This document shows positions 1 to 64,000 of a stretch of 64,000 bases of DNA, piece by piece. The stretch is taken from the NCBI GenBank assembly GCA_963710425.1, contig CAVQAR010000024.1, positions 229,042-293,041 on the forward strand. The letters are read 5' to 3'. The DNA comes from an uncultured delta proteobacterium. Its GTDB lineage: Bacteria > Desulfobacterota > Binatia > Binatales > Binataceae. The first letter of the stretch is position 1. Each line of letters starts with the position of its first letter. Made by a program: the position numbers and the translations under genes. A model generated the notes under the pieces. That model was not told the DNA's origin. It searched no databases and worked only from the letters and a program-made list of their open reading frames with translations.

Positions 1-743
1 GGGCATCTCGACGGCGAGCTCGACCTCGCCGCCGACCTCGAAGTGCAGCGGCATATCGAGGAATGCCCGCGATGCGCGAGCGAATACGCCGCGCTGCGCG
101 CGATGCGCACGCGGCTCAAGGACGAAGCGTTCCGCTTCGAGGCGCCGGCCGCATTGAAGGAAAAGATTCGCCGCGCAATCCCGGCGCCGACCGCCATCGC
201 GCTCGAACGGCTATCCGTCGCGGCGCGGAGCGTGGGCGCCGCGCGCGGCTCCGATTCGTGGTGCCGATGGCGATTGGCGCGATGCTCGCGCTGGTCATCG
301 CGCCGCGCACGATTGCGCCAGCACTCAATCAGCGCCTCGCGAGCGAAGTGGTCGCCAGCCACGTGCGATCGCTGATGGCGGCGCATCTGATGGACGTCGC
401 CTCGACCGATCAGCACACCGTCAAGCCGTGGTTCAACGGCAAGCTGGATTTCTCGCCGCCGGTTACCGATTTCGCCAAAGACGGATTTCCGCTGGTGGGC
501 GGGCGTCTCGACTATATCGACGGCCGGCCGGTCGCGGCGCTCGTGTATCAGCATGGCAAGCACGTGATCAACGTTTTCATGTGGCCGACGACCGGCGACG
601 CGACCAGCGCGGAGAGAATCGAGACCGAGCACGGATACAACGTCGAGCAACTGATGGTCGCGGGGATGAATTGCTGGATGGTGTCGGATTTGAATCAGCA
701 GGAGCTCGACAAGTTCGCGGAGCTGATTCGCGCCAAGGGCTAA
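1..743 (+). CDS. Anti-sigma factor with zf-HC2 zinc finger and TM helix; 5'-truncated by the window edge, apparent frameshift near 200-260
   Basis: Frame 1 reads GHLDGELD...HIEECPRC (HxxxCxxC). The downstream frame has a TM helix followed by HVRSL...[21 protein letters not shown]...PLVGGRLDY. Confidence 0.85.
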
Positions 744-868
744 CGACGCGGTTTCTCCTGCGCCGAAGATCGGCGGATAACTCGCGCATTCGCGGGTTGC
801 GCAGGTGGGGCGCGGCTGAAAGAATGCATCGGTTGCCGCCCGCCCATCGAGGCGGCCCCCACCTGCCG

Positions 869-1929
869 ATGCGCCGCGTCGAGACAATTTTCATCGTTAT
901 AGCAATTGGGTTTTACGCGTGGTTCCTGACTCATTACGGGCCGCGCGAGGTGATTGGCTACGTGCGGATGGCGGGATGGGGCCTGGCGCTGACCATCTCG
1001 CTCGAGGCGATTGCGCGAATCGCGAACACGCTCGGCTGGCGCGTCACGATCGAGCACTATCCGCCCAAGCTCAGTTTCCTCGAATTGTTCGGCGCCCGAA
1101 TTGGCGGCGAGGCGATCGATTACGTGACGCCGTCGGCGCAGCTCGGCGGGCAGTTCGTAATGGCGGTCGAGGTGCGCGAGAAATTGCGCATGCCGGTGGG
1201 GTTGGCGACGGTGGTCGTCGCGTCGCTGGCGGAAGCGGTCGGCCAAATCGTGTTTATATCGATCGCGCTGGTAGTCTCGCTGCGCATGATACCGGTCGCC
1301 GCCAACTTGTACTGGGCGATCGTCGGCGGGTTCGCGACTGGCGGTTGCGCTGGCCGGCGGATTCTTTTTCGTGCAGATGAAGCGGCCGTTTTCCCATCTG
1401 TGGCGCGCCGTCGCCAGGTTCGATATCGCGCGAATCAACGTCAACGAAAACGAAATCCGCGATTCCGCCGACGAGGCCGACACGGTGCTGCTCGACTTCT
1501 ACGCGCGCAATCGCTGGCCGGTTCCTGGCGTCGTGCCTCTGCTATGCGGTCGCGTGGAGTCTCGGGCCGCTCGAAATCTATATCCTGTTGCGGCTGCTGC
1601 ATCAGCCGGCGACGTTTCAAACCGCGCTGCTGGTCGAGTCGGTCGGGCTGCTGATCGAGCGCGCGACCTTTCTGATTCCGGGCAAGCTGGTAAGCCAGGA
1701 GGGCGGCAAGGCGCTGATCCTCGGGATGCTGGGCTATCCGGCGGGAATCGGCTTCGCGGTGGGGTTTCTGCGGCGTATCAAGGAAATGGTATGGGTGTTG
1801 TTCGGGCTGCTGGCCCTGATGATACATCGGATGGGCGCGCAGCAGCGCGGTGATATTAAGGGGGCCGCGCCTGATGGGCGCGACTCTGTGTTGAAAATGC
1901 AACGAGCACAAGGAGAGCAATCGCTATGA
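869..1929 (+). CDS. Lysylphosphatidylglycerol synthase TM / flippase-like (UPF0104) membrane protein; two apparent frameshifts
   Basis: Hydrophobic ORF pieces in three frames with GEAIDYVTPSAQLGG, IPGKLVSQEGG and RRIKEMVW, typical of the family. Confidence 0.7.
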
Positions 1930-2748
1930 GGAAATTAACCGCCCTGGTTGCGGGGATGACGCTCGCAATGACCGCGCTGCCCGCGGCCGCCGGGGTCGTC
2001 ATCACGCAGAAACAGCACGTTACCAGCGGGACCAACTCCCGCGACTCCGAACAAACGATTTCGGTGCAGGGCAACAAGCAGAAGATGGTGACCGAGAAGC
2101 ACACCATCATAACCGATCTCGACGTTGGGAAAATGTACGTGCTCGATCCGAATGCGAAGACCTACTTCGAGATCGAGTTTCCGCCCAAGGGCCAGATGGC
2201 CACGATGATGGCGGCGAGCACCAACGCGGCGATGAATTTCAAGAAGGCCGGCACCACGCGTGATATCGCGGGCTACAAGTGCACCGACTACGACGGCGGC
2301 GGTCACATGATGGCGGGCGACTACACGGTCAAGGAATGCTTCTCGACCAACGGCGCCCGGCGCCGAGGAGTTTGCGGCGTTCGAGAAACAACATGGCGGA
2401 CAAGCTCAAGAGCGCAGGCACACTACGGCCAATGGCGAGATTCCCGGCGGAGTGCCGCTCGCGCTGGACTCGACGATGAAGATGGGGAAGGTGAACATCC
2501 CGGGGATGGCGCCGGAGCAGGCGGCCAAGATCAACGAGATGATGGCGAAGCGCCCACCGGTCACGACCAGCACAGTGGTCGAGAAGATCGAAACGAAGAA
2601 ACTGGCGGACGCCGATTTCGCGGTGCCGTCGGATTTCACCAAGAAAGACCTGCCGGGACCGGGCGGAATGATGATGAGGCCGGGCGCAATGAAGATGGCG
2701 CCTGGTGCGGGCGCACCGGCAGCCGGCGCGTCGCCAGCAGCGCACTGA
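1926..2748 (+). CDS. Secreted DUF4412-like protein; apparent frameshifts near 2350-2450
   Basis: Signal peptide MRKLTALVAG...AAAG; motifs GTTRDIAGYKCTDY and DFAVPSDF; ATGA overlap with the upstream gene. Confidence 0.7.
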
Positions 2749-2787
2749 TCTGAATCGCTCGCGCTGACTCACGCGAAGACCAAAGAG

Positions 2788-2823
2788 AAGAGCGGGGTCC
2801 ATCGGGTCCCCGCTCTCAGTTTC
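2788..2823. terminator. Probable bidirectional intrinsic terminator
   Basis: GAGCGGGG...CCCCGCTC hairpin between convergent genes. Confidence 0.6.
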
Positions 2824-2840
2824 AATCCAATTCGAGAGAA

Positions 2841-3491
2841 TTACATCGATGCTGACGCCGACGACTCAGCCTGCTTGGGCGCGTTGAGCGCGGCGCACGA
2901 ATCCCAGAGCCATTTCGCGGTTGACAGTTCGTCTTCGGCAAACAGCCGCAACGCTTCCTTGGTCGAAAGATCTTCTTTCAGCAGCGCGGCGAACTCGCAG
3001 ATCGGTTTGATCGCGTCCTCGGGCTTGCCGACGCGCTTGGTGAAGCTGAGCAGTTTTTCGTTGTCGGGAATCGACGGGTTGCCGAGATAGGCGGTGTACT
3101 TGCGTCCGTCTTCGGTGATCATCGCGCGAGCCTCACCGCCGAGCTCCGCCAGCCGCTGCGCGAAAATCCGCGAATGATACGCCTCGCGCTCGGCGACGAT
3201 GCGAATGCCGGTGCGGATGCAATCGGTGGTGCAGACTTCCGCCCACGCCGCGAACGCTTCGCCGCCGTTGGCCTCGCCCGCGCGAACCTTGTCGAGAAAG
3301 CTGACGACCGCGGCGCGCTCGGATTTGTAAGTGCGGCCGAACGCCTTGAATCCACCGCCGCTGCCGTTGCCATTGCCGTCGGTCGGCGCGCCGGCTTCGA
3401 GCCACGCCAACTCGGACTCGAAGGTGGACTGGGAGATGACTCCGTTGCGGTAGGCCCTAAGCAGTTGTTTGAATTCAAAATCGTAACTCAT
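2841..3491 (-). CDS. Hypothetical protein: SHOCT-like N-terminus plus ferritin-like domain
   Basis: LLRAYRNGVISQSTFE at the N-terminus; helical domain with GEANG, EREAYH and EDE motifs; GGAGG SD upstream. Confidence 0.6.
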   Translation of the reverse strand: MSYDFEFKQLLRAYRNGVISQSTFESELAWLEAGAPTDGNGNGSGGGFKAFGRTYKSERAAVVSFLDKVRAGEANGGEAFAAWAEVCTTDCIRTGIRIVAEREAYHSRIFAQRLAELGGEARAMITEDGRKYTAYLGNPSIPDNEKLLSFTKRVGKPEDAIKPICEFAALLKEDLSTKEALRLFAEDELSTAKWLWDSCAALNAPKQAESSASASM

Positions 3492-3684
3492 TGGGTGTCC
3501 TCCACCTGTCTCACTCACTAAACGAGCGTTCAGTCAGTGAGACTTCAAAGCATAAGGCGGCGTGCGCGTTTCTGTCAATTGCAGGTTTTGCGACTCCGCG
3601 TGCTGGCATCGATACGAATATTGCCGCATGATTTTTCAGACTGCGCCGCACAACTGACACGATATTTTGGTTGAGGGAGTCGCG

Positions 3685-4647
3685 ATGAGTGAAATCAAGC
3701 ACAGCTTCGTCCGGACCAACGGCATCAAGATGCACGTGGCGCAGATCGGCGAGGGCTTTCCGGTGGTGTTCTGCCACGGCTTTCCCGAGATGTGGTACTC
3801 GTGGCGGCATCAGATGAAGGCGATCGCCGAAGCGGGCTTTCGCGCGATCGCGCCCGACCAGCGCGGCTACGGCGAGACCGAAGCGCCGGCGCCGATCGAG
3901 GCGTACACGCAGCGCAAGCTGGTCGGCGACATCGTCGGCATGCTCGACGCGCTGGGTATCGGCCGATGCGTGATCGTCGGTCACGATTGGGGCGGCATGG
4001 TCGCGTGGAACACTGCGCTGATGGCGCGGGACAGCGTCGAGCGCGTGATCGGCATCAACACGCCGTTCATCCCGCGCGCGCCGATGAAGCCGACCGACGC
4101 GATGCGCGCGATGTCGGCGGGCGGCTTCCACTACATTCTCTATTTTCAAACGCCCGGCGTGGCGGAGGAGGAACTCGAACGCGACGTCGCCCGCTCGCTG
4201 CGCGGCTTCTACCAGGATCCGCCGGAAGTGATCCGGACGAGATTCGCAAAGCGGTGCCGGGTGTGTTCGGGCCGGCGGGCGGCGGACTGCTCGATCGATT
4301 CGCGGATCGTCCGCATGGAAAGTTTCTCACCGACGAGGACTTCGAGGTCTTCGTGCGCGGCGTTCAAGAAGAGCGGCTTTCGCGGCGGCCTGAACTGGTA
4401 TCGATGCATCGATCGAAGCTGGGAGGAAAGCGCCGGCCAGACCGATCGCATCGAGCAGCCCGCGCTGATGATCACGGCGGAGCGCGACGTCGTCCTGCGT
4501 CCCGAAATGGCCGAAGGGATGAGCACATGGGTGCCGAACCTCCGCAAGACTGTCCTGATCAAAGGCTCCGGCCACTGGACGCAGCAGGAAAAGCCAGCCG
4601 AAGTGAACGCCGCAATCCTGGATTTTCTTTCTGATATGAAAAAGTAG
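3685..4647 (+). CDS. Epoxide hydrolase-family alpha/beta hydrolase (compensating frameshifts about 4225-4360)
   Basis: HGFPE, GHDWGG nucleophile motif, GHWTQQE. Confidence 0.9.
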   Translation: MSEIKHSFVRTNGIKMHVAQIGEGFPVVFCHGFPEMWYSWRHQMKAIAEAGFRAIAPDQRGYGETEAPAPIEAYTQRKLVGDIVGMLDALGIGRCVIVGHDWGGMVAWNTALMARDSVERVIGINTPFIPRAPMKPTDAMRAMSAGGFHYILYFQTPGVAEEELERDVARSLRGFYQDPPEVIRTRFAKRCRVCSGRRAADCSIDSRIVRMESFSPTRTSRSSCAAFKKSGFRGGLNWYRCIDRSWEESAGQTDRIEQPALMITAERDVVLRPEMAEGMSTWVPNLRKTVLIKGSGHWTQQEKPAEVNAAILDFLSDMKK

Positions 4648-4783
4648 TGGTGGCCTTCCTTTTGGTGGCCCGCCCAAGGCGGGCGACGGGGAACCGGCAC
4701 TGGCTTCGGGTGCGCGAAGCTGTCCGGAAGCCAGAAGCCTCCTCCCGTCGCGCCCGATCTCGACGCCAACCGCGACGCGATCC

Positions 4784-5305
4784 TCAGCTGGCTTGGTCTT
4801 TCGCAGACCCCGCCCAAGGCGTAAGCCGAGGCAACCAACGCGGAACATTGGCCTTGAAGTTCGCGAACTCGTCGCCAAATGAGCGCTCGAGCGTGGGTTC
4901 CTCGATGACCAGCACCCAAAAGTGAAAAAACAACCAGAGGATTGCTGCATAGACGACGAGCCTGTCATCGCCAAGAATGAGCGCTTCACCGAAGACGATC
5001 GTAACAAGGCCGACATAAATCGGATTGCGTACGCGCCGGTAGAAACCGGTCATGACGAGCTTTGTCGGCGGCGCGATCGGTGCGGGCGTTCCAAAGCCCT
5101 TCCACACGAAGCGCGCGAAAGACTCGACGAGCAAAATGAGACCGAGGAGCACGAGCGCTGCGCCTGCCAAGCGAAGTGCCTCGAAGCCGAAGAAGGCGGG
5201 CCTCAGCTGCCAGTCCGTAATGGACCATGGAACGAGACCCACAATCGTTCCCGGCGCAATCACGAAAAAGAGCAAGGAGCCAAGAGCTGCCCAGAACCGT
5301 CTCAT
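4784..5305 (-). CDS. Isoprenylcysteine carboxyl methyltransferase / PEMT-family membrane protein
   Basis: GTPAPIAPPTKLV.TGFYRRVRNPIY, EEPTL...FG, VPRWLP. Confidence 0.85.
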   Translation of the reverse strand: MRRFWAALGSLLFFVIAPGTIVGLVPWSITDWQLRPAFFGFEALRLAGAALVLLGLILLVESFARFVWKGFGTPAPIAPPTKLVMTGFYRRVRNPIYVGLVTIVFGEALILGDDRLVVYAAILWLFFHFWVLVIEEPTLERSFGDEFANFKANVPRWLPRLTPWAGSAKDQAS

Positions 5306-5429
5306 GCGATTCCTCCCCAGGAATCTGCGCGCGACACGGCGCGCCAGCCGCTGCCACATTATAGAGGAAAATGACCTCGAATCCGCACTCTTATGTACCT
5401 TTGTCAAGTATATAATCGCCAGTCCTCTA

Positions 5430-5612
5430 TTATCGGCGGGCGGACTCTTCGGCCAATGTGCGATTCGCATCCAGTACCAGATCGACTGCTTCCTTCAGAT
5501 TCGTCCGAGTCTCAGCCAAAGTGCGTCCTTGGGTGTTCGCACCGGCCAATTCCTCGACAAATCCGACGTAGCCACCGCGCACCTTTTTGAAAACAGCCGT
5601 CAGTTTCATCAT
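5430..5612 (-). CDS. HicB-family antitoxin (short, orphan)
   Basis: GYVGFVEELAGANTQGRTLAETRTNLKEAV matches the HicB RNase H-like fold signature. Confidence 0.75.
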   Translation of the reverse strand: MMKLTAVFKKVRGGYVGFVEELAGANTQGRTLAETRTNLKEAVDLVLDANRTLAEESARR

Positions 5613-5634
5613 TCCGCCTCGCAAAGCGTCACGC

Positions 5635-7740
5635 TCACTTCGTCGTGATGCCGGTGGATTCTGCGACTAGTTCTGCCAGGTCGCGGACGCGCATTGTTTC
5701 TTCGAGCGAGCGGGATTTCACCGCGTCTTCGAGCATCGTCATGCAGAATGGGCATCCGACGGCGACGCACTTGGGCTTGGCTTCCTGCAATTGATCGAAG
5801 CGCTTCTGATTGATGCGCGTGCCCTCGTGTTCCTCTTTCCAGAAGCATCCGCCGCCCGCGCCGCAACAGAACGTGCGATTCTTCGACTGCTCGACTTCCG
5901 CGACTTCGGCGCCCGGGATCGCGCCGAGTGCGCTCCGCGCGCTGTCCCATTTGCGATTGTGCCGCGCCATGTAGCACGGGTCGTGGTACGTGATGCGCTC
6001 GTCGATCTTGCCGCGCGGCTTCAGACGCCCAGCCTGGATTAGCTCGTCGATAAATTCCGCTTCGTGCAGGACCGTGTAGTTGCCGCCGAAGTCCGGATAC
6101 TCATTCTTCAAATTGTGAAAGCAATGCGGGCATTGAGTGACTATTCGCCGCGGCTTGTAGCGATTGAGCGTCTCGACGTTCTGCGCGGCGACCGTCGCGT
6201 ACAAGTATTCGTTGCCGAGCCGTCGCGCCGGGTCGCCGGTGCAGGTTTCCTCGCGACCGAGGATCGCGAACTTGACCCCCGCCTGTTTCATCAAGCCCGA
6301 GAACGACTTGCTGACGCGCTGATTGCGCTCGTCGTACGAGCCCGCGCATCCGACCCAGTACAGCACGTCGATTTCCGACGGATCTTCGAGCTCGGCAATT
6401 TCGGGAATCTCGAGTCCGTTGGCCCATTCGGCGCGCTTTTCCTGCGCGAGGCCCCATGGATTGCCCTGGTTTTCGATTCCCTTGAACGCGCCGGTCAGCT
6501 CGGTCGGGAATCGCGATTCCATCAGCACGTCGTAGCGCCGCATGTCCACGATTCGCTGGATGTGCTCGATGCTGACTGGGCATCCTTCTTCGCACCATCC
6601 GCAGGTCGTGCATCCCCACACCGCTTCTTCGGTCGCGACCTGCGTGATCATGTCGGGACCGTTCCACGCCGGCGCTTCTGCGCCTTCAGCAACTTTGCCG
6701 TTGGCCTTGGCCGCGAGCAAAAAAGGCGCTTTGTCGAGCAGATGCTCGCGCTGTTCGATCACGAGGTACTTGGGATTCAGCACTTTGCCGGTGTTGACGG
6801 TGGGGCAGTTGATCGTGCAGCGGCCGCATTCGAGGCACGATCCCATGTCGAGCAATTGCTTCCAGGTGTACTGCTCGACTTGCGAGACGCCGAAGGTTTC
6901 CGCGGTTTCGAAATCCTTGATCGGCGCGAGCCGTCCGCGCGGACCCAGGTTGCGGAAGAAAAGATTCAGCGGCCCGAAAATCAAATGACGCAGCTTGGTG
7001 AACGGAAAACAAAACAGCAGCATGAACACGCACAGCACGTGCACCAGCCACAGCCATCGATGGTACGTGACGCCCGCGCCGAGAGCGCCTTCGATTCGTC
7101 CGACGACGCGTCCCACGTATGCCCATTCGTGGAACGCCGGATGCGCCGCGTTGATACGCGCGCCCTCGAGCATCAGGCCGGTGAGCGCCGCCAGCACCAT
7201 CATCGCCATCGGGAAGCCGTAGCCGAGCCGGTTCTCGAGATTGTCGCGCATTTTTTCGGCGGGCGGATCGCTCAAGAGGGTTGGCTGGCGAAGCTCACGC
7301 CGCGCACCTTCCATCAACACGCCGAGGATGAGCAGCAGGAAGAAGGTATCCATCGCGGCTTTGAAGTAGAGATAGAAGTCGCCGTAGTAGAAATAAAAAT
7401 CGACGCCGAACAGATTGAGCAGGTCGCGCAAGTCGCTGTTGATGAGGACGATGGTCGTGCCGATGAACAATCCGACGAATGCGACGTAGAACGCGTAATG
7501 CATCCAGCCCCAGGTCTCGCGGATTACATTGCCCTGTCCGAACGAATCGCGCAGTGAGAGGAGCAGGCGCTCGACGGGGCGATCGAGGCGATTTTCGGAG
7601 ACGCCGAGCGTCACCAGTCGGTACCATTTCATGAAGGCGTAAACGCAGCCGGCCATAAACAGCGCGAGCAGGCCGTACATCAAGACGATGAACGGGGCGG
7701 GGATGTTCCACAGGATCTGGCGGGTGACTTGCTCGTTCAT
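5635..7740 (-). CDS. Membrane Fe-S oxidoreductase, FadF/HdrD-like
   Basis: TM N-terminus, two CxxCxxCxxxCP motifs, CCG domains (YHDPCY, CCGAGGG, CPFC). Confidence 0.9.
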   Translation of the reverse strand: MNEQVTRQILWNIPAPFIVLMYGLLALFMAGCVYAFMKWYRLVTLGVSENRLDRPVERLLLSLRDSFGQGNVIRETWGWMHYAFYVAFVGLFIGTTIVLINSDLRDLLNLFGVDFYFYYGDFYLYFKAAMDTFFLLLILGVLMEGARRELRQPTLLSDPPAEKMRDNLENRLGYGFPMAMMVLAALTGLMLEGARINAAHPAFHEWAYVGRVVGRIEGALGAGVTYHRWLWLVHVLCVFMLLFCFPFTKLRHLIFGPLNLFFRNLGPRGRLAPIKDFETAETFGVSQVEQYTWKQLLDMGSCLECGRCTINCPTVNTGKVLNPKYLVIEQREHLLDKAPFLLAAKANGKVAEGAEAPAWNGPDMITQVATEEAVWGCTTCGWCEEGCPVSIEHIQRIVDMRRYDVLMESRFPTELTGAFKGIENQGNPWGLAQEKRAEWANGLEIPEIAELEDPSEIDVLYWVGCAGSYDERNQRVSKSFSGLMKQAGVKFAILGREETCTGDPARRLGNEYLYATVAAQNVETLNRYKPRRIVTQCPHCFHNLKNEYPDFGGNYTVLHEAEFIDELIQAGRLKPRGKIDERITYHDPCYMARHNRKWDSARSALGAIPGAEVAEVEQSKNRTFCCGAGGGCFWKEEHEGTRINQKRFDQLQEAKPKCVAVGCPFCMTMLEDAVKSRSLEETMRVRDLAELVAESTGITTK

Positions 7741-8358
7741 TTGCGCTCCATCGGAAAAGCCGGTGGCGAAGATGCCTTGTAACAGACTCTTAAATCAGAC
7801 CATCGCGGATGAATTCAATCGGTCGCGACCGTGCTGGATGGATTTCGTTTGCTGGACCGGCAAAATGGCGAGATTCTTTGCGATCGAAAAGAGGCGAAAG
7901 AGCGATTTCATACTATAGGTTGTGGTTATGAGATGCGCTGACCACTGCCGGTAGCTTCGTTCCGTCAAAAGTTGTTTTTGTTGGAAGTTGAGGTCGGCGT
8001 GCCTCGTGCGGGAGCGGGGCGAGCTTGCGGCATCTTGAGTGATGGTGCATACCACAGTGCTAGCACGGATATTGAAGGAGGTTCAGGCTTAAAAGTTCAT
8101 CCCCCCTCGAAGAGAGCAAAAGGTTTCCGGCGAGCCGAGTAAAAAGAATCGATCGGAGAGCTTTGAAATCGACGCTAACAACCTAACCTCTTCGCCGAGC
8201 GGGAAGGGGTACCGGAATGGGGAGAAGAGGCGGCATCTTGAATCGCGATTAGACGAGTTGGCAAACGGGCGTATCGGGCGTTGCCCCTCTCCTTCCAGGG
8301 AGAGGGGAAAAACGACAAGGTTGCGAATCGTCGCCGTTGAGCACAACTTATTGTCTGT

Positions 8359-9556
8359 ATGCCTTCACCAGACGTTTACTGGCTCGCACTAAGACGGGCG
8401 CGCGGCGTCGGTCCGCGCACTTGCAAGCTGCTGATCGAAAAGTTCGGCGCGCCTGAAAAAATTTTCCAACTCACCTCCGACCAGATCGCCGCCGCCGGCG
8501 TGCCGCGCAACACCGCCCGCAGTATCTGTGAGTTCCGCGATTTCGAGCCACTAGAAAAGGAACTGTGCGAGCTGCCCAACATCGGCGCCCGCCTCGTCAA
8601 ATGGACCGACGCCGACTATCCGACAAATCTGCGCCAAATCGCCGACCCGCCGCCATTCCTGTTCGTCCGCGGCACCGCGACCTTGACCGACTCCACTTGT
8701 ATCGCGATCGTCGGCGCGCGCGCCGCCAGCGACATCGGCCGCCGCATGGCGCAATCGACTCGGCCTCGAGCTCGCTGCCAAAGGCTTCACCGTCGTGAGC
8801 GGTCTGGCCCGCGGAATCGACGGCGAAGCGCATCAAGGTGCGCTCGACGCTCACGGCAAGACCCTCGCGGTCCTCGGCTGCGGCGTCGACGTCATCTATC
8901 CCGCAGAGCATCGCAAGCTGGCCGAGGCGATTATCGACGGCGGCGGCGCTCTCATCAGCGAGCTGCCGATTGGAATGCAGCCCCTTGCCGAGAATTTCCC
9001 GACCCGCAATCGCATCCTGTCGGGTCTCTGCCTCGGCGTCGTAATCGTCGAGGCTGCCGAAAAAAGCGGCTCGCTGATCACTGCGCGGATGGCGCTCGAG
9101 CAGGATCGCCAGGTCTTCGCCGTCCCCGGCAGCCCGCTCAGTGGCAAGACCCGCGGCAGCAATCGCCTGCTGAAGGAGGGCGCGAAGCTGGTCGAATGCG
9201 TCGAGGACGTGATCGAGGAGCTCGCGCCCCAGATGGTCGGCCGTCCCTCTGCGGCCGAAAGGCGGATGCCCATCGCCGCGGTTGAACCAATTCCGCCTCC
9301 GCCAACGTCTAATGTATATGTGAGCGTCGGAGTAGCTCCGTTGTTAGCGATGCCCGAAGATGTCAAGACTCCTGAAGTAGCAACTGACAGTACTATTACT
9401 ATCTTAAACAATCTAAAAGATTCTGAAAGACTCCACGTTGACTCGATCATCGAGTCGTCCGGGCTCAACGCCCAAACCGTGCTTAGGTTACTTCTGGAAC
9501 TGGAACTCGAAGGTCGCGTCACCCAACATCCCGGCAAGCTTTTCTCGCTTGCATAA
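8359..9556 (+). CDS. dprA: DNA-processing protein DprA; apparent frameshift near 8755
   Basis: IADPPPFLFVRG, AIVGAR, SGLARGIDG.AH, FP.RNRILSG, SGSLITA; C-terminal winged helix; directly upstream of topA. Confidence 0.95.
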
Positions 9557-9644
9557 CTCTGGCAGGGTGTAACCCCTGAAGCGTCGGGAATTTGCGCTGG
9601 CGCGAAACCTGCGAGGGGTACGGGAACTTGGAGGCGCCTGAACG

Positions 9645-11960
9645 GTGGCAAAAAATCTCGTAATCGTCGAATCGCCCGCAAAGGCGAAAACCATAAAGCG
9701 CTATCTCGGTAGCGACTACCAGGTCATGCCCTCGGTCGGCCACGTCGTCGATCTGCCTAAAAGCAAGCTCGGCGTCGATATCGAGCACAATTTCGCGCCC
9801 GATTTCGTCACGATCAAGGGCAAAGAGAAGGTCCTCAGCGAGATCAAGGCCGCGGCGAAGGGCAAAGATAACGTCTATCTCGCCAGCGACCCCGACCGCG
9901 AAGGCGAGGCTATCGCGTGGCATATCTCCGAGCATCTCGGCAAGACCAAGTCCAAGGTCAGCCGCGTCCTGCTCCATGAAATCACGTCCGCCGCAGTCAA
10001 AGAGGCCGTCGCCAATCCGTCGAAGCTCGATCACCACCTGTTCGACGCCTACCAGGCGCGCCGCGTGCTCGATCGGCTGGTCGGATACAAGCTCAGCCCG
10101 CTGCTGTGGGACAAGGTCAAGCGCGGTATCAGCGCCGGCCGCGTCCAATCAGTCGCGCTCCGGATAATCGTTGACCGCGAGCGCGAGCGCGAAGCATTCC
10201 GCGCCGAAGAATACTGGACCCTCGACGCGCGCCTGTCAGGAAAAAATCCGCCGCCGTTCAAGGCGCGGCTCTACAGCTATAAAGACGATCGCATCGACAA
10301 CAAGGCCTACAAGCTGCCCGAAGCGCAGGCTCGCGAGATCATCGCGGCTGTCGAGAAAGCTCCTTTCACCGTAAAAACCGTCGAGCGCAAGGAAGTCCGC
10401 CGCAGTCCTGCGCCCCCGTTCATCACCTCGCGCCTCCAGCAGGAGGCCTCGCGCAAGCTCTACTACCAGCCGCGCCGCACGATGCAGATCGCGCAGAAGC
10501 TCTACGAGGGCGTCGAGCTGGGCGAGGAGGGCGCGGTCGGCCTTATCACTTATATGCGTACCGATTCGCCGCGCGTATCGGACCAGGCGCTCGAGAGCGT
10601 CCGCAACCATATCGCGACGCGCTACGGCAAGGAGTACATCCCCGATCAGCCGAACGCCTACAAGTCCGGCAAGCAGTCGCAGGGCGCCCACGAAGCGATT
10701 CGCCCGACCGCCGTCGAGCGCGACCCCGAATCGATCGCGCGCTACCTCGACAAGGACATGCTCGCGCTCTACACGCTCATCTATAACCGCTTCGTCTCGA
10801 GCCAGATGATGCCGGCGGTGTACGACCGCACCACCGTCGATATCGAATCGGCCGACGCAATTTTCCGCGCGACCGGCCAGGTGATGAAGTTCGACGGCTT
10901 CATGCGCGTGTATATCGAGGGTCAGGACGAGCCCGAGGACGAAGAGGGCACGCTGCCGATGCTCGACGAAGGCGAGAAGCTCACGCTGCTCGGCCTCGAT
11001 CCCGAGCAACATTTCACGCAGCCGCCGCCGCGCTACACGCAGGCCACCTTGATCAAAGTTCTCGAAGAGCAGGGCATCGGCCGCCCCTCGACCTACGCCG
11101 CGATCATGACCAGCATCCTGCGCGTCGAGTACGTCGAAGAAGACGAGAGCAAGCGGATGCGTCCGACGTCGCTCGGCCGGGTCGTCAACGACATGCTGGT
11201 CAAGGCGTTCCCCGACATTCTCGAATCCAGTTTCACCGCGCAGTTCGAAGAGGACCTCGACAAGGTTGAAGAGGGCACCGAGAACTGGGTCAAGACCATG
11301 AAGCGTTTCTACGGCCCGTTCGCCAAGGACCTGGCCGACGCGAAAAAGAAAATGCCCGAGGTCAAGCACAAGGGCCTCGCCACCGATCTCAAGTGCGAGC
11401 TCGACGGCGGCGACATGGTCATCAAATGGGGCCGCAATGGCGAGTTCCTCGCCTGCTCGAATTACCCCAAATGCACCAACACCGGCGAAATCGCGCGCGA
11501 CGACCAGGGCAACGTATCGCTGAAACCGTCCACGCCCGCGCCCACCGACGAAGTCTGCGAGAAATGCGGCAAGCCGATGGTCAAGCGCCGCTCACGCTTC
11601 GGCGAATTCCTCGGATGCTCCGGATATCCGGACTGCGACGGAATCAAGCGTCTGCAATCCGACCCGGTGAAGACCGGCGTCGCGTGCCCGGAATGCAAAG
11701 AGGGCGAAATCCTCGAACGTCGCAGCCGTCGCGGCAAAATTTTCTTCGGATGCGGCCGCTATCCGAAATGTAAGTTCGCAGCATGGAACAAAGTCGTCCT
11801 GCAGCCGTGCCCGTCATGCGGCGCGAACTACATGGTCGAGAAAGATTTGAAGCGCACCGGCGTCACCTGGCAATGCGCCAACAAGGAATGCGGCTACAAA
11901 GCGCCCGCCCCCGTCATCGCACAGCCAGAACCCGCCCCGGCCTCGACCCCGCCCGCGTAG
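9645..11960 (+). CDS. topA: DNA topoisomerase I
   Basis: LVIVESPAKAKTI, DPDREGEAI, SAGRVQS, ITYMRTDS, C-terminal zinc ribbons. Confidence 0.99.
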   Translation: MAKNLVIVESPAKAKTIKRYLGSDYQVMPSVGHVVDLPKSKLGVDIEHNFAPDFVTIKGKEKVLSEIKAAAKGKDNVYLASDPDREGEAIAWHISEHLGKTKSKVSRVLLHEITSAAVKEAVANPSKLDHHLFDAYQARRVLDRLVGYKLSPLLWDKVKRGISAGRVQSVALRIIVDREREREAFRAEEYWTLDARLSGKNPPPFKARLYSYKDDRIDNKAYKLPEAQAREIIAAVEKAPFTVKTVERKEVRRSPAPPFITSRLQQEASRKLYYQPRRTMQIAQKLYEGVELGEEGAVGLITYMRTDSPRVSDQALESVRNHIATRYGKEYIPDQPNAYKSGKQSQGAHEAIRPTAVERDPESIARYLDKDMLALYTLIYNRFVSSQMMPAVYDRTTVDIESADAIFRATGQVMKFDGFMRVYIEGQDEPEDEEGTLPMLDEGEKLTLLGLDPEQHFTQPPPRYTQATLIKVLEEQGIGRPSTYAAIMTSILRVEYVEEDESKRMRPTSLGRVVNDMLVKAFPDILESSFTAQFEEDLDKVEEGTENWVKTMKRFYGPFAKDLADAKKKMPEVKHKGLATDLKCELDGGDMVIKWGRNGEFLACSNYPKCTNTGEIARDDQGNVSLKPSTPAPTDEVCEKCGKPMVKRRSRFGEFLGCSGYPDCDGIKRLQSDPVKTGVACPECKEGEILERRSRRGKIFFGCGRYPKCKFAAWNKVVLQPCPSCGANYMVEKDLKRTGVTWQCANKECGYKAPAPVIAQPEPAPASTPPA

Positions 11961-11983
11961 CGCTCGCGGTTCGTTTTTTCACG

Positions 11984-12974
11984 GTGGCAGGTTCGGGCAA
12001 AACTCTCGATCGCATCTTGGCATCAGTGGGGCGGGCCGCCGTGCCCGCCCTCTTGATTTTGACTCTATCTGCAATGTTCGCCACCACCGCCCGCGCCGAA
12101 CCTCCCGTCGTCATAACCCCTCATCAAGAAGAAACCGATGCAGCCCTACGTCGCGCGCATCTACTTCGATGCGAAGGCAAAGGACGGCAGCGATTCCTAT
12201 TACGAGATTCTGAAAAACGACAAACCCGTTTACGTGCAGAAGGCAACGCGCAAGGGCGAGAAGTTTTTCATCGGCACGATGTACAAAGACGATCCCGACG
12301 CGACCCTGGTCAAAATGGGGATGGACATCACCGGCGACGGGCAGCCGGACCTGGTCATCTCGGAATGGCTCGGCGGCGCGAATTGCTGCCTGACGCTTCA
12401 TATCTTCGAACTCGGCCCGACCTTCAAAAAACTCGGCACCATCGACGCCGGCTACGGCGACTCAGGCCCGCACTTTTTGAGTCCGCCCAAGGACTCGAAG
12501 GCCACCGGCGACGCGGTTCAGATTCACGACTGGACCTTTGCCAACTGGAACGCCGATTTCGCCGACTCGCCGGCGCCCAAAGTTATCCTGCGGTACAGCG
12601 ACAACGCCTACCGCATCGCGCCCGACCTGATGCGCGCGCCGCCGCCCTCTCCCACCGACCTCGCAACCCGCGCCAGCACAGTCAAGAACTACCCGCCGAG
12701 CGCCAAAGGCGGCGAATGGCCTCACGCACAAGTCTCCCCAGACCTCTGGAGCACAATGCTAGATCTGATCTACAGCGGCCACGCCGACGAAGCCTGGAAG
12801 TTCCTAGACGAAGCCTGGCCCCCGAAGATCACCGGCAAAGAAAAATTCGCGCGCGACTTCCGCACCCAACTATCCAAGAGCAAATACTGGCCCGCAGTAG
12901 AAGCAATGAATTCCGCCACAAAACCCCCAGCAAGCGCACAATCAGCAAGCCCGTCCTCCACCGCCACAAAGTAA
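11984..12974 (+). CDS. Secreted hypothetical protein; apparent frameshift near 12120; start uncertain
   Basis: Signal-peptide-like ...LLILTLSAMFATTARA|EP in one frame, continuing as ORF 12138-12974 (DITGDGQPDLV, GGANCC). Confidence 0.6.
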
Positions 12975-13006
12975 CCGCCCTGCTAGCGCCGCTGTCGCTC
13001 CTTATC

Positions 13007-13048
13007 TGGTTCCCCTTCCCGCGCGGGAAGGGGTTAGGGGTTAGGTTC
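13007..13048 (+). repeat. Family-A repeat, left arm of the perfect 42-bp inverted pair around DUF559
   Basis: TGGTTCCCCTTCCCGCGCGGGAAGGGGTTAGGGGTTAGGTTC. Confidence 0.95.
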
Positions 13049-13424
13049 CTAAGGTCTTCACCAGCGCCTGCCTGACAAGCTCGATCACCGCCTCGCTGTC
13101 GAGCATGGCTTCATTGGAAATCCTGATAACCCGCACTCCGATGCTCGAGATCGCTTTGTCACGCGACTCGTCATACTTCCACTGCTCTTGATGCACGCCG
13201 CCATCAAGTTCGATCGCAAGCTTGGCGGTATCGCAGTAGAAATCGACGACGTACCCTTCAACTATCTGCTGACGGCGGAAATGAAATCCTTCGACTCCGT
13301 TTCGCCGAAGACACTTCCAGAGAATGCGCTCGGCCGGGGTCATTTCGCGGCGCAATTGTTTGGCGAAAGACAGCTTGTCGGCCTGAACGCCTTGGACGCG
13401 AGTTATTTTACTGCCATGTGTCAT
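13041..13424 (-). CDS. DUF559 / Vsr-like endonuclease-domain protein (127 aa)
   Basis: AKQLRREMTPAERILW, FRRQ, YVVDFYC, IELDGGVH, D..RD, GVRVIRISN. Confidence 0.92.
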   Translation of the reverse strand: MTHGSKITRVQGVQADKLSFAKQLRREMTPAERILWKCLRRNGVEGFHFRRQQIVEGYVVDFYCDTAKLAIELDGGVHQEQWKYDESRDKAISSIGVRVIRISNEAMLDSEAVIELVRQALVKTLGT

Positions 13425-13445
13425 AAGCTGGTTGCTGCTGCCGAA

Positions 13446-13487
13446 GAACCTAACCCCTAACCCCTTCCCGCGCGGGAAGGGGAACCA
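13446..13487 (-). repeat. Family-A repeat, right arm of the inverted pair around DUF559
   Basis: Exact reverse complement of 13007-13048. Confidence 0.95.
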
Positions 13488-13545
13488 AAGACAGTCGCAC
13501 TCTGTCTCCCGCCTTCCCAAGGGAAAACTTATTGTAACTCTACAC

Positions 13546-14802
13546 CTAGGACACCTTCATCTTCACCGCCATCTCCTCAATCCTCCTCCGAATAAATCTC
13601 CGCTCAGGCGCACTCCCCACCCGCGCCAGCGCCGCGCGATACGACTCCGCCGCCTCCGCCCATCGCCCGAGCCGCCGCAATAAATCCGCGCGCGCCGACC
13701 ACATCAGGTAGTAATCTCGGAGCTCGCCACTAGCCGCGAGCGCATCGATCAATTCGAGTCCCACCGCCGGACCTTCAGCCATCGCAACTGCTACTGCTCG
13801 ATTCAACTCGATCACCGGCGACGGCCGTATCGCGTTAAGCCGCCGGTAAAGCTCCGCGATCGCGCGCCAGTCGGTCGCGGATGCGCTCTTCGCTCGCGAA
13901 TGAACCGCCGCAATCGCCGACTGAATCGCATACGGCCCGTTCGCATCCGCGTTGATTGCCGCCTCCGAATGAGCCAGCCCCTCGGCAATCTGCGCCCGAT
14001 CCCAACGCGCGCGATCCTGCTCCTCGAGCAACACGATCTCGCCGCGCTCGTCGATTCGCGTATCGCGCCGCGCGTCATGCAGCAGCATCATCGCGAGCAA
14101 TCCGCGCGGCTCCGGCTCGGTCGGCATCAGCGCTACCAGCATACGCGCGAGCCGAATCGCCTCCGCGCACAGGTCGGTTCTGAGCAGCCGCTCGCCTGAA
14201 CTCGCCGCGTAACCTTCGTTGAAGACCAGGTAGATAACCGCCATCACCGCGTCGAGCCGCTCCGCCAGCAACTCCGCCGACGGCACCTCGTACGGAATCC
14301 GCGCCGCGCGAATCTTGCGCTTGGCGCGCACCAGCCGTTGCGCCATCGTCGCCGGCGCCGTGAGGAACGCGCGCGCGATTTCCTCGGTCGTCAGCCCGCA
14401 CAGCGTGCGCAACGACAGCGCGACGCGCGCGTCGTCGGCCAGCGCCGGATGACAGCACGTGAAGATCAGCCGCAGCCGCTCGTCAGGCAGCGCACCCGCC
14501 CCGTCGATCTCTTCATCGTCGCCGCCAGCCTCAGCCATGCGGATCAGCTCCTCGCGGCGATCGTTGAAGCGAGTTTGTTTGCGTATTCGATCGATCGCCT
14601 TGTGCCGCGCGACGCCGATAATCCACGCGCGCGGATTCTCCGGCAGCCCGTCGCGATCCCACTGTTCGACCGCGCTCGCAAACGCCTCCTGCGCCGCGTC
14701 TTCCGCGAGATCGAAGTCGCCGAGCACGCGAATGAGCGTGGCGAGTATTCGCCCGAACTCCTCGCGATAGAAACGCTCGATACCGGCGGCAGTGTTGTCC
14801 AT
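13546..14802 (-). CDS. ECF sigma factor, ECF42-like, with C-terminal TPR extension
   Basis: [51 protein letters not shown]; adjacent to DGPF genes. Confidence 0.92.
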
Positions 14803-14899
14803 CGGCAAATGTAAAACCGTCCGATGGCAGGCTAGCCGCCCGCCGCCCATGCCGCTACCGGCTAAGCGGATAATGGGGCGGGCCGCCGTGCCCGCAGAC

Positions 14900-15688
14900 T
14901 CATTCGTGATAGACCCACCAGCATCCCTCGACCGGCCTGACTTCGATCGCATCGCCGTCACGCAGCGCCAGTTTGTTCGCCCACGTGATTGCCTCGTCGA
15001 TCGACGCGCACGCAATCAGGTTGAAGCCGCCGGCAACTTCCTTGGTCTCCGCGAACGGCCCGTCCGTCACCATCCGCCCGCCATTTTTCCATCGAATCGT
15101 CTTCGCCTGCTTCGAAACTTCCAGCCGCGCGCCCACCCACAACCCGGGTTCCTGATCGAGCATCGCGCGACTCGCGACGTATTCGGCGCCGACGCTTTGA
15201 TGCTGCCGCATAATCTTTGTCCGCTCGCTCTCCGGCAGACTAAGCGCCGCGCGTTCGTCCTCGACCGAAGTGAGCATGAAAATCTTCGACGCCAATTGCC
15301 CGCTAGTCTGCGAGATCCACCAGAACTCGCGAATCGGCCGCACTTCCATGACGAGACTCTCATGCGCACCCGGATATTTCGCGTACTCGATCGCCTCTTC
15401 GAGCGACTCGAAATCGATTATGTCGAACCCTCCGACCAGCTCCTTCGTCTCAGGGAACGGCCCATCGATCCGCAGATGCTCGCCGCCGCGATTCTTCACC
15501 GTGACCGTCTCGCGCTCGCGCCCGAGCCCCACAGAAACGCTTATCAGCCCACTCCTTCCGCTGCGCAGGCGCGAACGCAGCAGTTCGTCGAGTTTCTGCT
15601 GATGGAACCGGACGCGCCGATTTATTTCCTCGGCGTCGATACTTTCCGACTCTCCGCGCATCTCTCCGCCCGTGAGCATGTACTTCAT
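14900..15688 (-). CDS. Tandem two-domain YCII/DGPF protein
   Basis: Two DGPF(P/A)ETKE..GG motifs, each followed by EVRP. Confidence 0.85.
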
Positions 15689-15710
15689 CGCGATTCCCCT
15701 CGCGCGCCGG

Positions 15711-16064
15711 CTACATATTGATCTTCATCACCGGCCGCACTTCGGTCGATCCGTACTTCGACGACGGAATCCGCGCCGCAATCGAAATCGCCTCGTCGAT
15801 ATCTTTCGCCTCGACCAGCACGTATCCGCCCAACTGCTCCTTGGTCTCCGCGAACGGCCCATCCGTGACCATCGTTTTGCCATCGCGCACGCGGACAGTC
15901 GCCGCCGTTTTGGTAAAATCGAGCGGCCCGCCCGCCTTCCGATGCCCACTCTTCACGACACTCTGCGTAAACGCCGCAAACTCCGAGAAAATTTGCTGCT
16001 TCTCGTTCTCCGACCGCCCCAACGCCTCTTTCTCGTTGTGATAAATCAACAGCATGTATTCCAT
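15711..16064 (-). CDS. YCII/DGPF protein
   Basis: [15 protein letters not shown]...EVRP. Confidence 0.92.
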   Translation of the reverse strand: MEYMLLIYHNEKEALGRSENEKQQIFSEFAAFTQSVVKSGHRKAGGPLDFTKTAATVRVRDGKTMVTDGPFAETKEQLGGYVLVEAKDIDEAISIAARIPSSKYGSTEVRPVMKINM

Positions 16065-16091
16065 GGCGTTCTCCAAAATATCCAAAAATCC

Positions 16092-16132
16092 GGTTCCCCT
16101 TCCCGCGCGGGAAGGGGTTAGGGGTTAGGTTC
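16092..16132 (+). repeat. Family-A repeat, identical to the DUF559 arms
   Basis: GGTTCCCCTTCCCGCGCGGGAAGGGGTTAGGGGTTAGGTTC between two DGPF genes. Confidence 0.95.
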
Positions 16133-16144
16133 CCCAGCTTCGCG

Positions 16145-16498
16145 CTACATATTGATCTTCATAATTGGCCGCACTTCGATCGACCCGTGCTTCGCCCCCG
16201 GAATCCGCGCCGCAATCGAAATCGCCTCATCGAGATCCTTCGCCTCGACGATGTAATATCCACCAAGCTGCTCCTTGGTCTCCGCGAACGGCCCGTCAGT
16301 CACCACCGTCTTGCCATTGCGCACGCGCACCGTAGTCGCCGTCGTGGACTGCTCGAGCGGCGCCCCTCCCTTATTTTTTCCGCTCTTCGTCAGGTCCTGC
16401 GTAAAGGTGTGATACTCCTGGAAAATCTGATGTCCCTCCGCAGGCGACATCTTCTTTCCATCCGCCTCGCTGCTGTAAATCAAAAGCATGTATTCCAT
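16145..16498 (-). CDS. YCII/DGPF protein
   Basis: [15 protein letters not shown]...EVRP; AAGGAG SD; paralog of 15711-16064. Confidence 0.92.
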   Translation of the reverse strand: MEYMLLIYSSEADGKKMSPAEGHQIFQEYHTFTQDLTKSGKNKGGAPLEQSTTATTVRVRNGKTVVTDGPFAETKEQLGGYYIVEAKDLDEAISIAARIPGAKHGSIEVRPIMKINM

Positions 16499-16549
16499 AC
16501 ACGTATCTCCTTGATGCCCGGTTTGGGTTTCAACTCTTTCACTTATGTA

Positions 16550-16577
16550 GTCGAACAGCCCACAGGCCAGATCGACA
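16550..16577 (-). promoter_or_regulatory. Putative ECF42-dependent promoter
   Basis: The minus strand reads TGTCGA-N18-CGAC about 50 bp upstream of the first DGPF gene, resembling the ECF42 consensus (TGTCGA / CGA/TC). Confidence 0.7.
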
Positions 16578-16595
16578 GCTATGTAAAATAACATC

Positions 16596-16635
16596 TGTTC
16601 CCCTCTCCAGAAGGGAGAGGGGCTAGGGGAGAGGT
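16596..16635 (+). repeat. Family-A variant B repeat (other copies at 17642-17682, 25526-25566, 26867-26906, and 48301-48338 on the minus strand)
   Basis: GTTCCCCTCTCCAGAAGGGAGAGGGG(C/T)TAGGGGAGAGG recurring. Confidence 0.9.
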
Positions 16636-16662
16636 GATCGCAAGCTCTACAATTTTGGAATC

Positions 16663-17487
16663 TTAAGGACCGACTCCCCCAGGTTGCAGCCACGTCTGCG
16701 CCGCCAGGTATTCCTGAACTTGCGCGATGTAGTCCAGCGCCCCCGAATCGAACCAATGCCCCGAGTACCACCATCCGACGCATCCCCACATCATTTCTTC
16801 AGGACTGCCCTCGGGATAGGCGGGGTGTCCGTAGGACGGCGTATCGGACGCCAGGTATGCGATTTTTCCCTCGAAACACGCGCGCTGCTGCGCCAGCTTG
16901 TAGTCCGCCGCAAACGCAGTGCTGAGATACGAATAGCAATCCGGATTCGTAACATCCGCAGCATTCTGGCTCGTCGCTACCGACTTACAGGTGGACGGGT
17001 AATCGCTTGATTTGATTTGCAGGATTCCCAGGCTCATCCCGTTGCCAATATCGCCTATCTCGGTCTGTCTCCAATGAGTCTCGTTGACCGCGGTGGCTCG
17101 CGTCACGTTCTCGTCGAAGCCCCACTTGCATGAAGCCCACTTGAGAATCGCGTCGGTGGTACCGGTAAACTTCCCATCGACGCGCATCAGGTAACTCCCC
17201 GGCGCGCCGCCTTCGCCTGCGGCTGCTTCAGACTTGTACGTCGCGAGGTCGGAAGCGCTCGGCATGAACTCGTTCTCCGGCGAGTTCTTAGGCACCGGCT
17301 CAAACGCATCGCCCGAAGCGCCCGCCGCGCACGTTTTATCTGACGGTAGCTTCGATCCCGCCGCCAACAATGAATACTGATGCTCCCCAGCCGAAGACCG
17401 GCCCATCGCAACCGCAATCGCGATCGCGCAAACCCCGAGCTTGGCGGCGTTCGAGATCCCGTGCCAACTTCCACGATCCCATCTCAT
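16663..17487 (-). CDS. Secreted lysozyme-like / lytic transglycosylase-like protein
   Basis: Signal peptide; RATAVNETHW (candidate catalytic Glu) and SLGILQIK resemble SLT motifs I and II; six Cys in the mature part. Confidence 0.55.
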   Translation of the reverse strand: MRWDRGSWHGISNAAKLGVCAIAIAVAMGRSSAGEHQYSLLAAGSKLPSDKTCAAGASGDAFEPVPKNSPENEFMPSASDLATYKSEAAAGEGGAPGSYLMRVDGKFTGTTDAILKWASCKWGFDENVTRATAVNETHWRQTEIGDIGNGMSLGILQIKSSDYPSTCKSVATSQNAADVTNPDCYSYLSTAFAADYKLAQQRACFEGKIAYLASDTPSYGHPAYPEGSPEEMMWGCVGWWYSGHWFDSGALDYIAQVQEYLAAQTWLQPGGVGP

Positions 17488-17734
17488 TTTAGAGTCATCC
17501 TTACAACAATTCTTTCGAGGTCAGTGGGGTTCTTCGATCGGCTCAGCGCACGCCCCCGTTAGACGATTTGAAACGAAATGAAATTCGCGCCTCAGGTCAC
17601 CGGGGCCGCGAATTATTGAAAGGATTACAGCCCGAAAATTCTGGTTCCCCTCTCCAGAAGGGAGAGGGGCTAGGGGAGAGGTCGTTTACACCAACATCAA
17701 AAACCGCCACGATCACCTTCGCCCCATCTACGCC

Positions 17735-19086
17735 ATGAACGATCCACAAGTAACCGTCGTCGGAGCCGGACTCGCCGGCAGCGAAGCCGCATGGCAACTC
17801 GCGCGCCGACGCATCCGCGTCCGTCTCATCGAGATGCGCCCGGTCAAAATGACCGAAGCTCACCGTACTTCTGACTTCGCGGAACTCGTCTGCTCGAATT
17901 CGCTGCGCAACGATTCGATAGACACCGCGGTCGGCGTCCTCAAACAAGAAATGCGCCGCCTCGACTCGCTCGTTATCGCGTCCGCCGATCGCGCGCGCGT
18001 CCCCGCCGGCTCCGCCCTCGCCGTCGATCGCAATGACTTCTCTCGCAGTATCACCGCCGCCCTCGAAGCACATCCGATGGTCGAAATTGCGCGCGCCGAA
18101 GCATGTGAGATTCCGCGCGGTCTGACAATTCTCGCCACCGGTCCGCTGACCAGTCCTGCGCTCGGCGAGTCGCTGAATAATCTGATCGGTCCGCGCAACT
18201 TGTATTTCTACGACGCGATCGCGCCCATCGTCGCCCGCGATTCCGTCGACATGAGCGTCGCCTTCATGGCCTCGCGCTACGGCAAGGGCGGCGACGACTA
18301 CATCAACTGCCCGATGACCGAGATTCAGTACGAACGAGTTCATCGCCGCGGTGATGGCGTGCTGAAAAGATCGAACTGCACCCATTTGAAAAACCGGTCT
18401 ATTTCGAAGGATGCATGCCGATCGAGGAGATGGCGCGACGTGGCCCGATGACCCTCGCCTTCGGCCCGATGCGCCCGGTCGGGCTCTCAGAGCCACGCAG
18501 CGGCCGCCGGCCCTTTGCCGTAGTGCAGCTCAGACAGGACGACGCCGCTGCCCATCTCTACAACATGGTCGGCTTCCAGACCAAGATGACCTATCCCGAT
18601 CAGCGCCGCGTGCTGCGAATGATTCCCGGCCTCGAGCACGCCGAGTTCGTCCGCCTCGGCTCGATCCATCGCAACACCTTCGTCGATTCGCCGCGCCTGC
18701 TCCGCCCGACGCTCCAACTCAAAACCCGCGACGATCTGTTTCTCAGCGGCCAGATGGTCGGGGTCGAAGGCTACGTCGAATCCGCGTCCGCCGGATTGCT
18801 CGCCGGAATCAACGCCGCGAACCTCCTGATGAATCGCGAACTCGTCGTGCCGCCGCCCGAGACCGCGCTCGGCTCATTGATTGCCTACATCACCGATTCA
18901 ACTCGCCGCGATTTTCAGCCGATGAACGCGAACTACGGCTTGATGCCCGACTTGAAAATCCGCGCGCGCGGTCGCGAGAAAAAAGTCGAGATGGGCATTC
19001 GCGCGCTCTCGGCTATCGACGATTGGATCCAGCGCGAACAGATCGGACCGCCTGCATCTATGGCGTTGTCCGAAGTTCGGCTATAG
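17735..19086 (+). CDS. trmFO: tRNA (uracil-5)-methyltransferase TrmFO; apparent frameshifts about 18335-18365
   Basis: [57 protein letters not shown]. Confidence 0.95.
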
Positions 19087-19109
19087 AAAATCGCTAGGAG
19101 GTCCCGTCG

Positions 19110-19379
19110 ATGACCAAAGCGGAATTGATTGATACCATCGCGCGGTCCACCGATCAGCCGAAAAAGCAGGTCACCGCCACCCTGGACCTTGCCTTCGAAC
19201 AAATCGCGCGCGCGATTCGCAAGGACAAGCGCTTCTGGGTCCCCGGCTTCGGCACCTTCTCCGTGCGCAAACGCAAACCGCGCGCCGGATTCAATCCGCG
19301 CACCAACGCGCCGATGACTATCCCGGCGTCACGCACAGTAGGCTTTCGTCCCGCGCCGCAGCTAAGGAAAGGTCTCTGA
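19110..19379 (+). CDS. hup: HU-family DNA-binding protein
   Basis: MTKAELID, GFGTFSVR, GFNPRT, VGFRP. Confidence 0.92.
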   Translation: MTKAELIDTIARSTDQPKKQVTATLDLAFEQIARAIRKDKRFWVPGFGTFSVRKRKPRAGFNPRTNAPMTIPASRTVGFRPAPQLRKGL

Positions 19380-20906
19380 CCACGAGCCCTCCCAAAGCCG
19401 ACGAGCGCGATCAGCCACCCGACCGTCCGCTCGATCAAACGATTTCCCGTCCGCTCGTTACACGCCGCGCGTTAAATCTGATTCTCCTGCTTGTCGCGCT
19501 CAGTGCGGGCAGCGCGCTGCGCTTCGCCAATCTCGGCCAGCTCGAGATGTCGCCCGACGAAGGAGCGTCATGGGCCGCCGCCGTTGCACCGACCGCGCGC
19601 GAAGTGGTCGCGCGACAACCGTTGCTGAATCCCGGCGAGCTGCCGATTCACGACCTGATGCTGCACGGATGGATCGAGCTCTTCGGCACGAGCCTTACCG
19701 CGATGCGCGCGCTGTCGGCCGCCCTCGGCGTCGCATCGATACTGCTCGTCTATTTCTGCGTTTGTGAACTGTTCGTGGAATCGCCGCTGACCCGCGACGA
19801 CGTCCAGGACCGTCGGATCGCTCAGCGCGATCGTCTTCGCGCTGAATCTCGTCACGATCAAATACTCGCACGAGGCCCGCATGTATCCGCTGATGCTCGC
19901 CGCGATCCTCGCGCAAGTCACGATCTTTCTGCGCGCGCTCCGCATCGGCGGCGTCGCCAACTACGCCGCACTCGTGTTCTTGACCGCAATCGCAATCGCC
20001 TCGAACTTCGCCGCGCTGCTGATCCCCGCAACCGAAGGCCTCTGGCTCATCTATATAATCGCGCGCGCAGGATTGCGCCCCGGCAACCTGAAAGTTCGTC
20101 GCGCGCTGATGATCGCGTACGCGCTCGCCGCCGCCGGCCTGATCCTCCTGCCGAAACTTTTCTCATCGCTGCACGCAGCCTCGGCGGGAAACATCGGCGG
20201 ATGGCGCAAACTGCCCGCTCTTTACGAGCCTTTCGCGCTATTCAACAAAGCGACCGGCAGCTTCGCGTTTCCAATTCTCGCACTGCTCGCGATTTGGGGC
20301 GTCGCTCGCGGATGGAATCGCGGTGCGCGCGACGCGATCGCCTTCGCACTCCTATGGATGTGGGCGCCGCCGCTCATGATGCTCATCGCGTCGTACGCAA
20401 TCGCGCCCGTCTTCGTCGAGCGTTACGCGCTCTCATGCTTCGTTCCGTTTTTCATCCTCGTCGCCGTCGGAATCTTCGAAATGCCCAGGGCTTCCATTCG
20501 CATCGGCGCCGCATCAGTGGGGCGGCCCGCCGTCGCGTCAGTGGGGCGGGCCGCCGTGCCCGCCCTCGCCCTGGCACTCGCAGTCATATTCTCGCTCGGC
20601 CACATCATCTCTTACGATCGCAAATCACACGACGCGCAATATCGCGAAGCAATCGCCGCCGCCGATTCCGCGCTCAAGCCCGGCGAAGTCATGACCGTCG
20701 TCCCGTCCTACGCGATCGAAGTCCTCCGCTATTATCTTCCCGGCCGATCAACTCATCGCGCGGTTCGCTATGATTCGTCGGCGCCGCCGGCCGCCGTGTT
20801 GATTATTGGCGATCAGAACCTCGCGCCCGGCGCCGCCCAGTCATATAAGAAAGAATATCCGCAAACGGTCGCGCGCCTGCGCGGCGTAACAGTGCTGCGA
20901 AGGTAA
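19376..20906 (+). CDS. GT-C (PMT/ArnT-like, family 39) membrane glycosyltransferase; start uncertain, frameshift near 19805
   Basis: TM1 then SPDE (DE motif), MRALSA, YSHEARMYPL, FVERY; multiple TM helices. Confidence 0.75.
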
Positions 20907-20910
20907 TGCG

Positions 20911-21766
20911 ATGAGCGATCCGAATCCCGAAGATTTGAAAATGAAAGGCCAGCAGAAAGCCGCCTGGGACGACAGCGCCGAGGGATGGAAGCGATGGTGG
21001 CCGACCTTCGAGCGCGCGGCGCAAATCGTCAACGACCGCCTCGTCGAGCTCGCGGGCGTGCGCGCCGGCAATCGCGTCCTCGACATCGCGACCGGTAGCG
21101 GAGAGCCCGCGCTGACAGCGGCCCGCGTCGTCGGACCTTCAGGACGCGTCGTCGCCGTGGACATGTCGCCTGGGATGCTCGCGATCGCGCGCGAACGAAT
21201 CGACGCCGCGCGCCTGACCAACGTCGATCTCGTCGAGTCCGACGCCGAGTCGCTGCGCCTCGACCCGCATTCCTTCGACGCCGCGCTCTGCCGATGGGGC
21301 CTCATGTTCATGCCCGACCTCGACGGCGTGATGCGCGCGATGCATCGCGCACTCAAGCCCGGCGGCCAAGTTTGCAACCGCCGTCTGGTCGCATGCCGCC
21401 AAGGTCCCGATGCTCGGACTCGCGCGCGACGCGATTCGACGCATCACCGGCATCGTGCCGCCGCCCAACGCGCCCGACCCGACCAAGCTTGCCGACCCTT
21501 CGATCCTCGAGCGCGCGCTCGCCGCCGCCGGCTTCCACGACATTACAATCGAGCGCCTGATCGTCACCTTCGAATTTCCCTCGGCCGACGCCTTCGCCGA
21601 CTTCCGCGCGCAAATCGGCGGCACCCGCGCGACGCTCTCCAAAATGCCGCCCGAGGTTGCCCGCAACGTGCGCGAAGCAGTCGTCGCCTCGGCGCGCGAA
21701 TTCGCCGGCGACGACGGCGTCGTCCGACTCGCCAACGAGACCATCTGCTTCGGCGCGCGAGCATAG
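20911..21766 (+). CDS. Class I SAM-dependent methyltransferase; frameshift near 21370
   Basis: VLDIATGSGE, VDMSPGML, FDAALCRWGLMFMPD, LKPGG. Confidence 0.88.
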
Positions 21767-21777
21767 CGGACACCAGT

Positions 21778-23371
21778 TTGACTGCCGCCACTCCCCGCAG
21801 CGCGTCTCGCTCGCTTCGCTACTCCCCGGCTCTCGTCCTCATCGCGATCGTGATCGCCGACGCGCGCCAACTCGCCGATTCCGACATGTGGGGTCACGTC
21901 CTCTGGGGCCGCGAGCTTCTCGCGCACGGCTCGCTCCCGCACGGCAATCCCTATTCGTATTCTGCTCCCGGCTACCCGTGGCTGCGTCACGAATGGCTCG
22001 GCGAAGTGACAATGGGCGCGCTCTTCAACCTGTTCGGCACGTGGGGCTTGAAGCTGTTCAAGTTCGCCTGCACGTGCGGCACCATCGGCTTCATGGTCCT
22101 CGCGATGGCCGAAACCTCCGCACCAGTTCTCGCGCAAATTCCAATCCTGATGATCGTCCCGCTGATGCTGTTGCCCGCGATGCAATTCCGCCCGACGCTC
22201 TTCGATTTCCTCGCGCTGTCCGCGATCATCGCGCTGCTCAGCCGCCACAACTGGCGCGGTTCAGCCCCGCTCTGGCTCGCGATTCCCATCGTCGCAATTT
22301 GGAGCAACGTTCACGGCGGATTCTTTGTGGGCATCATCGTGATCGGCGTCTACGGCGCGACCATCTTCCTCCTCGATCTCGTCACAGGCTGGTTCAGTGG
22401 GGCGGGCCGCCGTGCCCGCCCTCCGCGGTCTCTGGATCATCGCGATCGCCGCCGCTGCCGCCGCATCTACTTTATGTACATTTCTGATCCCGCCCGCCCG
22501 CGACACCTGGCTCACGCTGATCCACTCGATTTTCAACCCGATGACGCACTACGCGATCGAAGATTGGAAACCCCTGCTCTCCGCGCTGAAAGAGGCCGAC
22601 AGCGGCAGTTTCGCGCAGAAGTATTTCGTCCTCGTGCTGCTCTATTTTGCCGCCGCCGTCGTATCGGTAATTCTCACGCCCCGCGGCGGTGACGCTCCAA
22701 TGGTCGCAGTCGCCGCATTCACGCTCGCGATGGCCTTCGCCGCCGAACGCAATATCCCCATCGCCGCGATCGCGATCGCCCCGGTCTTCGCCAACCACCT
22801 CGGCCTACTCTTCAAATCCCGCGAGGCCTCCACTACACCCGAATCGAACACTCGCGAGGTCTCGCGCACCGGCCGTTTGACCATGGAAATCCTGATCGCA
22901 GTCGTGGCGATTTCGTTCGCGCGCCTCGACGGAGTGCTGACCCCGGGAATCAACGTGCATGGATTCCCGGTGCGCGCCGTCAACTTCATGAAAACTCACG
23001 ACCTCGAGGGCAACGTGCTCGCGCAGTACGGATGGGGCCAGTACGTCATCTGGCACGGCGCGCCCGGCATGAAAATTTTCATCGACGGCCGCTACGACCT
23101 CGCATATCCGCCCGCAGTCGTGTGGGATTGGCTGAAATTCGCGAACAACCTCGACGGCGCCGCGCAAACACTCGCGGCCTATCCGCACGATTTCGTTTTG
23201 CTCGAACAGGATCTGCCCGCCATCAAGCTGATGGACTCCGCTCGCGATTGGCGCCTCATCTACCGCGACGACGTTGCCCGCCTCTACGCGCGCGCCAATT
23301 CACCGGCCGCTCATCTCGACCCTGTGACGATCACCAACAAAAGCAAATCTCCGCCAGAATTTTTCCCCTAG
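21778..23371 (+). CDS. Polytopic membrane protein, GT-C-like (paralog 1); frameshift near 22390
   Basis: DSDMWGH..GR, HEWL, FRPTLF, WSNVHGGF, IFIDGRYD. Confidence 0.7.
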
Positions 23372-23386
23372 CCGCGTGATCCCACG

Positions 23387-24935
23387 ATGACCGCCACTCC
23401 CGCTCGCGTCTCGCTCTGGCGCTATTCGCCGGCGCTCGTCCTGCTCGCAATCGTGATCGCCGACATCCGCCAGCTCAGCGATCCCGACCTATGGATCCAT
23501 CTCCTGTCCGGCCGCGAACTGCTCGCCCACGGCTCTCTCCCGACCACCAACATCTACTCGTACTCGGCTCCAAATTTCCGCTGGCTGCATCACGAATGGC
23601 TGAGCGAAGTCATCATGAGCGCGCTCTTCGACACCTACGGCCCGTTCGGCCTGAAGCTCCTCAAATTCATCTGCACCGCCTGGACGATCTCTTTCATCGT
23701 GTCCGCCGAGTCCGAAACCGGCGCACCCGCAATCGCGCAGGCGGCGATTCTGCTGATCGCCGCAGTGATCATGATTCCGTCGATGCAGTTCCGGCCGCAG
23801 ATTTTCGATTTCCTCGCGCTGTCGGCGATCGTCGCGCTGCTATGCCGCCACAACTGGCGCGGCTCTGCGCCGCTGTGGCTCGCAATCCCGATCGTCGCGA
23901 TCTGGTGCAATCTTCACGGCGGATTCTTCATCGGCTTGCTCGCAATGGGCGTTTACGCTGCCGCAACGCTCCTGCAAGACGTCTTCGCGGGACGCGGCCC
24001 GCGCCGCGGACTCGTCATTCTTGCGATCACCGCCGCCGCCGCCGCATCTACTTTATGTACATTTCTGATCCCGCCCGCGCGCCAAACCTGGTACACCCTC
24101 ACTTACTCGATTCTGAACCCGACCACCTCTGCCACCATCATCGACTGGAAACCCCTGTTCGCATCCTTCACCACCGCGCCGCCCGGCAGCCTTCAGCAAA
24201 AATATTTTGTCCTGGTGATTTTGTTCTTCGCCGCCGCAATCGTATCCGTGATTCTCACGCCCAGAGCCAACGACGCGCCTCTCGTCGCCGTCGCCGCCGT
24301 ACTGCTCGCGACCAGTTTCGCCGCTCAGCGCAATATCGCAATCGCGACCATCGCGATCGTTCCAGTTTTCGCCAACCACCTCGGCCGCTTGATCCCGCGC
24401 GACCCCATCGCCTCGAGTGCTTCCCTCGATTCATCGTGGCAGTCGAATCGCCGCCGAAATTCTGATCGGTATCGTCGCATTCGCGCTCGCACGCTCCAGT
24501 GGAATTCTGAAACGCGGCATCGACGCCCCCGGCGTTCCCGCGAGCGCCGTCAACTTCATGAACCGCCACGGTCTCTCTGGAAATGTCCTCGCGGACTACG
24601 CATGGGCCGGCTTCGTGATTTGGCATGGAGGCCCGCACACCAAAGTTTTCATCGACAGCCGCTACGACCTCGCCTATCCGCCGACAGTGATCGCCGACTT
24701 CCTCGCACTCGACCGCGCCGAGCCCGGCGCCGCGCACACTCTCGCCGGCTATCCGACCGATTTCGTTTTGACCGCGCCCACGCGCCCCGAGGCAAAAGTG
24801 ATGGACGCTCAGCCCGACTGGCGCCTCATCTATAGCGACTCCGACGCCCGCCTCTATGCTCGCGCCAACTCATCCGCCGCTCACCTCGACGCCGTCCCGG
24901 TCAAGGGCGTTGTACTTTTTACAACGTTTCCCTGA
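23387..24935 (+). CDS. Polytopic membrane protein, GT-C-like (paralog 2); frameshift near 24415
   Basis: DPDLWIH..GR, HEWL, FRPQIF, WCNLHGGF, VFIDSRYD; collinear with paralog 1. Confidence 0.7.
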
Positions 24936-25055
24936 CTTGGCGTTCGATTTAGCGGCTTGAAAGTTAGGCCGGTTTCCAAGGGGTACTTGAATTTAACACA
25001 CCTTACAGCTAATTCTATTGTCCATTACTGAGCCGCCAACCTTTTGGGGGGGACG

Positions 25056-25493
25056 ATGACGGTCGAAGACGCACTGCGAAAAATCGCACTTCTGCGCAGA
25101 GTTAGCGAAGATAAGGGAGCCCTCTCGGCAGAGCGAGAGGCCGCCCACCGCCTGCAAAAAGTCCTGATGGAGCGGTACGCGATCAAGCCTCAGGAAGTCC
25201 CGGAGGGCCCCGCGAGGACACCTTTTCGCCTGAACTGGGATTACTGGCGCGAACTGCTCGACGAGTTCGATCTGCGCCTGACTCATTTCGGCGGCCGCGG
25301 CAGCGCCGAGGTCGGCAAAAACATGATCGTGTACATCCGCCTCGCTCTCAACCAATGGTGGATCGAGGAGCGCTCTTCAACCGGATGGAAACCCACCGTT
25401 CGCGACAACGGCATGGAGTCCCTGCGCACCTACCTCAAAGAGCACGCCCCCAAAACCTACTCCTTCTCAACCGCCGACCGCCGCAACCGCTAG
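25056..25493 (+). CDS. Hypothetical protein with DUF2786-like N-terminus
   Basis: LRKIALL...EREAAHRLQKVLMERY resembles the DUF2786 helix pattern. Confidence 0.5.
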   Translation: MTVEDALRKIALLRRVSEDKGALSAEREAAHRLQKVLMERYAIKPQEVPEGPARTPFRLNWDYWRELLDEFDLRLTHFGGRGSAEVGKNMIVYIRLALNQWWIEERSSTGWKPTVRDNGMESLRTYLKEHAPKTYSFSTADRRNR

Positions 25494-25683
25494 CCGCCAC
25501 GCTCGTCTTCAAATCTCTGTAATTCTGGTTCCCCTCTCCAGAAGGGAGAGGGGTTAGGGGAGAGGTCCGCACTGGAAATGCGCCGTCAGTGTGGTAGTAA
25601 GGTAATCGCCAGCGCGTACGCGCGTCGATTTTTTCCTCGCGCGCATGCAGCCAACACTATCGCACACTCAAGGAGCACTCAGG

Positions 25684-26769
25684 ATGAAAGCCGCCGTTTT
25701 CCACGGGCCCAAGTTGCCGCTCAGTATCGAGGACGTCGAACTCGACAAACCCCAGGACCGCGAAGTCCTCATCAAAACCGTCGCCAGCGGCGTATGCCAC
25801 AGCGATCTCCATTTCGTTGACGGCTTCTACCCATACCCCGCGCCTGCCGTGCTCGGCCACGAGGCCGCCGGCATCATCGAAGAAGTCGGCAAACAGGTGA
25901 CCTACGTCAAGCCCGGCGATCACGTCATCTGCTGCCTCTCGGTCTTCTGCGGCAACTGCGAGCAGTGCATGTCGGGACATCCCAATCGATGCTCAAACAA
26001 GGCCGCGACTCAGCGCAACCCGTCGGACAAGCCGCGCATCTCGCAGAAGGGCAAGCCGGTTAACCAGTTCCTCGACATATCGTCCTACTGCGAAAAAATG
26101 TTGCTCCACGAAAACGCGGTGGTGAAAATTCGCGAGGACTTCCCGCTCGATCGCGCCGCGCTCATCGGATGCGGTGTCACCACCGGCGTCGGCGCAGTGC
26201 TCAACACCGCCAAAATCGAGCCCGGCTCGACCGTCGCAGTCTTCGGCGCCGGTGGCGTCGGACTCGCCGCAATCCAGGGCGCGCGAATTGCCGGCGCGCG
26301 AAAAATAATCGCGGTCGATATGTTCGAAGGGAAACTCGCGATGGCGAAACGGCTCGGCGCGACCGACACCGTTGACGCCTCGAGCAGCGACCCCGTCGAC
26401 GAAATCCGCAAGATGACCGACGGCGGCGTCGATTACTCTTTCGAAGCCATCGGTCTTAAGAAAGCCGCCGAGCAAGCCTTCAACTCGCTCAAGGCCGGCG
26501 GCACCGCAACCGTCATCGGCATGATCCCCGTCGGCCAGAAGGTCGAAATCGACGGCTACATGTTTTTGACCGAGCGCAAACTGCAAGGCTCCAACATGGG
26601 CTCGAACCGCTTCCGCATCGACATGCCCAAGTACATCGACTTCTACCTGCAAGGCCGCCTCAACCTCGACGACATGATCAGCCAGCGCCGCAAACTCGAA
26701 GACGTCAACGACGCCTTCCGCGCAATGAAAGCCGGCGAAGTCGCCCGCACCGTCCTGATGTTCAACTAG
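25684..26769 (+). CDS. Zn-dependent alcohol dehydrogenase (class III-like), copy 1
   Basis: GVCHSD, GHEAAG, CGNCEQC..C, GAGGVG; AAGGAG SD. Confidence 0.95.
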   Translation: MKAAVFHGPKLPLSIEDVELDKPQDREVLIKTVASGVCHSDLHFVDGFYPYPAPAVLGHEAAGIIEEVGKQVTYVKPGDHVICCLSVFCGNCEQCMSGHPNRCSNKAATQRNPSDKPRISQKGKPVNQFLDISSYCEKMLLHENAVVKIREDFPLDRAALIGCGVTTGVGAVLNTAKIEPGSTVAVFGAGGVGLAAIQGARIAGARKIIAVDMFEGKLAMAKRLGATDTVDASSSDPVDEIRKMTDGGVDYSFEAIGLKKAAEQAFNSLKAGGTATVIGMIPVGQKVEIDGYMFLTERKLQGSNMGSNRFRIDMPKYIDFYLQGRLNLDDMISQRRKLEDVNDAFRAMKAGEVARTVLMFN

Positions 26770-26958
26770 TGTCGCGTCTCACAAAAAGGCTACCCATTCT
26801 GTTCCCCCTTTCCCGCGGGAAAGGGGGTGACGGCGATAGGACGGAGCGGAATAGTCCTTCCACCTCCGGTTCCCCTCTCCAGAAGGGAGAGGGGCTAGGG
26901 GAGAGGGTCCGCGCAACTAGCGCATTTGATTCGCTAAAAAGAAATAGAGGCTAAAACA

Positions 26959-28044
26959 ATGAAAGCTGCTGTCTTCCACGGTCCCGGTCAGCCACTCACC
27001 ATCGAGCAAGTCGACATCGACGAACCCAAAGAGCGCGAAGTCGTCGTCCGCACCGTCGCCTCCGGCGTATGCCACAGCGATCTCCATTTCGTTGACGGCC
27101 TCTACATGTGGCCGACGCCCGCCATCCTCGGTCACGAGGCCGCCGGCGTCGTCGAGAAAGTCGGCTCGCAGGTCTCGTACCTCAAACCCGGCGACCACGT
27201 CATCGCGTGCCTCTCGGTCTTCTGCGGCTACTGCGAAGAATGCATGTCCGGACACCCGAACCTATGCTCCAACAAAGCCGCCACCCAGCGCACCCCGGCT
27301 GACAAGCCGCGCCTCTCGCAGAAGGGCAAGATGGTTAATCAGTTCGCCGACCTCTCGGGCTACGCCGAGAAAATGCTCCTGCACGAAAACGCGCTGGTGA
27401 AAATCGACGACGACGTCCCGCTCGATCGCGCCGCGCTCATCGGATGCGGCGTGATGACCGGCGTGGGCGCCGCACTCAACACCGCCAAAGTTGCTCCCGG
27501 CTCGACTGTCGCCGTTTTCGGCGCGGGCGGCGTCGGCCTCGCGATCATCCAGGGCGCGCGAATCGCAGGCGCGCGCATGATCATCGCGGTGGACAAGTTC
27601 CCTGCTAAACTCGAGCTCGCCAAAAAACTCGGCGCGACTCACGCGGTTGACGCGTCCAAGGGCGACGCCGTCGATCAGATTCGCGCACTCACCAACGGCG
27701 GCGTCGAATATTCCTTCGAAGCGATCGGCCTGAAAGTCGCCGCCGAGCAAGCCTACGAATCGATCGCCCCGGGCGGCATCGCCACCATAGTCGGGATGGT
27801 CCCCCTCGGCCAAAAAGTTGACGTTGACGGCTTCTCGCTGCTGTTCGAAAAGCGCATCCAGGGATGCTTCATGGGCTCGAACCGCTTCCGCATCGACATG
27901 CCAAGAATCATCGAGCTGTACCAACAAGGCCGCCTCGACCTCGACGACATGATAACCCGCCGCGGCAAACTGGAAGACGTAAACGAAGCCTTCCGCGCCA
28001 TGAAAGCCGGCGAAGTAGCCCGCACCGTCCTGATGTTCGACTAG
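26959..28044 (+). CDS. Zn-dependent alcohol dehydrogenase (class III-like), copy 2
   Basis: Same motifs; near-collinear paralog of copy 1. Confidence 0.95.
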   Translation: MKAAVFHGPGQPLTIEQVDIDEPKEREVVVRTVASGVCHSDLHFVDGLYMWPTPAILGHEAAGVVEKVGSQVSYLKPGDHVIACLSVFCGYCEECMSGHPNLCSNKAATQRTPADKPRLSQKGKMVNQFADLSGYAEKMLLHENALVKIDDDVPLDRAALIGCGVMTGVGAALNTAKVAPGSTVAVFGAGGVGLAIIQGARIAGARMIIAVDKFPAKLELAKKLGATHAVDASKGDAVDQIRALTNGGVEYSFEAIGLKVAAEQAYESIAPGGIATIVGMVPLGQKVDVDGFSLLFEKRIQGCFMGSNRFRIDMPRIIELYQQGRLDLDDMITRRGKLEDVNEAFRAMKAGEVARTVLMFD

Positions 28045-28070
28045 CCGCGCAGCTAAATTGTGTGACGCAC

Positions 28071-28103
28071 AGAGGGCCGGTCGGGACTTCCGATCGGCCC
28101 TCT
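28071..28103 (+). terminator. Hairpin / probable terminator after ADH copy 2
   Basis: AGAGGGCCGGTCGG-GACTT-CCGATCGGCCCTCT. Confidence 0.6.
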
Positions 28104-28463
28104 TCAAAATACCGCTGTACTTAAAATTTCTGGTCCCCCTTCATCGGAAGGCCGCGGGCACGGCGGCCCGCGCCACTGCACTGCGGCTCGAGGTGCTTTC
28201 AAAGCTGCTAGATTCGGCTGATTTAGTGGCGCGGGCGGCCCTGCCCGCGGCTCCTTCCCTCCACCGCCCTGAGAGCAAAGTAGCGCGCTGCGCGCAACTT
28301 TGCGTTTCTCACTTTCTCACTGGGTGCAGGGGTCACCCCTGCCGCCCGCCGCGCAGGCGATTATTTCTTTGCGTTATTTTCATCGCCACTTTCTTTGTAG
28401 GGGTAGGTTCCATTTCCCTTCACCCCAAATAATCGCAATCATTACCCCCGGAGGCTCCCCCCA

Positions 28464-29144
28464 ATGCCCTCAGAACATGTCGTCTTCTTATTCGACGTCG
28501 ACAACACCCTCATCGACAACGATCACATCGTTGCCGACATGAAACACAACCTCGAACGCGACATCGGCGCCGAGCAGCAGACCCGCTACTGGGAATATTT
28601 CGAGGAACTCCGCACCGAGCTCGGCTACGCCGACTACCTCGGCGCGTTGCAGCGCTACCGCGTCAATCATCCGCGCGACTTCGGCATCATCGCAGTCTCC
28701 TACTTCCTGATGAACTACCACTTCGCCAACCGCCTGTTCCCCTGCGCGCTCGACGTCATCGACCAGTACCAGCTATACGGCGAGACGGCGATCCTCTCCG
28801 ACGGCGACATGATCTTCCAGCCGCTAAAAATCGAGCGCTCAGGCCTGCGCGAAGCAGTCGACGAAAAAGTGATGATCTACATCCACAAGGAACAGGAACT
28901 CGACGACGTAAAAACCCGCTACCCCGCCGACCACTACGTCCTAATCGACGACAAAGTCCGAATCCTGGACGCAGTAAAAAAAACCTGGGGCAAAAACGTA
29001 ACGACAGTATTCCCCCGCCAAGGCCACTACGCCGCCGACGCAAAGGAAGTCGCCAAGTACATGCCCCCCGACGTCACGGTAGACCGAATCGATCAACTGC
29101 TCGACTACGACCTAACCAAACTCCGCGCCGCCACCAAAGGCTAG
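28464..29144 (+). CDS. HAD-superfamily hydrolase
   Basis: FLFDVDNTL, ILSDGD, LIDDK. Confidence 0.88.
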   Translation: MPSEHVVFLFDVDNTLIDNDHIVADMKHNLERDIGAEQQTRYWEYFEELRTELGYADYLGALQRYRVNHPRDFGIIAVSYFLMNYHFANRLFPCALDVIDQYQLYGETAILSDGDMIFQPLKIERSGLREAVDEKVMIYIHKEQELDDVKTRYPADHYVLIDDKVRILDAVKKTWGKNVTTVFPRQGHYAADAKEVAKYMPPDVTVDRIDQLLDYDLTKLRAATKG

Positions 29145-29310
29145 CTCCGTCTTTGTGTGATTCCTTTCCTCACCTCGCCCGTTATTTTCACGGGAGAGGC
29201 GGGCCGGCGGGCGTAGCCGCCGGTAGGTGAGGGTCATGCGACGCATGATGCAAATACGGTAGGTCGCCACTGCTCATTTCTGCCGTTTTTTTCTTTGCGT
29301 TAACTCTCTT

Positions 29311-29533
29311 TGTGTCATCCTGAGCGGAGTCTGCGCAGCGAAGGATCTCGCGCGTCTGCGCGCGCTGTGGTGGCAGGCGCCGGACGCCGGAGTGTCCGTC
29401 GAGATTCTTCGCCGCAGCGGCTCAGAATGACACAAAAAGTGAGCAGGCTAACTTTTCTGATGTGATCGAAGAACCCTCACCTACCGGCCGCGATGCGTCC
29501 GGCCGCCTCCCCCGTAAAAATAACGGGAGAGGT
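29311..29533 (+). repeat. Composite F+G repeat module (direct copy at 38468-38690)
   Basis: TGTGTCATCCTGAGCG...CTCAGAATGACACA long hairpin followed by ACCCTCACCTACCGGCC...TAACGGG.GAGGT. Confidence 0.9.
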
Positions 29534-29696
29534 AAATTCCCGCCGCCGCGCTCCCCCAAAAAGAACCTTCGAGCAAAATGGCGTCCGCGCCATTTTGCGA
29601 TTTCCTATCACTGGGTGCAGGGGTCACCCCTGCCCAAGGAGGTGCGGAACCCACGGTGGGTTCCGCATTCAATAAAGCGATCTCCCCTTCCCCGCA

Positions 29697-30609
29697 CTAC
29701 GCGCGCATCGACGCCCGCGAATTCCCCAGTAACATCTCCGCCACCGCCGTCAGATCATTATCATCATAGAAATCGATCTCGATCCTCCCCGGATTCCGCC
29801 CGCGACGCTTGAAAATTCTGACCTTGCGCTTGAGCGCGCGCTGCAAGCCCTCGGCGAGCGCGTTCAGGTTGGCGTCGTTGGCCGCGCGCGCATTGGACGC
29901 TTTCGTCCGCGGCCGATTCGCCGTGGCCATTTCCTCGGCGCCGCGCGACGAGATTCCGGCCCCCGCGATTCGCCGCGCCGCCGTAAGCTGCTTGTCGGAC
30001 GATTCTATCGTCAGCAGCGGCCGCGCCTGCCCTGCGCTGAGCTCCCCCTTCGCGATCATATTCAGAATCGGTTGCGGCAACTCGAGCAATCGAATCGAGT
30101 TGCTTACGTACGGCCGGCTCTTGCCGACCCGCGCCGCGACATCGTCATGGCTCAGGTTGAAATGGTCGACCAGCCGGAAAAACGCGAGTCCTTCTTCGAC
30201 CGCATTCAGATCCTCGCGCACGATATTCTCGACCAGCGACATTTCCAGCGCCGCGCGATCATCGAGCTCCCGCACCACGACCGGGACAGTTTCGAGACCT
30301 GCGGCGCGCGCCGCCCGCAGCCGCCGCTCGCCGGCGATCAGCTCGTAGCGCGGTCCGTCGCCTTCGACTGCGTCGATACGCCGCACGATCAGCGGCTCGA
30401 TAATTCCCTGGCTCTGAATCGCGCGGGTAAGTTCGGCCAGCCGCTCCTTGTCGAAATTTATCCGCGGCTGAAACTCGCCCGCAGTGATACTCCCGACCGG
30501 CGCCATCCTGAATTGCGAGTCGCCCTTGTCGTCGGCGCCAGTTTCAATCCGCCGCCGCCGGATTCCCGATCAGCGCATCAAGCCCGCGCCCCAATGGTTT
30601 CCGCATCAT
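29697..30609 (-). CDS. parB: Chromosome partitioning protein ParB; frameshift near the 5' end (about 30545)
   Basis: MMRKPLGRGLDALI in one frame; QPR, LIAGERRLRAA, ENIVREDL and HTH in the main frame. Confidence 0.95.
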
Positions 30610-30651
30610 CGTGATAGTCCTCTAAGATTTCTCATCAGCATCGTGCTTGAA

Positions 30652-30912
30652 GCGAGCAACCTAACCCCTAACCCCTTCCCATAGTGGGAAGGGGAACCGG
30701 ATTTTGAGGCAACTATTCCGCCCGTCCTATCCCCCTCACCCCCTTTCCCGCGGGAAAGGGGGAACAGAACGGATAACCAAGACATTGACCCCGGATTGAC
30801 AGAAGAAAAGAACCTTCGAGCAAAATGGCGTCCGCGCCATTTTTGCGATTGACACTGGGTGCAGGGGTCACCCCTGCCGAAGGAGGTGTGGAACCCACCG
30901 CGGGTTCCACAT
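30652..30912 (+). repeat. Composite A-C-H-E repeat module (inverted copy about 35100-35407; shorter A-H-E copy at 37321-37487)
   Basis: About 115 bp of near-identity to the reverse complement of 35292-35407, plus shared AAATGGCGTCC.CGCCATTT and CTGGGTGCAGGGGTCACCCCTGC blocks. Confidence 0.88.
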
Positions 30913-30917
30913 TAAGA

Positions 30918-31721
30918 TTACGTCGTTCCACTATTTGTTTCCCCGCGCGCGATGATCTCCGCCGCCAGCCCGCGATATCCTTCCGCGCCTGCCGACTTCG
31001 GCTCGTATTCGAACACGGACAGTCCATGACTCGGGCTTTCCGACAGCCGCACGCTGCGCGGAATCACGCTCTCAAAAACTTTTTCAGGAAAATGTTTTCT
31101 GACTTCGTCGGAGATTTCGTGACTCAGCCGGTTGCGCGAGTCGAACATCGTGAGCACCAGCCCTTCGAGCTCGAGAGTCGGCCTGAGCGCCGCCTTGACC
31201 TTGTTGATCGTGCCGAGCAGCGCGCTCAGACCTTCGAGCGCGTAGTACTCGCATTGCATCGGCACCAGCACCGAGTCCGCCGCGACCAGCGCATTCAACG
31301 TGAGAATCCCAAGCGACGGTGGCGTGTCAATTAGAACATAGTTATATTCCGACCGGACTGGCTCCAGGAGCGCTCGCAAGCGTCGCTCGCGCCCTTCCAT
31401 CGTGACCAGCTCGATCTCGGCGCCGACCAGGTCGTCGCCCGCCGGCGCCAGCCACAACGTCGGCCGCACCTGCCGGACAATTTCGCCGATCGGCAAGCCG
31501 CCGACCAGCGCCTGGTAGATAGTCTTGCCCTCGCTGCGCGCGGCGCTAACGTCCTCTGGAGTGGCGATACCGGAAGTGGCGTTGCCCTGAGGGTCGAGGT
31601 CGACAAGCAGGATCTTGCGGCCAGAGTCGGCCAAAGCGAAGGCCAGATTGATAGCCGTCGTAGTCTTGCCGACGCCGCCTTTCTGATTTGCGATAGCGAT
31701 TACCCGCCCCACGACAACCAC
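30918..31721 (-). CDS. parA: Chromosome partitioning ATPase ParA/Soj
   Basis: NQKGGVGKTTT, DLDPQGNAT, DTPPSLG, QCEYYALEG. Confidence 0.97.
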   Translation of the reverse strand: MVVVGRVIAIANQKGGVGKTTTAINLAFALADSGRKILLVDLDPQGNATSGIATPEDVSAARSEGKTIYQALVGGLPIGEIVRQVRPTLWLAPAGDDLVGAEIELVTMEGRERRLRALLEPVRSEYNYVLIDTPPSLGILTLNALVAADSVLVPMQCEYYALEGLSALLGTINKVKAALRPTLELEGLVLTMFDSRNRLSHEISDEVRKHFPEKVFESVIPRSVRLSESPSHGLSVFEYEPKSAGAEGYRGLAAEIIARGETNSGTT

Positions 31722-31743
31722 CTCACCTCACCGAGCGCGCGGA

Positions 31744-31876
31744 CGTTTCACGTGAAACAGTCCGGCCCGAGAACATTAAATCCGCGCCTGATCAAATAAA
31801 AGCAAATCGCGCGATCCGATTTGCACAACTATCTGATTTTATTGATTTTTCGGGCAGGAATGTTTCACGTGAAACG
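31744..31876. promoter_or_regulatory. Two parS sites (31744-31759, 31861-31876)
   Basis: CGTTTCACGTGAAACA and TGTTTCACGTGAAACG versus consensus TGTTTCACGTGAAACA. Confidence 0.92.
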
Positions 31877-32077
31877 TCCCCGAAGCGCGAATCGTTGTGT
31901 CATTCTGAAGGCCGCAGGCCGTAGAATCCCGGATCCGGAACCCTACCGCTTCGCTTCAGGGTGACAGCAAACTACGCAGCTACGAACGGATGGCTGTCCG
32001 CGCAAAACCAAAAATACTGGGTGCAGGGGTCACCCCTGCCCAAGGAGGTGTGGAACCCACGGCGGGTTCCACTTTGA

Positions 32078-32836
32078 TTATCTACGAATCCAGGTCGCTA
32101 CTGTGCGATGAAAAACGTCGCGGCCATGCCTCAAATCATAGACGGATCCGATACCATCGAAGAGCCCCGCCTTATTCGCAGCCGCTTCCATGACCGGACC
32201 GAACTCCTGATCCGCGCTGACGTAGAGCATCAACACACCCTCGAGCCGCAATGCGCGACCGGCTATCTCGAACAGCATTGCCGGGTTCCCGACCGCTCGC
32301 GACGTGACCACATCAAACCCGTCGCGCACGTCGAGCGACTCCGCCTGCGCACATTCCACGCGCACGTTCTTCAGTCCCATCTCAATCACAGCCTCGCTCA
32401 GGAACGTCGCCCGCTTGCGCCGCGCCTCGACCAGCGTCACGTGCGCGTTGATCGCCGCCGCGATCACCAGCCCCGGGAAGCCGGCGCCGCTACCAATGTC
32501 CAACACCCGATGCGTCCCGCTCAGCCGAACGATCTTCGACGCGACGGCGATAGACACTGGAATGATACTGTCGAAGACGTGAAAGACGATCTCGTCGGGG
32601 TCCTTCGGATGCGCCGTCAGGTTGATCTTCGGCCCCCACACGGCGAGCGTCGCCGCCATCCGCTCGATCCGGTCAAGGAACTGGACGGTATTGGCGACCA
32701 TCCCAAGCGGCGCAACCGCCGGCGCCAACTGCTCCCGAACCGCGGCAGCAATCTCGTCAGGAGTCAGAGCCTTTTTCCGGGGCGCCGCCTTGGACGCGCG
32801 CTTTTTCGGCGCTGTAACCTTGCTCTTATGTTTCAC
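32078..32836 (-). CDS. rsmG: 16S rRNA m7G527 methyltransferase RsmG (GidB); start uncertain
   Basis: INLTA, HVFDS, LDIGSGAGFPG, VTSRAV; located between mnmG and parA. Confidence 0.93.
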   Translation of the reverse strand: MKHKSKVTAPKKRASKAAPRKKALTPDEIAAAVREQLAPAVAPLGMVANTVQFLDRIERMAATLAVWGPKINLTAHPKDPDEIVFHVFDSIIPVSIAVASKIVRLSGTHRVLDIGSGAGFPGLVIAAAINAHVTLVEARRKRATFLSEAVIEMGLKNVRVECAQAESLDVRDGFDVVTSRAVGNPAMLFEIAGRALRLEGVLMLYVSADQEFGPVMEAAANKAGLFDGIGSVYDLRHGRDVFHRTVATWIRR

Positions 32837-33116
32837 GTGAAACGTCGATCGCAAAATCTTAAGTAGCTGATTTTATTGAATAATCGTACCAAAATGTTTC
32901 ACGTGAAACGTCGCAGTCGGTGAAACAACTTCTTTCCCTTTCACTGGGTGCAGAGGGGTCACCCCTGCTTTCACATGAAACGTCGATCGCAAAATCTTAA
33001 GTACCTGATTTTATTGAGTAATCGCATCAAAATGTTTCACGTGAAACGTCCCTACTCGGTAAAACAAACTCCCCTTTCACTGGGTGCAGGGGTCACCCCT
33101 GCTTTCACGTGAAACG
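32829..33116. promoter_or_regulatory. Array of five parS sites in a tandem duplication
   Basis: 16-mers starting at 32829, 32895, 32967 (GCTTTCACATGAAACG), 33033 and 33101. Confidence 0.9.
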
Positions 33117-33126
33117 TCGGCAAAGC

Positions 33127-35005
33127 TCAGATCGCCCGGGCATTTCGATCGCGACGGCTCTTAATATGCACCGCCAGGATCGAGATTGCCGCCGGCGTGA
33201 TCCCCGGCATTCGCGCCGCCTGCCCCAACGACCGCGGACGCACCGCATATAAGCCGCTCCGACACCTCGGTCGAAAGCCCCATCACGCCCTTGAAATCCA
33301 CCCAGTCCGGAATCTGTGTGTCCTCGAGACGCGCGAACCGCTCGACCGCCTCGACCTGCCGCCGTACGTAGCCCTCGTATTTGACTTCGGTCTCGAGCTC
33401 CGCCGCTTCGTCGAGGTTCAGCGTCGACTCGACCCCGCTCATCTTGATCAAGGCGTCGTAGCCAATCTCGGGACGCTTCAGCAGCTCGATTGCACGCACC
33501 GGCTGCGCGATCGGTGTGGATCCATGCGCAACGATCGCCGAATTGACCTCGTCTGACGCGTGAATCAGCGTCAATTTGAGCCGCGCAATTTCTGCGCGCA
33601 CCGCCTCGGTTTTGGCCCGCACGCGCGCACCCGCCGACGCGCCGAGCAATCCCAGCTGCTCGCCAATCGGCGACAGCCGTCGGTCCGCGTTATCCTCGCG
33701 CAGCAGCAGCCGATACTCCGCGCGCGACGTGAACATCCGGTACGGCTCGCCGCCGATCCCGCGCGTCACCAGGTCGTCGATCATCACGCCGATATACGCC
33801 TGGTCGCGACGCAAGATCAGCGCCGGCTCGCCCCGCACCCTCAACGCCGCGTTGATCCCCGCAATCAGCCCCTGCGCGCCCGCCTCCTCATATCCCGTCG
33901 TCCCGTTGATTTGCCCCGCGAAGAACAGCCCGCGCACCAGCTTGGTCTCGAGCGACGACATCAACTGCGTGGGGTCCGAAAAATCGTACTCGATCGCGTA
34001 CCCCGGCCGCATTATCTCGGCCTGCTCGAGCCCGACAATTGAACGCACCATCGCCAGCTGCACGTCGAGCGGCAGGCTCGTCGACAGCCCGTTGGGATAG
34101 ACCTCGACCGTATCGCGCCCCTCAGGCTCGAGGAAAATCTGATGCCGCAGTTTGTCCCGAAACCGCATCACCTTGTCCTCGACCGACGGGCAATAGCGCG
34201 GCCCCTTGCTCTGGATCACCCCGGAATACATCGGCGAGCGATCGATACCGCCGCGGATAATCTCGTGAGTGCGCGCGTTGGTCCACGTCAGATGGCAAGG
34301 GATCTGTTCCTGCGTAATTTTCTCAGTCCGAAATGAGAACGGCGGCGGCGGCTCGTCACCCGGCTGAATCTCCAACGCAGAGTAGTCGATCGTGCGCGAG
34401 TCCAGCCGCGGGCAAGTGCCAGTCTTCAAGCGCCCCATTCGAAAACCCAACTGCGCCAGATGCTCGCTCAGGCCCATCGCGGCAAAATCGCCAGCCCGTC
34501 CCGCCGAATAATTCTTCATCCCGATATGCACGAGGCCCTTCAGGAACGTGCCGGTCGTGAGGATCACAGTCGGCGCCTCGAACACCTCGCCAATCTGCGA
34601 CTCGACTCCGCGCACCGCGCCGTCCGCGACGATCAGCCGCTCGACACTCGCCTGCCGCACCTGGAGATTCGCGGTCCGCTCGAGCACCCGCTTGCTGCGC
34701 GCTCGATAAAAGGCCTTGTCCGCCTGCGCGCGCCGCGCGCGAACCGCCGGCCCCTTGCGCGTATTCAGAAATCGGAACTGAATTCCAGTCTCGTCGGTCG
34801 CCAGACCCATCTCACCGCCCAGCGCGTCGATCTCGCGGACCAGGTGCCCCTTGCCGATCCCGCCGATCGCCGGATTGCAGGACATCTGCCCGATATGGTC
34901 GAGGTTAAGCGTGAGCATCAGCGTGCTCGCACCCATCCGCGCGGCAGCCAGCGCCGCTTCGATCCCGGCATGCCCGGCGCCGACAATGATAACGTCGTAA
35001 TTCAT
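33127..35005 (-). CDS. mnmG: tRNA modification enzyme MnmG (GidA); frameshift near 33250
   Basis: [60 protein letters not shown]; C-terminal [13 protein letters not shown] in a shifted frame. Confidence 0.97.
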
Positions 35006-35422
35006 AGCGAGCAGCGATTATTGCCCGCCTCGATGCTCCCGCGCAAAGCGCGCGCTACACACTGTTGTACAAATTACTATCCTACAGTAGAAGACACAAA
35101 TTGTATGTGAAACCCGCGATGGGTTTCACGCTTCCTTCGGCAGGGGTGACCCCTGCACCCAGTGATAAGAAATCGCGAAATGGCGAGGACGCCATTTCGC
35201 TCAACACCAATAATCCGGTCCCCTTTCCCGCTCGGGAAGGGGTTAGAGGGGTAGGTTGTCCTCATCATCCGCAACGCACTCTCCCAACAATCTGTTCCCC
35301 CTTTCCCACGGGAAAGGGGGTGAGGGGGATAGGACGCGGCGGAATAGTTGTCTCAAATCCGGTTCCCCTTCCCACTATGGGAAGGGGTTAGGGGTTAGGT
35401 TGCTCGCGACGGTCGCCGCTCA

Positions 35423-36813
35423 CTACTTCCCAATACAGAAATCCCTGAAGATCGCGTCGAGCACATCCTCACCGCTGACCTCGCCGGTAATCGATCCAAG
35501 CGCAGCCGCCGCGGCCATAATATCGACCGCAACGATCTCCGGCGGCATCAAAGATAGCGCAGCGGTGCGTGCGTTCTTCAACGCGCCCAGCACTACGGCG
35601 AGCGCATCGCGATGCCGCTCGCGCGAAATCGCAATTTGATCGTTGGCCGCTGGTGCGGATGGCTCGATAAGCGCGGCGATCGCTTTCGTCAGCTCGGCGC
35701 GCACGATCGCGGCTTCGCTCGAGATCGATCGCGGACAACGAAAGGATAGGGAGTTTCATGCGATGCTCGCGAAGATCATCAGCCGTGATCGCGGCCCGCA
35801 GATCGCGCTTATTGAGGATCGCAAGGCCGGGGCGGCCGCTAGTCAGGCGAATCACTTCCAGATCGGATTCATCGAGCGCGCGCGACGAATCAAACATCGC
35901 AATCAGCAAATCAGCGTCGCGCGCGGATCGAAGCGTGCGCTCGATCCCGATTCGCTCCACGTCGTCGCTCGATTCGCGCACGCCCGCCGTGTCGTTGAGC
36001 ACCAGCGCGTACGGCCCGAGCTGAACCGAGTCTTCAATCACGTCGCGCGTCGTACCCGCGACTGCGGTGACGATCGCGCGGTCGGCGCCAAGCAACAGAT
36101 TCAGCAAGCTCGACTTGCCGGCGTTGGGTTTGCCGACGATAGTCGCGCGCACCCCTTCGCGCATCAGCAGGCCGCGCGCAAAGCTGTCGTGCAGCATCGC
36201 AACGTCGGCGATCAGCCGCTCGATCTCCGCGGCGACCTCGCGCCGCGACGGCAGCCGGATATCCTCGTCGGAGAAATCGATCTCCACTTCGAGATGCGCC
36301 CGAATCGCGATCACTTGCCCGCGCAAGTCCGCGACCCGCGCGGAAAGCGCGCCCGACAGTTGCGACAACGCATTCGCCAGCGCCGAGTCGCTGCGTGCCG
36401 CGACGATATCAGCGATAGCCTCAGCCTCCGCGAGATCGATTCGACCATTCAAAAATGCACGCCGGGTGAATTCGCCCGGCTCGGCGACGCGCGCGCCCGC
36501 ATCGACGGCCATCGCGACGATACGGCGAACCACGAATTGCCCGCCGTGGCATTGGATCTCGGCGACGTCCTCCCCAGTCAGACTCGCCGGATGCGGCATC
36601 ACAACCGCCAGCGCGCGATCGATACGCGCGCCAGTCGCCGGGATCGACAACGTCACCCAGCCGCATCATCCGCGGCGTCATCGAAGCGGAATGCGCAGGG
36701 CGAAAGATCGCGTCGAGGATCTCAAACGCGCGCGGCCCCGACAGTCGCACGATCGCAACAGCACCAAGGCCGGGCGCAGTGGCAGGCGCAACGATCGTGT
36801 CGGGAAGGTACAT
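35423..36813 (-). CDS. mnmE: tRNA modification GTPase MnmE (TrmE); two apparent frameshifts
   Basis: DTIVAPAT, GEFTRRAFLNGRIDL, GKPNAGKSS, GTTRD, DTAG, NKRD, FCIGK. Confidence 0.97.
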
Positions 36814-37039
36814 ACGAGAAACGTAATTGTAGCGAAACCCACCGTCTGATTCCCTCGCCCCACGTGGGGAGAGGGTTAGGGTGAGGGACCTTGTGCGGCG
36901 CGATTGTTCGTTGCGCCGCACATCCGGAATCTCGGAAATTTGGTCCCTCACCCGCCGCGCTCGGAAGCGCGTCGACCTCTCCCCTCGTGGGGCGAGGCAA
37001 GATCTTGCGGGCTCGCTTCAATATCGCGATAAGCATCTG

Positions 37040-37333
37040 GTGAAGCTCAGAGATCTCTCGGCGCGATTGTTGGCGGGCTGGATCCTCCTCGCGCCCTCGA
37101 TCGATTGTGCGCGGCGGGGGTTGCAGCGGGAGACGCCGTTGTCGGAATGGGAGCGTGGGGACCATTTTTCGTCGCGCGAGAGTTGCGAGAGTTATCGGGC
37201 GACGGTGATCGATGCGGAGAAGAACGATAGCGAGAACATTTATGTCGAGCGGTATTCGTATTCGATTTGCGTGCAGGATGATGACCCGCGATTGAAAGGG
37301 ATTAGTGGTGGCGGCGAGCGACCTAACCCCTAA
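37040..37333 (+). CDS. Small hypothetical protein (two-Cys core); stop codon lies inside a family-A repeat
   Basis: GWILLAP...PLSEW...FSSRESCE...CVQDDDPRLKG; plausible coding composition. Confidence 0.5.
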   Translation: MKLRDLSARLLAGWILLAPSIDCARRGLQRETPLSEWERGDHFSSRESCESYRATVIDAEKNDSENIYVERYSYSICVQDDDPRLKGISGGGERPNP

Positions 37334-37625
37334 CCCCTTCCCATAGTGGGAAGGGGAACCGGATTTATTAAGTGAGAGCGAAATGGCGTCCTCGCCATTT
37401 CGCGATTAGTACTTTTCACTGGGTGCAGGGGTCACCACTGCCGGGGAAGCGTGAAACCCGCGGAGGGTTTCACATTCAATCAAGTTCTCCCTTCCGCGGG
37501 CTCGATGGTGCTTGCTCAATGGCGCGCGGTATGGTTCGATTGCGTGTTCGGGGTCGATTAGATACCCGACCTACTAACCGACCTTTTCGGTCGGAATTCA
37601 AACACCGAGTGAAACGCCCCGATCA

Positions 37626-37784
37626 ATGAAAAGGACCTACCAACCGCATAACCGACGACGCGTTCGAACTCATGGATTCCTGGCGCGGATGGCCACGCCG
37701 GGCGGGCGCAAGATTCTCAAGCGCCGACGCGCCAAGGGCCGCGTGCGCCTGGCGATCACTATCCCGCCCAAGCAGCCGGGCTAA
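37626..37784 (+). CDS. rpmH: 50S ribosomal protein L34 (not in the ORF track)
   Basis: Hand translation: [52 protein letters not shown]. Confidence 0.97.
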
Positions 37785-37790
37785 CCCGCA

Positions 37791-38168
37791 GTGCGCGCGC
37801 ATTTGAGCTTCGCGGCGGTCGACCGGCTGCATCGGAGCGCGGAATTTTTGCGCCTCCAACGAGATGGAGTGCGCTTTCAGAGTCCCCATTTTGTGCTGTA
37901 TGCGGGTAGTCTCGACCGTGAGCCGGAGCGCTCGCGGCTGGGGGTTACGGTGTCGCGCAGAATAGGCAACGCGGTGGTGCGAAATCGCGTGAAGCGCCGG
38001 GTGCGCGAGTGTTTCAGGAAAGTGTTGCGGGCACATCTGCCAGTCGGGACCTCGATTGTAGTGATCGCGCGTGGAGGGGCGGGTGCGCTCGAGTCGGCGG
38101 CCATTGGCGATGAACTTGCGATGGCGGCGCGCAATTTGAGCGGACGAATTGTTGGGCGCAAATCATGA
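37791..38168 (+). CDS. rnpA: Ribonuclease P protein component
   Basis: RLGVTVSRRIGNAVVRNRVKRRVRE. Confidence 0.96.
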   Translation: MRAHLSFAAVDRLHRSAEFLRLQRDGVRFQSPHFVLYAGSLDREPERSRLGVTVSRRIGNAVVRNRVKRRVRECFRKVLRAHLPVGTSIVVIARGGAGALESAAIGDELAMAARNLSGRIVGRKS

Positions 38169-38440
38169 CGCTGGCAAATACATCGGATCGTTTGAAAGCT
38201 GCGCCGCGATACGTCGGTGTCGGTATCGTCGCGATTTATCGCGCGGCGGTTTCGCCGGTGATTCATGCGATGAATGGGCCGGCGTGTCGGTTTGAGCCGA
38301 GTTGCTCGGTGTATGCGCGCGATGCGATCGCGGAGTACGGGATTGTCCGCGGCGTTATCATGGCGATTTGGAGAGTTGCGCGGTGCAATCCGATCGGTGG
38401 GCATGGGTTTGATCCGGTGCACGGGCGTGGTTCGCGATGA
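38165..38440 (+). CDS. yidD: Membrane protein insertion efficiency factor YidD
   Basis: CRFEPSCSVY, RVARCNP, GFDPV. Confidence 0.95.
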   Translation: MTLANTSDRLKAAPRYVGVGIVAIYRAAVSPVIHAMNGPACRFEPSCSVYARDAIAEYGIVRGVIMAIWRVARCNPIGGHGFDPVHGRGSR

Positions 38441-38740
38441 AGCGGAATTGCAACTCGCTTTTTTCTTTGTGTCATCCTGAGCGGAGTCTGCGCAGCGAAG
38501 GATCTCGCGCGTCTGCGCGCGTCGCCAGCGCCGGACGCCGGAGCGTCCGTCGAGATTCTTCGCTTCAGCAGCTTTCGCTCAGAATGACACAAAAAAGTGA
38601 GCGCTCGTGCATCGCGCATGCGTCGGCTGCACCCTCACCTACCGGCCGCGATGCGGCCGGCCGCCTCTCCCGTAAAATAACGGGCGAGGTATTTGGAGCG
38701 CACGGACTGCGCGCGCAAGAGCTGAGAACAGGGAACTAAG

Positions 38741-40447
38741 TTGGATTCTAGTCGAGTACTGCTTGCGGTTATTTTGTCGATCATCCTGGTGGTGGCTTAC
38801 CAGGAATTGGTGCTGAAGCGGTTTTTTCCGCCGACGCAACAGCAGCAGCAGGCGGCTGAGCAGGCCAAGGCGGCCAAACTGGCGCAGGGGAATGAGACCG
38901 GCAACGGGCAGGCGACTGCGTTGCCGACTGCGGCGGCTGCGCCCGGAGCAGTCGCGAGCGGTGTGCCGACCGGGAAGCAGTCCAATCCGATGACGCCGTC
39001 GATGGCGCTGGTGCCTGAGCGGACGGTCGAAGTCGATTCGAATTTTTATGTCGCGACGTTCACCACTCGCGGCGCGCGGCTCAAGAGTTTTGTGCTCACG
39101 CGTTATCGGCAGACGCCGGACAAAAACAGTGGGCCGTACGAGATGGTGCAAGTGCCGCCGGGAGGGCATCTGCCGCTCGGCGTCGTGATGACGCGCGAGG
39201 GACAGGTATTCGACGACAGCGATCTCAGTTACGACACGAATGCGCCGGCGAAAATCGAGGCGACGGCAGGAACCGGCGCGACCGCGACCTTCACCGGCAA
39301 GACCGCCGACGGCGCTACTATCACCAAGACGTTCACCTTCAAGCCGTCGAGCTACGTGTTCTCGATGGACGTCACCGCATCTGGCGGCCCGGCGCTGAAT
39401 CAGCTGGGCGTGTCGATGAGCCAGCCGCTCACGGCGAATCAGGGGTACTACAATATCCCTACGCTGGAGGCTGACGTGGCCGACAAATCGTTCACCGAGG
39501 GCGAGAAGGATCTGAAGAAGGGAGTTCCTTCGAGGTCCGGCCCGATCACCTACGCCGGTTTTGGCGATCAGTATTTCCTGTCGGTTTTTCTGCCGGAGGA
39601 TCCGAAGGTCGGCACGCTCGCGATGGCGTACACCGGCGACGAAGCGATCGCGCGAATCCTGTTCGATGGCGCGACGCGAACCCACAACGAAATCTACATG
39701 GGGCCGAAGCTGCTCGAGGCGCTGGAAGGGGTGAATCCGGCGCTGACCAAGGCGATCACGTTCGGCTGGGCGGGAATCCTCGCGATTATTTTTCTGCGCG
39801 TCCTGAAACTATTTCACTACGTCGCGCCCAACTACGGGGTCGACATTATTCTGGTGACAGTGGCCTTAAGGGTTGCGCTCCTGCCGATCTCGATCAGAAG
39901 CCAGCGCTCGATGATGAAGATGCAGCGGCTGCAGCCGCAGATTCAGCGGCTGCGCGACAAGCTCAAGGACAACAACGAGCAGTTGCAGAAGGAGATGGTC
40001 GATCTCTACAAGCGCAATCACGTCAACCCGCTCGGCGGATGCGCGCCGATGGCGCTGCAATTGCCGATTTTTATCGGGATGTACGAGGCGCTGCGGAACT
40101 CGGTCGAGCTGCGGCATGCGCCGTTCGTCGGCTGGATCAACGATTTGTCCACCCCCGACTGCCTGCATATTTCGTGGATGCCGCAACTGCCGCTGACCCA
40201 TTGCCATGGCCTGCCGGTGCTGGTGCTGCTGATGGGTATCACGAGTTTTTTGCAGCAGTACATGACGCCGACCACGCCGGATCCGAATCAGCAGCGGATG
40301 ATGATGCTGACGCCGCTGATTTTCACGATTATGTTGATAAACTTTCCCGCGGGGCTGGCTTTGTATTATTTTTCGTCTAACCTGCTTGGCGTTATCCAGC
40401 AATACTTTCTTAACCGTGAATTCCAACAGTACACGCCGGCCACATGA
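38741..40447 (+). CDS. yidC: Membrane protein insertase YidC
   Basis: YMGPK, SMMKMQRLQP, VNPLGGC.P, PAGLALY. Confidence 0.97.
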   Translation: MDSSRVLLAVILSIILVVAYQELVLKRFFPPTQQQQQAAEQAKAAKLAQGNETGNGQATALPTAAAAPGAVASGVPTGKQSNPMTPSMALVPERTVEVDSNFYVATFTTRGARLKSFVLTRYRQTPDKNSGPYEMVQVPPGGHLPLGVVMTREGQVFDDSDLSYDTNAPAKIEATAGTGATATFTGKTADGATITKTFTFKPSSYVFSMDVTASGGPALNQLGVSMSQPLTANQGYYNIPTLEADVADKSFTEGEKDLKKGVPSRSGPITYAGFGDQYFLSVFLPEDPKVGTLAMAYTGDEAIARILFDGATRTHNEIYMGPKLLEALEGVNPALTKAITFGWAGILAIIFLRVLKLFHYVAPNYGVDIILVTVALRVALLPISIRSQRSMMKMQRLQPQIQRLRDKLKDNNEQLQKEMVDLYKRNHVNPLGGCAPMALQLPIFIGMYEALRNSVELRHAPFVGWINDLSTPDCLHISWMPQLPLTHCHGLPVLVLLMGITSFLQQYMTPTTPDPNQQRMMMLTPLIFTIMLINFPAGLALYYFSSNLLGVIQQYFLNREFQQYTPAT

Positions 40448-41480
40448 GCAATATGGACTCGACAGAAGTAGAGGCCGCCTCGGTGGAAGAGGCGACCAGG
40501 GCAGCCCTCGAGCAGCTTGGCGCACGCGAGGACGAGGTCTCGGTCGAAATTTTAGCGACGCCGCGCGCGGGCGTGCTCGGATTGGGCGCGCGCCCGGCGC
40601 GGGTGCGAGTGACGCGCAAAGCCGCGGATGCGGCGACTGCCGCGCAGACGCCGGCGTCGTCGCCGTCATCGTCAGCTGGGCAAGCGCCGCAGGCACGCGG
40701 CGAAAATCCGGCTGACGGGCGTCCTCGCGGACGCGAGGATCAGCGGCGCGGTCGCCGCGACGGTCGCGCGCGCAATCAGAATCCGCCGGCACCGGCCGGC
40801 GAAGATGACAGCGGCGCCGCGGGCCGCAAAAGCGCCAACCTCGAAGAGCAGCGCCGCGAGGCGATGGCTATCCTCAAGCAGATCCTCGAGCAGATGGGCG
40901 AGCCGACCGACGTGCGCGCAAATCGAAGTCGATGCGGAAACGGTCGAGATCGAAATCAAGGGCGACGGCTCGGGAATTCTGATCGGACGGCATGGGCAGA
41001 CGCTCGACGCGCTCGAGTACATCGTGAATCGGATCCTCGCGCGTCGAATCAAGGACGCGGCGCCGATTTCGCTCGAGACCGAATCGTATCGCGCGCGCGC
41101 GGCGCCAGCAGTTGGCTCGGATGGCGCTGTCGATGGGCGAGAAGGCCAAGCGCGAGCATAAGCCGGTGCGCCTGGAGCCGATGCCGCCACGCGACCGCCG
41201 CGTGGTGCATCTGGCGTTGAAGGATGACCCGATGATCACTACGCGATCGGCGGGCGACGGGATAATGCGATCGATCGAGATCGTGCCCAGCGACGGCGGA
41301 CGTGCGCAGCCGCGCGGAGATGGACAGCAGAATCGCGGGCGCCGTCGCGACGGCGGCGGCGGGCAACCGAATCGCGAGCGCGAGCGGGAGCAGGAGGTCC
41401 AGCGGATCGAGCCCGAGCGCGGGAACGAGGCGATTGGGGAGCAAGGCGGATTCAAGCACGGGCAGAAGCGGATTGTGTGA
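40444..41480 (+). CDS. jag: RNA-binding protein Jag/EloR (KH + R3H); two apparent frameshifts
   Basis: Jag_N (GVLGLGARPARVRV), LIGRHGQTLDALEY, MPPRDRRVVH. Confidence 0.92.
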
Positions 41481-41495
41481 GGAAGATTGAACGAG

Positions 41496-41566
41496 GAACT
41501 TGATTGTATGTGAAACCCACCGTGGGTTTCACACTTCCTTGGGCAGGGGTGACCCCTGCACCCAGT
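41496..41566 (-). repeat. Family-E repeat, inverted relative to 37418-37487
   Basis: Reverse complement ACTGGGTGCAGGGGTCACCCCTGCCCAAGGAAGTGTGAAACCCACGGTGGGTTTCACATACAATCAAGTTC. Other E copies near 28320, 29610, 30855, 32017, 32944, 33079 and 35105. Confidence 0.9.
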
Positions 41567-41577
41567 ATTAAAAATTG

Positions 41578-41616
41578 AAACGGGCGCGATCCATTTTGGA
41601 TCGCGCCCGTTTTTTT
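41578..41616. terminator. Bidirectional rho-independent terminator
   Basis: AAACGGGCGCGATCCA-TTT-TGGATCGCGCCCGTTTTTTT between convergent jag and DUF1329. Confidence 0.85.
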
Positions 41617-41632
41617 GCGACTGGATCTGCGC

Positions 41633-42949
41633 TTAGAACGAGGCGGCGCGGAACATCGCGTCGGTAGTAAAGAAGTTGCGATCGACTGCGCCCATGTTGA
41701 TGTACCAGCATTCGCGCTCAGGCGTTTCGAGGCCCGGCAGATAGCACATCGTCGCGAGGCCCGACTGTACGTCGGTCGAGACCGCGCCTACGACGAACGA
41801 TCGCTTGAACGGATAGATGGCGACCTTGGCGTCGGGCACCGGGCGGTCGCGAGTCGCCAGCCAGTAGATGTGCGAGCGGAAAAGGTGGCCGGCCTGGTCG
41901 TAGGTATCGATGTAGGGCTCGAACCACATTTCGCTGTCCATGTAGATGACGGTGCGCGAATCAAGCGCGTTGACGCGCGAGCGATCGGGCAGCGCCTGGA
42001 CGATGTACATGTGGCGCATCTCCCACGCTTCGGGGCATGCACTGGCGCCGCCGTCCGTGGGGCATCGGGCTTCAGGCGAATGCTCGGCGTGGATGGTCGC
42101 GAGCATGTTCTTCTCGCCGAGGAATTTGTAGGTGTACTGTTCGGTCTTGGGATTGAAGCCCGAGTAATGATCGGGATCCCACGCGTGCGCTGAAGTTCCG
42201 CCCGCGGTGGTTGACGAGCTCATGATGGACTCGTTGACGCGGCGGATGCGGCGAGAGCCGGCACTCAGACTCCAGATGTCGTCGCCGCGCTTCGGATCGG
42301 CATAGCGCCATCGGATGAATCCGGTTCCGCGGATTTCCTGCGGAGAGAGAATCGGGTAGAGGCCGAACAGCCAGTAACGGCCGGTGGTCTTGAAATCGGG
42401 ATCGGTCGGAATCGGCTCGACTTCGGTGCGTCCGACGAGGTCATAGCCGGCGTAGTGTCCGATTTGGAAATACTCGATCTGGCCGGTCTGCGGGCCCCTC
42501 TTCTGATACTCGGAATCGCAGTCGTAGAAACGGAGATCGTAGTCATCCGAGGTGATTGGGCGGAAGACGTTGTTCCAGATGACCTTGACGGCGACGTCGG
42601 GGTCGTTGGCGTCTATCAGCGGAAAGGGCTGACCGGCGACGAAGCCTACGATCGAGCGCCTGTCGCGCGAGAGAACGACCTGCGAGGAATATTTCTCGGT
42701 CGCATCCTTATAAGGAGGCGGCCAATCGACGCGCTGGGTGGGCACGATCTTCATCGTCATGCCGCGCTCGACCTTGTAGTAAACGCCGGGTCCTACGAGG
42801 TCTCTAACCTTGGGTGCATTCTCCGGCGTGATGAAATCGCCGGGCTTGACCTGCGCATAGCCTGGGGAGCTGAACGCGCCAATCGCGAGCAGCACCAAGG
42901 TAGCGACGGTCGTCGAGATATATGACGACAGAGTTTTCCGCCTTCGCAT
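41633..42949 (-). CDS. DUF1329-family exported protein
   Basis: Signal peptide, PGDFITPEN, GQPFP, DDIWSL...RRIRR, WEMR. Confidence 0.8.
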   Translation of the reverse strand: MRRRKTLSSYISTTVATLVLLAIGAFSSPGYAQVKPGDFITPENAPKVRDLVGPGVYYKVERGMTMKIVPTQRVDWPPPYKDATEKYSSQVVLSRDRRSIVGFVAGQPFPLIDANDPDVAVKVIWNNVFRPITSDDYDLRFYDCDSEYQKRGPQTGQIEYFQIGHYAGYDLVGRTEVEPIPTDPDFKTTGRYWLFGLYPILSPQEIRGTGFIRWRYADPKRGDDIWSLSAGSRRIRRVNESIMSSSTTAGGTSAHAWDPDHYSGFNPKTEQYTYKFLGEKNMLATIHAEHSPEARCPTDGGASACPEAWEMRHMYIVQALPDRSRVNALDSRTVIYMDSEMWFEPYIDTYDQAGHLFRSHIYWLATRDRPVPDAKVAIYPFKRSFVVGAVSTDVQSGLATMCYLPGLETPERECWYINMGAVDRNFFTTDAMFRAASF

Positions 42950-43534
42950 ACAATAGCCTCCCGAGCGGCACGTGGCCGCGGTCTTTTCCCTGATTCGACA
43001 TTAGAGCGGCTGAGTCAAAATCGTCAATGAGATTTGTCAGGCACTGCGATTTGGTAGCGATAGTGAATTAGTTTTATTAATGAACTGGCGCTGCGTTTAT
43101 CGATCCTGGTGGGGCCGAAAAGAACGACTACTTAATGCCTTTCAGTCACTTGAACGATCGTTTAAGTGTCGATACTAGCGGCTGATCCGTGAAAAGCGCT
43201 GAGCAGCGGCCGACTGTTTCGGCATTTCAGAAAAGCGGAGGCTGGAGCGCCCAGGTTTTTTGGTCGGCGACGCGTAAGAACATTAGTATTATTGTCCTCG
43301 TGAAACTTATGCGGCCTTCGATGCAGTTCCAAAGAGGAAGGTGTATCTCGCTGTAAGCAGCGTTAGCTCAAATCTGCATAAGCAAGACTGATTGCATTTC
43401 GTTGCGAATTTTACCTGTTTGCCGCGGATGGCTAACGAACGTTAGTTCCTCAGTCAGCGTCACAACCGGACACCTCGGAGTCAGCCTGCGACACGTCAGT
43501 GCCTACGCGGTGCGAATTGGTGGGGGAATCGGGA

Positions 43535-43550
43535 TGGCACGGGCGGTGCT
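43535..43550 (+). promoter_or_regulatory. Putative sigma54 (-24/-12) promoter of the Tad cassette
   Basis: TGGCACGGGCGGTGCT (GG-N10-GC), 24 bp before the ATG at 43575; GGAG at 43561. Confidence 0.7.
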
Positions 43551-43574
43551 CTGTTCCCTTGGAGCAGAATCGAA

Positions 43575-44864
43575 ATGCGCAGCAACTTTACGCCGGCCAA
43601 TCCCAAGGCACTTGATCGGGGTGGCGCAATTAAAATGTTTGCGGTGTCCGCGAGTCCGAGCGGGCAGGTGATGCTGCTGATCTGCGTCGCGGTGTTTGCG
43701 CTGATGGGGATGATCGCGGTGGTCGCCGACTTCAGCTTTTTGCAGCATCAAAGAAACATGATGCAGACTGCGGCGGATAGCGCGGCGATGGCGGGCGCGG
43801 AGGAGCTGAGTTACGGCGACCAGGTGGCGGCTGGCAAAGCGGACGCGGGCAGCAATGGATACACCGACGGCGCTAGTAGCGTCACAGTAGCGATCAATAA
43901 TCCACCGAGCACGGGACCGAATGCGGCGAATGCGGCCTATGTCGAGGCGACTATCAGCAAGCCCGAGCCGACCTATTTTCTGAGCGTGATTGGAATCAAC
44001 ACGATGACCGTGTCGGTGCGCGCGGTGGCGTACGAGGGCAACGGCCCCAACTGCATCTACGTGATGGATCCGACGGCGTCGAGCGCGTTGTCGGGCAGCG
44101 GCAGCTCGAGCGTGTCGAGCGGATGCGGCGTGATGGTCGATTCGAACTCTTCGAGTGCGTTGACGCTCAGCGGCAGCGCCACAATCACGGCGCCGGCGAT
44201 CGGCGTGGTCGGCGGCTACACGTCGGGCGGGAGCGCGAGCTTTACGCCGACGCCGAAGACCGGGGTGATAGCGGCGTCCGATCCGCTGGCCTACGTGCAG
44301 GCGCCGACGGTCGGATCATGCGCCCATACTAATTTTTCGGTGAACAACAATGGATCCAGCACCACTTACTACCAGCTTTATCCTGGGACCTATTGCGGCG
44401 GGATCAAGATCAGCAATGGCTACACGAATTTCAATGCCGGGACTTATGTGCTGGCCGGTGGCGGGCTCACGACCAATGGCGGCCCGACGATGACGGGGAC
44501 GGGGATTACCTTTTACAACACCACTGGAACCGGCGGTTACAAGGCGATCAACCTGACCGGAGGGTCGACCGCGAATTTCAGCGCGCCGACCTCGGGGCCG
44601 CTGACGGGAATCCTGTTTTTTCAGGATCGCTCGATACCCAGTAGCGCAGATGGCAGCACGGTGAGCGGGAATTCGAGTTCGACCTTCGACGGCGCGCTGT
44701 ACTTCCCGACGACAACGCTCACCTACAGCGGCAGCAGCAGCCTCAACGGCTACAACATCGTGGTCGCAGACATGATTTCGCTCAGCGGCAACTCGACCAT
44801 CGGCAGCAACTACAGCTCGTTAACCGGCGGCTCGCCGATAAGAGGAACCATACTGTCCGAATGA
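43575..44864 (+). CDS. TadG-like pseudopilin/adhesin 1
   Basis: SG|QVMLLI prepilin-like site, D...QTAADSAAMAG Tad motif, Ser/Thr/Gly-rich beta domain, GILFFQDR. Confidence 0.85.
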   Translation: MRSNFTPANPKALDRGGAIKMFAVSASPSGQVMLLICVAVFALMGMIAVVADFSFLQHQRNMMQTAADSAAMAGAEELSYGDQVAAGKADAGSNGYTDGASSVTVAINNPPSTGPNAANAAYVEATISKPEPTYFLSVIGINTMTVSVRAVAYEGNGPNCIYVMDPTASSALSGSGSSSVSSGCGVMVDSNSSSALTLSGSATITAPAIGVVGGYTSGGSASFTPTPKTGVIAASDPLAYVQAPTVGSCAHTNFSVNNNGSSTTYYQLYPGTYCGGIKISNGYTNFNAGTYVLAGGGLTTNGGPTMTGTGITFYNTTGTGGYKAINLTGGSTANFSAPTSGPLTGILFFQDRSIPSSADGSTVSGNSSSTFDGALYFPTTTLTYSGSSSLNGYNIVVADMISLSGNSTIGSNYSSLTGGSPIRGTILSE

Positions 44865-46111
44865 ACACAAACAACAAGATGGCGGTAGCGGCGAGCGCGC
44901 GGGGACAGGCAATGGTGCTGATCTGCGTCTCGCTGATCGCGCTGATGGGGATGATTGCGGTCGTCACCGACTTCAGCTTCATGCAGCATCAAAGGAACAT
45001 GATGCAGACCGCGGCGGACAGCGCGGCGATGGCGGGTTCAGAGGAATTGGCATACGGCGACCAGGTGGCGGCGGGCAAGGCGGACGCGGCGACCAACGGA
45101 TACACCGACGGCGCCAGCAGCGTCACGGTGGCGATTAATAATCCGCCCAGTACCGGACCGAACGCCGGGAACTCCGCCTACGTCGAGGCGACCGTCAGCA
45201 AACCCGAGCCGACTTATTTTCTGCGCGTGCTCGGGGTCAGCACGATGACGGTGTCGGCGCGCGCGGTGGCATATGAGGGCAACGGTCCCAACTGCATTTA
45301 CGTGTTGAATCCGTCGGCGTCGGGCGCGTTCTCGGCCAACGGCAATGTCACGGTAAACAGTGGCTGCGGGTTGCTGGTGGACTCGAGTTCCTCGACTGGT
45401 TTGTCGGTCGTGGGCAACGTGTCGATCACTGCGCCGACTATCGGTGTGGTTGGAGGATACAGCGCCGGCGGCAGCACGAGCCTAACGCCGACGCCGAAGA
45501 CCGGGGTGATAGCGGCGTCCGATCCACTGGCATACGTGCCTGCGCCGACGGTCGGTTCATGCGCGCATACCAATTTTTCGCTGAGCGGAAACAACGGTAG
45601 CAGCAGCAGTCCCTACCAGCTTTACGCCGGCACCTATTGTGGCGGCATTACAATCCACGGAAATGCCGTACTTAATTTCAACGCGGGAACTTACGTGTTG
45701 GCCGGCGGTGGGATGAGCATAAGCTCCAACACCACAATGACCGGCACAGGGATAACCTTCTACAACACGACGGGGACCGGAGGTTACGGGGCAATTTCGT
45801 TCGACGGTAATGCCCAAGCAAATATAAGCGCGCCAACTTCGGGGCCGCTGGTGGGAATCCTGTTTTTTCAGGATCGCTCGATCCCTGGGACTGCGGCAGG
45901 CAGCACGATCACCGGCGATTCGAGTTCGACCTTCGATGGGGCAATCTACTTCACATCGACATCGCTTAGCTTCGGCGGGAACAGCAGCACCAACGGCTAC
46001 AGCATCGTGGTGGCGAATCAGCTGTCGCTCAGCGGCAACGCGTCGATCGGCAGCAACTATTCGTCGCTGACCGGCGGCTCACCGATTAAAGGGACGATAT
46101 TGGCCGAGTGA
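44861..46111 (+). CDS. TadG-like pseudopilin/adhesin 2
   Basis: RG|QAMVLI; collinear paralog. Confidence 0.85.
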   Translation: MNTNNKMAVAASARGQAMVLICVSLIALMGMIAVVTDFSFMQHQRNMMQTAADSAAMAGSEELAYGDQVAAGKADAATNGYTDGASSVTVAINNPPSTGPNAGNSAYVEATVSKPEPTYFLRVLGVSTMTVSARAVAYEGNGPNCIYVLNPSASGAFSANGNVTVNSGCGLLVDSSSSTGLSVVGNVSITAPTIGVVGGYSAGGSTSLTPTPKTGVIAASDPLAYVPAPTVGSCAHTNFSLSGNNGSSSSPYQLYAGTYCGGITIHGNAVLNFNAGTYVLAGGGMSISSNTTMTGTGITFYNTTGTGGYGAISFDGNAQANISAPTSGPLVGILFFQDRSIPGTAAGSTITGDSSSTFDGAIYFTSTSLSFGGNSSTNGYSIVVANQLSLSGNASIGSNYSSLTGGSPIKGTILAE

Positions 46112-47391
46112 GTGCGACTATGATTACAAAACCCATTCGAACGTTACGCGCCCGTTGGACGCTGCTACACTGGCGCCGGCGTGGACAAGTGATCGTGCTG
46201 GTTTGCATCTCCCTGGTGGCGATGATGGGCATGATCGGCGTCGTCACCGATTTCAGCTTCATGCAACATCAAAAGAACATGATGCAGACGGCGGCGGACA
46301 GCGCGGCGATGGCCGGCTCCGAGGAACTGGCTTATGGCGATCAGGTGGCGGCGGGCAAAGCCGACGCGGCGATAAACGGATACACCGACGGCGCAAATAG
46401 TGTCAGCGTGACAATCAACAATCCTCCGAGCACGGGACCGAACGCGGCGAACTCGGCGTATGTCGAGGCGATCGTCAGCAAGCCCGAGCCTACATATTTT
46501 ATGCGCGCGCTCGGGGTCGGCACGCTGACCGTGTCGGCGCGCGCGGTGGCGTACGAGGGCAGCGGTCCCAACTGCATCTATGTGTTAAATCCGTCAGCCC
46601 CGGGGGCGTTCTCTGCCAACGGCAATGTTGACGTCAGCAGCGGCTGCGGCCTGCTGGTGGACTCGAGCTCCTCGAGTGGTTTGTCGGTGGTCGGCAACGT
46701 CTCGATCACTGCGCCGAGTATCGGGGTGGTGGGAGGATACAGCGCCGGCGGCAGCACGAGCCTCACGCCGACGCCGAAGGTTGGGGTGGTTCCGGCGTCC
46801 GATCCGCTGTCCGCCGTGCAGGCGCCGACGGTCGGTTCATGCGCTCATACCAACTTTTCGCTGGCTGGGAACACCGGCAGCAGCGGCAGTCCTTACCAGC
46901 TCTACCCCGGGACCTATTGCGGCGGTATCACGGTGCGCGGTAACGCCACGCTGTTTTTCAACGCGGGAACTTACGTGCTCGCCGGCGGTGGAATGAGCAT
47001 CAGCTCCAACACTGTAATGACCGGCACTGGAGTGACCTTTTACAACACGACCGGCACCGGTGGTTACGGGGCAATTTCGTTCAGCGGCAACAGCACAATA
47101 AATTTAGCTGCGCCGACCTCGGGGCCGCTGACCGGAATCCTGTTCTTTCAGGATCGCTCGATCCCGAGCAGCGACGCGGCCAGCACCATCACCGGAAATT
47201 CGACCTCGACTTTCGACGGCGCGATCTACTTCCCGACGACTAACCTCAGCTTCGGCGGGAACAGCAGCGCCACCGGCTACAGTATCGTGGTCGCGAACCA
47301 GCTATCGCTCAGTGGCAACTCCTCGCTCGGCGCCAACTACACCTCGTTGGCCGGCGGCTCGCCAATCAAAGGAACGATACTGGCAGAATGA
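46108..47391 (+). CDS. TadG-like pseudopilin/adhesin 3
   Basis: RG|QVIVLV; collinear paralog. Confidence 0.85.
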   Translation: MSATMITKPIRTLRARWTLLHWRRRGQVIVLVCISLVAMMGMIGVVTDFSFMQHQKNMMQTAADSAAMAGSEELAYGDQVAAGKADAAINGYTDGANSVSVTINNPPSTGPNAANSAYVEAIVSKPEPTYFMRALGVGTLTVSARAVAYEGSGPNCIYVLNPSAPGAFSANGNVDVSSGCGLLVDSSSSSGLSVVGNVSITAPSIGVVGGYSAGGSTSLTPTPKVGVVPASDPLSAVQAPTVGSCAHTNFSLAGNTGSSGSPYQLYPGTYCGGITVRGNATLFFNAGTYVLAGGGMSISSNTVMTGTGVTFYNTTGTGGYGAISFSGNSTINLAAPTSGPLTGILFFQDRSIPSSDAASTITGNSTSTFDGAIYFPTTNLSFGGNSSATGYSIVVANQLSLSGNSSLGANYTSLAGGSPIKGTILAE

Positions 47392-47858
47392 ATTCGAAGC
47401 GCACATCGAGTTGGACGCGTAGGCATAGCAGGCGCATGCGATGGGGGCAGGCGTCGGTTGAGCTCGCGCTCAGTCTGCCGCTGTTGCTGATGATGTTCCT
47501 GGTGGTGGTGGAAACCGGACGCGCGTTCTACATCGCGATTTCGGTTGCGAACGCGGCGCGGGCCGGCGTCCAGTACGGCTCGCAGAATCTTTCGACGGCG
47601 GCCGATAACGCCGGGATGCAGGCGGCGGCGACCAACGACGCGCCTAACTTAAGCGGTATGATCGCGGTCGCGTCTCATTTCTGCAAATGCTCGGACGGGT
47701 CCGCGTCAACCTGCCTCGCGACCGACTGCTCGGGGAGCCATCGGTTGCTGTACACGCAGGTCAATACCAGTGCGTCGTATTCGCCGCTGATCAACTTTAT
47801 GGGAATCCTGCCGGCGATTACGGTGCCTGGCAAAGCTGTCATGCGGGTGGTGCAATGA
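47388..47858 (+). CDS. TadE-family pseudopilin
   Basis: G|QASVELALSLP, AARAGVQYG. Confidence 0.88.
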   Translation: MNSKRTSSWTRRHSRRMRWGQASVELALSLPLLLMMFLVVVETGRAFYIAISVANAARAGVQYGSQNLSTAADNAGMQAAATNDAPNLSGMIAVASHFCKCSDGSASTCLATDCSGSHRLLYTQVNTSASYSPLINFMGILPAITVPGKAVMRVVQ

Positions 47859-48301
47859 AACGCGGCGGCGTCAAGCGGTGGCGGCGACGATTGCGCGCCG
47901 CGCTGGGGCGGTCGCATCCGGCACAGGCGATGGCTGAGTTCGCGCTGGTGATCACGCCGTGCCTGGCGCTGTTCTTCGGGATAATCAACTTCGCGCTGGC
48001 GCTCTATTGCTACGACTTCGTCTGTTACAGCGCGCAGCAGGCAGTTCGCTACGCGACGGTGCACGGCTCGACCGCGACGACTATCGTGTCTTCGACCGAT
48101 GTTACGAATTACGTGCACACTCTTGTCGTCGGCGTGCTGAACACGAGTTCGATGACCGTCACGACGACCTGGACTCCCAACAACAAGCCCGGCGGCATAG
48201 TTACCGTGAACGTCAGCTACAATTTCCCGCCGCTGACGAACCTGGTTTCGTCGGTGACAATCCCGCTCACGCGCACCGCCGCGATGGTGATTACGCAGTA
48301 A
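47855..48301 (+). CDS. TadE-family pseudopilin
   Basis: A|QAMAEFALV, AVRYATVHG; ATGA overlap with the upstream gene. Confidence 0.88.
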   Translation: MKRGGVKRWRRRLRAALGRSHPAQAMAEFALVITPCLALFFGIINFALALYCYDFVCYSAQQAVRYATVHGSTATTIVSSTDVTNYVHTLVVGVLNTSSMTVTTTWTPNNKPGGIVTVNVSYNFPPLTNLVSSVTIPLTRTAAMVITQ

Positions 48302-48345
48302 CCTCTCCCCTAACCCCTCTCCCTTCTGGAGAGGGGAATAAGAGT

Positions 48346-49483
48346 TTAGTGCTTCATTTGATGCGCTGGCTCAACTACTTCGAAGTTCTGAGGTTGCGGA
48401 GGCTGAAATCTGGCGGATAGCGAATGTCCGACGCGGACCAGTGGGCGTTCGAGCAGGTAGTAGCTGGTGGCGGCGCATGCGAACACCGCCAGAATATTCA
48501 GCGGGAATTCCTGCAGCACGCCGAGCGGAAGTGGACGACGAATGGTTCCGAGAAAGAGTTGCTGCCAAATGTAGAGGCTGTAGGAAATCCTTCCTATCCA
48601 GCGCATCGCAGAAGTTTCGAGAATCCGGCTGAGCAATAAACCGGGATTGAGAACCGTGCCGATCAGGATAATGGGCACCAGGAAACCCTCGACGCCCGTT
48701 TGCAACGGAGGATTCAGCGCGAGCAATGCGATCAACGCCGTCAGCAGAACTCCTATGACGAGGCCCGATCGAGGTTTCGTATAAGCCGCGCGGAAAGCCG
48801 GATCGCGAGCAATCAGCGCGACCCAGCATCCCCACAATAAAGCGTCGAAGCGCGTGTCCGTCCTCTCATAGATGAGGTTGGATAGGACGCCCGGCCATAT
48901 TTGTCCGTGGAAATAAACGTAGTCCACCACTCGCCAGAGCGCGACGGCGATCGCCAGCCACGGCGTGAAGCGGCGCGCGCGACTGGCGCCGAGTGCTATC
49001 AGCGCAGCCGGCCAGATGAGGTAGAAGTGTTCTTCGACGGCGAGCGACCAGAAGTGTCCGGTGTACCATCCGGCGTTCGGCGGAATCAGGATGTAGTTGC
49101 GGGAGAAGAACAGGCTGGCAGAGCCATTCTCGCGGAGTCACAACGATAACGCCGACTATCGCGAGCAGGGCGATGGTCGCGAGGTACGCAAATGCAGGTG
49201 GAATAATCCTGAACACGCGCCGGGTGTAAAAGCTGCGAAGACTTATCCCACCGGTTCTGTCGTTCTCGTCGAGCAAGCGGCCGCAGATCAGTAACCCGCT
49301 GATACCGAAAAACAGGTCAACCCCGAACACGCCGTGCTGGCTGATTCCGAACCAGGTCGGATTGGGAAATCGACCACCCGGCTCGAACAACGCGCCGCCG
49401 CAATGCTCGAACATGACGAGCAGGATGGCGATCGCGCGCCATCCGTCGAGGGTCGGACGGTAATCTTTGGAAGGAGTGCTCAC
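48346..49483 (-). CDS. Acyltransferase-3 (OafA-like) membrane O-acyltransferase; frameshift near 49115
   Basis: LDGWRAIAI, GVDLFFGISG, FY.RRVFRI, HFWSLAVEEHFY, GRISYSLYIWQ, SYYLLERP. Confidence 0.88.
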
Positions 49484-51657
49484 GTCGCGTCCCGCGGCCG
49501 CGATGGGGACGCTTCAATTTTAGCGGCGGCATGTGATAATTGCGCGCGATCGAAGACCATCACGAGAAGCGCCGAGCCGTCTTTCTCCGAAGTTCCAGAG
49601 AACTGATCGGGGTAGGGAAAATAGATCTCGCTCGCCACGCCGCGGTACTTGTCGATCAGCGGTTTGATCGCGGCATAGGAACCTTCCAACCCGATGCTGG
49701 CTTGACCGTCGCGCCATGGACCTAGCCAGAGTCCCTTGTCGCGTCGAAGCTCTGAACCCTGGCTCCAATAATATGGCGGCAGCGGCGGACCTATGAGCCA
49801 TCCGGTGGGAATTAGCCCCAGTCTATCGGCGACATGCGGAGTTAGACCGTTCAGAGAGCCGGTGCTTTGGAGATACTTGTTGGCGGCGACGATAAGAGCG
49901 TCGAAGCGAGTCGAATCGGCCTGGCGCTCCAAATCAAGCGGAGTCTGACCTCTATAAGCGGCAAGGTTGAGCGGCGGGATTTTGTAAAGGGTCACGCCGC
50001 CGACATCGACCGGGGTAACTCCCAAAGTGGAGAGCAGAGGCCGCCACGCATTCTCTTCATTGTCGCTGACGATGACCGCGCTCACGTCATGATTCGCGAG
50101 GAATGCCTTCAACTGATTTTCTGCGTCAGGAAGATAAACTCCGGCGTACATCGCATCGACGATCGGCCAACTTTCGAAATCGGGAGGCATGACGCCCGTA
50201 TAACCGCCCGCCATCCGAAAATAAATATCGGTTTGGGCCTGCCAGAGCAGGCTGTTGCCTCTGAGCCCGTAGGGCAGGATGACGACAGTCTCGTCGGGAG
50301 CGAGGTAGTTTTTGTAGAGCCCGTCCAAAAAGAAGGGCGGCGTATCAATGGGCGCGCTCCAGGAGGTCGCGGAGAGATTCGGCATCAGGAACAAGGCGGC
50401 GAGAACTGCAATTGCGTACTTCGAAACTGTTTTTGCGGAGCTGGTGGCTAGCCAGATCGAAGTTAGTATTGCGAGATCCAGAAAAGCGTAGAGCATGAAG
50501 CGCGCCGGCAAGGCGTTTTCGAGGATCGGCAGCCGAGCGAGCAACTTTCCGGGTAGGCCAATGGAAGGCTTACCGGCCACGTGTAGGAGAGGACCTAGCG
50601 ATAGGACGCAGATGATCACCAGGGAATCGATCAGCAACTTGCCCAGCGGTTCGCGCCAGTGATAGCGGGCGAAGATGATCGCGATCAGTACGAGTGGAAA
50701 ACCGAGATATCCCGCGGCCTCGTAAATGTTGCCGGCGAAATTGTTGGAGATCGATTCGAAGGCGCCGATATGACCGAGGACGTTCAGATTGGTGGGAACT
50801 ACGAAGTTGAGCAGATCGCCGGAGAACGTCGCGAGCGACCACATCGGGCCGTGGGGAAAGCCGAAGGCGAAGAGGTAGTAAAGATAGGGACTCAGCAACG
50901 CGACTGCTATCGCATAACTTGCCAGGATCGGACCTATCAGCCGCAAGACACGGCTTCTCACGTCACCTGAGGTGAATGATATTGCGAGCGCGAGCGCCAT
51001 CGCGCCGAACATCGTCATCGTCGCGACGATTTCGATCGTGAGCAGGAACTGCATCGCCAGCACCAGTGCCAGCAGCGTCACGAAAGTCGCATTCCTTATG
51101 TCTGCATCAAGCTTGCGCGCGACCAGATAGACGGCGAGCGGAACCGGGAATACCAGGAGGTGGGGCAAGTTGCCGTACATCTGGCCGAGCATGTAAGAGG
51201 AGAAGCCGAAGATGTAGCCGCCAAGGAGCGAAGGCCAAAAACTCCTCGTCAGGTAGCGGCAGAGGATAAACGCCGTCCAACTCGCCAGTGCCGGAGCGAG
51301 CAGGCATAGAAGATTGTAGCTCGCGACGGGTCCGAAGGCGCGGGTGAGTGGCAGCGCAACCCACGCAGCCAGTGGAATACAGGTTGCCCAGGCGAGGTTG
51401 AAACCGGACGGCGCCCAGATCGCATGCGTCATGAATACGTTCAAGCGGTGCGCGATAGCGTGCGACCACCACACCAGCATCCAGATCATGACCGACGGGT
51501 CCGGACCGGTACCTAGATGGGCGCTCGAAAGATGACCGGCGAGCGCGCGGCCGAAGAAAAATAGCGACAGTGCGAAATAGATCAGCAGGCTGGCAAGACT
51601 GTAACGATCGAGCGGCGATGGCGTGGAGCGGGATTCATGCATCGCTCCAGCAGTCAC
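49480..51657 (-). CDS. Large polytopic membrane protein, probable GT-C glycosyltransferase-like
   Basis: TM1 then GPDP..IW loop, about 12 TM helices, PARF motif, soluble C-terminal domain; overlaps the acyltransferase start. Confidence 0.6.
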   Translation of the reverse strand: MTAGAMHESRSTPSPLDRYSLASLLIYFALSLFFFGRALAGHLSSAHLGTGPDPSVMIWMLVWWSHAIAHRLNVFMTHAIWAPSGFNLAWATCIPLAAWVALPLTRAFGPVASYNLLCLLAPALASWTAFILCRYLTRSFWPSLLGGYIFGFSSYMLGQMYGNLPHLLVFPVPLAVYLVARKLDADIRNATFVTLLALVLAMQFLLTIEIVATMTMFGAMALALAISFTSGDVRSRVLRLIGPILASYAIAVALLSPYLYYLFAFGFPHGPMWSLATFSGDLLNFVVPTNLNVLGHIGAFESISNNFAGNIYEAAGYLGFPLVLIAIIFARYHWREPLGKLLIDSLVIICVLSLGPLLHVAGKPSIGLPGKLLARLPILENALPARFMLYAFLDLAILTSIWLATSSAKTVSKYAIAVLAALFLMPNLSATSWSAPIDTPPFFLDGLYKNYLAPDETVVILPYGLRGNSLLWQAQTDIYFRMAGGYTGVMPPDFESWPIVDAMYAGVYLPDAENQLKAFLANHDVSAVIVSDNEENAWRPLLSTLGVTPVDVGGVTLYKIPPLNLAAYRGQTPLDLERQADSTRFDALIVAANKYLQSTGSLNGLTPHVADRLGLIPTGWLIGPPLPPYYWSQGSELRRDKGLWLGPWRDGQASIGLEGSYAAIKPLIDKYRGVASEIYFPYPDQFSGTSEKDGSALLVMVFDRAQLSHAAAKIEASPSRPRDAT

Positions 51658-51878
51658 CGGCAGTCTTCAGAATTGCGCCGCGTGCTTGCGGGTTGGTGTT
51701 ATCGATGTGCGGACGAACATAACCGCCTGAAGAGGCTGATTGGGCTTTATACTTGGGCCAGTGCAGCCGAGCAAGTACCGACTTGTTGAATGAGCGGTTT
51801 GTCTCAGAAATGCGGCGGGATTAGCATCGACGATCTGCGAACGTTCTTCGACCTGCCGGAAATTCAAGGAGGGTCATC

Positions 51879-52364
51879 ATGGCCGACAACACCAACAAGA
51901 TACTTAGTCCCGGCACTGCGGCGCCGGATTTTTCGCTGCATAGTACGCCTGATCAACTCGTCTCGTTGAGCGATTTCCGCGGCGCGCCGCTAATCATCGC
52001 TTTCTACCCGGCGGATTGGAGCCCGGTCTGCGGCGATCAGATGGCGCTCTACAATGAGGTGCTGCCCGAGTTTCACAAATTCAAGGCGGCGATCGTCGGG
52101 ATCTCGGTCGATGGCTCCTGGTGCCATGATGCGTTCGCGCAGAATCGCAAGTTGCACTTTCCGCTGCTGGCGGACTTCGAGCCCAAGGGTGCGGTCGCAC
52201 GCAAGTACGGCGCGTATCGCGATCACGAGGGCGTCTGTGAGCGAGCGCTGTTCGTAATCGATCCCAAAGGGACGATTGCGTGGAGCTACCTGTCTCCGCT
52301 CGGGGTCAATCCCGGCGCCGACGGAATACTCGAAGCACTCGAAACGCTCGCGGCGAAAAAGTAG
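51879..52364 (+). CDS. Peroxiredoxin (AhpC/TSA, AhpE-like)
   Basis: FYPADWSPVC, GISVD, ERALFVID. Confidence 0.9.
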   Translation: MADNTNKILSPGTAAPDFSLHSTPDQLVSLSDFRGAPLIIAFYPADWSPVCGDQMALYNEVLPEFHKFKAAIVGISVDGSWCHDAFAQNRKLHFPLLADFEPKGAVARKYGAYRDHEGVCERALFVIDPKGTIAWSYLSPLGVNPGADGILEALETLAAKK

Positions 52365-52374
52365 GAGCCGGCCC

Positions 52375-52905
52375 ATGAGTCCATCTGCGAAACTTAAGCC
52401 ACCGGTCGGCGCGAACGATCATGTGCAGGGTCCGGCGAAAGCGCCGGTCACGATCGTCGAGTATGGAGATTACGAATGCCCCTACTGCGGCGAAGCGTAT
52501 CCGGTAACGAAGGCGCTGCAGAAGCGTCTGGGTGATCAGCTGCGCTTTGTTTTTCGGAATTTCCCGCTAGCCGAGGCGCATCCTCATGCCGAGCACGCCG
52601 CGGAAGCGGCGGAGGCGGCCGGCGCGCAAGGCAAGTTCTGGGAGATGCACGATTTGCTGTACGAGAATCAGGACGCGCTCGAAGATGAAGATTTGGTGCG
52701 ATATGCCAAAGCGCTTCGGCTCGATCTGCCGCGATTCGTCAAGGAGATGGAGGCGCATACTCACGCCGAGCGGGTGCGCGAGGATTTTAGCAGCGGAGTC
52801 AGGAGCGGAGTGAATGGCACGCCGACGTTTTTCATTAACGGCGCGCGTCACGACGGGCCGTTCGATCTTGGGTCGTTGATGGCGGCGATTGAGGAGGCTG
52901 CGTAG
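52375..52905 (+). CDS. DsbA-family thioredoxin-fold protein
   Basis: EYGDYECPYC, FRNFPL, GVNGTPTFFING. Confidence 0.9.
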   Translation: MSPSAKLKPPVGANDHVQGPAKAPVTIVEYGDYECPYCGEAYPVTKALQKRLGDQLRFVFRNFPLAEAHPHAEHAAEAAEAAGAQGKFWEMHDLLYENQDALEDEDLVRYAKALRLDLPRFVKEMEAHTHAERVREDFSSGVRSGVNGTPTFFINGARHDGPFDLGSLMAAIEEAA

Positions 52906-52917
52906 CGGGGCAATCTG

Positions 52918-53226
52918 ATGAGTGACACGCTCGCGCCTTTGATCCTGGATTTTCTCGAATGGATAGCGGCCCGGCCGCGACCTTACTCGGAAGTGATGGA
53001 GGTCTGGCGCACGTCATGCCCGCGGTTGACGGTCTGGGAGGATGCGAACGAGCGGGGGTTTATTGCGCGTCGGCATGTTGATGGGCGCGAAGTCATTGTT
53101 GATCTGACAGCAGCTGGGCTCAGCTTCCTTAAAGGGAGCGGGCGAGTTGTTCTCAATATTGCAGACGCACCGCAGGACCCTCACCCACCGGCCGCGATGC
53201 GGCCGGCCTCCTCTCCCGTAAAATAA
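52918..53226 (+). CDS. Conserved hypothetical protein; 3' end runs through a G repeat
   Basis: LEW...PRPYSEVMEVWRTSCPRLTVWEDA motif; 53178-53236 is a family-G repeat. Confidence 0.65.
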   Translation: MSDTLAPLILDFLEWIAARPRPYSEVMEVWRTSCPRLTVWEDANERGFIARRHVDGREVIVDLTAAGLSFLKGSGRVVLNIADAPQDPHPPAAMRPASSPVK

Positions 53227-53244
53227 CGGGCGAGGTGTCAGGAA

Positions 53245-53604
53245 TCAGCTGTTTGGATCGACGCCCCACTTTTTCTTGTTTTCGGCTACTTGCTCGGGGG
53301 TTGGGTGATCGACTTTTTTGAACGGCATCACTTTGAACTGATCTTTGATTTCGAGCAGCGCGTGGTTTAGGGCGATGTCGTCCTTGAGGACCTCGGGCAC
53401 TGCCGGCTCTTCGAAAATCGCCTGCCACGGGCATTCGGGCTCGCAGGCGCCGCAATCGATACATTCGTCGGGATCGATGTAGAGCTGGTTGGGGAATTTT
53501 ACCTTGTCGGGGCCGACGTATTCGTAGATACAATCGACCGGGCAAACACTGACGCATCCGGTGTCAACGCAGTCGCGGCAAAGACGGGTGATGGTCCAGG
53601 GCAT
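53245..53604 (-). CDS. Dicluster ferredoxin
   Basis: C..C.D..C...CPVDCI and [12 protein letters not shown]. Confidence 0.93.
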
Positions 53605-53834
53605 GGTTGCAGCCTCGCTTGGAATCGAGTCCTTATAATATCTCGAAAATTGTCACGAATCTAAAATCGCACTCCCTATTGTCGGGAGTACGCCGCATAA
53701 CCTATATCGGCACAGCGGCTCTGAAAAGGGCAACGATGGGGAAATCGTGACGGCGGAAAACCGGTGTGATCGCAGGGCAGGCGGGCTAGAATATCCGGCG
53801 CGAAGCGTCGGAAATACGAGCGGGGATATAGAAG

Positions 53835-55319
53835 ATGGCATCAAAGTCGAGAGCGAAGATGCGCAAGGCCGGCGTCGCCAAGCGCGCGGCGACCGCGAAG
53901 CGAGACGTAGCCGTCAAGGCGCCGCTGACGGGCGAGCGCGTCGAGTCGGACAGCATGGGCGCGATCAACGTCGCGAACGATCGATACTGGGGCGCGCAGA
54001 CGGAGCGGTCGCTGCTGCATTTCGCGATCGGATTCGATCGGATGCCGCGTTCGGTGGTACGCGCGTTCGGGATTTTGAAAAAGGCGGCGGCGGAAGTTAA
54101 TCGCGATCTCGGCAAGCTGCCGCCCGACAAGGCGCGGCTGATGACCGCGGCCGCCGATGAAGTGATCGCAGGCAAGCTCGACGATCATTTTCCGCTGCGC
54201 ATCTGGCAGACCGGCAGCGGCACGCAGACCAACATGAACGCTAACGAAGTGATCTCGAATCGCGCGATCGAGATGGCGGGCGGCGTCCTCGGCAGCAAGA
54301 AGCCGATTCATCCCAACGACGACGTGAACATGTCGCAGTCGTCGAACGACACTTTTCCGACCGCGATGCATATAGCGGCGGCAGAGGAAGTCACGCACCA
54401 GCTGATTCCGTCGGTGCGCAAGTTGCGCGACACGCTCGCTCGCAAGGTAAAAGAGTTCGACGGCATCGTGAAGATCGGGCGCACGCATCTGATGGATGCG
54501 GTGCCGCTGACGCTCGGGCAGGAATTCTCGGGCTACGTCGCGCAGCTCGACTACGATTTGAAACGGCTCGAGGCGGCGCTGCCGGACCTGCTCGAACTGG
54601 CGATTGGCGGCACGGCGGTCGGCACCGGACTCAATACGCATCGCGAATTTGCGGATCGCGTCGCGAAAAAGATCGCAGAGTACACCGGCTTGCCGTTCAA
54701 ATCGGCGCCGAACAAGTTCGCGGCGCTGGCGGCGCACGACGCGCTGGTGGCAGCTTCCGGAGCGCTCAAGACGCTCGCGGTGTCGCTGATGAAAATCGCC
54801 AACGACGTCCGCTGGATGGGATCGGGACCGCGCACGGGGCTCGCGGAATTAATTTTGCCGGAGAATGAGCCGGGCTCGTCGATCATGCCGGGCAAGGTGA
54901 ATCCGACGCAGTGCGAGGCGATGACGATGGTGTGCGTCCAGGTGATCGCCAACGACGTGGCGATCACGATAGGCGGATCGCAGGGAAATTTTGAGCTCAA
55001 TGTTTTCAAACCGCTCATCATCCACAACTTTTTGCACTCGACGATGCTGCTGGCGCATTCGTGCGCGTCGTTCAGCAAGTACTGCGTCGAGGGGATCCAG
55101 CCGAATCGCGAGCAGCTTGAGCGCAACGTCAAGAGCTCGTTGATGCTGGTGACGGCGCTGAGCGAACCTATCGGCTATGACAATGCGGCCAAAGTCGCAA
55201 AGAAGGCGCATGCGGAAAACATCTCGCTGCGCGAGGCCGCGATCGCGCTGAAGCTGCTGTCGGGTGAGGAGTTCGACCGGCTGGTGCGCGCCGACAAGAT
55301 GCTGGCGCCGGAAGGCTGA
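53835..55319 (+). CDS. fumC: Class II fumarate hydratase
   Basis: [34 protein letters not shown]. Confidence 0.98.
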
Positions 55320-55326
55320 GCCCGGA

Positions 55327-56388
55327 ATGCGTCGGGGGATCGTTGCGCTTGCTGTTGCGATTGTCGCGGCAATGTTGTGGCCGGTAGAGTCTCGCGCTGC
55401 GCAAACTCCGACCGGCATCGCGACCGATCCCATCCTGCAACCGCCTCCCTACAACGGACAGCCGCTCGAAATCGCCATTGGATTGCACATCGTGAACATC
55501 TCGTCGATCGACGAAGTGAACGAGCAGTTCCAGATGGACGCTTACCTGTTCGCGCGATGGATCGATCCGCGGCTCGCGTTCACGCCCAGCGGTCCTAACG
55601 ATCAGGAGCGCAACTACGCGTTCGGGCAAATCTGGATCCCGCAGCTCGAAATGATCAACGCCGCTACGCCGCGCACTCGTTACGACACTTCGCTCCGCGT
55701 CGCTTCCGACGGCAGTGTACACTACGCGGAGCGATGCAAGGTCGGGCTGTCATCGAAGTTCGCGCTCAGGCGCTTCCCGTTCGATCGGCAGTCGCTGGTA
55801 ATCATAATTCATCCGTTCCTGGTCGACGGACCTCGCACGGTGTTCAAATTGGACGATTATTCGACGTGGACGGCGAGCGAGTTCGAGAGCTACTCGTCGC
55901 TGGCGCAGTGGAAGCTGACCGCGGTCCAGCCGCGAATAGAAATGGCTCCGACCTACGGCGGACGGACGGTGCCGGAGGCGAGGTTCGCGATTTCGGTTCA
56001 GCGGCGCTCGAGCTTTTATTTGTGGAAGGTGTTTCTGCCGCTGCTGCTGATGGTGTTCCTGTCGTGGGCGGTGTTCTGGATCGAGGCGAGCGACCTATCG
56101 AACCAGGTGCAGGTCGCGGTCACGACAATTCTTACGGTGATCGCATTTGCGTTTGCGATTTCCGCGACGATGCCGCGGCTGCCGTACCTGACGTACATCG
56201 ATGCGTTCTTTCTCGAATGCTACATCTACGTTTTCCTCGCGGTGGTGGAACTGATGACGGTTCACGTAACGCACCGCTCGGAGCGCAGCCGCGACCTGGG
56301 CCTCGAGATTCGCAAGTACTCGCGCTGGCTGATCCCCGCGTCGTTCGTGGTGACGAACCTGATAATCGCCGAACACTTCCTTGGGTGA
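55327..56388 (+). CDS. Prokaryotic pentameric ligand-gated ion channel (GLIC/ELIC-like)
   Basis: Signal peptide, W.DPRL, IWIP.LEMIN, Pro-loop FPFDRQ, four TM helices, PRLPYLT. Confidence 0.92.
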   Translation: MRRGIVALAVAIVAAMLWPVESRAAQTPTGIATDPILQPPPYNGQPLEIAIGLHIVNISSIDEVNEQFQMDAYLFARWIDPRLAFTPSGPNDQERNYAFGQIWIPQLEMINAATPRTRYDTSLRVASDGSVHYAERCKVGLSSKFALRRFPFDRQSLVIIIHPFLVDGPRTVFKLDDYSTWTASEFESYSSLAQWKLTAVQPRIEMAPTYGGRTVPEARFAISVQRRSSFYLWKVFLPLLLMVFLSWAVFWIEASDLSNQVQVAVTTILTVIAFAFAISATMPRLPYLTYIDAFFLECYIYVFLAVVELMTVHVTHRSERSRDLGLEIRKYSRWLIPASFVVTNLIIAEHFLG

Positions 56389-56394
56389 TTCCTT

Positions 56395-56612
56395 GTGTCA
56401 TTCTGAACGCAGCGAAGAATCCCGGATCTTTCTGGATGCCGACCACACAACCCTAACCACGGCGCATGCGAGCGCCTCTATCGTCAAATTCGGGATTCTT
56501 CGTTAGCGCGCGAACCAGGAGAGCGTCGAGAAGATCGCCAAATCCGTGGATGGAGGTGAGTCGGCCGACATTCAGAAAGATCCGGGATTCTTCGCTGCGC
56601 TCAGAATGACAC
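56395..56612. repeat. Family-F inverted pair (REPIN-like) between convergent genes
   Basis: GTGTCATTCTGAACGCAGCGAAGAATCCCGGATCTTTCTG ... CAGAAAGATCCGGGATTCTTCGCTGCGCTCAGAATGACAC; a related copy lies at 31897-31966. Confidence 0.88.
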
Positions 56613-56630
56613 GAGAAAAGAGAATCAGTG

Positions 56631-58241
56631 TCACATTCTGAAGACGCCGAAATTTGCGTGGGCGGGGATTGGGGCGTTCATCGAGGCGGCGATGCCTAGC
56701 GCCAGTGCGGCCCGCGTTTCGATTGGATCGAGGACGCCGTCGTCCCATAGGCGGGCGCTGGAGTAATAGACGCTCGACTCGAGGTCGTACTTCTCGAGCG
56801 TCGGGCGCAAAAATTCCTTTTGTTCGGCGTCGGTCATCGTCGCGCCTTCGCGCTTCAACTGATCGAGCTTGACCGTGAGCAGTGTGTTCGCCGCCTGTTC
56901 ACCGCCCATTACTGAAATACGCGCGTTGGGCCACATGAAAAGCAATCGCGGCGAGTACGCGCGCCCGCACATCCCGTAGTTTCCCGCGCCGTTCGACGCA
57001 CCGATGATCACCGTGAACTTCGGGACCTGCGCGTTGGCGACCGCGTTGACCATCTTGGCGCCATCCTTTGCGATGCCGCCTTGCTCGTAGCGCTTGCCGA
57101 CGATGAAGCCGGTGATGTTTTGCAGGAAGAGCAGCGGGATGCGCCGCGCGCAGCACAGCTCGATGAAGTGGGTGGCCTTCAGCGCCGACTCGCTGAACAG
57201 CACGCCGTTGTTGGCGATGATGCCGACCGGATAGCCGTAGATTCGCGCGAAGCCGGTGACCAGCGTGGTCGCATAACGGGCCTTGAACTCGTGCATGCGG
57301 CTGCCATCGACCAGCCGCGCGATCACCTCGCGCACATCGTAGGGCTTGCGCGTATCGACCGAGATGATGCCGTAGAGTTCGGCGGGATCGTAGTGCGGAT
57401 CCTCGGGCGCGTCCTGCTCGATTGCGGCGCCGGTGCGAGTGCCGAGGTTCTCGAAGATGGCGCGCGCGATCTGGAGCGCGTGATCGTCGTCGTCGGCCAG
57501 GTGATCGCTCACGCCCGAGAGTCGCGTATGTACGTCGCCGCCGCCGAGCTCTTCGGCGGTCACTTCCTCGCCGGTCGCGGCGCGCACCAGCGGCGGACCC
57601 GCCAGAAAGATGGTGCCCTCTTCGCGGACAATTATGTTTTCGTCGCACATCGCGGGCACGTACGCGCCGCCCGCCGTGCAACTGCCCATCACGACCGCGA
57701 CCTGCGCGATGCCTTTCGCCGACATCTGCGCCTGGTTGTAGAAGATGCGGCCGAAGTGACGCTCGTCGGGAAAAATCTCGGACTGCATCGGCAGAAACGC
57801 GCCGCCCGAATCGACGAGATAAACGCATGGCAGCAAATTTTCGATGGCGATTTGCTGCGCGCGAAGATGCTTCTTCACGGTCATCGGAAAATATGTGCCA
57901 CCTTTCACAGTTGCGTCATTGGCGACGATCACCGCCTCGCGCCCGTGGATTCTGCCGATGCCGGTGATGATGCTCGCGGACGGCGAGTCGCCGTCGTACA
58001 TATTGAATGCGGCCAGCGGCGACAGCTCGAGGAACGGACTGCCGGGGTCGAGCAGTTTTTTGACGCGGTCGCGCGCCAGCAGCTTGCCGCGTTCGACATG
58101 ACGCTCGCGCGCGGACGCGGGACCACCATTGCGAATACGCTCGATGTTATCGCGCAGCCGCTTGACCAGCGCGTCCATCGCGTCACGGTTGCGGCGGAAC
58201 TCGTCGGAGTTGGTGTTCAGCCGCGATTCAATTCGATCCAT
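56631..58241 (-). CDS. 3-methylcrotonyl-CoA carboxylase beta (carboxyltransferase) subunit
   Basis: [53 protein letters not shown]. Confidence 0.92.
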
Positions 58242-58308
58242 TTCAATATCCTTGATGCCTGCGGACCAAAGTTGGGCTAAATATTAGAAAGCTGGCTGGA
58301 TATTAGCG

Positions 58309-60645
58309 ATGCGCGAACGCGATCTGAAAGCACTCGAATTCGACAAGGTGATTCACCTCGTCATGGAACTCTGCGCCTCCGAGCCGGGGCGCGAGGCGAC
58401 CGCCGGGTTGCGCCCATCGATCGACACCGTCGAGGTGCAACGGCGGCTGACCGCGACCGCCGAGATGGTCGAGCTGCGATCGCACGCGGGCTCGATTCCG
58501 ATGAGCGAGTTTACCGATCAGCGGCCGTACCTGCTGGCGGCAGCGCGCGCCGGTGCGATCCTCGGCGGCGAAGCGCTGGTGAACGTTCGCGATTTTATCG
58601 TGGGCTCGCGCCACGTCAGTGGATTTTTGCGATCGCGCGTCGAGCGCTTCCCCAGTGTCGCAGCGCTGGTGCATAACCTGCTCGCGCCGAAGGAACTCGC
58701 AGACGCGATGCTAAGTGCGCTGGCTGACGACGGCACACTGCTCGACGACGCGAGCCCTGAACTGAAGAAGTTGCGCGGCAGGCTGCGTGATGAGCGCGCG
58801 GAACTCGAAGCGCGGCTGCTGAGGTCGCTCAACGCCTCGGGCATGGAGTCGTTCGTGTCCGATTACCTCGTGACGATTCGCAATCGCCGCTTTGTGCTGC
58901 CGATGAAGCTGAACTACTCGGAGCGCTTCGAGGGAATCGTGCAAGACCGCAGCGTTTCGGGAGAGACGTTGTTCGTCGAGCCGATGTGGGCGGTCGAGTT
59001 GAACAACCGGCTGATGATGCTCGAGCGTGAAGCGGAGGCGGAAGAAACACGAATCCTCGCGCGGCTGACTGCGATGGTCGGCGGATACGCGCCGGAGTTG
59101 CAGCTCACGTTCGACGCGATGGTCGCGCTCGACGCGCTCAACGCGCGCGCGCTTTTCGCCGAGCGCTTTCGATGCGTCGAGCCGCAGCTGGTCGATGAGG
59201 GAATCGATTTTATCGGCGCGCGGCATCCGCTGTTGATGACCAGCGGACGCGACGTGATTCCGATCGACGTGAAAATCGGCGCCGGGCAGCGCGGAATCGT
59301 CATCTCGGGGCCGAACACCGGCGGGAAGACGGTCGCACTCAAGACGGTCGGGCTGCTGTCGCTGATGGCGCAGGCGGGGATGCTGATTCCGGCGATCGCA
59401 GGCAGCAAGGCGACGGTGTTTCGCAGCGTGTTCGCTGATATCGGCGACGAGCAGTCGATCGAGTCCAACCTGTCGAGCTTTTCGGGGCACATCGCAAACC
59501 TGTCCGAGATAATTCGAGCGCTGGTCGAGCCGGCGCTGGTGATACTCGACGAGCCGGGCGCGGGCACCGACCCGGCCGAAGGCGCGGCGCTGGCGATCGG
59601 TTTGATGGACCATCTCGGGACGCGGCGCTGCATCCTGGCGATCGCGACGCACTCGACCGCGGTGAAACTGCACGCATACTCGCAGGCCGGGTTCGAGGCC
59701 GCTGCGGTGGATTTCGACGCCGAACATCTCGCGCCATTGTATCGTTTGAAGCCGCATACGATCGGGCAGAGTTACGGACTCGCGGTCGCGCGACGGCTGG
59801 GGCTGCCCGAGGAAATAATCCGCGCCGCCGAGCAATCGATGGGCGCCGGGACAATTGAACTCACCGACACCCTGAAGCGATTGGACGCCGAGCGAGCGAA
59901 GCTCAACGCGCAGCTAGAAAAATTGCGCGAGCGCGAGCTCAACCTGGCTCAGATCGAGCAGGACGTCTTGCAGCGAGCGGAAAAAACGCGCGAGCGCGTG
60001 GAACTAGAACGAAAGCGGCTGCGAGCTGAAGTCGCAGAGTTGATCGAGGAGCTCAAGCGCGACGGTGCAGCGCTGATGGATGAGCTAAAGTCGCGGGCGA
60101 AATCGCGCACCGACTTGAAAGGGTTCATCACACAGTCGTCGGCGAAACTCGAAAGCCTCGCACCGGCGGCCGAAGGCTCATCGGAGTCCGACGCGCCGTT
60201 GAAGGTCGGCGACAGCGTCGAGGTCGGCGACATCCGCGGCGAACTTAGCGTCCTTGAGGCTGGACGCGCGGTGATAAGTCGAGGCGGTTTAAGGATCGAG
60301 GTTGCGCCTGAGCGGTTGCGCAGGTCGGCGGCGAGTGTGTCCGAACTTCGTCCGCCGCGAGCGAAGGAGGCGGCTGTCAGCTACAGCGTCGAGGGCGAGG
60401 AGCGCAACGAGTTGAATCTGATCGGGATGCGCACGACCGATGCTCTACGCAAGCTCGAGGAATTTCTCGACAATGCGTTCCTGACGAATCGCGCAGAGGT
60501 GCGGATTGTCCACGGGATTGGATCGGGCGCGCTCAGGAAAGCGGTGGCGGAATACCTGGGCACATCGCCGTACTGCGCGTCGTTCCGCGGCGCCGAACCG
60601 CATCATGGAGGCGCGGGCGCAACGATCGTCCAGATGAATTTGTAA
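58309..60645 (+). CDS. mutS2: Endonuclease MutS2
   Basis: GPNTGGKT, DIGDEQSI, DEPGAGTDP.EG, C-terminal Smr domain (HGIGSGALR). Confidence 0.96.
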   Translation: MRERDLKALEFDKVIHLVMELCASEPGREATAGLRPSIDTVEVQRRLTATAEMVELRSHAGSIPMSEFTDQRPYLLAAARAGAILGGEALVNVRDFIVGSRHVSGFLRSRVERFPSVAALVHNLLAPKELADAMLSALADDGTLLDDASPELKKLRGRLRDERAELEARLLRSLNASGMESFVSDYLVTIRNRRFVLPMKLNYSERFEGIVQDRSVSGETLFVEPMWAVELNNRLMMLEREAEAEETRILARLTAMVGGYAPELQLTFDAMVALDALNARALFAERFRCVEPQLVDEGIDFIGARHPLLMTSGRDVIPIDVKIGAGQRGIVISGPNTGGKTVALKTVGLLSLMAQAGMLIPAIAGSKATVFRSVFADIGDEQSIESNLSSFSGHIANLSEIIRALVEPALVILDEPGAGTDPAEGAALAIGLMDHLGTRRCILAIATHSTAVKLHAYSQAGFEAAAVDFDAEHLAPLYRLKPHTIGQSYGLAVARRLGLPEEIIRAAEQSMGAGTIELTDTLKRLDAERAKLNAQLEKLRERELNLAQIEQDVLQRAEKTRERVELERKRLRAEVAELIEELKRDGAALMDELKSRAKSRTDLKGFITQSSAKLESLAPAAEGSSESDAPLKVGDSVEVGDIRGELSVLEAGRAVISRGGLRIEVAPERLRRSAASVSELRPPRAKEAAVSYSVEGEERNELNLIGMRTTDALRKLEEFLDNAFLTNRAEVRIVHGIGSGALRKAVAEYLGTSPYCASFRGAEPHHGGAGATIVQMNL

Positions 60646-60672
60646 ACCAGACCGGGGGTGCAAAAGTTAGAA

Positions 60673-60715
60673 GAACCTAACCCCTTACCCCTTCCCGAGC
60701 GGGAAGGGGAACCGG
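60673..60715 (-). repeat. Family-A repeat between convergent mutS2 and asmA-like genes
   Basis: GAACCTAACCCCTTACCCCTTCCCGAGCGGGAAGGGGAACCGG. Confidence 0.9.
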
Positions 60716-60720
60716 ATTTT

Positions 60721-63268
60721 TCAGAAAAGTTTCTTCAACTGATCTAGCGGATTCGGTGGGGGATTAGAGTTGCCGCCACCATTGTTGCTGCCCGATCCGC
60801 TGTTGCCATTGCCTGATCCGTCGGTGCTGCCTGAGTCGCCGCCGAGGAATTTTCCTAAGCCTCCGGGCAGGCCTTTTTTGCCGAAGACTTTGCCGAGATA
60901 TTTCTGACCTTGGGCCTGCATGGCGTTGCTTCCGGCGCGCTGTGCCAGTTCGGTCACGTTGGGCAGGACTTGCGGCTTAGGCAATTGCCCAACGACCTGC
61001 AACGGGACGTCGATTTGTCCGTCCTTATTTGCGATGAACGCGACTTCCTTTTTCTGCTCGATCAGCTCCTTGCTGAATTGCGGTGACAGCACGATGCGCG
61101 CGGCGAGATCGATATTCTTGTCCATGTCGAACCATCCGTCGCCGAGCAGATTGTAATCGACAGTCTGCACCTTGACGTCGTGCGACGTGATCCGCGGGCC
61201 TTCGAGCACGAAGGTCAGAGTCGCTAGCTGGATGTCAGTGTCGGGATTGCTGAAAAGCTCCGGATGATTCTTGACGACGGCATCCGGCACCAGGTTGCCA
61301 ATCGCGGGAAGGTTCTGCACCTTGCTGAGCGCCTGTCCGCCGACGTTGACGCCGACCAGCTTGCCGTTAGTCAGCGTCAGATTGCCGTTGCCGCGCAGCG
61401 TCGGCTTCATCTCGTCGAAGGTGCCGGTCTTTCCGCTAACCTTGATATTTCCACCGAGCGTGCCGCGAACGGTGCCGGCGGCCTTGGATTTTTGCGAGTC
61501 GAGCGCCTGCTGAATATCGAGATTGGTGAAGCTGATCGACGCTTGCATCGGCGCCGACGCCTCGAGCTGCGTGCTTCCAGTCGCGACGATGTCTCCCGAA
61601 AACGCCTTCAGCTTGAGCCGGGCAACGCGCGCGAATTTGTCCTGAAGCGACAGCGCCAAGTCCAGGTTCTGGTATTGAACGCCGCCGAGATTGCCCGACG
61701 GCGAGGTGATTTGCGACTCGATGGTGTTGACGTTTTTTGCACCGGTCGAGGCAGAGCCCTTGGCGAAGAGCTGATTGATCACCTCGTCGGGCGGACGCGA
61801 GGGTACGAGATCCGCGAGGCGCACCGAGGCCGCATTCAGCTCATAGCTCATGACCAGGGGCTGGAACTGATCGATGTGCGACTTCAACGTCGCCTGCTGC
61901 GGGCCGATATTGAAAGTCAGCGGTCCAACGTCGGCGCCGGTTCCTTCGAGCTTGATGTTACCACTCAGATTACTCAGCGGCGGCGCCTTCTGATCGGGTA
62001 TCGACAAACCGACTCCGGCGAGCGCGACTGTGCCGTCAGCGGACGCCTTGCCGTTCGCGAGCGTCGCGCTGGTATGAATCTCGGTCTTGCCCGCGAGGTT
62101 GTACTTGCCGAGCGCCGGAATCATTTTCGCGAGCGAAGCGATGTCGAAATTGTTGGTATCGACGTGCGCCGCGGTCGTGCCATCGCCGATTTTGATATCC
62201 GTCGCCTTCGCTTCGAGGTCGCCCGCCGTGATGTTGGCGAGCGTCACCGTCACGACCGAGTCGGTCCGCGAACCTTCGGCAGAAATCTTCAGCGGCGTGT
62301 CGGCGGGCTTGGTGAACGTGTCGCCAAAGGCGATCGCGGGTGCGCTCAAATCGCTCGAGGCGGTGAATTTGATCGAGTGAACGGTGCCGTCAGCGGTGGC
62401 GTCGAAGGCGATCGGGCCGGAAATGGAAAGCTTCGGCGGTATCGCGTCCGCGAGCATCGGGATCGTCTTCAGCTGCGTCAGTAGAATCGGGCCGACCTTG
62501 GCTTTGCCGGAGATGGGGATCGCGTCGATATCGATAACGCCGTTGCTGATCAGCGGGCCAATCGTCGCCGAGAGATCGAAGTTCTGTTGATCGCTCAGCG
62601 CGGCGAAGGTGAGGTCGATGGTGAATTGCGCGTTGAAGACGAAGTCGCGCAGCTTGAGGTTGATCGCGTTGACGGTCGCGCTTTCCGGCGCGCCCTCCGT
62701 CTCATAGGTCAGAGTGCCGTCGTTAATCGAGAAATTCTGCACCTGCAGCGAGCCAAGAGTCGCGGGCGCCTCTGCCCGCTTCCGCCATCGGCGACTCCTG
62801 GTTCTCCCCGCCGCCGCCCCCGCCCTCGCCGGGTTGCGATTCCTCTTCGGTGTGGACCTTTTTTCGGCCGAGGGTCGAGACGTTGAAGGTGCCGTCGCGA
62901 GTCTGGACGATTCGGATCACCGGTTTGTCGAGCACAACTTCGGTGACTTCGATCCGGCGCGCCAGCAGCGGCATCAGTTGCAGGCGGGTGTAAACGTTGC
63001 TCGCCTCGATAAACGGTTTTTTCGAAATGTCGGGGTCGTCGGCGACCTGTACGCCAGTCACGTCGGCCAGGATTCCCCAGCCAAGGGTCACCTTGATGTC
63101 GTCGGCGTGAACCTGGCGGCCAAGCGCGGTGCTGACCTTGTCGAGGATGGTCTGGCGGCGCTCGGCGATGATCGAATTGAGGTTGGTGGCGGCATAGAAG
63201 AGGATCGCGCCGGCGAAAATCACGACGGCTCCGACAATTGCGGCGGCGATTACGATGACACGGCGCAT
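60721..63268 (-). CDS. AsmA-family protein; apparent frameshifts about 62750-62830
   Basis: N-terminal TM anchor, ALGRQV, LMPLL.RRIEV; long beta-rich body; VPLQVVG.L.KPQV. Confidence 0.85.
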
Positions 63269-63457
63269 ACGAGGATCCTCACATCGCAACTTCGAAGCAG
63301 TTCGCGACACGCCGGCAAGTGTAGTCGATGCGCGCCTGACGCGCATCATTTTCGGCTTTCGATTTTATGTTGCGAGCGCTTCAGATCGCGCGCCGGTTTG
63401 AATGGCGTGGTGTCCTCAGCGTAGTCTGTCACCTACCTGAACCTGCGGCTCTTTCTA

Positions 63458-64000
63458 ATGGCAAAGAAGCGAAAGCCTGCCCGCCGAGGCGACGAGCAAG
63501 ACGGCGAACAAAAGGCGACGCCCGCGCCTGAGCGCGTGTTTTCGTCACCATTCAAAGATTTGAAGAAGATGCTGGCTGGGCGGGATCTGTCGGCAGCGCC
63601 GAGCAAGCCCAAAATCGCTCCTGCGCCGTTGCCGGTCGTGGAGAAACCCGCCGCCCCGGTTGCAGAACCGCTCGACGACGAATCTTTTCTGCGTCACGCG
63701 TTCGAAGGCGTGCGACCGCTGCATGCGAACGGCAAACGCAACGCGCGCATACCGCTCGACCCTCCTACGACTCACACGATCGTCGATGAGGACGCGGAGG
63801 TGGTAGCGCTACTGTCCGACCTGGTGTCGGGACAGGCGCCGTTCGATATCACCGAGTCTGACGAATACGTCGAGGGCTACCGCGTCGGTCTCGATCCGCG
63901 ACTGGTGTCGCAGCTTCGCCGTGGCGAGTTCGCGATGCAGGATCATTTCGATATGCACGGCATGATCCAGAGCGACGCGAAGGAAGCGCTGAAAGAATTC
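63458..64000 (+). CDS. Smr-domain (SmrA-like) protein; 3'-truncated by the window edge, not in the ORF track
   Basis: Hand translation: MAKKRK...FSSPFKDL...FEGVRPL...LRRGEFAMQDHFDMHGM...AKEAL. Confidence 0.88.
   Translation, partial: MAKKRKPARRGDEQDGEQKATPAPERVFSSPFKDLKKMLAGRDLSAAPSKPKIAPAPLPVVEKPAAPVAEPLDDESFLRHAFEGVRPLHANGKRNARIPLDPPTTHTIVDEDAEVVALLSDLVSGQAPFDITESDEYVEGYRVGLDPRLVSQLRRGEFAMQDHFDMHGMIQSDAKEALKEF

Follow-up and report, generated by a model that had tools for sequence, protein, structure and literature searches.

A DUF559 nuclease gene framed by inverted triplex-motif repeats as a candidate selfish cassette

Introduction

Positions 13007-13487 of the window (the whole 64,000-nt stretch of DNA analysed here) hold a small DUF559 gene that is flanked on either side by a copy of a dispersed repeat, the two copies being inverted. 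The locus raises the question of what this repeat is, and whether repeat and gene belong together. The BoxC/PIT triplex motifs, to which we relate the repeat below, have been recognised in E. coli since the 1990s and are found in over 260 genomes; to our knowledge, neither an origin nor a function has been established for them. DUF559 is a very large family for which we know of no agreed role. A first-pass annotation of the window had taken the locus for a candidate RAYT/REPIN-like system that uses a Vsr-like nuclease.

Results

Architecture and setting of the cassette

The 481-nt cassette consists of an arm, a DUF559 gene and an inverted arm:

13007..13048, plus strand: left arm, a type-1 triplex-motif (TM) repeat with outer GGTT, hairpin (13012-13033), TTA linker and tail GGGGTTAGG (13037-13045)
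13041..13424, minus strand: gene for a DUF559 (Vsr-like PD-(D/E)XK) nuclease, 127 aa plus TAA stop
13446..13487, minus strand: right arm, repeating the left one exactly in inverted form, 21 nt upstream of the ATG

The arms (42 nt each) are 100% complementary and lie 397 nt apart, and the G-rich tails of both point toward the gene. Our analysis confirmed the intact 127-aa gene and the exact, tail-inward 42-nt repeats described in the first-pass annotation, as well as the stop codon reported inside the left arm; the reading frame spans 13044-13424 on the minus strand, and its TAA falls at 13041-13043. Folded as single-stranded DNA, the left arm is predicted to form a 9-bp hairpin (-10.1 kcal/mol, z -3.0), the purine arm of which is mirrored by the tail with one mismatch. 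In a read-through transcript of the whole cassette, the two arms are predicted to pair as a 45-bp stem.

The gene sits between a 278-aa ORF without a family match and an ECF sigma factor gene, interrupts neither, and does not lie in an intron or intein. No cytosine-5 methyltransferase gene is among its neighbours, a family search found no transposase domain in the cassette, and a promoter scan found no promoter-like site in or beside it. A terminator scan of the cassette returned a single terminator-like site, within the ORF and at chance level, and no Rfam family matched window 12000-18000 at E ≤ 1.

The arms are TM repeats

The BoxC/PIT element, also called the "intrastrand triplex motif" (TM), was described by Bachellier, by Hoyne and Maher (2000, 2002) and by Holder et al. 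(2015; PMC4666352). Judged by their sequence, the cassette arms are copies of this element, an identity that the first-pass annotation had missed. They share with it a 9-11-bp C-rich/G-rich hairpin, a short linker of 3 nt and a G-rich third block, or tail, in mirror symmetry with the purine arm (G.G:C, A.A:T and T.A:T triads), as well as an occurrence as dispersed solos and inverted pairs in hypervariable surroundings; what is new here is the link to a nuclease gene. The window arm reads CCCCTTCCC GCGC GGGAAGGGG TTA GGGGTTAGG, with no stem mismatch and one mirror-block mismatch, and the mirror-block rule was valid for at least seven asymmetric stem variants at DUF559 loci.

The arms define type 1. 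The type-2 repeat reads CCCCTCTCC AGAA GGGAGAGGGG CTA GGGGAGAGG, type 3 reads CCCCCTTTCC..GGAAAGGGGG TGA GGGGGATAGG, and type 4 (for example, window 36852-36888) reads CCCTCGCCCC..GGGGAGAGGG TTA GGGTGAGGG. The published E. coli consensus is CCCTCNCCC N3-6 GGGNGAGGG N3 GGGNGAGGG (PMC4666352). Letter for letter, the window arms fail it, their stem (CCCCTTCCC) being different; they are a sister subtype. Type-4 copies, among them the one at 36852-36888, fit the consensus including its conserved stem mismatch, and the genome holds nine type-4 matches to its 3' two-thirds.

Holder et al. (PMC4666352) report that the E. coli motif forms a triplex as a single strand, and that the double-stranded motif gave no triplex signal, either in vitro or in DMS footprinting in vivo; work cited there detected neither promoter nor terminator activity. 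By the account of that paper, a mobility function had never been found near the motif, and the words "endonuclease" and "Vsr" do not occur in its main text.

TM copies in the window and the genome

Approximately 221 TM copies were counted in this genome. Those in the window, apart from the cassette arms, are as follows:

8182..8214, minus strand: degenerate type-1-like copy (nhmmer E 4.5e-4)
16091..16133, plus strand: solo type-1, loop GCGC; same as the arm over 42 nt
16595..16637, plus strand: solo type-2, decayed in G043
17641..17683, plus strand: solo type-2; G043 has an unrelated repeat element at that place
25525..25567, plus strand: solo type-2
26799..26828, plus strand: type-3-like hairpin with degenerate tail (nhmmer E 0.0068)
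26866..26910, plus strand: solo type-2
29172..29533, no strand assigned: inverted pair of long type-4 arms, enclosing another palindromic element and no DUF559
30655..30700, minus strand: solo type-1, loop ATAGT; adjoins a type-3 copy
30729..30767, minus strand: solo type-3
35215..35258, plus strand: solo type-1 variant
35292..35330, plus strand: solo type-3
35359..35404, plus strand: solo type-1, loop ACTAT; follows the type-3 copy at 35292
36850..37000, no strand assigned: gene-less doublet; a type-4 copy with a second hairpin, then immediately an inverted type-4 copy; tails inward
37318..37362, minus strand: solo type-1, loop ATAGT; truncated in G043
48297..48341, minus strand: solo type-2
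60671..60715, minus strand: solo type-1, loop GAGC

All 19 repeat positions of the first-pass annotation carry a hairpin of the expected kind. Our nhmmer census recovered 17 of them at E < 0.01 and missed 8284, a tailless hairpin, and 36850, which belongs to another subtype and was seen by the motif finder. The copy at 16092, described as identical to the arms, matches over 42 nt (13008-13049 against 16092-16133); at the orthologous place, G043 has a different repeat, a long type-4. The 22-nt hairpin core occurs five times in the window at ≤3 mismatches, against 0.00 expected from 100 shuffles. The doublet at 36850-37000 has the layout of the cassette minus the ORF, and the long type-4 arms at 29172-29533 consist of a hairpin, an inner hairpin and a GGTGAGGG tail. 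In sequence, the cassette arms and the dispersed copies, whether solo or doublet, are the same.

The solos are about 45 nt long with sharp ends and reach 100-200 copies. Of the 105 type-1 solos, 104 have no trace of the cassette interior alongside; we therefore rejected the idea that solos are generally decayed cassettes, although decay does occur at single sites. In the single genome comparison made, TMs lay outside conserved blocks.

The framed gene encodes a Vsr-like DUF559 nuclease

The window protein matched the Pfam DUF559 profile (PF04480) with E 8.1e-33 and 113 bits (cut-off 20.6), the domain covering residues 18-121 of 127 and profile positions 4-108 of 109. D61, E72, H78 and D85 do not vary among the 12 aligned relatives, and D74 is kept in 11/12, so that the window protein keeps the EDxHD/Vsr active-site pattern (E-x-D ... 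H ... D); these residues were matched to those of Vsr by the description in PMC3239194, without superposition. Searched against the PDB, the protein's profile found 3hrl (E 1.9e-36) and 3r3p, which is I-Bth0305I (E 2.9e-6). It scored 75.9 bits in the YcjD equivalog test (NCBIfam PRK09767; cut-off 218), so that it shares a family with E. coli YcjD but belongs to a different orthologous group. The family is large: among 1.84 billion proteins, 8,838 cluster representatives matched at E ≤ 1e-10 and 21,910 at E ≤ 0.001. The defence-system library gave only weak matches, the best of them PADLOC "HEase" (E 2.9e-5), and we do not regard the gene as part of a defence system.

The first-pass annotation called DUF559 a Vsr-like domain of unknown function. 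The Vsr likeness holds; the second part is too broad, since the domain is homologous to I-Bth0305I, a homing endonuclease (PMC3239194), and since the Caulobacter protein VsrA, which causes DNA damage in vivo, is also a DUF559 protein (PMC12907096). According to the latter report, VsrA is SOS-induced and functionally tied to a cytosine methylase, the SOS response of the methylase mutant requires it, and a role in very-short-patch repair has been proposed.

DUF559 genes and inverted TMs go together in this genome, in the genus and across phyla

A profile search found eight DUF559 matches in this genome. All seven genes with both flanks present (7/7) lie between inverted TMs with tails inward; the eighth runs into a contig end, and its single visible flank carries a TM. 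Conversely, in the nhmmer census, 4/4 inward pairs with a gap <700 nt enclose DUF559 genes, and all inserts framed at close range (gap 340-410 nt) are DUF559. The wider inward pairs contain ordinary genes and IS481 elements.

As a control, we scored inverted repeats in 600 random 315-nt segments (mean 20.6, 99th percentile 30, maximum 43). DUF559 loci scoring >43 were counted in four sets:

This genome: 6/7
Genus, first set: 20/28
Genus, second set: 37/40
Many phyla: 47/74

In total, 57 of the 68 further genus loci beat all 600 random controls. Most DUF559 genes thus have stronger inverted repeats in their flanks than any random segment, and the layout extends beyond a single case to most loci of the genus and to many phyla, where the proteins are only ~40-50% identical and show the same pairing. 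A direct-repeat score was rejected as internal null, as it exceeded 43 at 27/74 loci; this null is unclean because hairpins equal their own reverse complement and TMs occur in clusters, so random genomic segments and distal flanks were used instead. At 70 loci of other phyla, 81 TMs lay upstream and 78 downstream within ~260 nt, compared with 0 upstream and 4 downstream at 390-700 nt. In Pseudomonas paralcaligenes, which has 40 copies of its own TM type, one small DUF559 gene is framed by two of them.

These counts bear on an explanation in which the nuclease has no special part: inverted TM pairs would form alone and capture or insulate whatever short gene lies there, for instance through an RNA stem with a stabilising or silencing effect on the transcript, with DUF559 as unspecific cargo. 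The 45-bp stem predicted for a read-through transcript would suit this explanation, as would the one other inward type-1 pair described at the end of this paper. We nevertheless regard it as very improbable, given that all tight inserts here are DUF559 while wider pairs hold ordinary genes or IS481, that the pairing recurs over many phyla, and that the TM type goes with the protein clade, as follows.

TM type follows the nuclease lineage

On a tree of 69 genus proteins, of which 56 rows carry a TM label, the TM type changes four times; when the labels were shuffled (300 shuffles), the mean was 24.4 changes and the minimum 18. Co-variation of repeat subtype with nuclease phylogeny, raised in the first-pass annotation, is therefore borne out, and each nuclease clade retains its own TM subtype. 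Because 11 of 29 genomes carry at least two TM types, the type tracks the protein rather than the host.

Purifying selection acts on the protein, with a dN/dS of 0.123 between the window gene and a paralogous cassette on contig C34. In the orthologous cassette pair of genomes G000 and G043, the genes are identical at 355/397 positions (10.6% divergence; dS 0.30, dN/dS 0.125) and each arm at 43/43 (86/86 together). The arms are thus held or homogenised much tighter than neutral sites. In a solo next to this cassette, the orthologues differ by a swap of the whole loop, GAGC versus ATAGT, which points to conversion between copies.

Cassettes turn over as units

The window cassette aligns arm end to arm end with cassettes that 19 further genomes of its genus carry (73-86% identity; alignment ends from query 896/906 to 1386/1390), which sit at sites elsewhere in the chromosome, and the homology stops no more than a few bases from the outer ends of the arms. 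The empty sites in relatives that the first-pass annotation had proposed to look for were found. At the site orthologous to the window cassette, G056, G007 and G047 have no repeat, and G001 and G016 leave ≤31 nt between the flanking matches; in G043 and G035 a solo occupies the place, and in G051 a decayed gene with the right arm. At a second site, two cassette lineages (73% identity) are oriented oppositely to each other, and the doublet-like state seen there in G051 is an internally deleted cassette. A third site is cleanly empty in G011. Elsewhere, G047 carries two cassette copies 6.3 kb apart that are 97.3% identical, and genomes of the genus have between 0 and 21 DUF559 copies each. Gene and arms are therefore inherited, gained, lost and exchanged as a single unit.

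The first-pass annotation reported no evident target duplication. None was visible at the window cassette or at two other filled-versus-unfilled sites, and the junctions at the compared sites are imprecise, with ~5 nt lost at one and 8 nt replaced at another, so that a transposition chemistry cannot be read off.

Vsr genes are typically single-copy and linked to a cytosine methylase. The window protein shares the fold and catalytic residues of Vsr and of VsrA, which is active on DNA in vivo (PMC12907096), whereas its gene is multi-copy, repeat-framed and polymorphic for insertion. A host function, in which DUF559 would be a housekeeping nuclease of very-short-patch repair or of hairpin or triplex removal and the repeats regulatory or incidental, could draw on that fold and those residues, on the SOS induction and methylase link of VsrA (PMC12907096) and on the purifying selection. 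It is hard to reconcile with 0 to 21 copies per genome in one genus, with presence/absence, lineage replacement and decayed or internally deleted copies at orthologous sites, with arms that co-diversify with the protein, and with the lack of an adjoining methylase gene at the window copy; we consider it improbable.

Repeat abundance and DUF559 presence

The first-pass annotation raised the question of whether repeat abundance depends on DUF559. Among 141 genomes of the phylum, at least three motif copies were found in 28/40 with DUF559 and 16/101 without (odds ratio 12.4), and Spearman's rho was 0.64 over 47 genomes of the genus, figures (Fisher and Spearman alike) that overstate the association because related genomes are non-independent. 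The dependence holds with exceptions both ways. Twelve DUF559-negative genomes have at least five motif copies (28 in G091); G048, at 85% completeness, has 57 type-1 copies and no DUF559; G031 and G010 have type-1-like cassettes yet only five copies; and the tested pattern is absent from nine DUF559-positive genomes. In this genome, copy number does not scale with cassette number: there are 3 type-4 cassettes and 9 type-4 copies, and 3-4 type-1 cassettes and 131 copies.

TM-rich genomes without DUF559 are what one would expect if the TMs spread by other means and a free-standing endonuclease gene merely homed, using existing doublets and solos as landing sites and copying homology without mobilising the solos. 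The nearest characterised relative is a homing endonuclease (PMC3239194), and gene-less inward doublets exist in the window (36850-37000) and in E. coli MG1655, where 4/5 inverted motif pairs are inward with spacers of 16-27 nt (Table 1 of PMC4666352). One site is, moreover, a solo in some genomes and holds cassettes of two lineages, in either orientation, in others. Homing alone would leave unexplained the sharp-ended ~45-nt solos at 100-200 copies and the tight split of TM subtypes by nuclease clade inside single genomes; the doublet-like state in G051 derives from a cassette by internal deletion rather than being a virgin target, and no other candidate for a mobilising enzyme was seen, this genome having no Y1_Tnp match. 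We judge homing alone to be rather unlikely.

A proposed mechanism

We lean, with a modest degree of confidence, towards reading window 13007-13487 as a selfish cassette whose Vsr-like DUF559 nuclease acts on its own TM type. The nuclease would recognise that type, whether folded on single strands into a hairpin or triplex or present as duplex, and would cut at it. Repair from another TM-bearing copy would homogenise the repeats, and repair with a cassette as template would copy the gene in; since the arms are inverted copies of each other, copying might proceed in either orientation. Gene-less doublets would arise by internal deletion of cassettes, and solos would be non-autonomous copies that need the nuclease in trans, a few of them being cassette relics. 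Cleavage and mobilisation by the window nuclease are what we infer from the comparisons above.

More tentatively, and with something less than even confidence, we propose that DUF559 is the missing protein partner of the BoxC/PIT repeats, which would make these pan-bacterial mobile elements without transposase or integrase: the nuclease would cut the motif, and host repair would copy the motif and sometimes the gene. Such a partnership, if true, would explain the conservation of the motif across phyla, the restriction of each subtype to one nuclease clade and the unusual instability of DNA near the motif. In a search of the open-access literature, supplements aside, we found no paper linking DUF559 with TM repeats. 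Two orphans would each gain a candidate partner, and a 30-year-old question would take a simple form that can be tested at the bench, namely whether the nuclease binds or cuts its own motif.

Comparison with known systems

In REP/REPIN families with RAYT, one or a few genes are framed by inverted short hairpin repeats that are dispersed in tens to hundreds at intergenic, non-coding positions, the repeat subtype is matched to the protein lineage, and there is no target duplication. The cassette and its TMs share these features. The RAYT/REPIN-like reading of the first-pass annotation stands for layout and subtype matching (an inverted dispersed repeat frames the gene, its type matched to lineage) and falls for the enzyme, which is a ~120-aa PD-(D/E)XK Vsr-like nuclease and not an HUH/Y1 transposase. 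We rejected membership in the RAYT systems, as the framed gene is DUF559 and Y1_Tnp (PF01797) had no match in this genome (65% complete) at E ≤ 0.001. The TM also has a mirror-symmetric third block that REPs do not, its dispersed copies are mostly solos rather than doublets, and several cassettes of several subtypes occur in one genome. If the proposal is true, it would describe a repeat-plus-nuclease system parallel to REP/RAYT, with another enzyme and another DNA structure.

With the EDxHD homing endonucleases, the cassette would share the habit of a selfish gene that spreads by DNA cutting and repair copying, and with I-Bth0305I (PDB 3r3p) it shares a homologous Vsr-like catalytic domain; free-standing members of the EDxHD family are also mentioned in PMC3239194. 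I-Bth0305I differs in residing in a group I intron, in its N-terminal NUMOD/HTH DNA-binding region and in its fully paired coding target (PMC3239194); the window protein, at only ~120 aa, lacks a separate DNA-binding domain and is a bare nuclease domain framed by structured repeats. Insertion sequences and MITEs resemble the cassette in having terminal inverted repeats around a single gene, gene-less derivatives formed by internal deletion and numerous short non-autonomous copies. Unlike an insertion sequence, the cassette has no DDE, HUH, serine or tyrosine transposase, and no target-site duplication was seen in the three filled/unfilled comparisons; unlike a MITE, its commonest derivative is a single end, the solo, and not a two-ended element.

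The cassette is mainly chromosomal: relatives were found in only 16 of 72,556 plasmid records, several of them multi-megabase and chromosome-like. The ycjD gene of E. coli is not framed, having the motif on one side only. In this genome, one other inward type-1 pair encloses a 200-aa ORF without a family match. The link between nuclease and repeat suggests a source for the genome instability reported near these motifs, and bears on the annotation of DUF559 genes and TM repeats. It also bears on "programmed inversion" predictions that flag DUF559 genes, which are 14-fold enriched among predicted inversion targets, that is, genes beside inverted repeats (PMC9881135).

A DUF559 gene between inverted copies of a dispersed repeat

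The first-pass annotation had placed a DUF559 gene between exact 42-bp inverted repeats, with their tails facing the gene and its stop codon inside the left arm, and this layout was borne out. The cassette consists of the following features:

13007–13048, left arm, 42 nt
13041–13043, minus strand, TAA stop codon of the ORF, within the left arm
13424, minus strand, ATG from which the ORF counts 127 aa
13446–13487, right arm, 42 nt

The arms are 100% complementary, with 397 nt between them. The ATG at 13424 is the likely start codon, because the N-terminus is shared with the paralogue on contig C34 from that methionine (MT.xSKIT) and not before. The protein matches Pfam DUF559 with an E value of 8.1e-33 (113 bits; cut-off 20.6), and the neighbours of the cassette are a 278-aa ORF without a family match and an ECF-type sigma factor gene. 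Each arm reads, in order, outer GGTT, hairpin CCCCTTCCC-GCGC-GGGAAGGGG, linker TTA, tail GGGGTTAGG, and TT, with the tail on the gene side. The arms are copies of the dispersed repeat itself: their 22-nt hairpin occurs five times in the window at ≤3 mismatches (0.00 expected), and a hairpin of this kind was found at 19/19 of the positions previously listed as copies or variants. An nhmmer profile recovers 17 of these 19, missing 8284 (a hairpin without tail) and 36850 (a different subtype). The reading frame is also open back through the upstream arm (..GKGLGVR...) at 13424–13520 and in the paralogues on C34 and at C24:185k, and in the three cassettes it is the sole stop-free frame of three across the tail; given that the copies are related, this may reflect descent rather than function.

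The repeat and the BoxC/TM element of E. coli

In three subtypes of the window, the tail repeats the purine arm in mirror order, A or T standing opposite A.

Subtypes of the repeat
Type 1: purine arm GGGAAGGGG; tail GGGGTTAGG
Type 2: purine arm GGAGAGGGG; tail GGGGAGAGG
Type 3: purine arm GGAAAGGGGG; tail GGGGGATAGG
Type 4: reads GGGAGAGGG / GGGTGAGGG, partly by eye

The BoxC element of E. coli was rediscovered as a "potential intrastrand triplex" (PIT) and named TM, with the consensus CCCTCNCCC N3-6 GGGNGAGGG N3 GGGNGAGGG (Holder et al. 2015, PMC4666352). According to the main text of that paper, MG1655 carries 23 TM copies, intergenic without exception, more than 260 genomes carry the element, and the DNA around it is hypervariable between strains. 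The single strand forms a stable triplex in vitro; the duplex gave no triplex signal, in vivo footprinting was likewise negative, and older studies to which the paper refers detected neither promoter nor terminator activity. Neither "endonuclease" nor "Vsr" appears in its main text. The type-4 copies of the source genome (G000) fit the E. coli consensus down to the G.A mismatch conserved in its stem (CCCTCGCCC versus GGGAGAGGG). The arms of the window cassette are of a sister subtype.

The DUF559 protein and its relatives

Among 12 aligned relatives, D61, E72, H78 and D85 are invariant and D74 nearly so. Profile comparison with PDB gave E values of 1.9e-36 for 3hrl ("endonuclease-like protein") and 2.9e-6 for 3r3p, which is the catalytic domain of I-Bth0305I, a homing endonuclease. 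I-Bth0305I combines a Vsr-like domain with an added N-terminal DNA-binding region, its activity is linked to dimerisation, and it leaves a two-base 5' overhang (PMC3239194). A cytosine-methylase mutant of Caulobacter mounts its SOS response only if the DUF559 protein VsrA is present, as reported in PMC12907096, and thus a DUF559 protein damages DNA in vivo. Among predicted programmed-inversion targets, "DUF559 domain-containing protein" is enriched 14.3-fold and "endonuclease domain-containing protein" 9.6-fold (PMC9881135), an independent sign of inverted repeats beside such genes. DUF559 is a large family, with 21,910 cluster representatives at E ≤0.001 and 8,838 at ≤1e-10.

Framing of DUF559 genes across the source genome

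The G000 assembly (4.31 Mb, 65% complete; the window is C24:229042–293041) contains 221 non-overlapping repeat copies at E <0.01, as scored with a profile made from an initial regex collection. With ≤2 mismatches allowed, 131 matches to the type-1 arm-plus-tail string were counted (reversed-pattern control, 0). There are eight DUF559 matches; inverted, inward-facing TMs frame 7/7 of the genes with both flanks present, and the eighth, cut by a contig end, shows a TM on the 3' side, the only one visible.

TM types framing the DUF559 genes of G000
Type 1: the window cassette, the C34 copy and C24:6
Type-1 variant with a type-3 pair outside it: the C20 copy
Type 2: C24:185k
Type 4 plus an extra inner hairpin: the C29, C22 and C25 copies

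Conversely, adjacent inward pairs with a gap <700 nt enclose DUF559 genes in 4/4 cases. A genome-wide BLAST search returned 27 inverted-repeat pairs, in which TM pairs with a gap of 340–410 nt hold DUF559 in 5/5; between wider TM pairs lie ordinary genes, IS481-family elements or, in one case, an ORF without a family match. As a control, flanking inverted repeats were scored around 600 random 315-nt segments (mean 20.6, 99th percentile 30, maximum 43). Scores at the seven DUF559 loci range from 34 to 133, exceeding 43 in 6/7.

Three further arrangements were seen. The cassette at C20:100240–100551 (L007) lies within two repeat pairs, type 3 outside and the type-1 variant inside, and its protein may be inactive, because glycine replaces the near-invariant aspartate D74 (window numbering). 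At C17:56335–57198 (L192), an inward type-1 pair 741 nt apart surrounds a 200-aa ORF without a Pfam family, which may represent another cargo, unless the pairing arose by chance. At four places outside the window (C34:59713, C26:1368, C23:62572 and C28:24228), an identical IS481-family element end directly abuts a type-1 tail (...GGTTAGG/TGTCGGGTTGC..., the slash marking the junction), as if this insertion sequence, whose transposases carry rve, rve_3 and LZ_Tnp_IS481 domains, targeted the TM.

Turnover at orthologous sites in the genus

DUF559 was found in 42/47 genus genomes (41/45 without the unpublished G040 and G041), with 0 to 21 matches each. The flanking inverted-repeat score exceeded 43 in 20 and 30 in 23 of the 28 best-scoring loci, and in 37 and 39, respectively, of 40 further, lower-scoring loci. 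At the latter, a motif finder called the tails inward at 33/40, and the arms may measure 40–120 nt and contain, between stem and tail, a further hairpin that covaries. When a 2.4-kb query around the window cassette was used, cassettes of 19 other genomes (73–86% identity, at different chromosomal places) matched from position 896/906 to 1386/1390, that is, from arm end to arm end; the cassette is therefore a discrete unit. Comparison of orthologous sites showed that this unit is gained, lost, replaced and internally deleted.

Orthologous sites in the genus (G numbers are genomes; a solo is a single TM)
Window cassette site, flanked by the 278-aa gene on one side and the sigma-factor gene on the other:
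G056, G007, G047: no repeat whatever
G001, G016: ≤31 nt between both flanking matches
G043 (flanks 91–93% identical), G035: solo placed and oriented like the left arm, with other loops (ACTAT, GCTC)
G051: decayed gene piece plus right arm, the piece 87% identical, about as the flanks
C24:185k site:
G011 (flanks 92–94% identical): reads GCGCGA-AATA-GTGCCG
G000: 595-nt block, TM(-), 50 nt, TM(+), gene, TM(-), 32 nt, TM(+)
C34 site:
G043: orthologous cassette
G046: cassette of another lineage (73% identical, different loops) in the opposite orientation
G051: lineage as in G046, mid-gene deleted, first ~12 codons joined to last ~35, ~200 nt between arms
G056: right arm only

Empty sites, which the first-pass annotation had suggested looking for, thus exist at the window cassette site (G056, G007 and G047) and at the C24:185k site (G011). 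The latter comparison revealed no duplication, in keeping with the earlier remark that none is evident at the window cassette, and about 5 nt were lost. Between 8286 and 41482 of the window, intergenic differences between G000 and G043 are largely gain, loss or replacement of TMs or other repeats. In G047, two cassettes 6.3 kb apart are 97.3% identical over 637 nt, and a tandem pair is 94% identical. Solos could be remnants of decayed cassettes, and single sites do show decay to a solo or to a doublet (a gene-less TM pair); 104/105 type-1 solos have no cassette interior alongside, so they are sharp units and mostly not products of random decay.

G047 (L187, L188) has 21 DUF559 matches, and its 97.3% copies bracket ~5.7 kb like a composite element. 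At G056:C2:1503743–1504424 (L190), a 227-nt unit comprising the 3' portion of a cassette and its arm stands in three tandem copies. At least two further dispersed palindromic families, GTGTCATCCTGAGCG..GAAGGATC and CACTGGGTGCAGGGGTCACCCCTGC with GAGCAAAATGGCG, occur in intergenic regions of the window (29306–29439, 38400–38560, 28250–28400, 33060–33100 and 35160–35200) and swap with TMs at orthologous G043 sites; a third repeat family (GTAGGACGGAATTTATTCCGTC...) is present at one site in G043 and G046.

Selection and co-inheritance of nuclease and repeat

In the orthologous C34 and G043 cassettes, both arms are 43/43 identical, loops included, while the gene is identical at 355/397 positions (89.4%; dS 0.30, dN/dS 0.125) and the flanking genes at 86–93.5%. 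The window cassette and its C34 paralogue gave a dN/dS of 0.123. The protein has therefore been kept by selection and, to judge from its coding sequence, is functional; the arms changed far less than silent sites and are kept or homogenised. An orthologous solo near the C34/G043 cassette shows a whole-loop swap (GAGC versus ATAGT), and the loops of 109 strict type-1 copies fall into few discrete forms (GCTC 57, ACTAT 16, GCGC 13, TCGA 9, ACCAT 7). Such swaps and discrete forms point to conversion between copies.

Nuclease clade and repeat subtype go together. In a quick IQ-TREE tree of 69 genus DUF559 proteins (105 columns, internal-stop rows excluded, many forks unresolved), protein clades match TM type. 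The co-variation of subtype with nuclease phylogeny that the first-pass annotation had proposed to test was recovered, with four changes over the 56 rows of types T1, T2, T2b and T4, whereas 300 label shuffles averaged 24.4 changes and never gave fewer than 18 (ten rows of other types, two with none and one mixed lay outside this count). At least two TM types occur among the sampled cassettes in 11/29 genomes, so TM type follows the protein, not the host. Within type 1, the form of the loop likewise follows the tree, with 5 changes versus 8.8 shuffled (minimum 6), as measured on the 15 cassettes with equal loops called in both arms, of 27 with both called. Since related rows have common labels by descent, what the tree demonstrates is that gene and arms are inherited together; co-adaptation does not follow from it alone.

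A repair-based model and its relation to known systems

We propose that the DUF559 nuclease cuts its own motif, and that repair from other copies would homogenise the motif, copy it and, at times, copy the gene. Since each arm is the other's inverted copy, the donor could pair with the recipient in either orientation; this fits the two orientations at the C34 site. The absent target duplication and ragged junctions fit such repair-based copying better than transposase chemistry, and error-prone repair would explain the instability reported around the TM. Like an insertion sequence, the cassette has terminal inverted repeats, but it has neither transposase nor target duplication. The catalytic domain is related to that of EDxHD homing endonucleases, whereas their DNA-binding region and intron or intein setting are absent from the cassette nuclease. 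The first-pass annotation had read the cassette as RAYT/REPIN-like. The likeness holds for the way in which the two systems work; the cassette is not a REP/RAYT member, because its enzyme belongs to a different superfamily and no Y1_Tnp was found in the 65% complete G000 assembly. TM and DUF559 are each already known; a search of open-access papers and bioRxiv, at the level of listings and main text, found no report of a link between them.

E. coli ycjD

In E. coli K-12, ycjD (NC_000913 1351407–1351760, minus strand) is a DUF559 gene. TM no. 9 in the table of Holder et al. (1351204–1351239) lies ~170 nt downstream, a degenerate TM-like hairpin overlaps the 3' end of ycjD, and upstream there is only the sapF terminator hairpin. 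The TM thus adjoins ycjD in this region (1350251–1352634, L133). In our reading of Table 1 of PMC4666352, 4/5 inverted motif pairs of MG1655 face inward with 16–27 nt spacing, and these four have the cassette layout without a gene. Some E. coli lineages carry the eefRABCD efflux operon between fabI and sapF; those without it have ycjD in its place, and operon loss was inferred at least twice (PMC12817139).

Other phyla and co-occurrence

Among the best 80 of 590 confirmed relatives in species genomes, record titles name Armatimonadota, Chloroflexota, Planctomycetota, Cyanobacteria, Margulisiibacteriota, Saganbacteria, Myxococcota, Acidobacteriota, Bacteroidota, and Alpha- and Gammaproteobacteria; the nearest come from MAGs whose titles read uncultured delta proteobacterium or Candidatus Binataceae. 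The repeat enrichment at DUF559 flanks that the first-pass annotation had proposed to look for is evident in these best 80: 47 of the 74 loci with sufficient flank exceed the random maximum of 43 and 58 exceed 30, and the aligned arms are nearly all C/G hairpins with a GGGTGAGGG-like tail. Of the 74, the motif finder assigned 40 to the inward layout and 4 to the outward one (inspection by eye added ~4 outward loci); 12 were direct, 13 had TMs on one side, and 5 had none. At 70 of the loci in this best-80 set (stems ≥8 nt), 81 TMs lie upstream and 78 downstream within ~260 nt, versus 0 and 4, respectively, 390–700 nt away. A direct-repeat score, which exceeded 43 at 27 loci of the best 80, was rejected as a control because TMs are clustered and the hairpin reads alike on either strand.

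Examples from cultured organisms
Pseudomonas paralcaligenes MRCP1333: 40 copies of its own TM type (control 0), two framing one small DUF559 gene
Methylomonas fluvii: 9 TM copies, 5 within 4 kb of the single gene
Noviluteimonas caseinilytica: DUF559 gene with framing TMs
Picosynechococcus PCC 7002, plasmid pAQ6: gene among CCCCC-loop-GGGGG-NNN-GGGGG motifs

Repeat number, which the first-pass annotation had suggested comparing between genomes with and without DUF559, also rises with DUF559 presence, with exceptions in both directions. In 150 phylum genomes, each ≥90% complete (nine with weak or partial matches set aside), at least 3 copies of the pattern GGGNGAGGGNNNGGGNGAGGG, net of the reversed control, occur in 28/40 genomes with strong DUF559 matches versus 16/101 without a match (odds ratio 12.4); 12 DUF559-negative genomes have ≥5 copies, and 9 positive ones lack this pattern altogether. 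Type-1 copies correlate with DUF559 matches across the genus (rho 0.64, n=47, G040 and G041 included), but G048 (57 type-1 copies) and G040 (26) have no DUF559, and G031 and G010 have cassettes yet only 5 copies. Related genomes are not independent, and P values for co-occurrence therefore overstate the association. Weak DUF559-like domains (E 1e-6 to 1e-8), kept outside the co-occurrence count, lie inside open frames of 1200–1900 aa in the phylum sample (e.g., G137:C1:508241, G121:C1:1063201 and G186:C150:8275); hence, fused forms of the nuclease domain exist.
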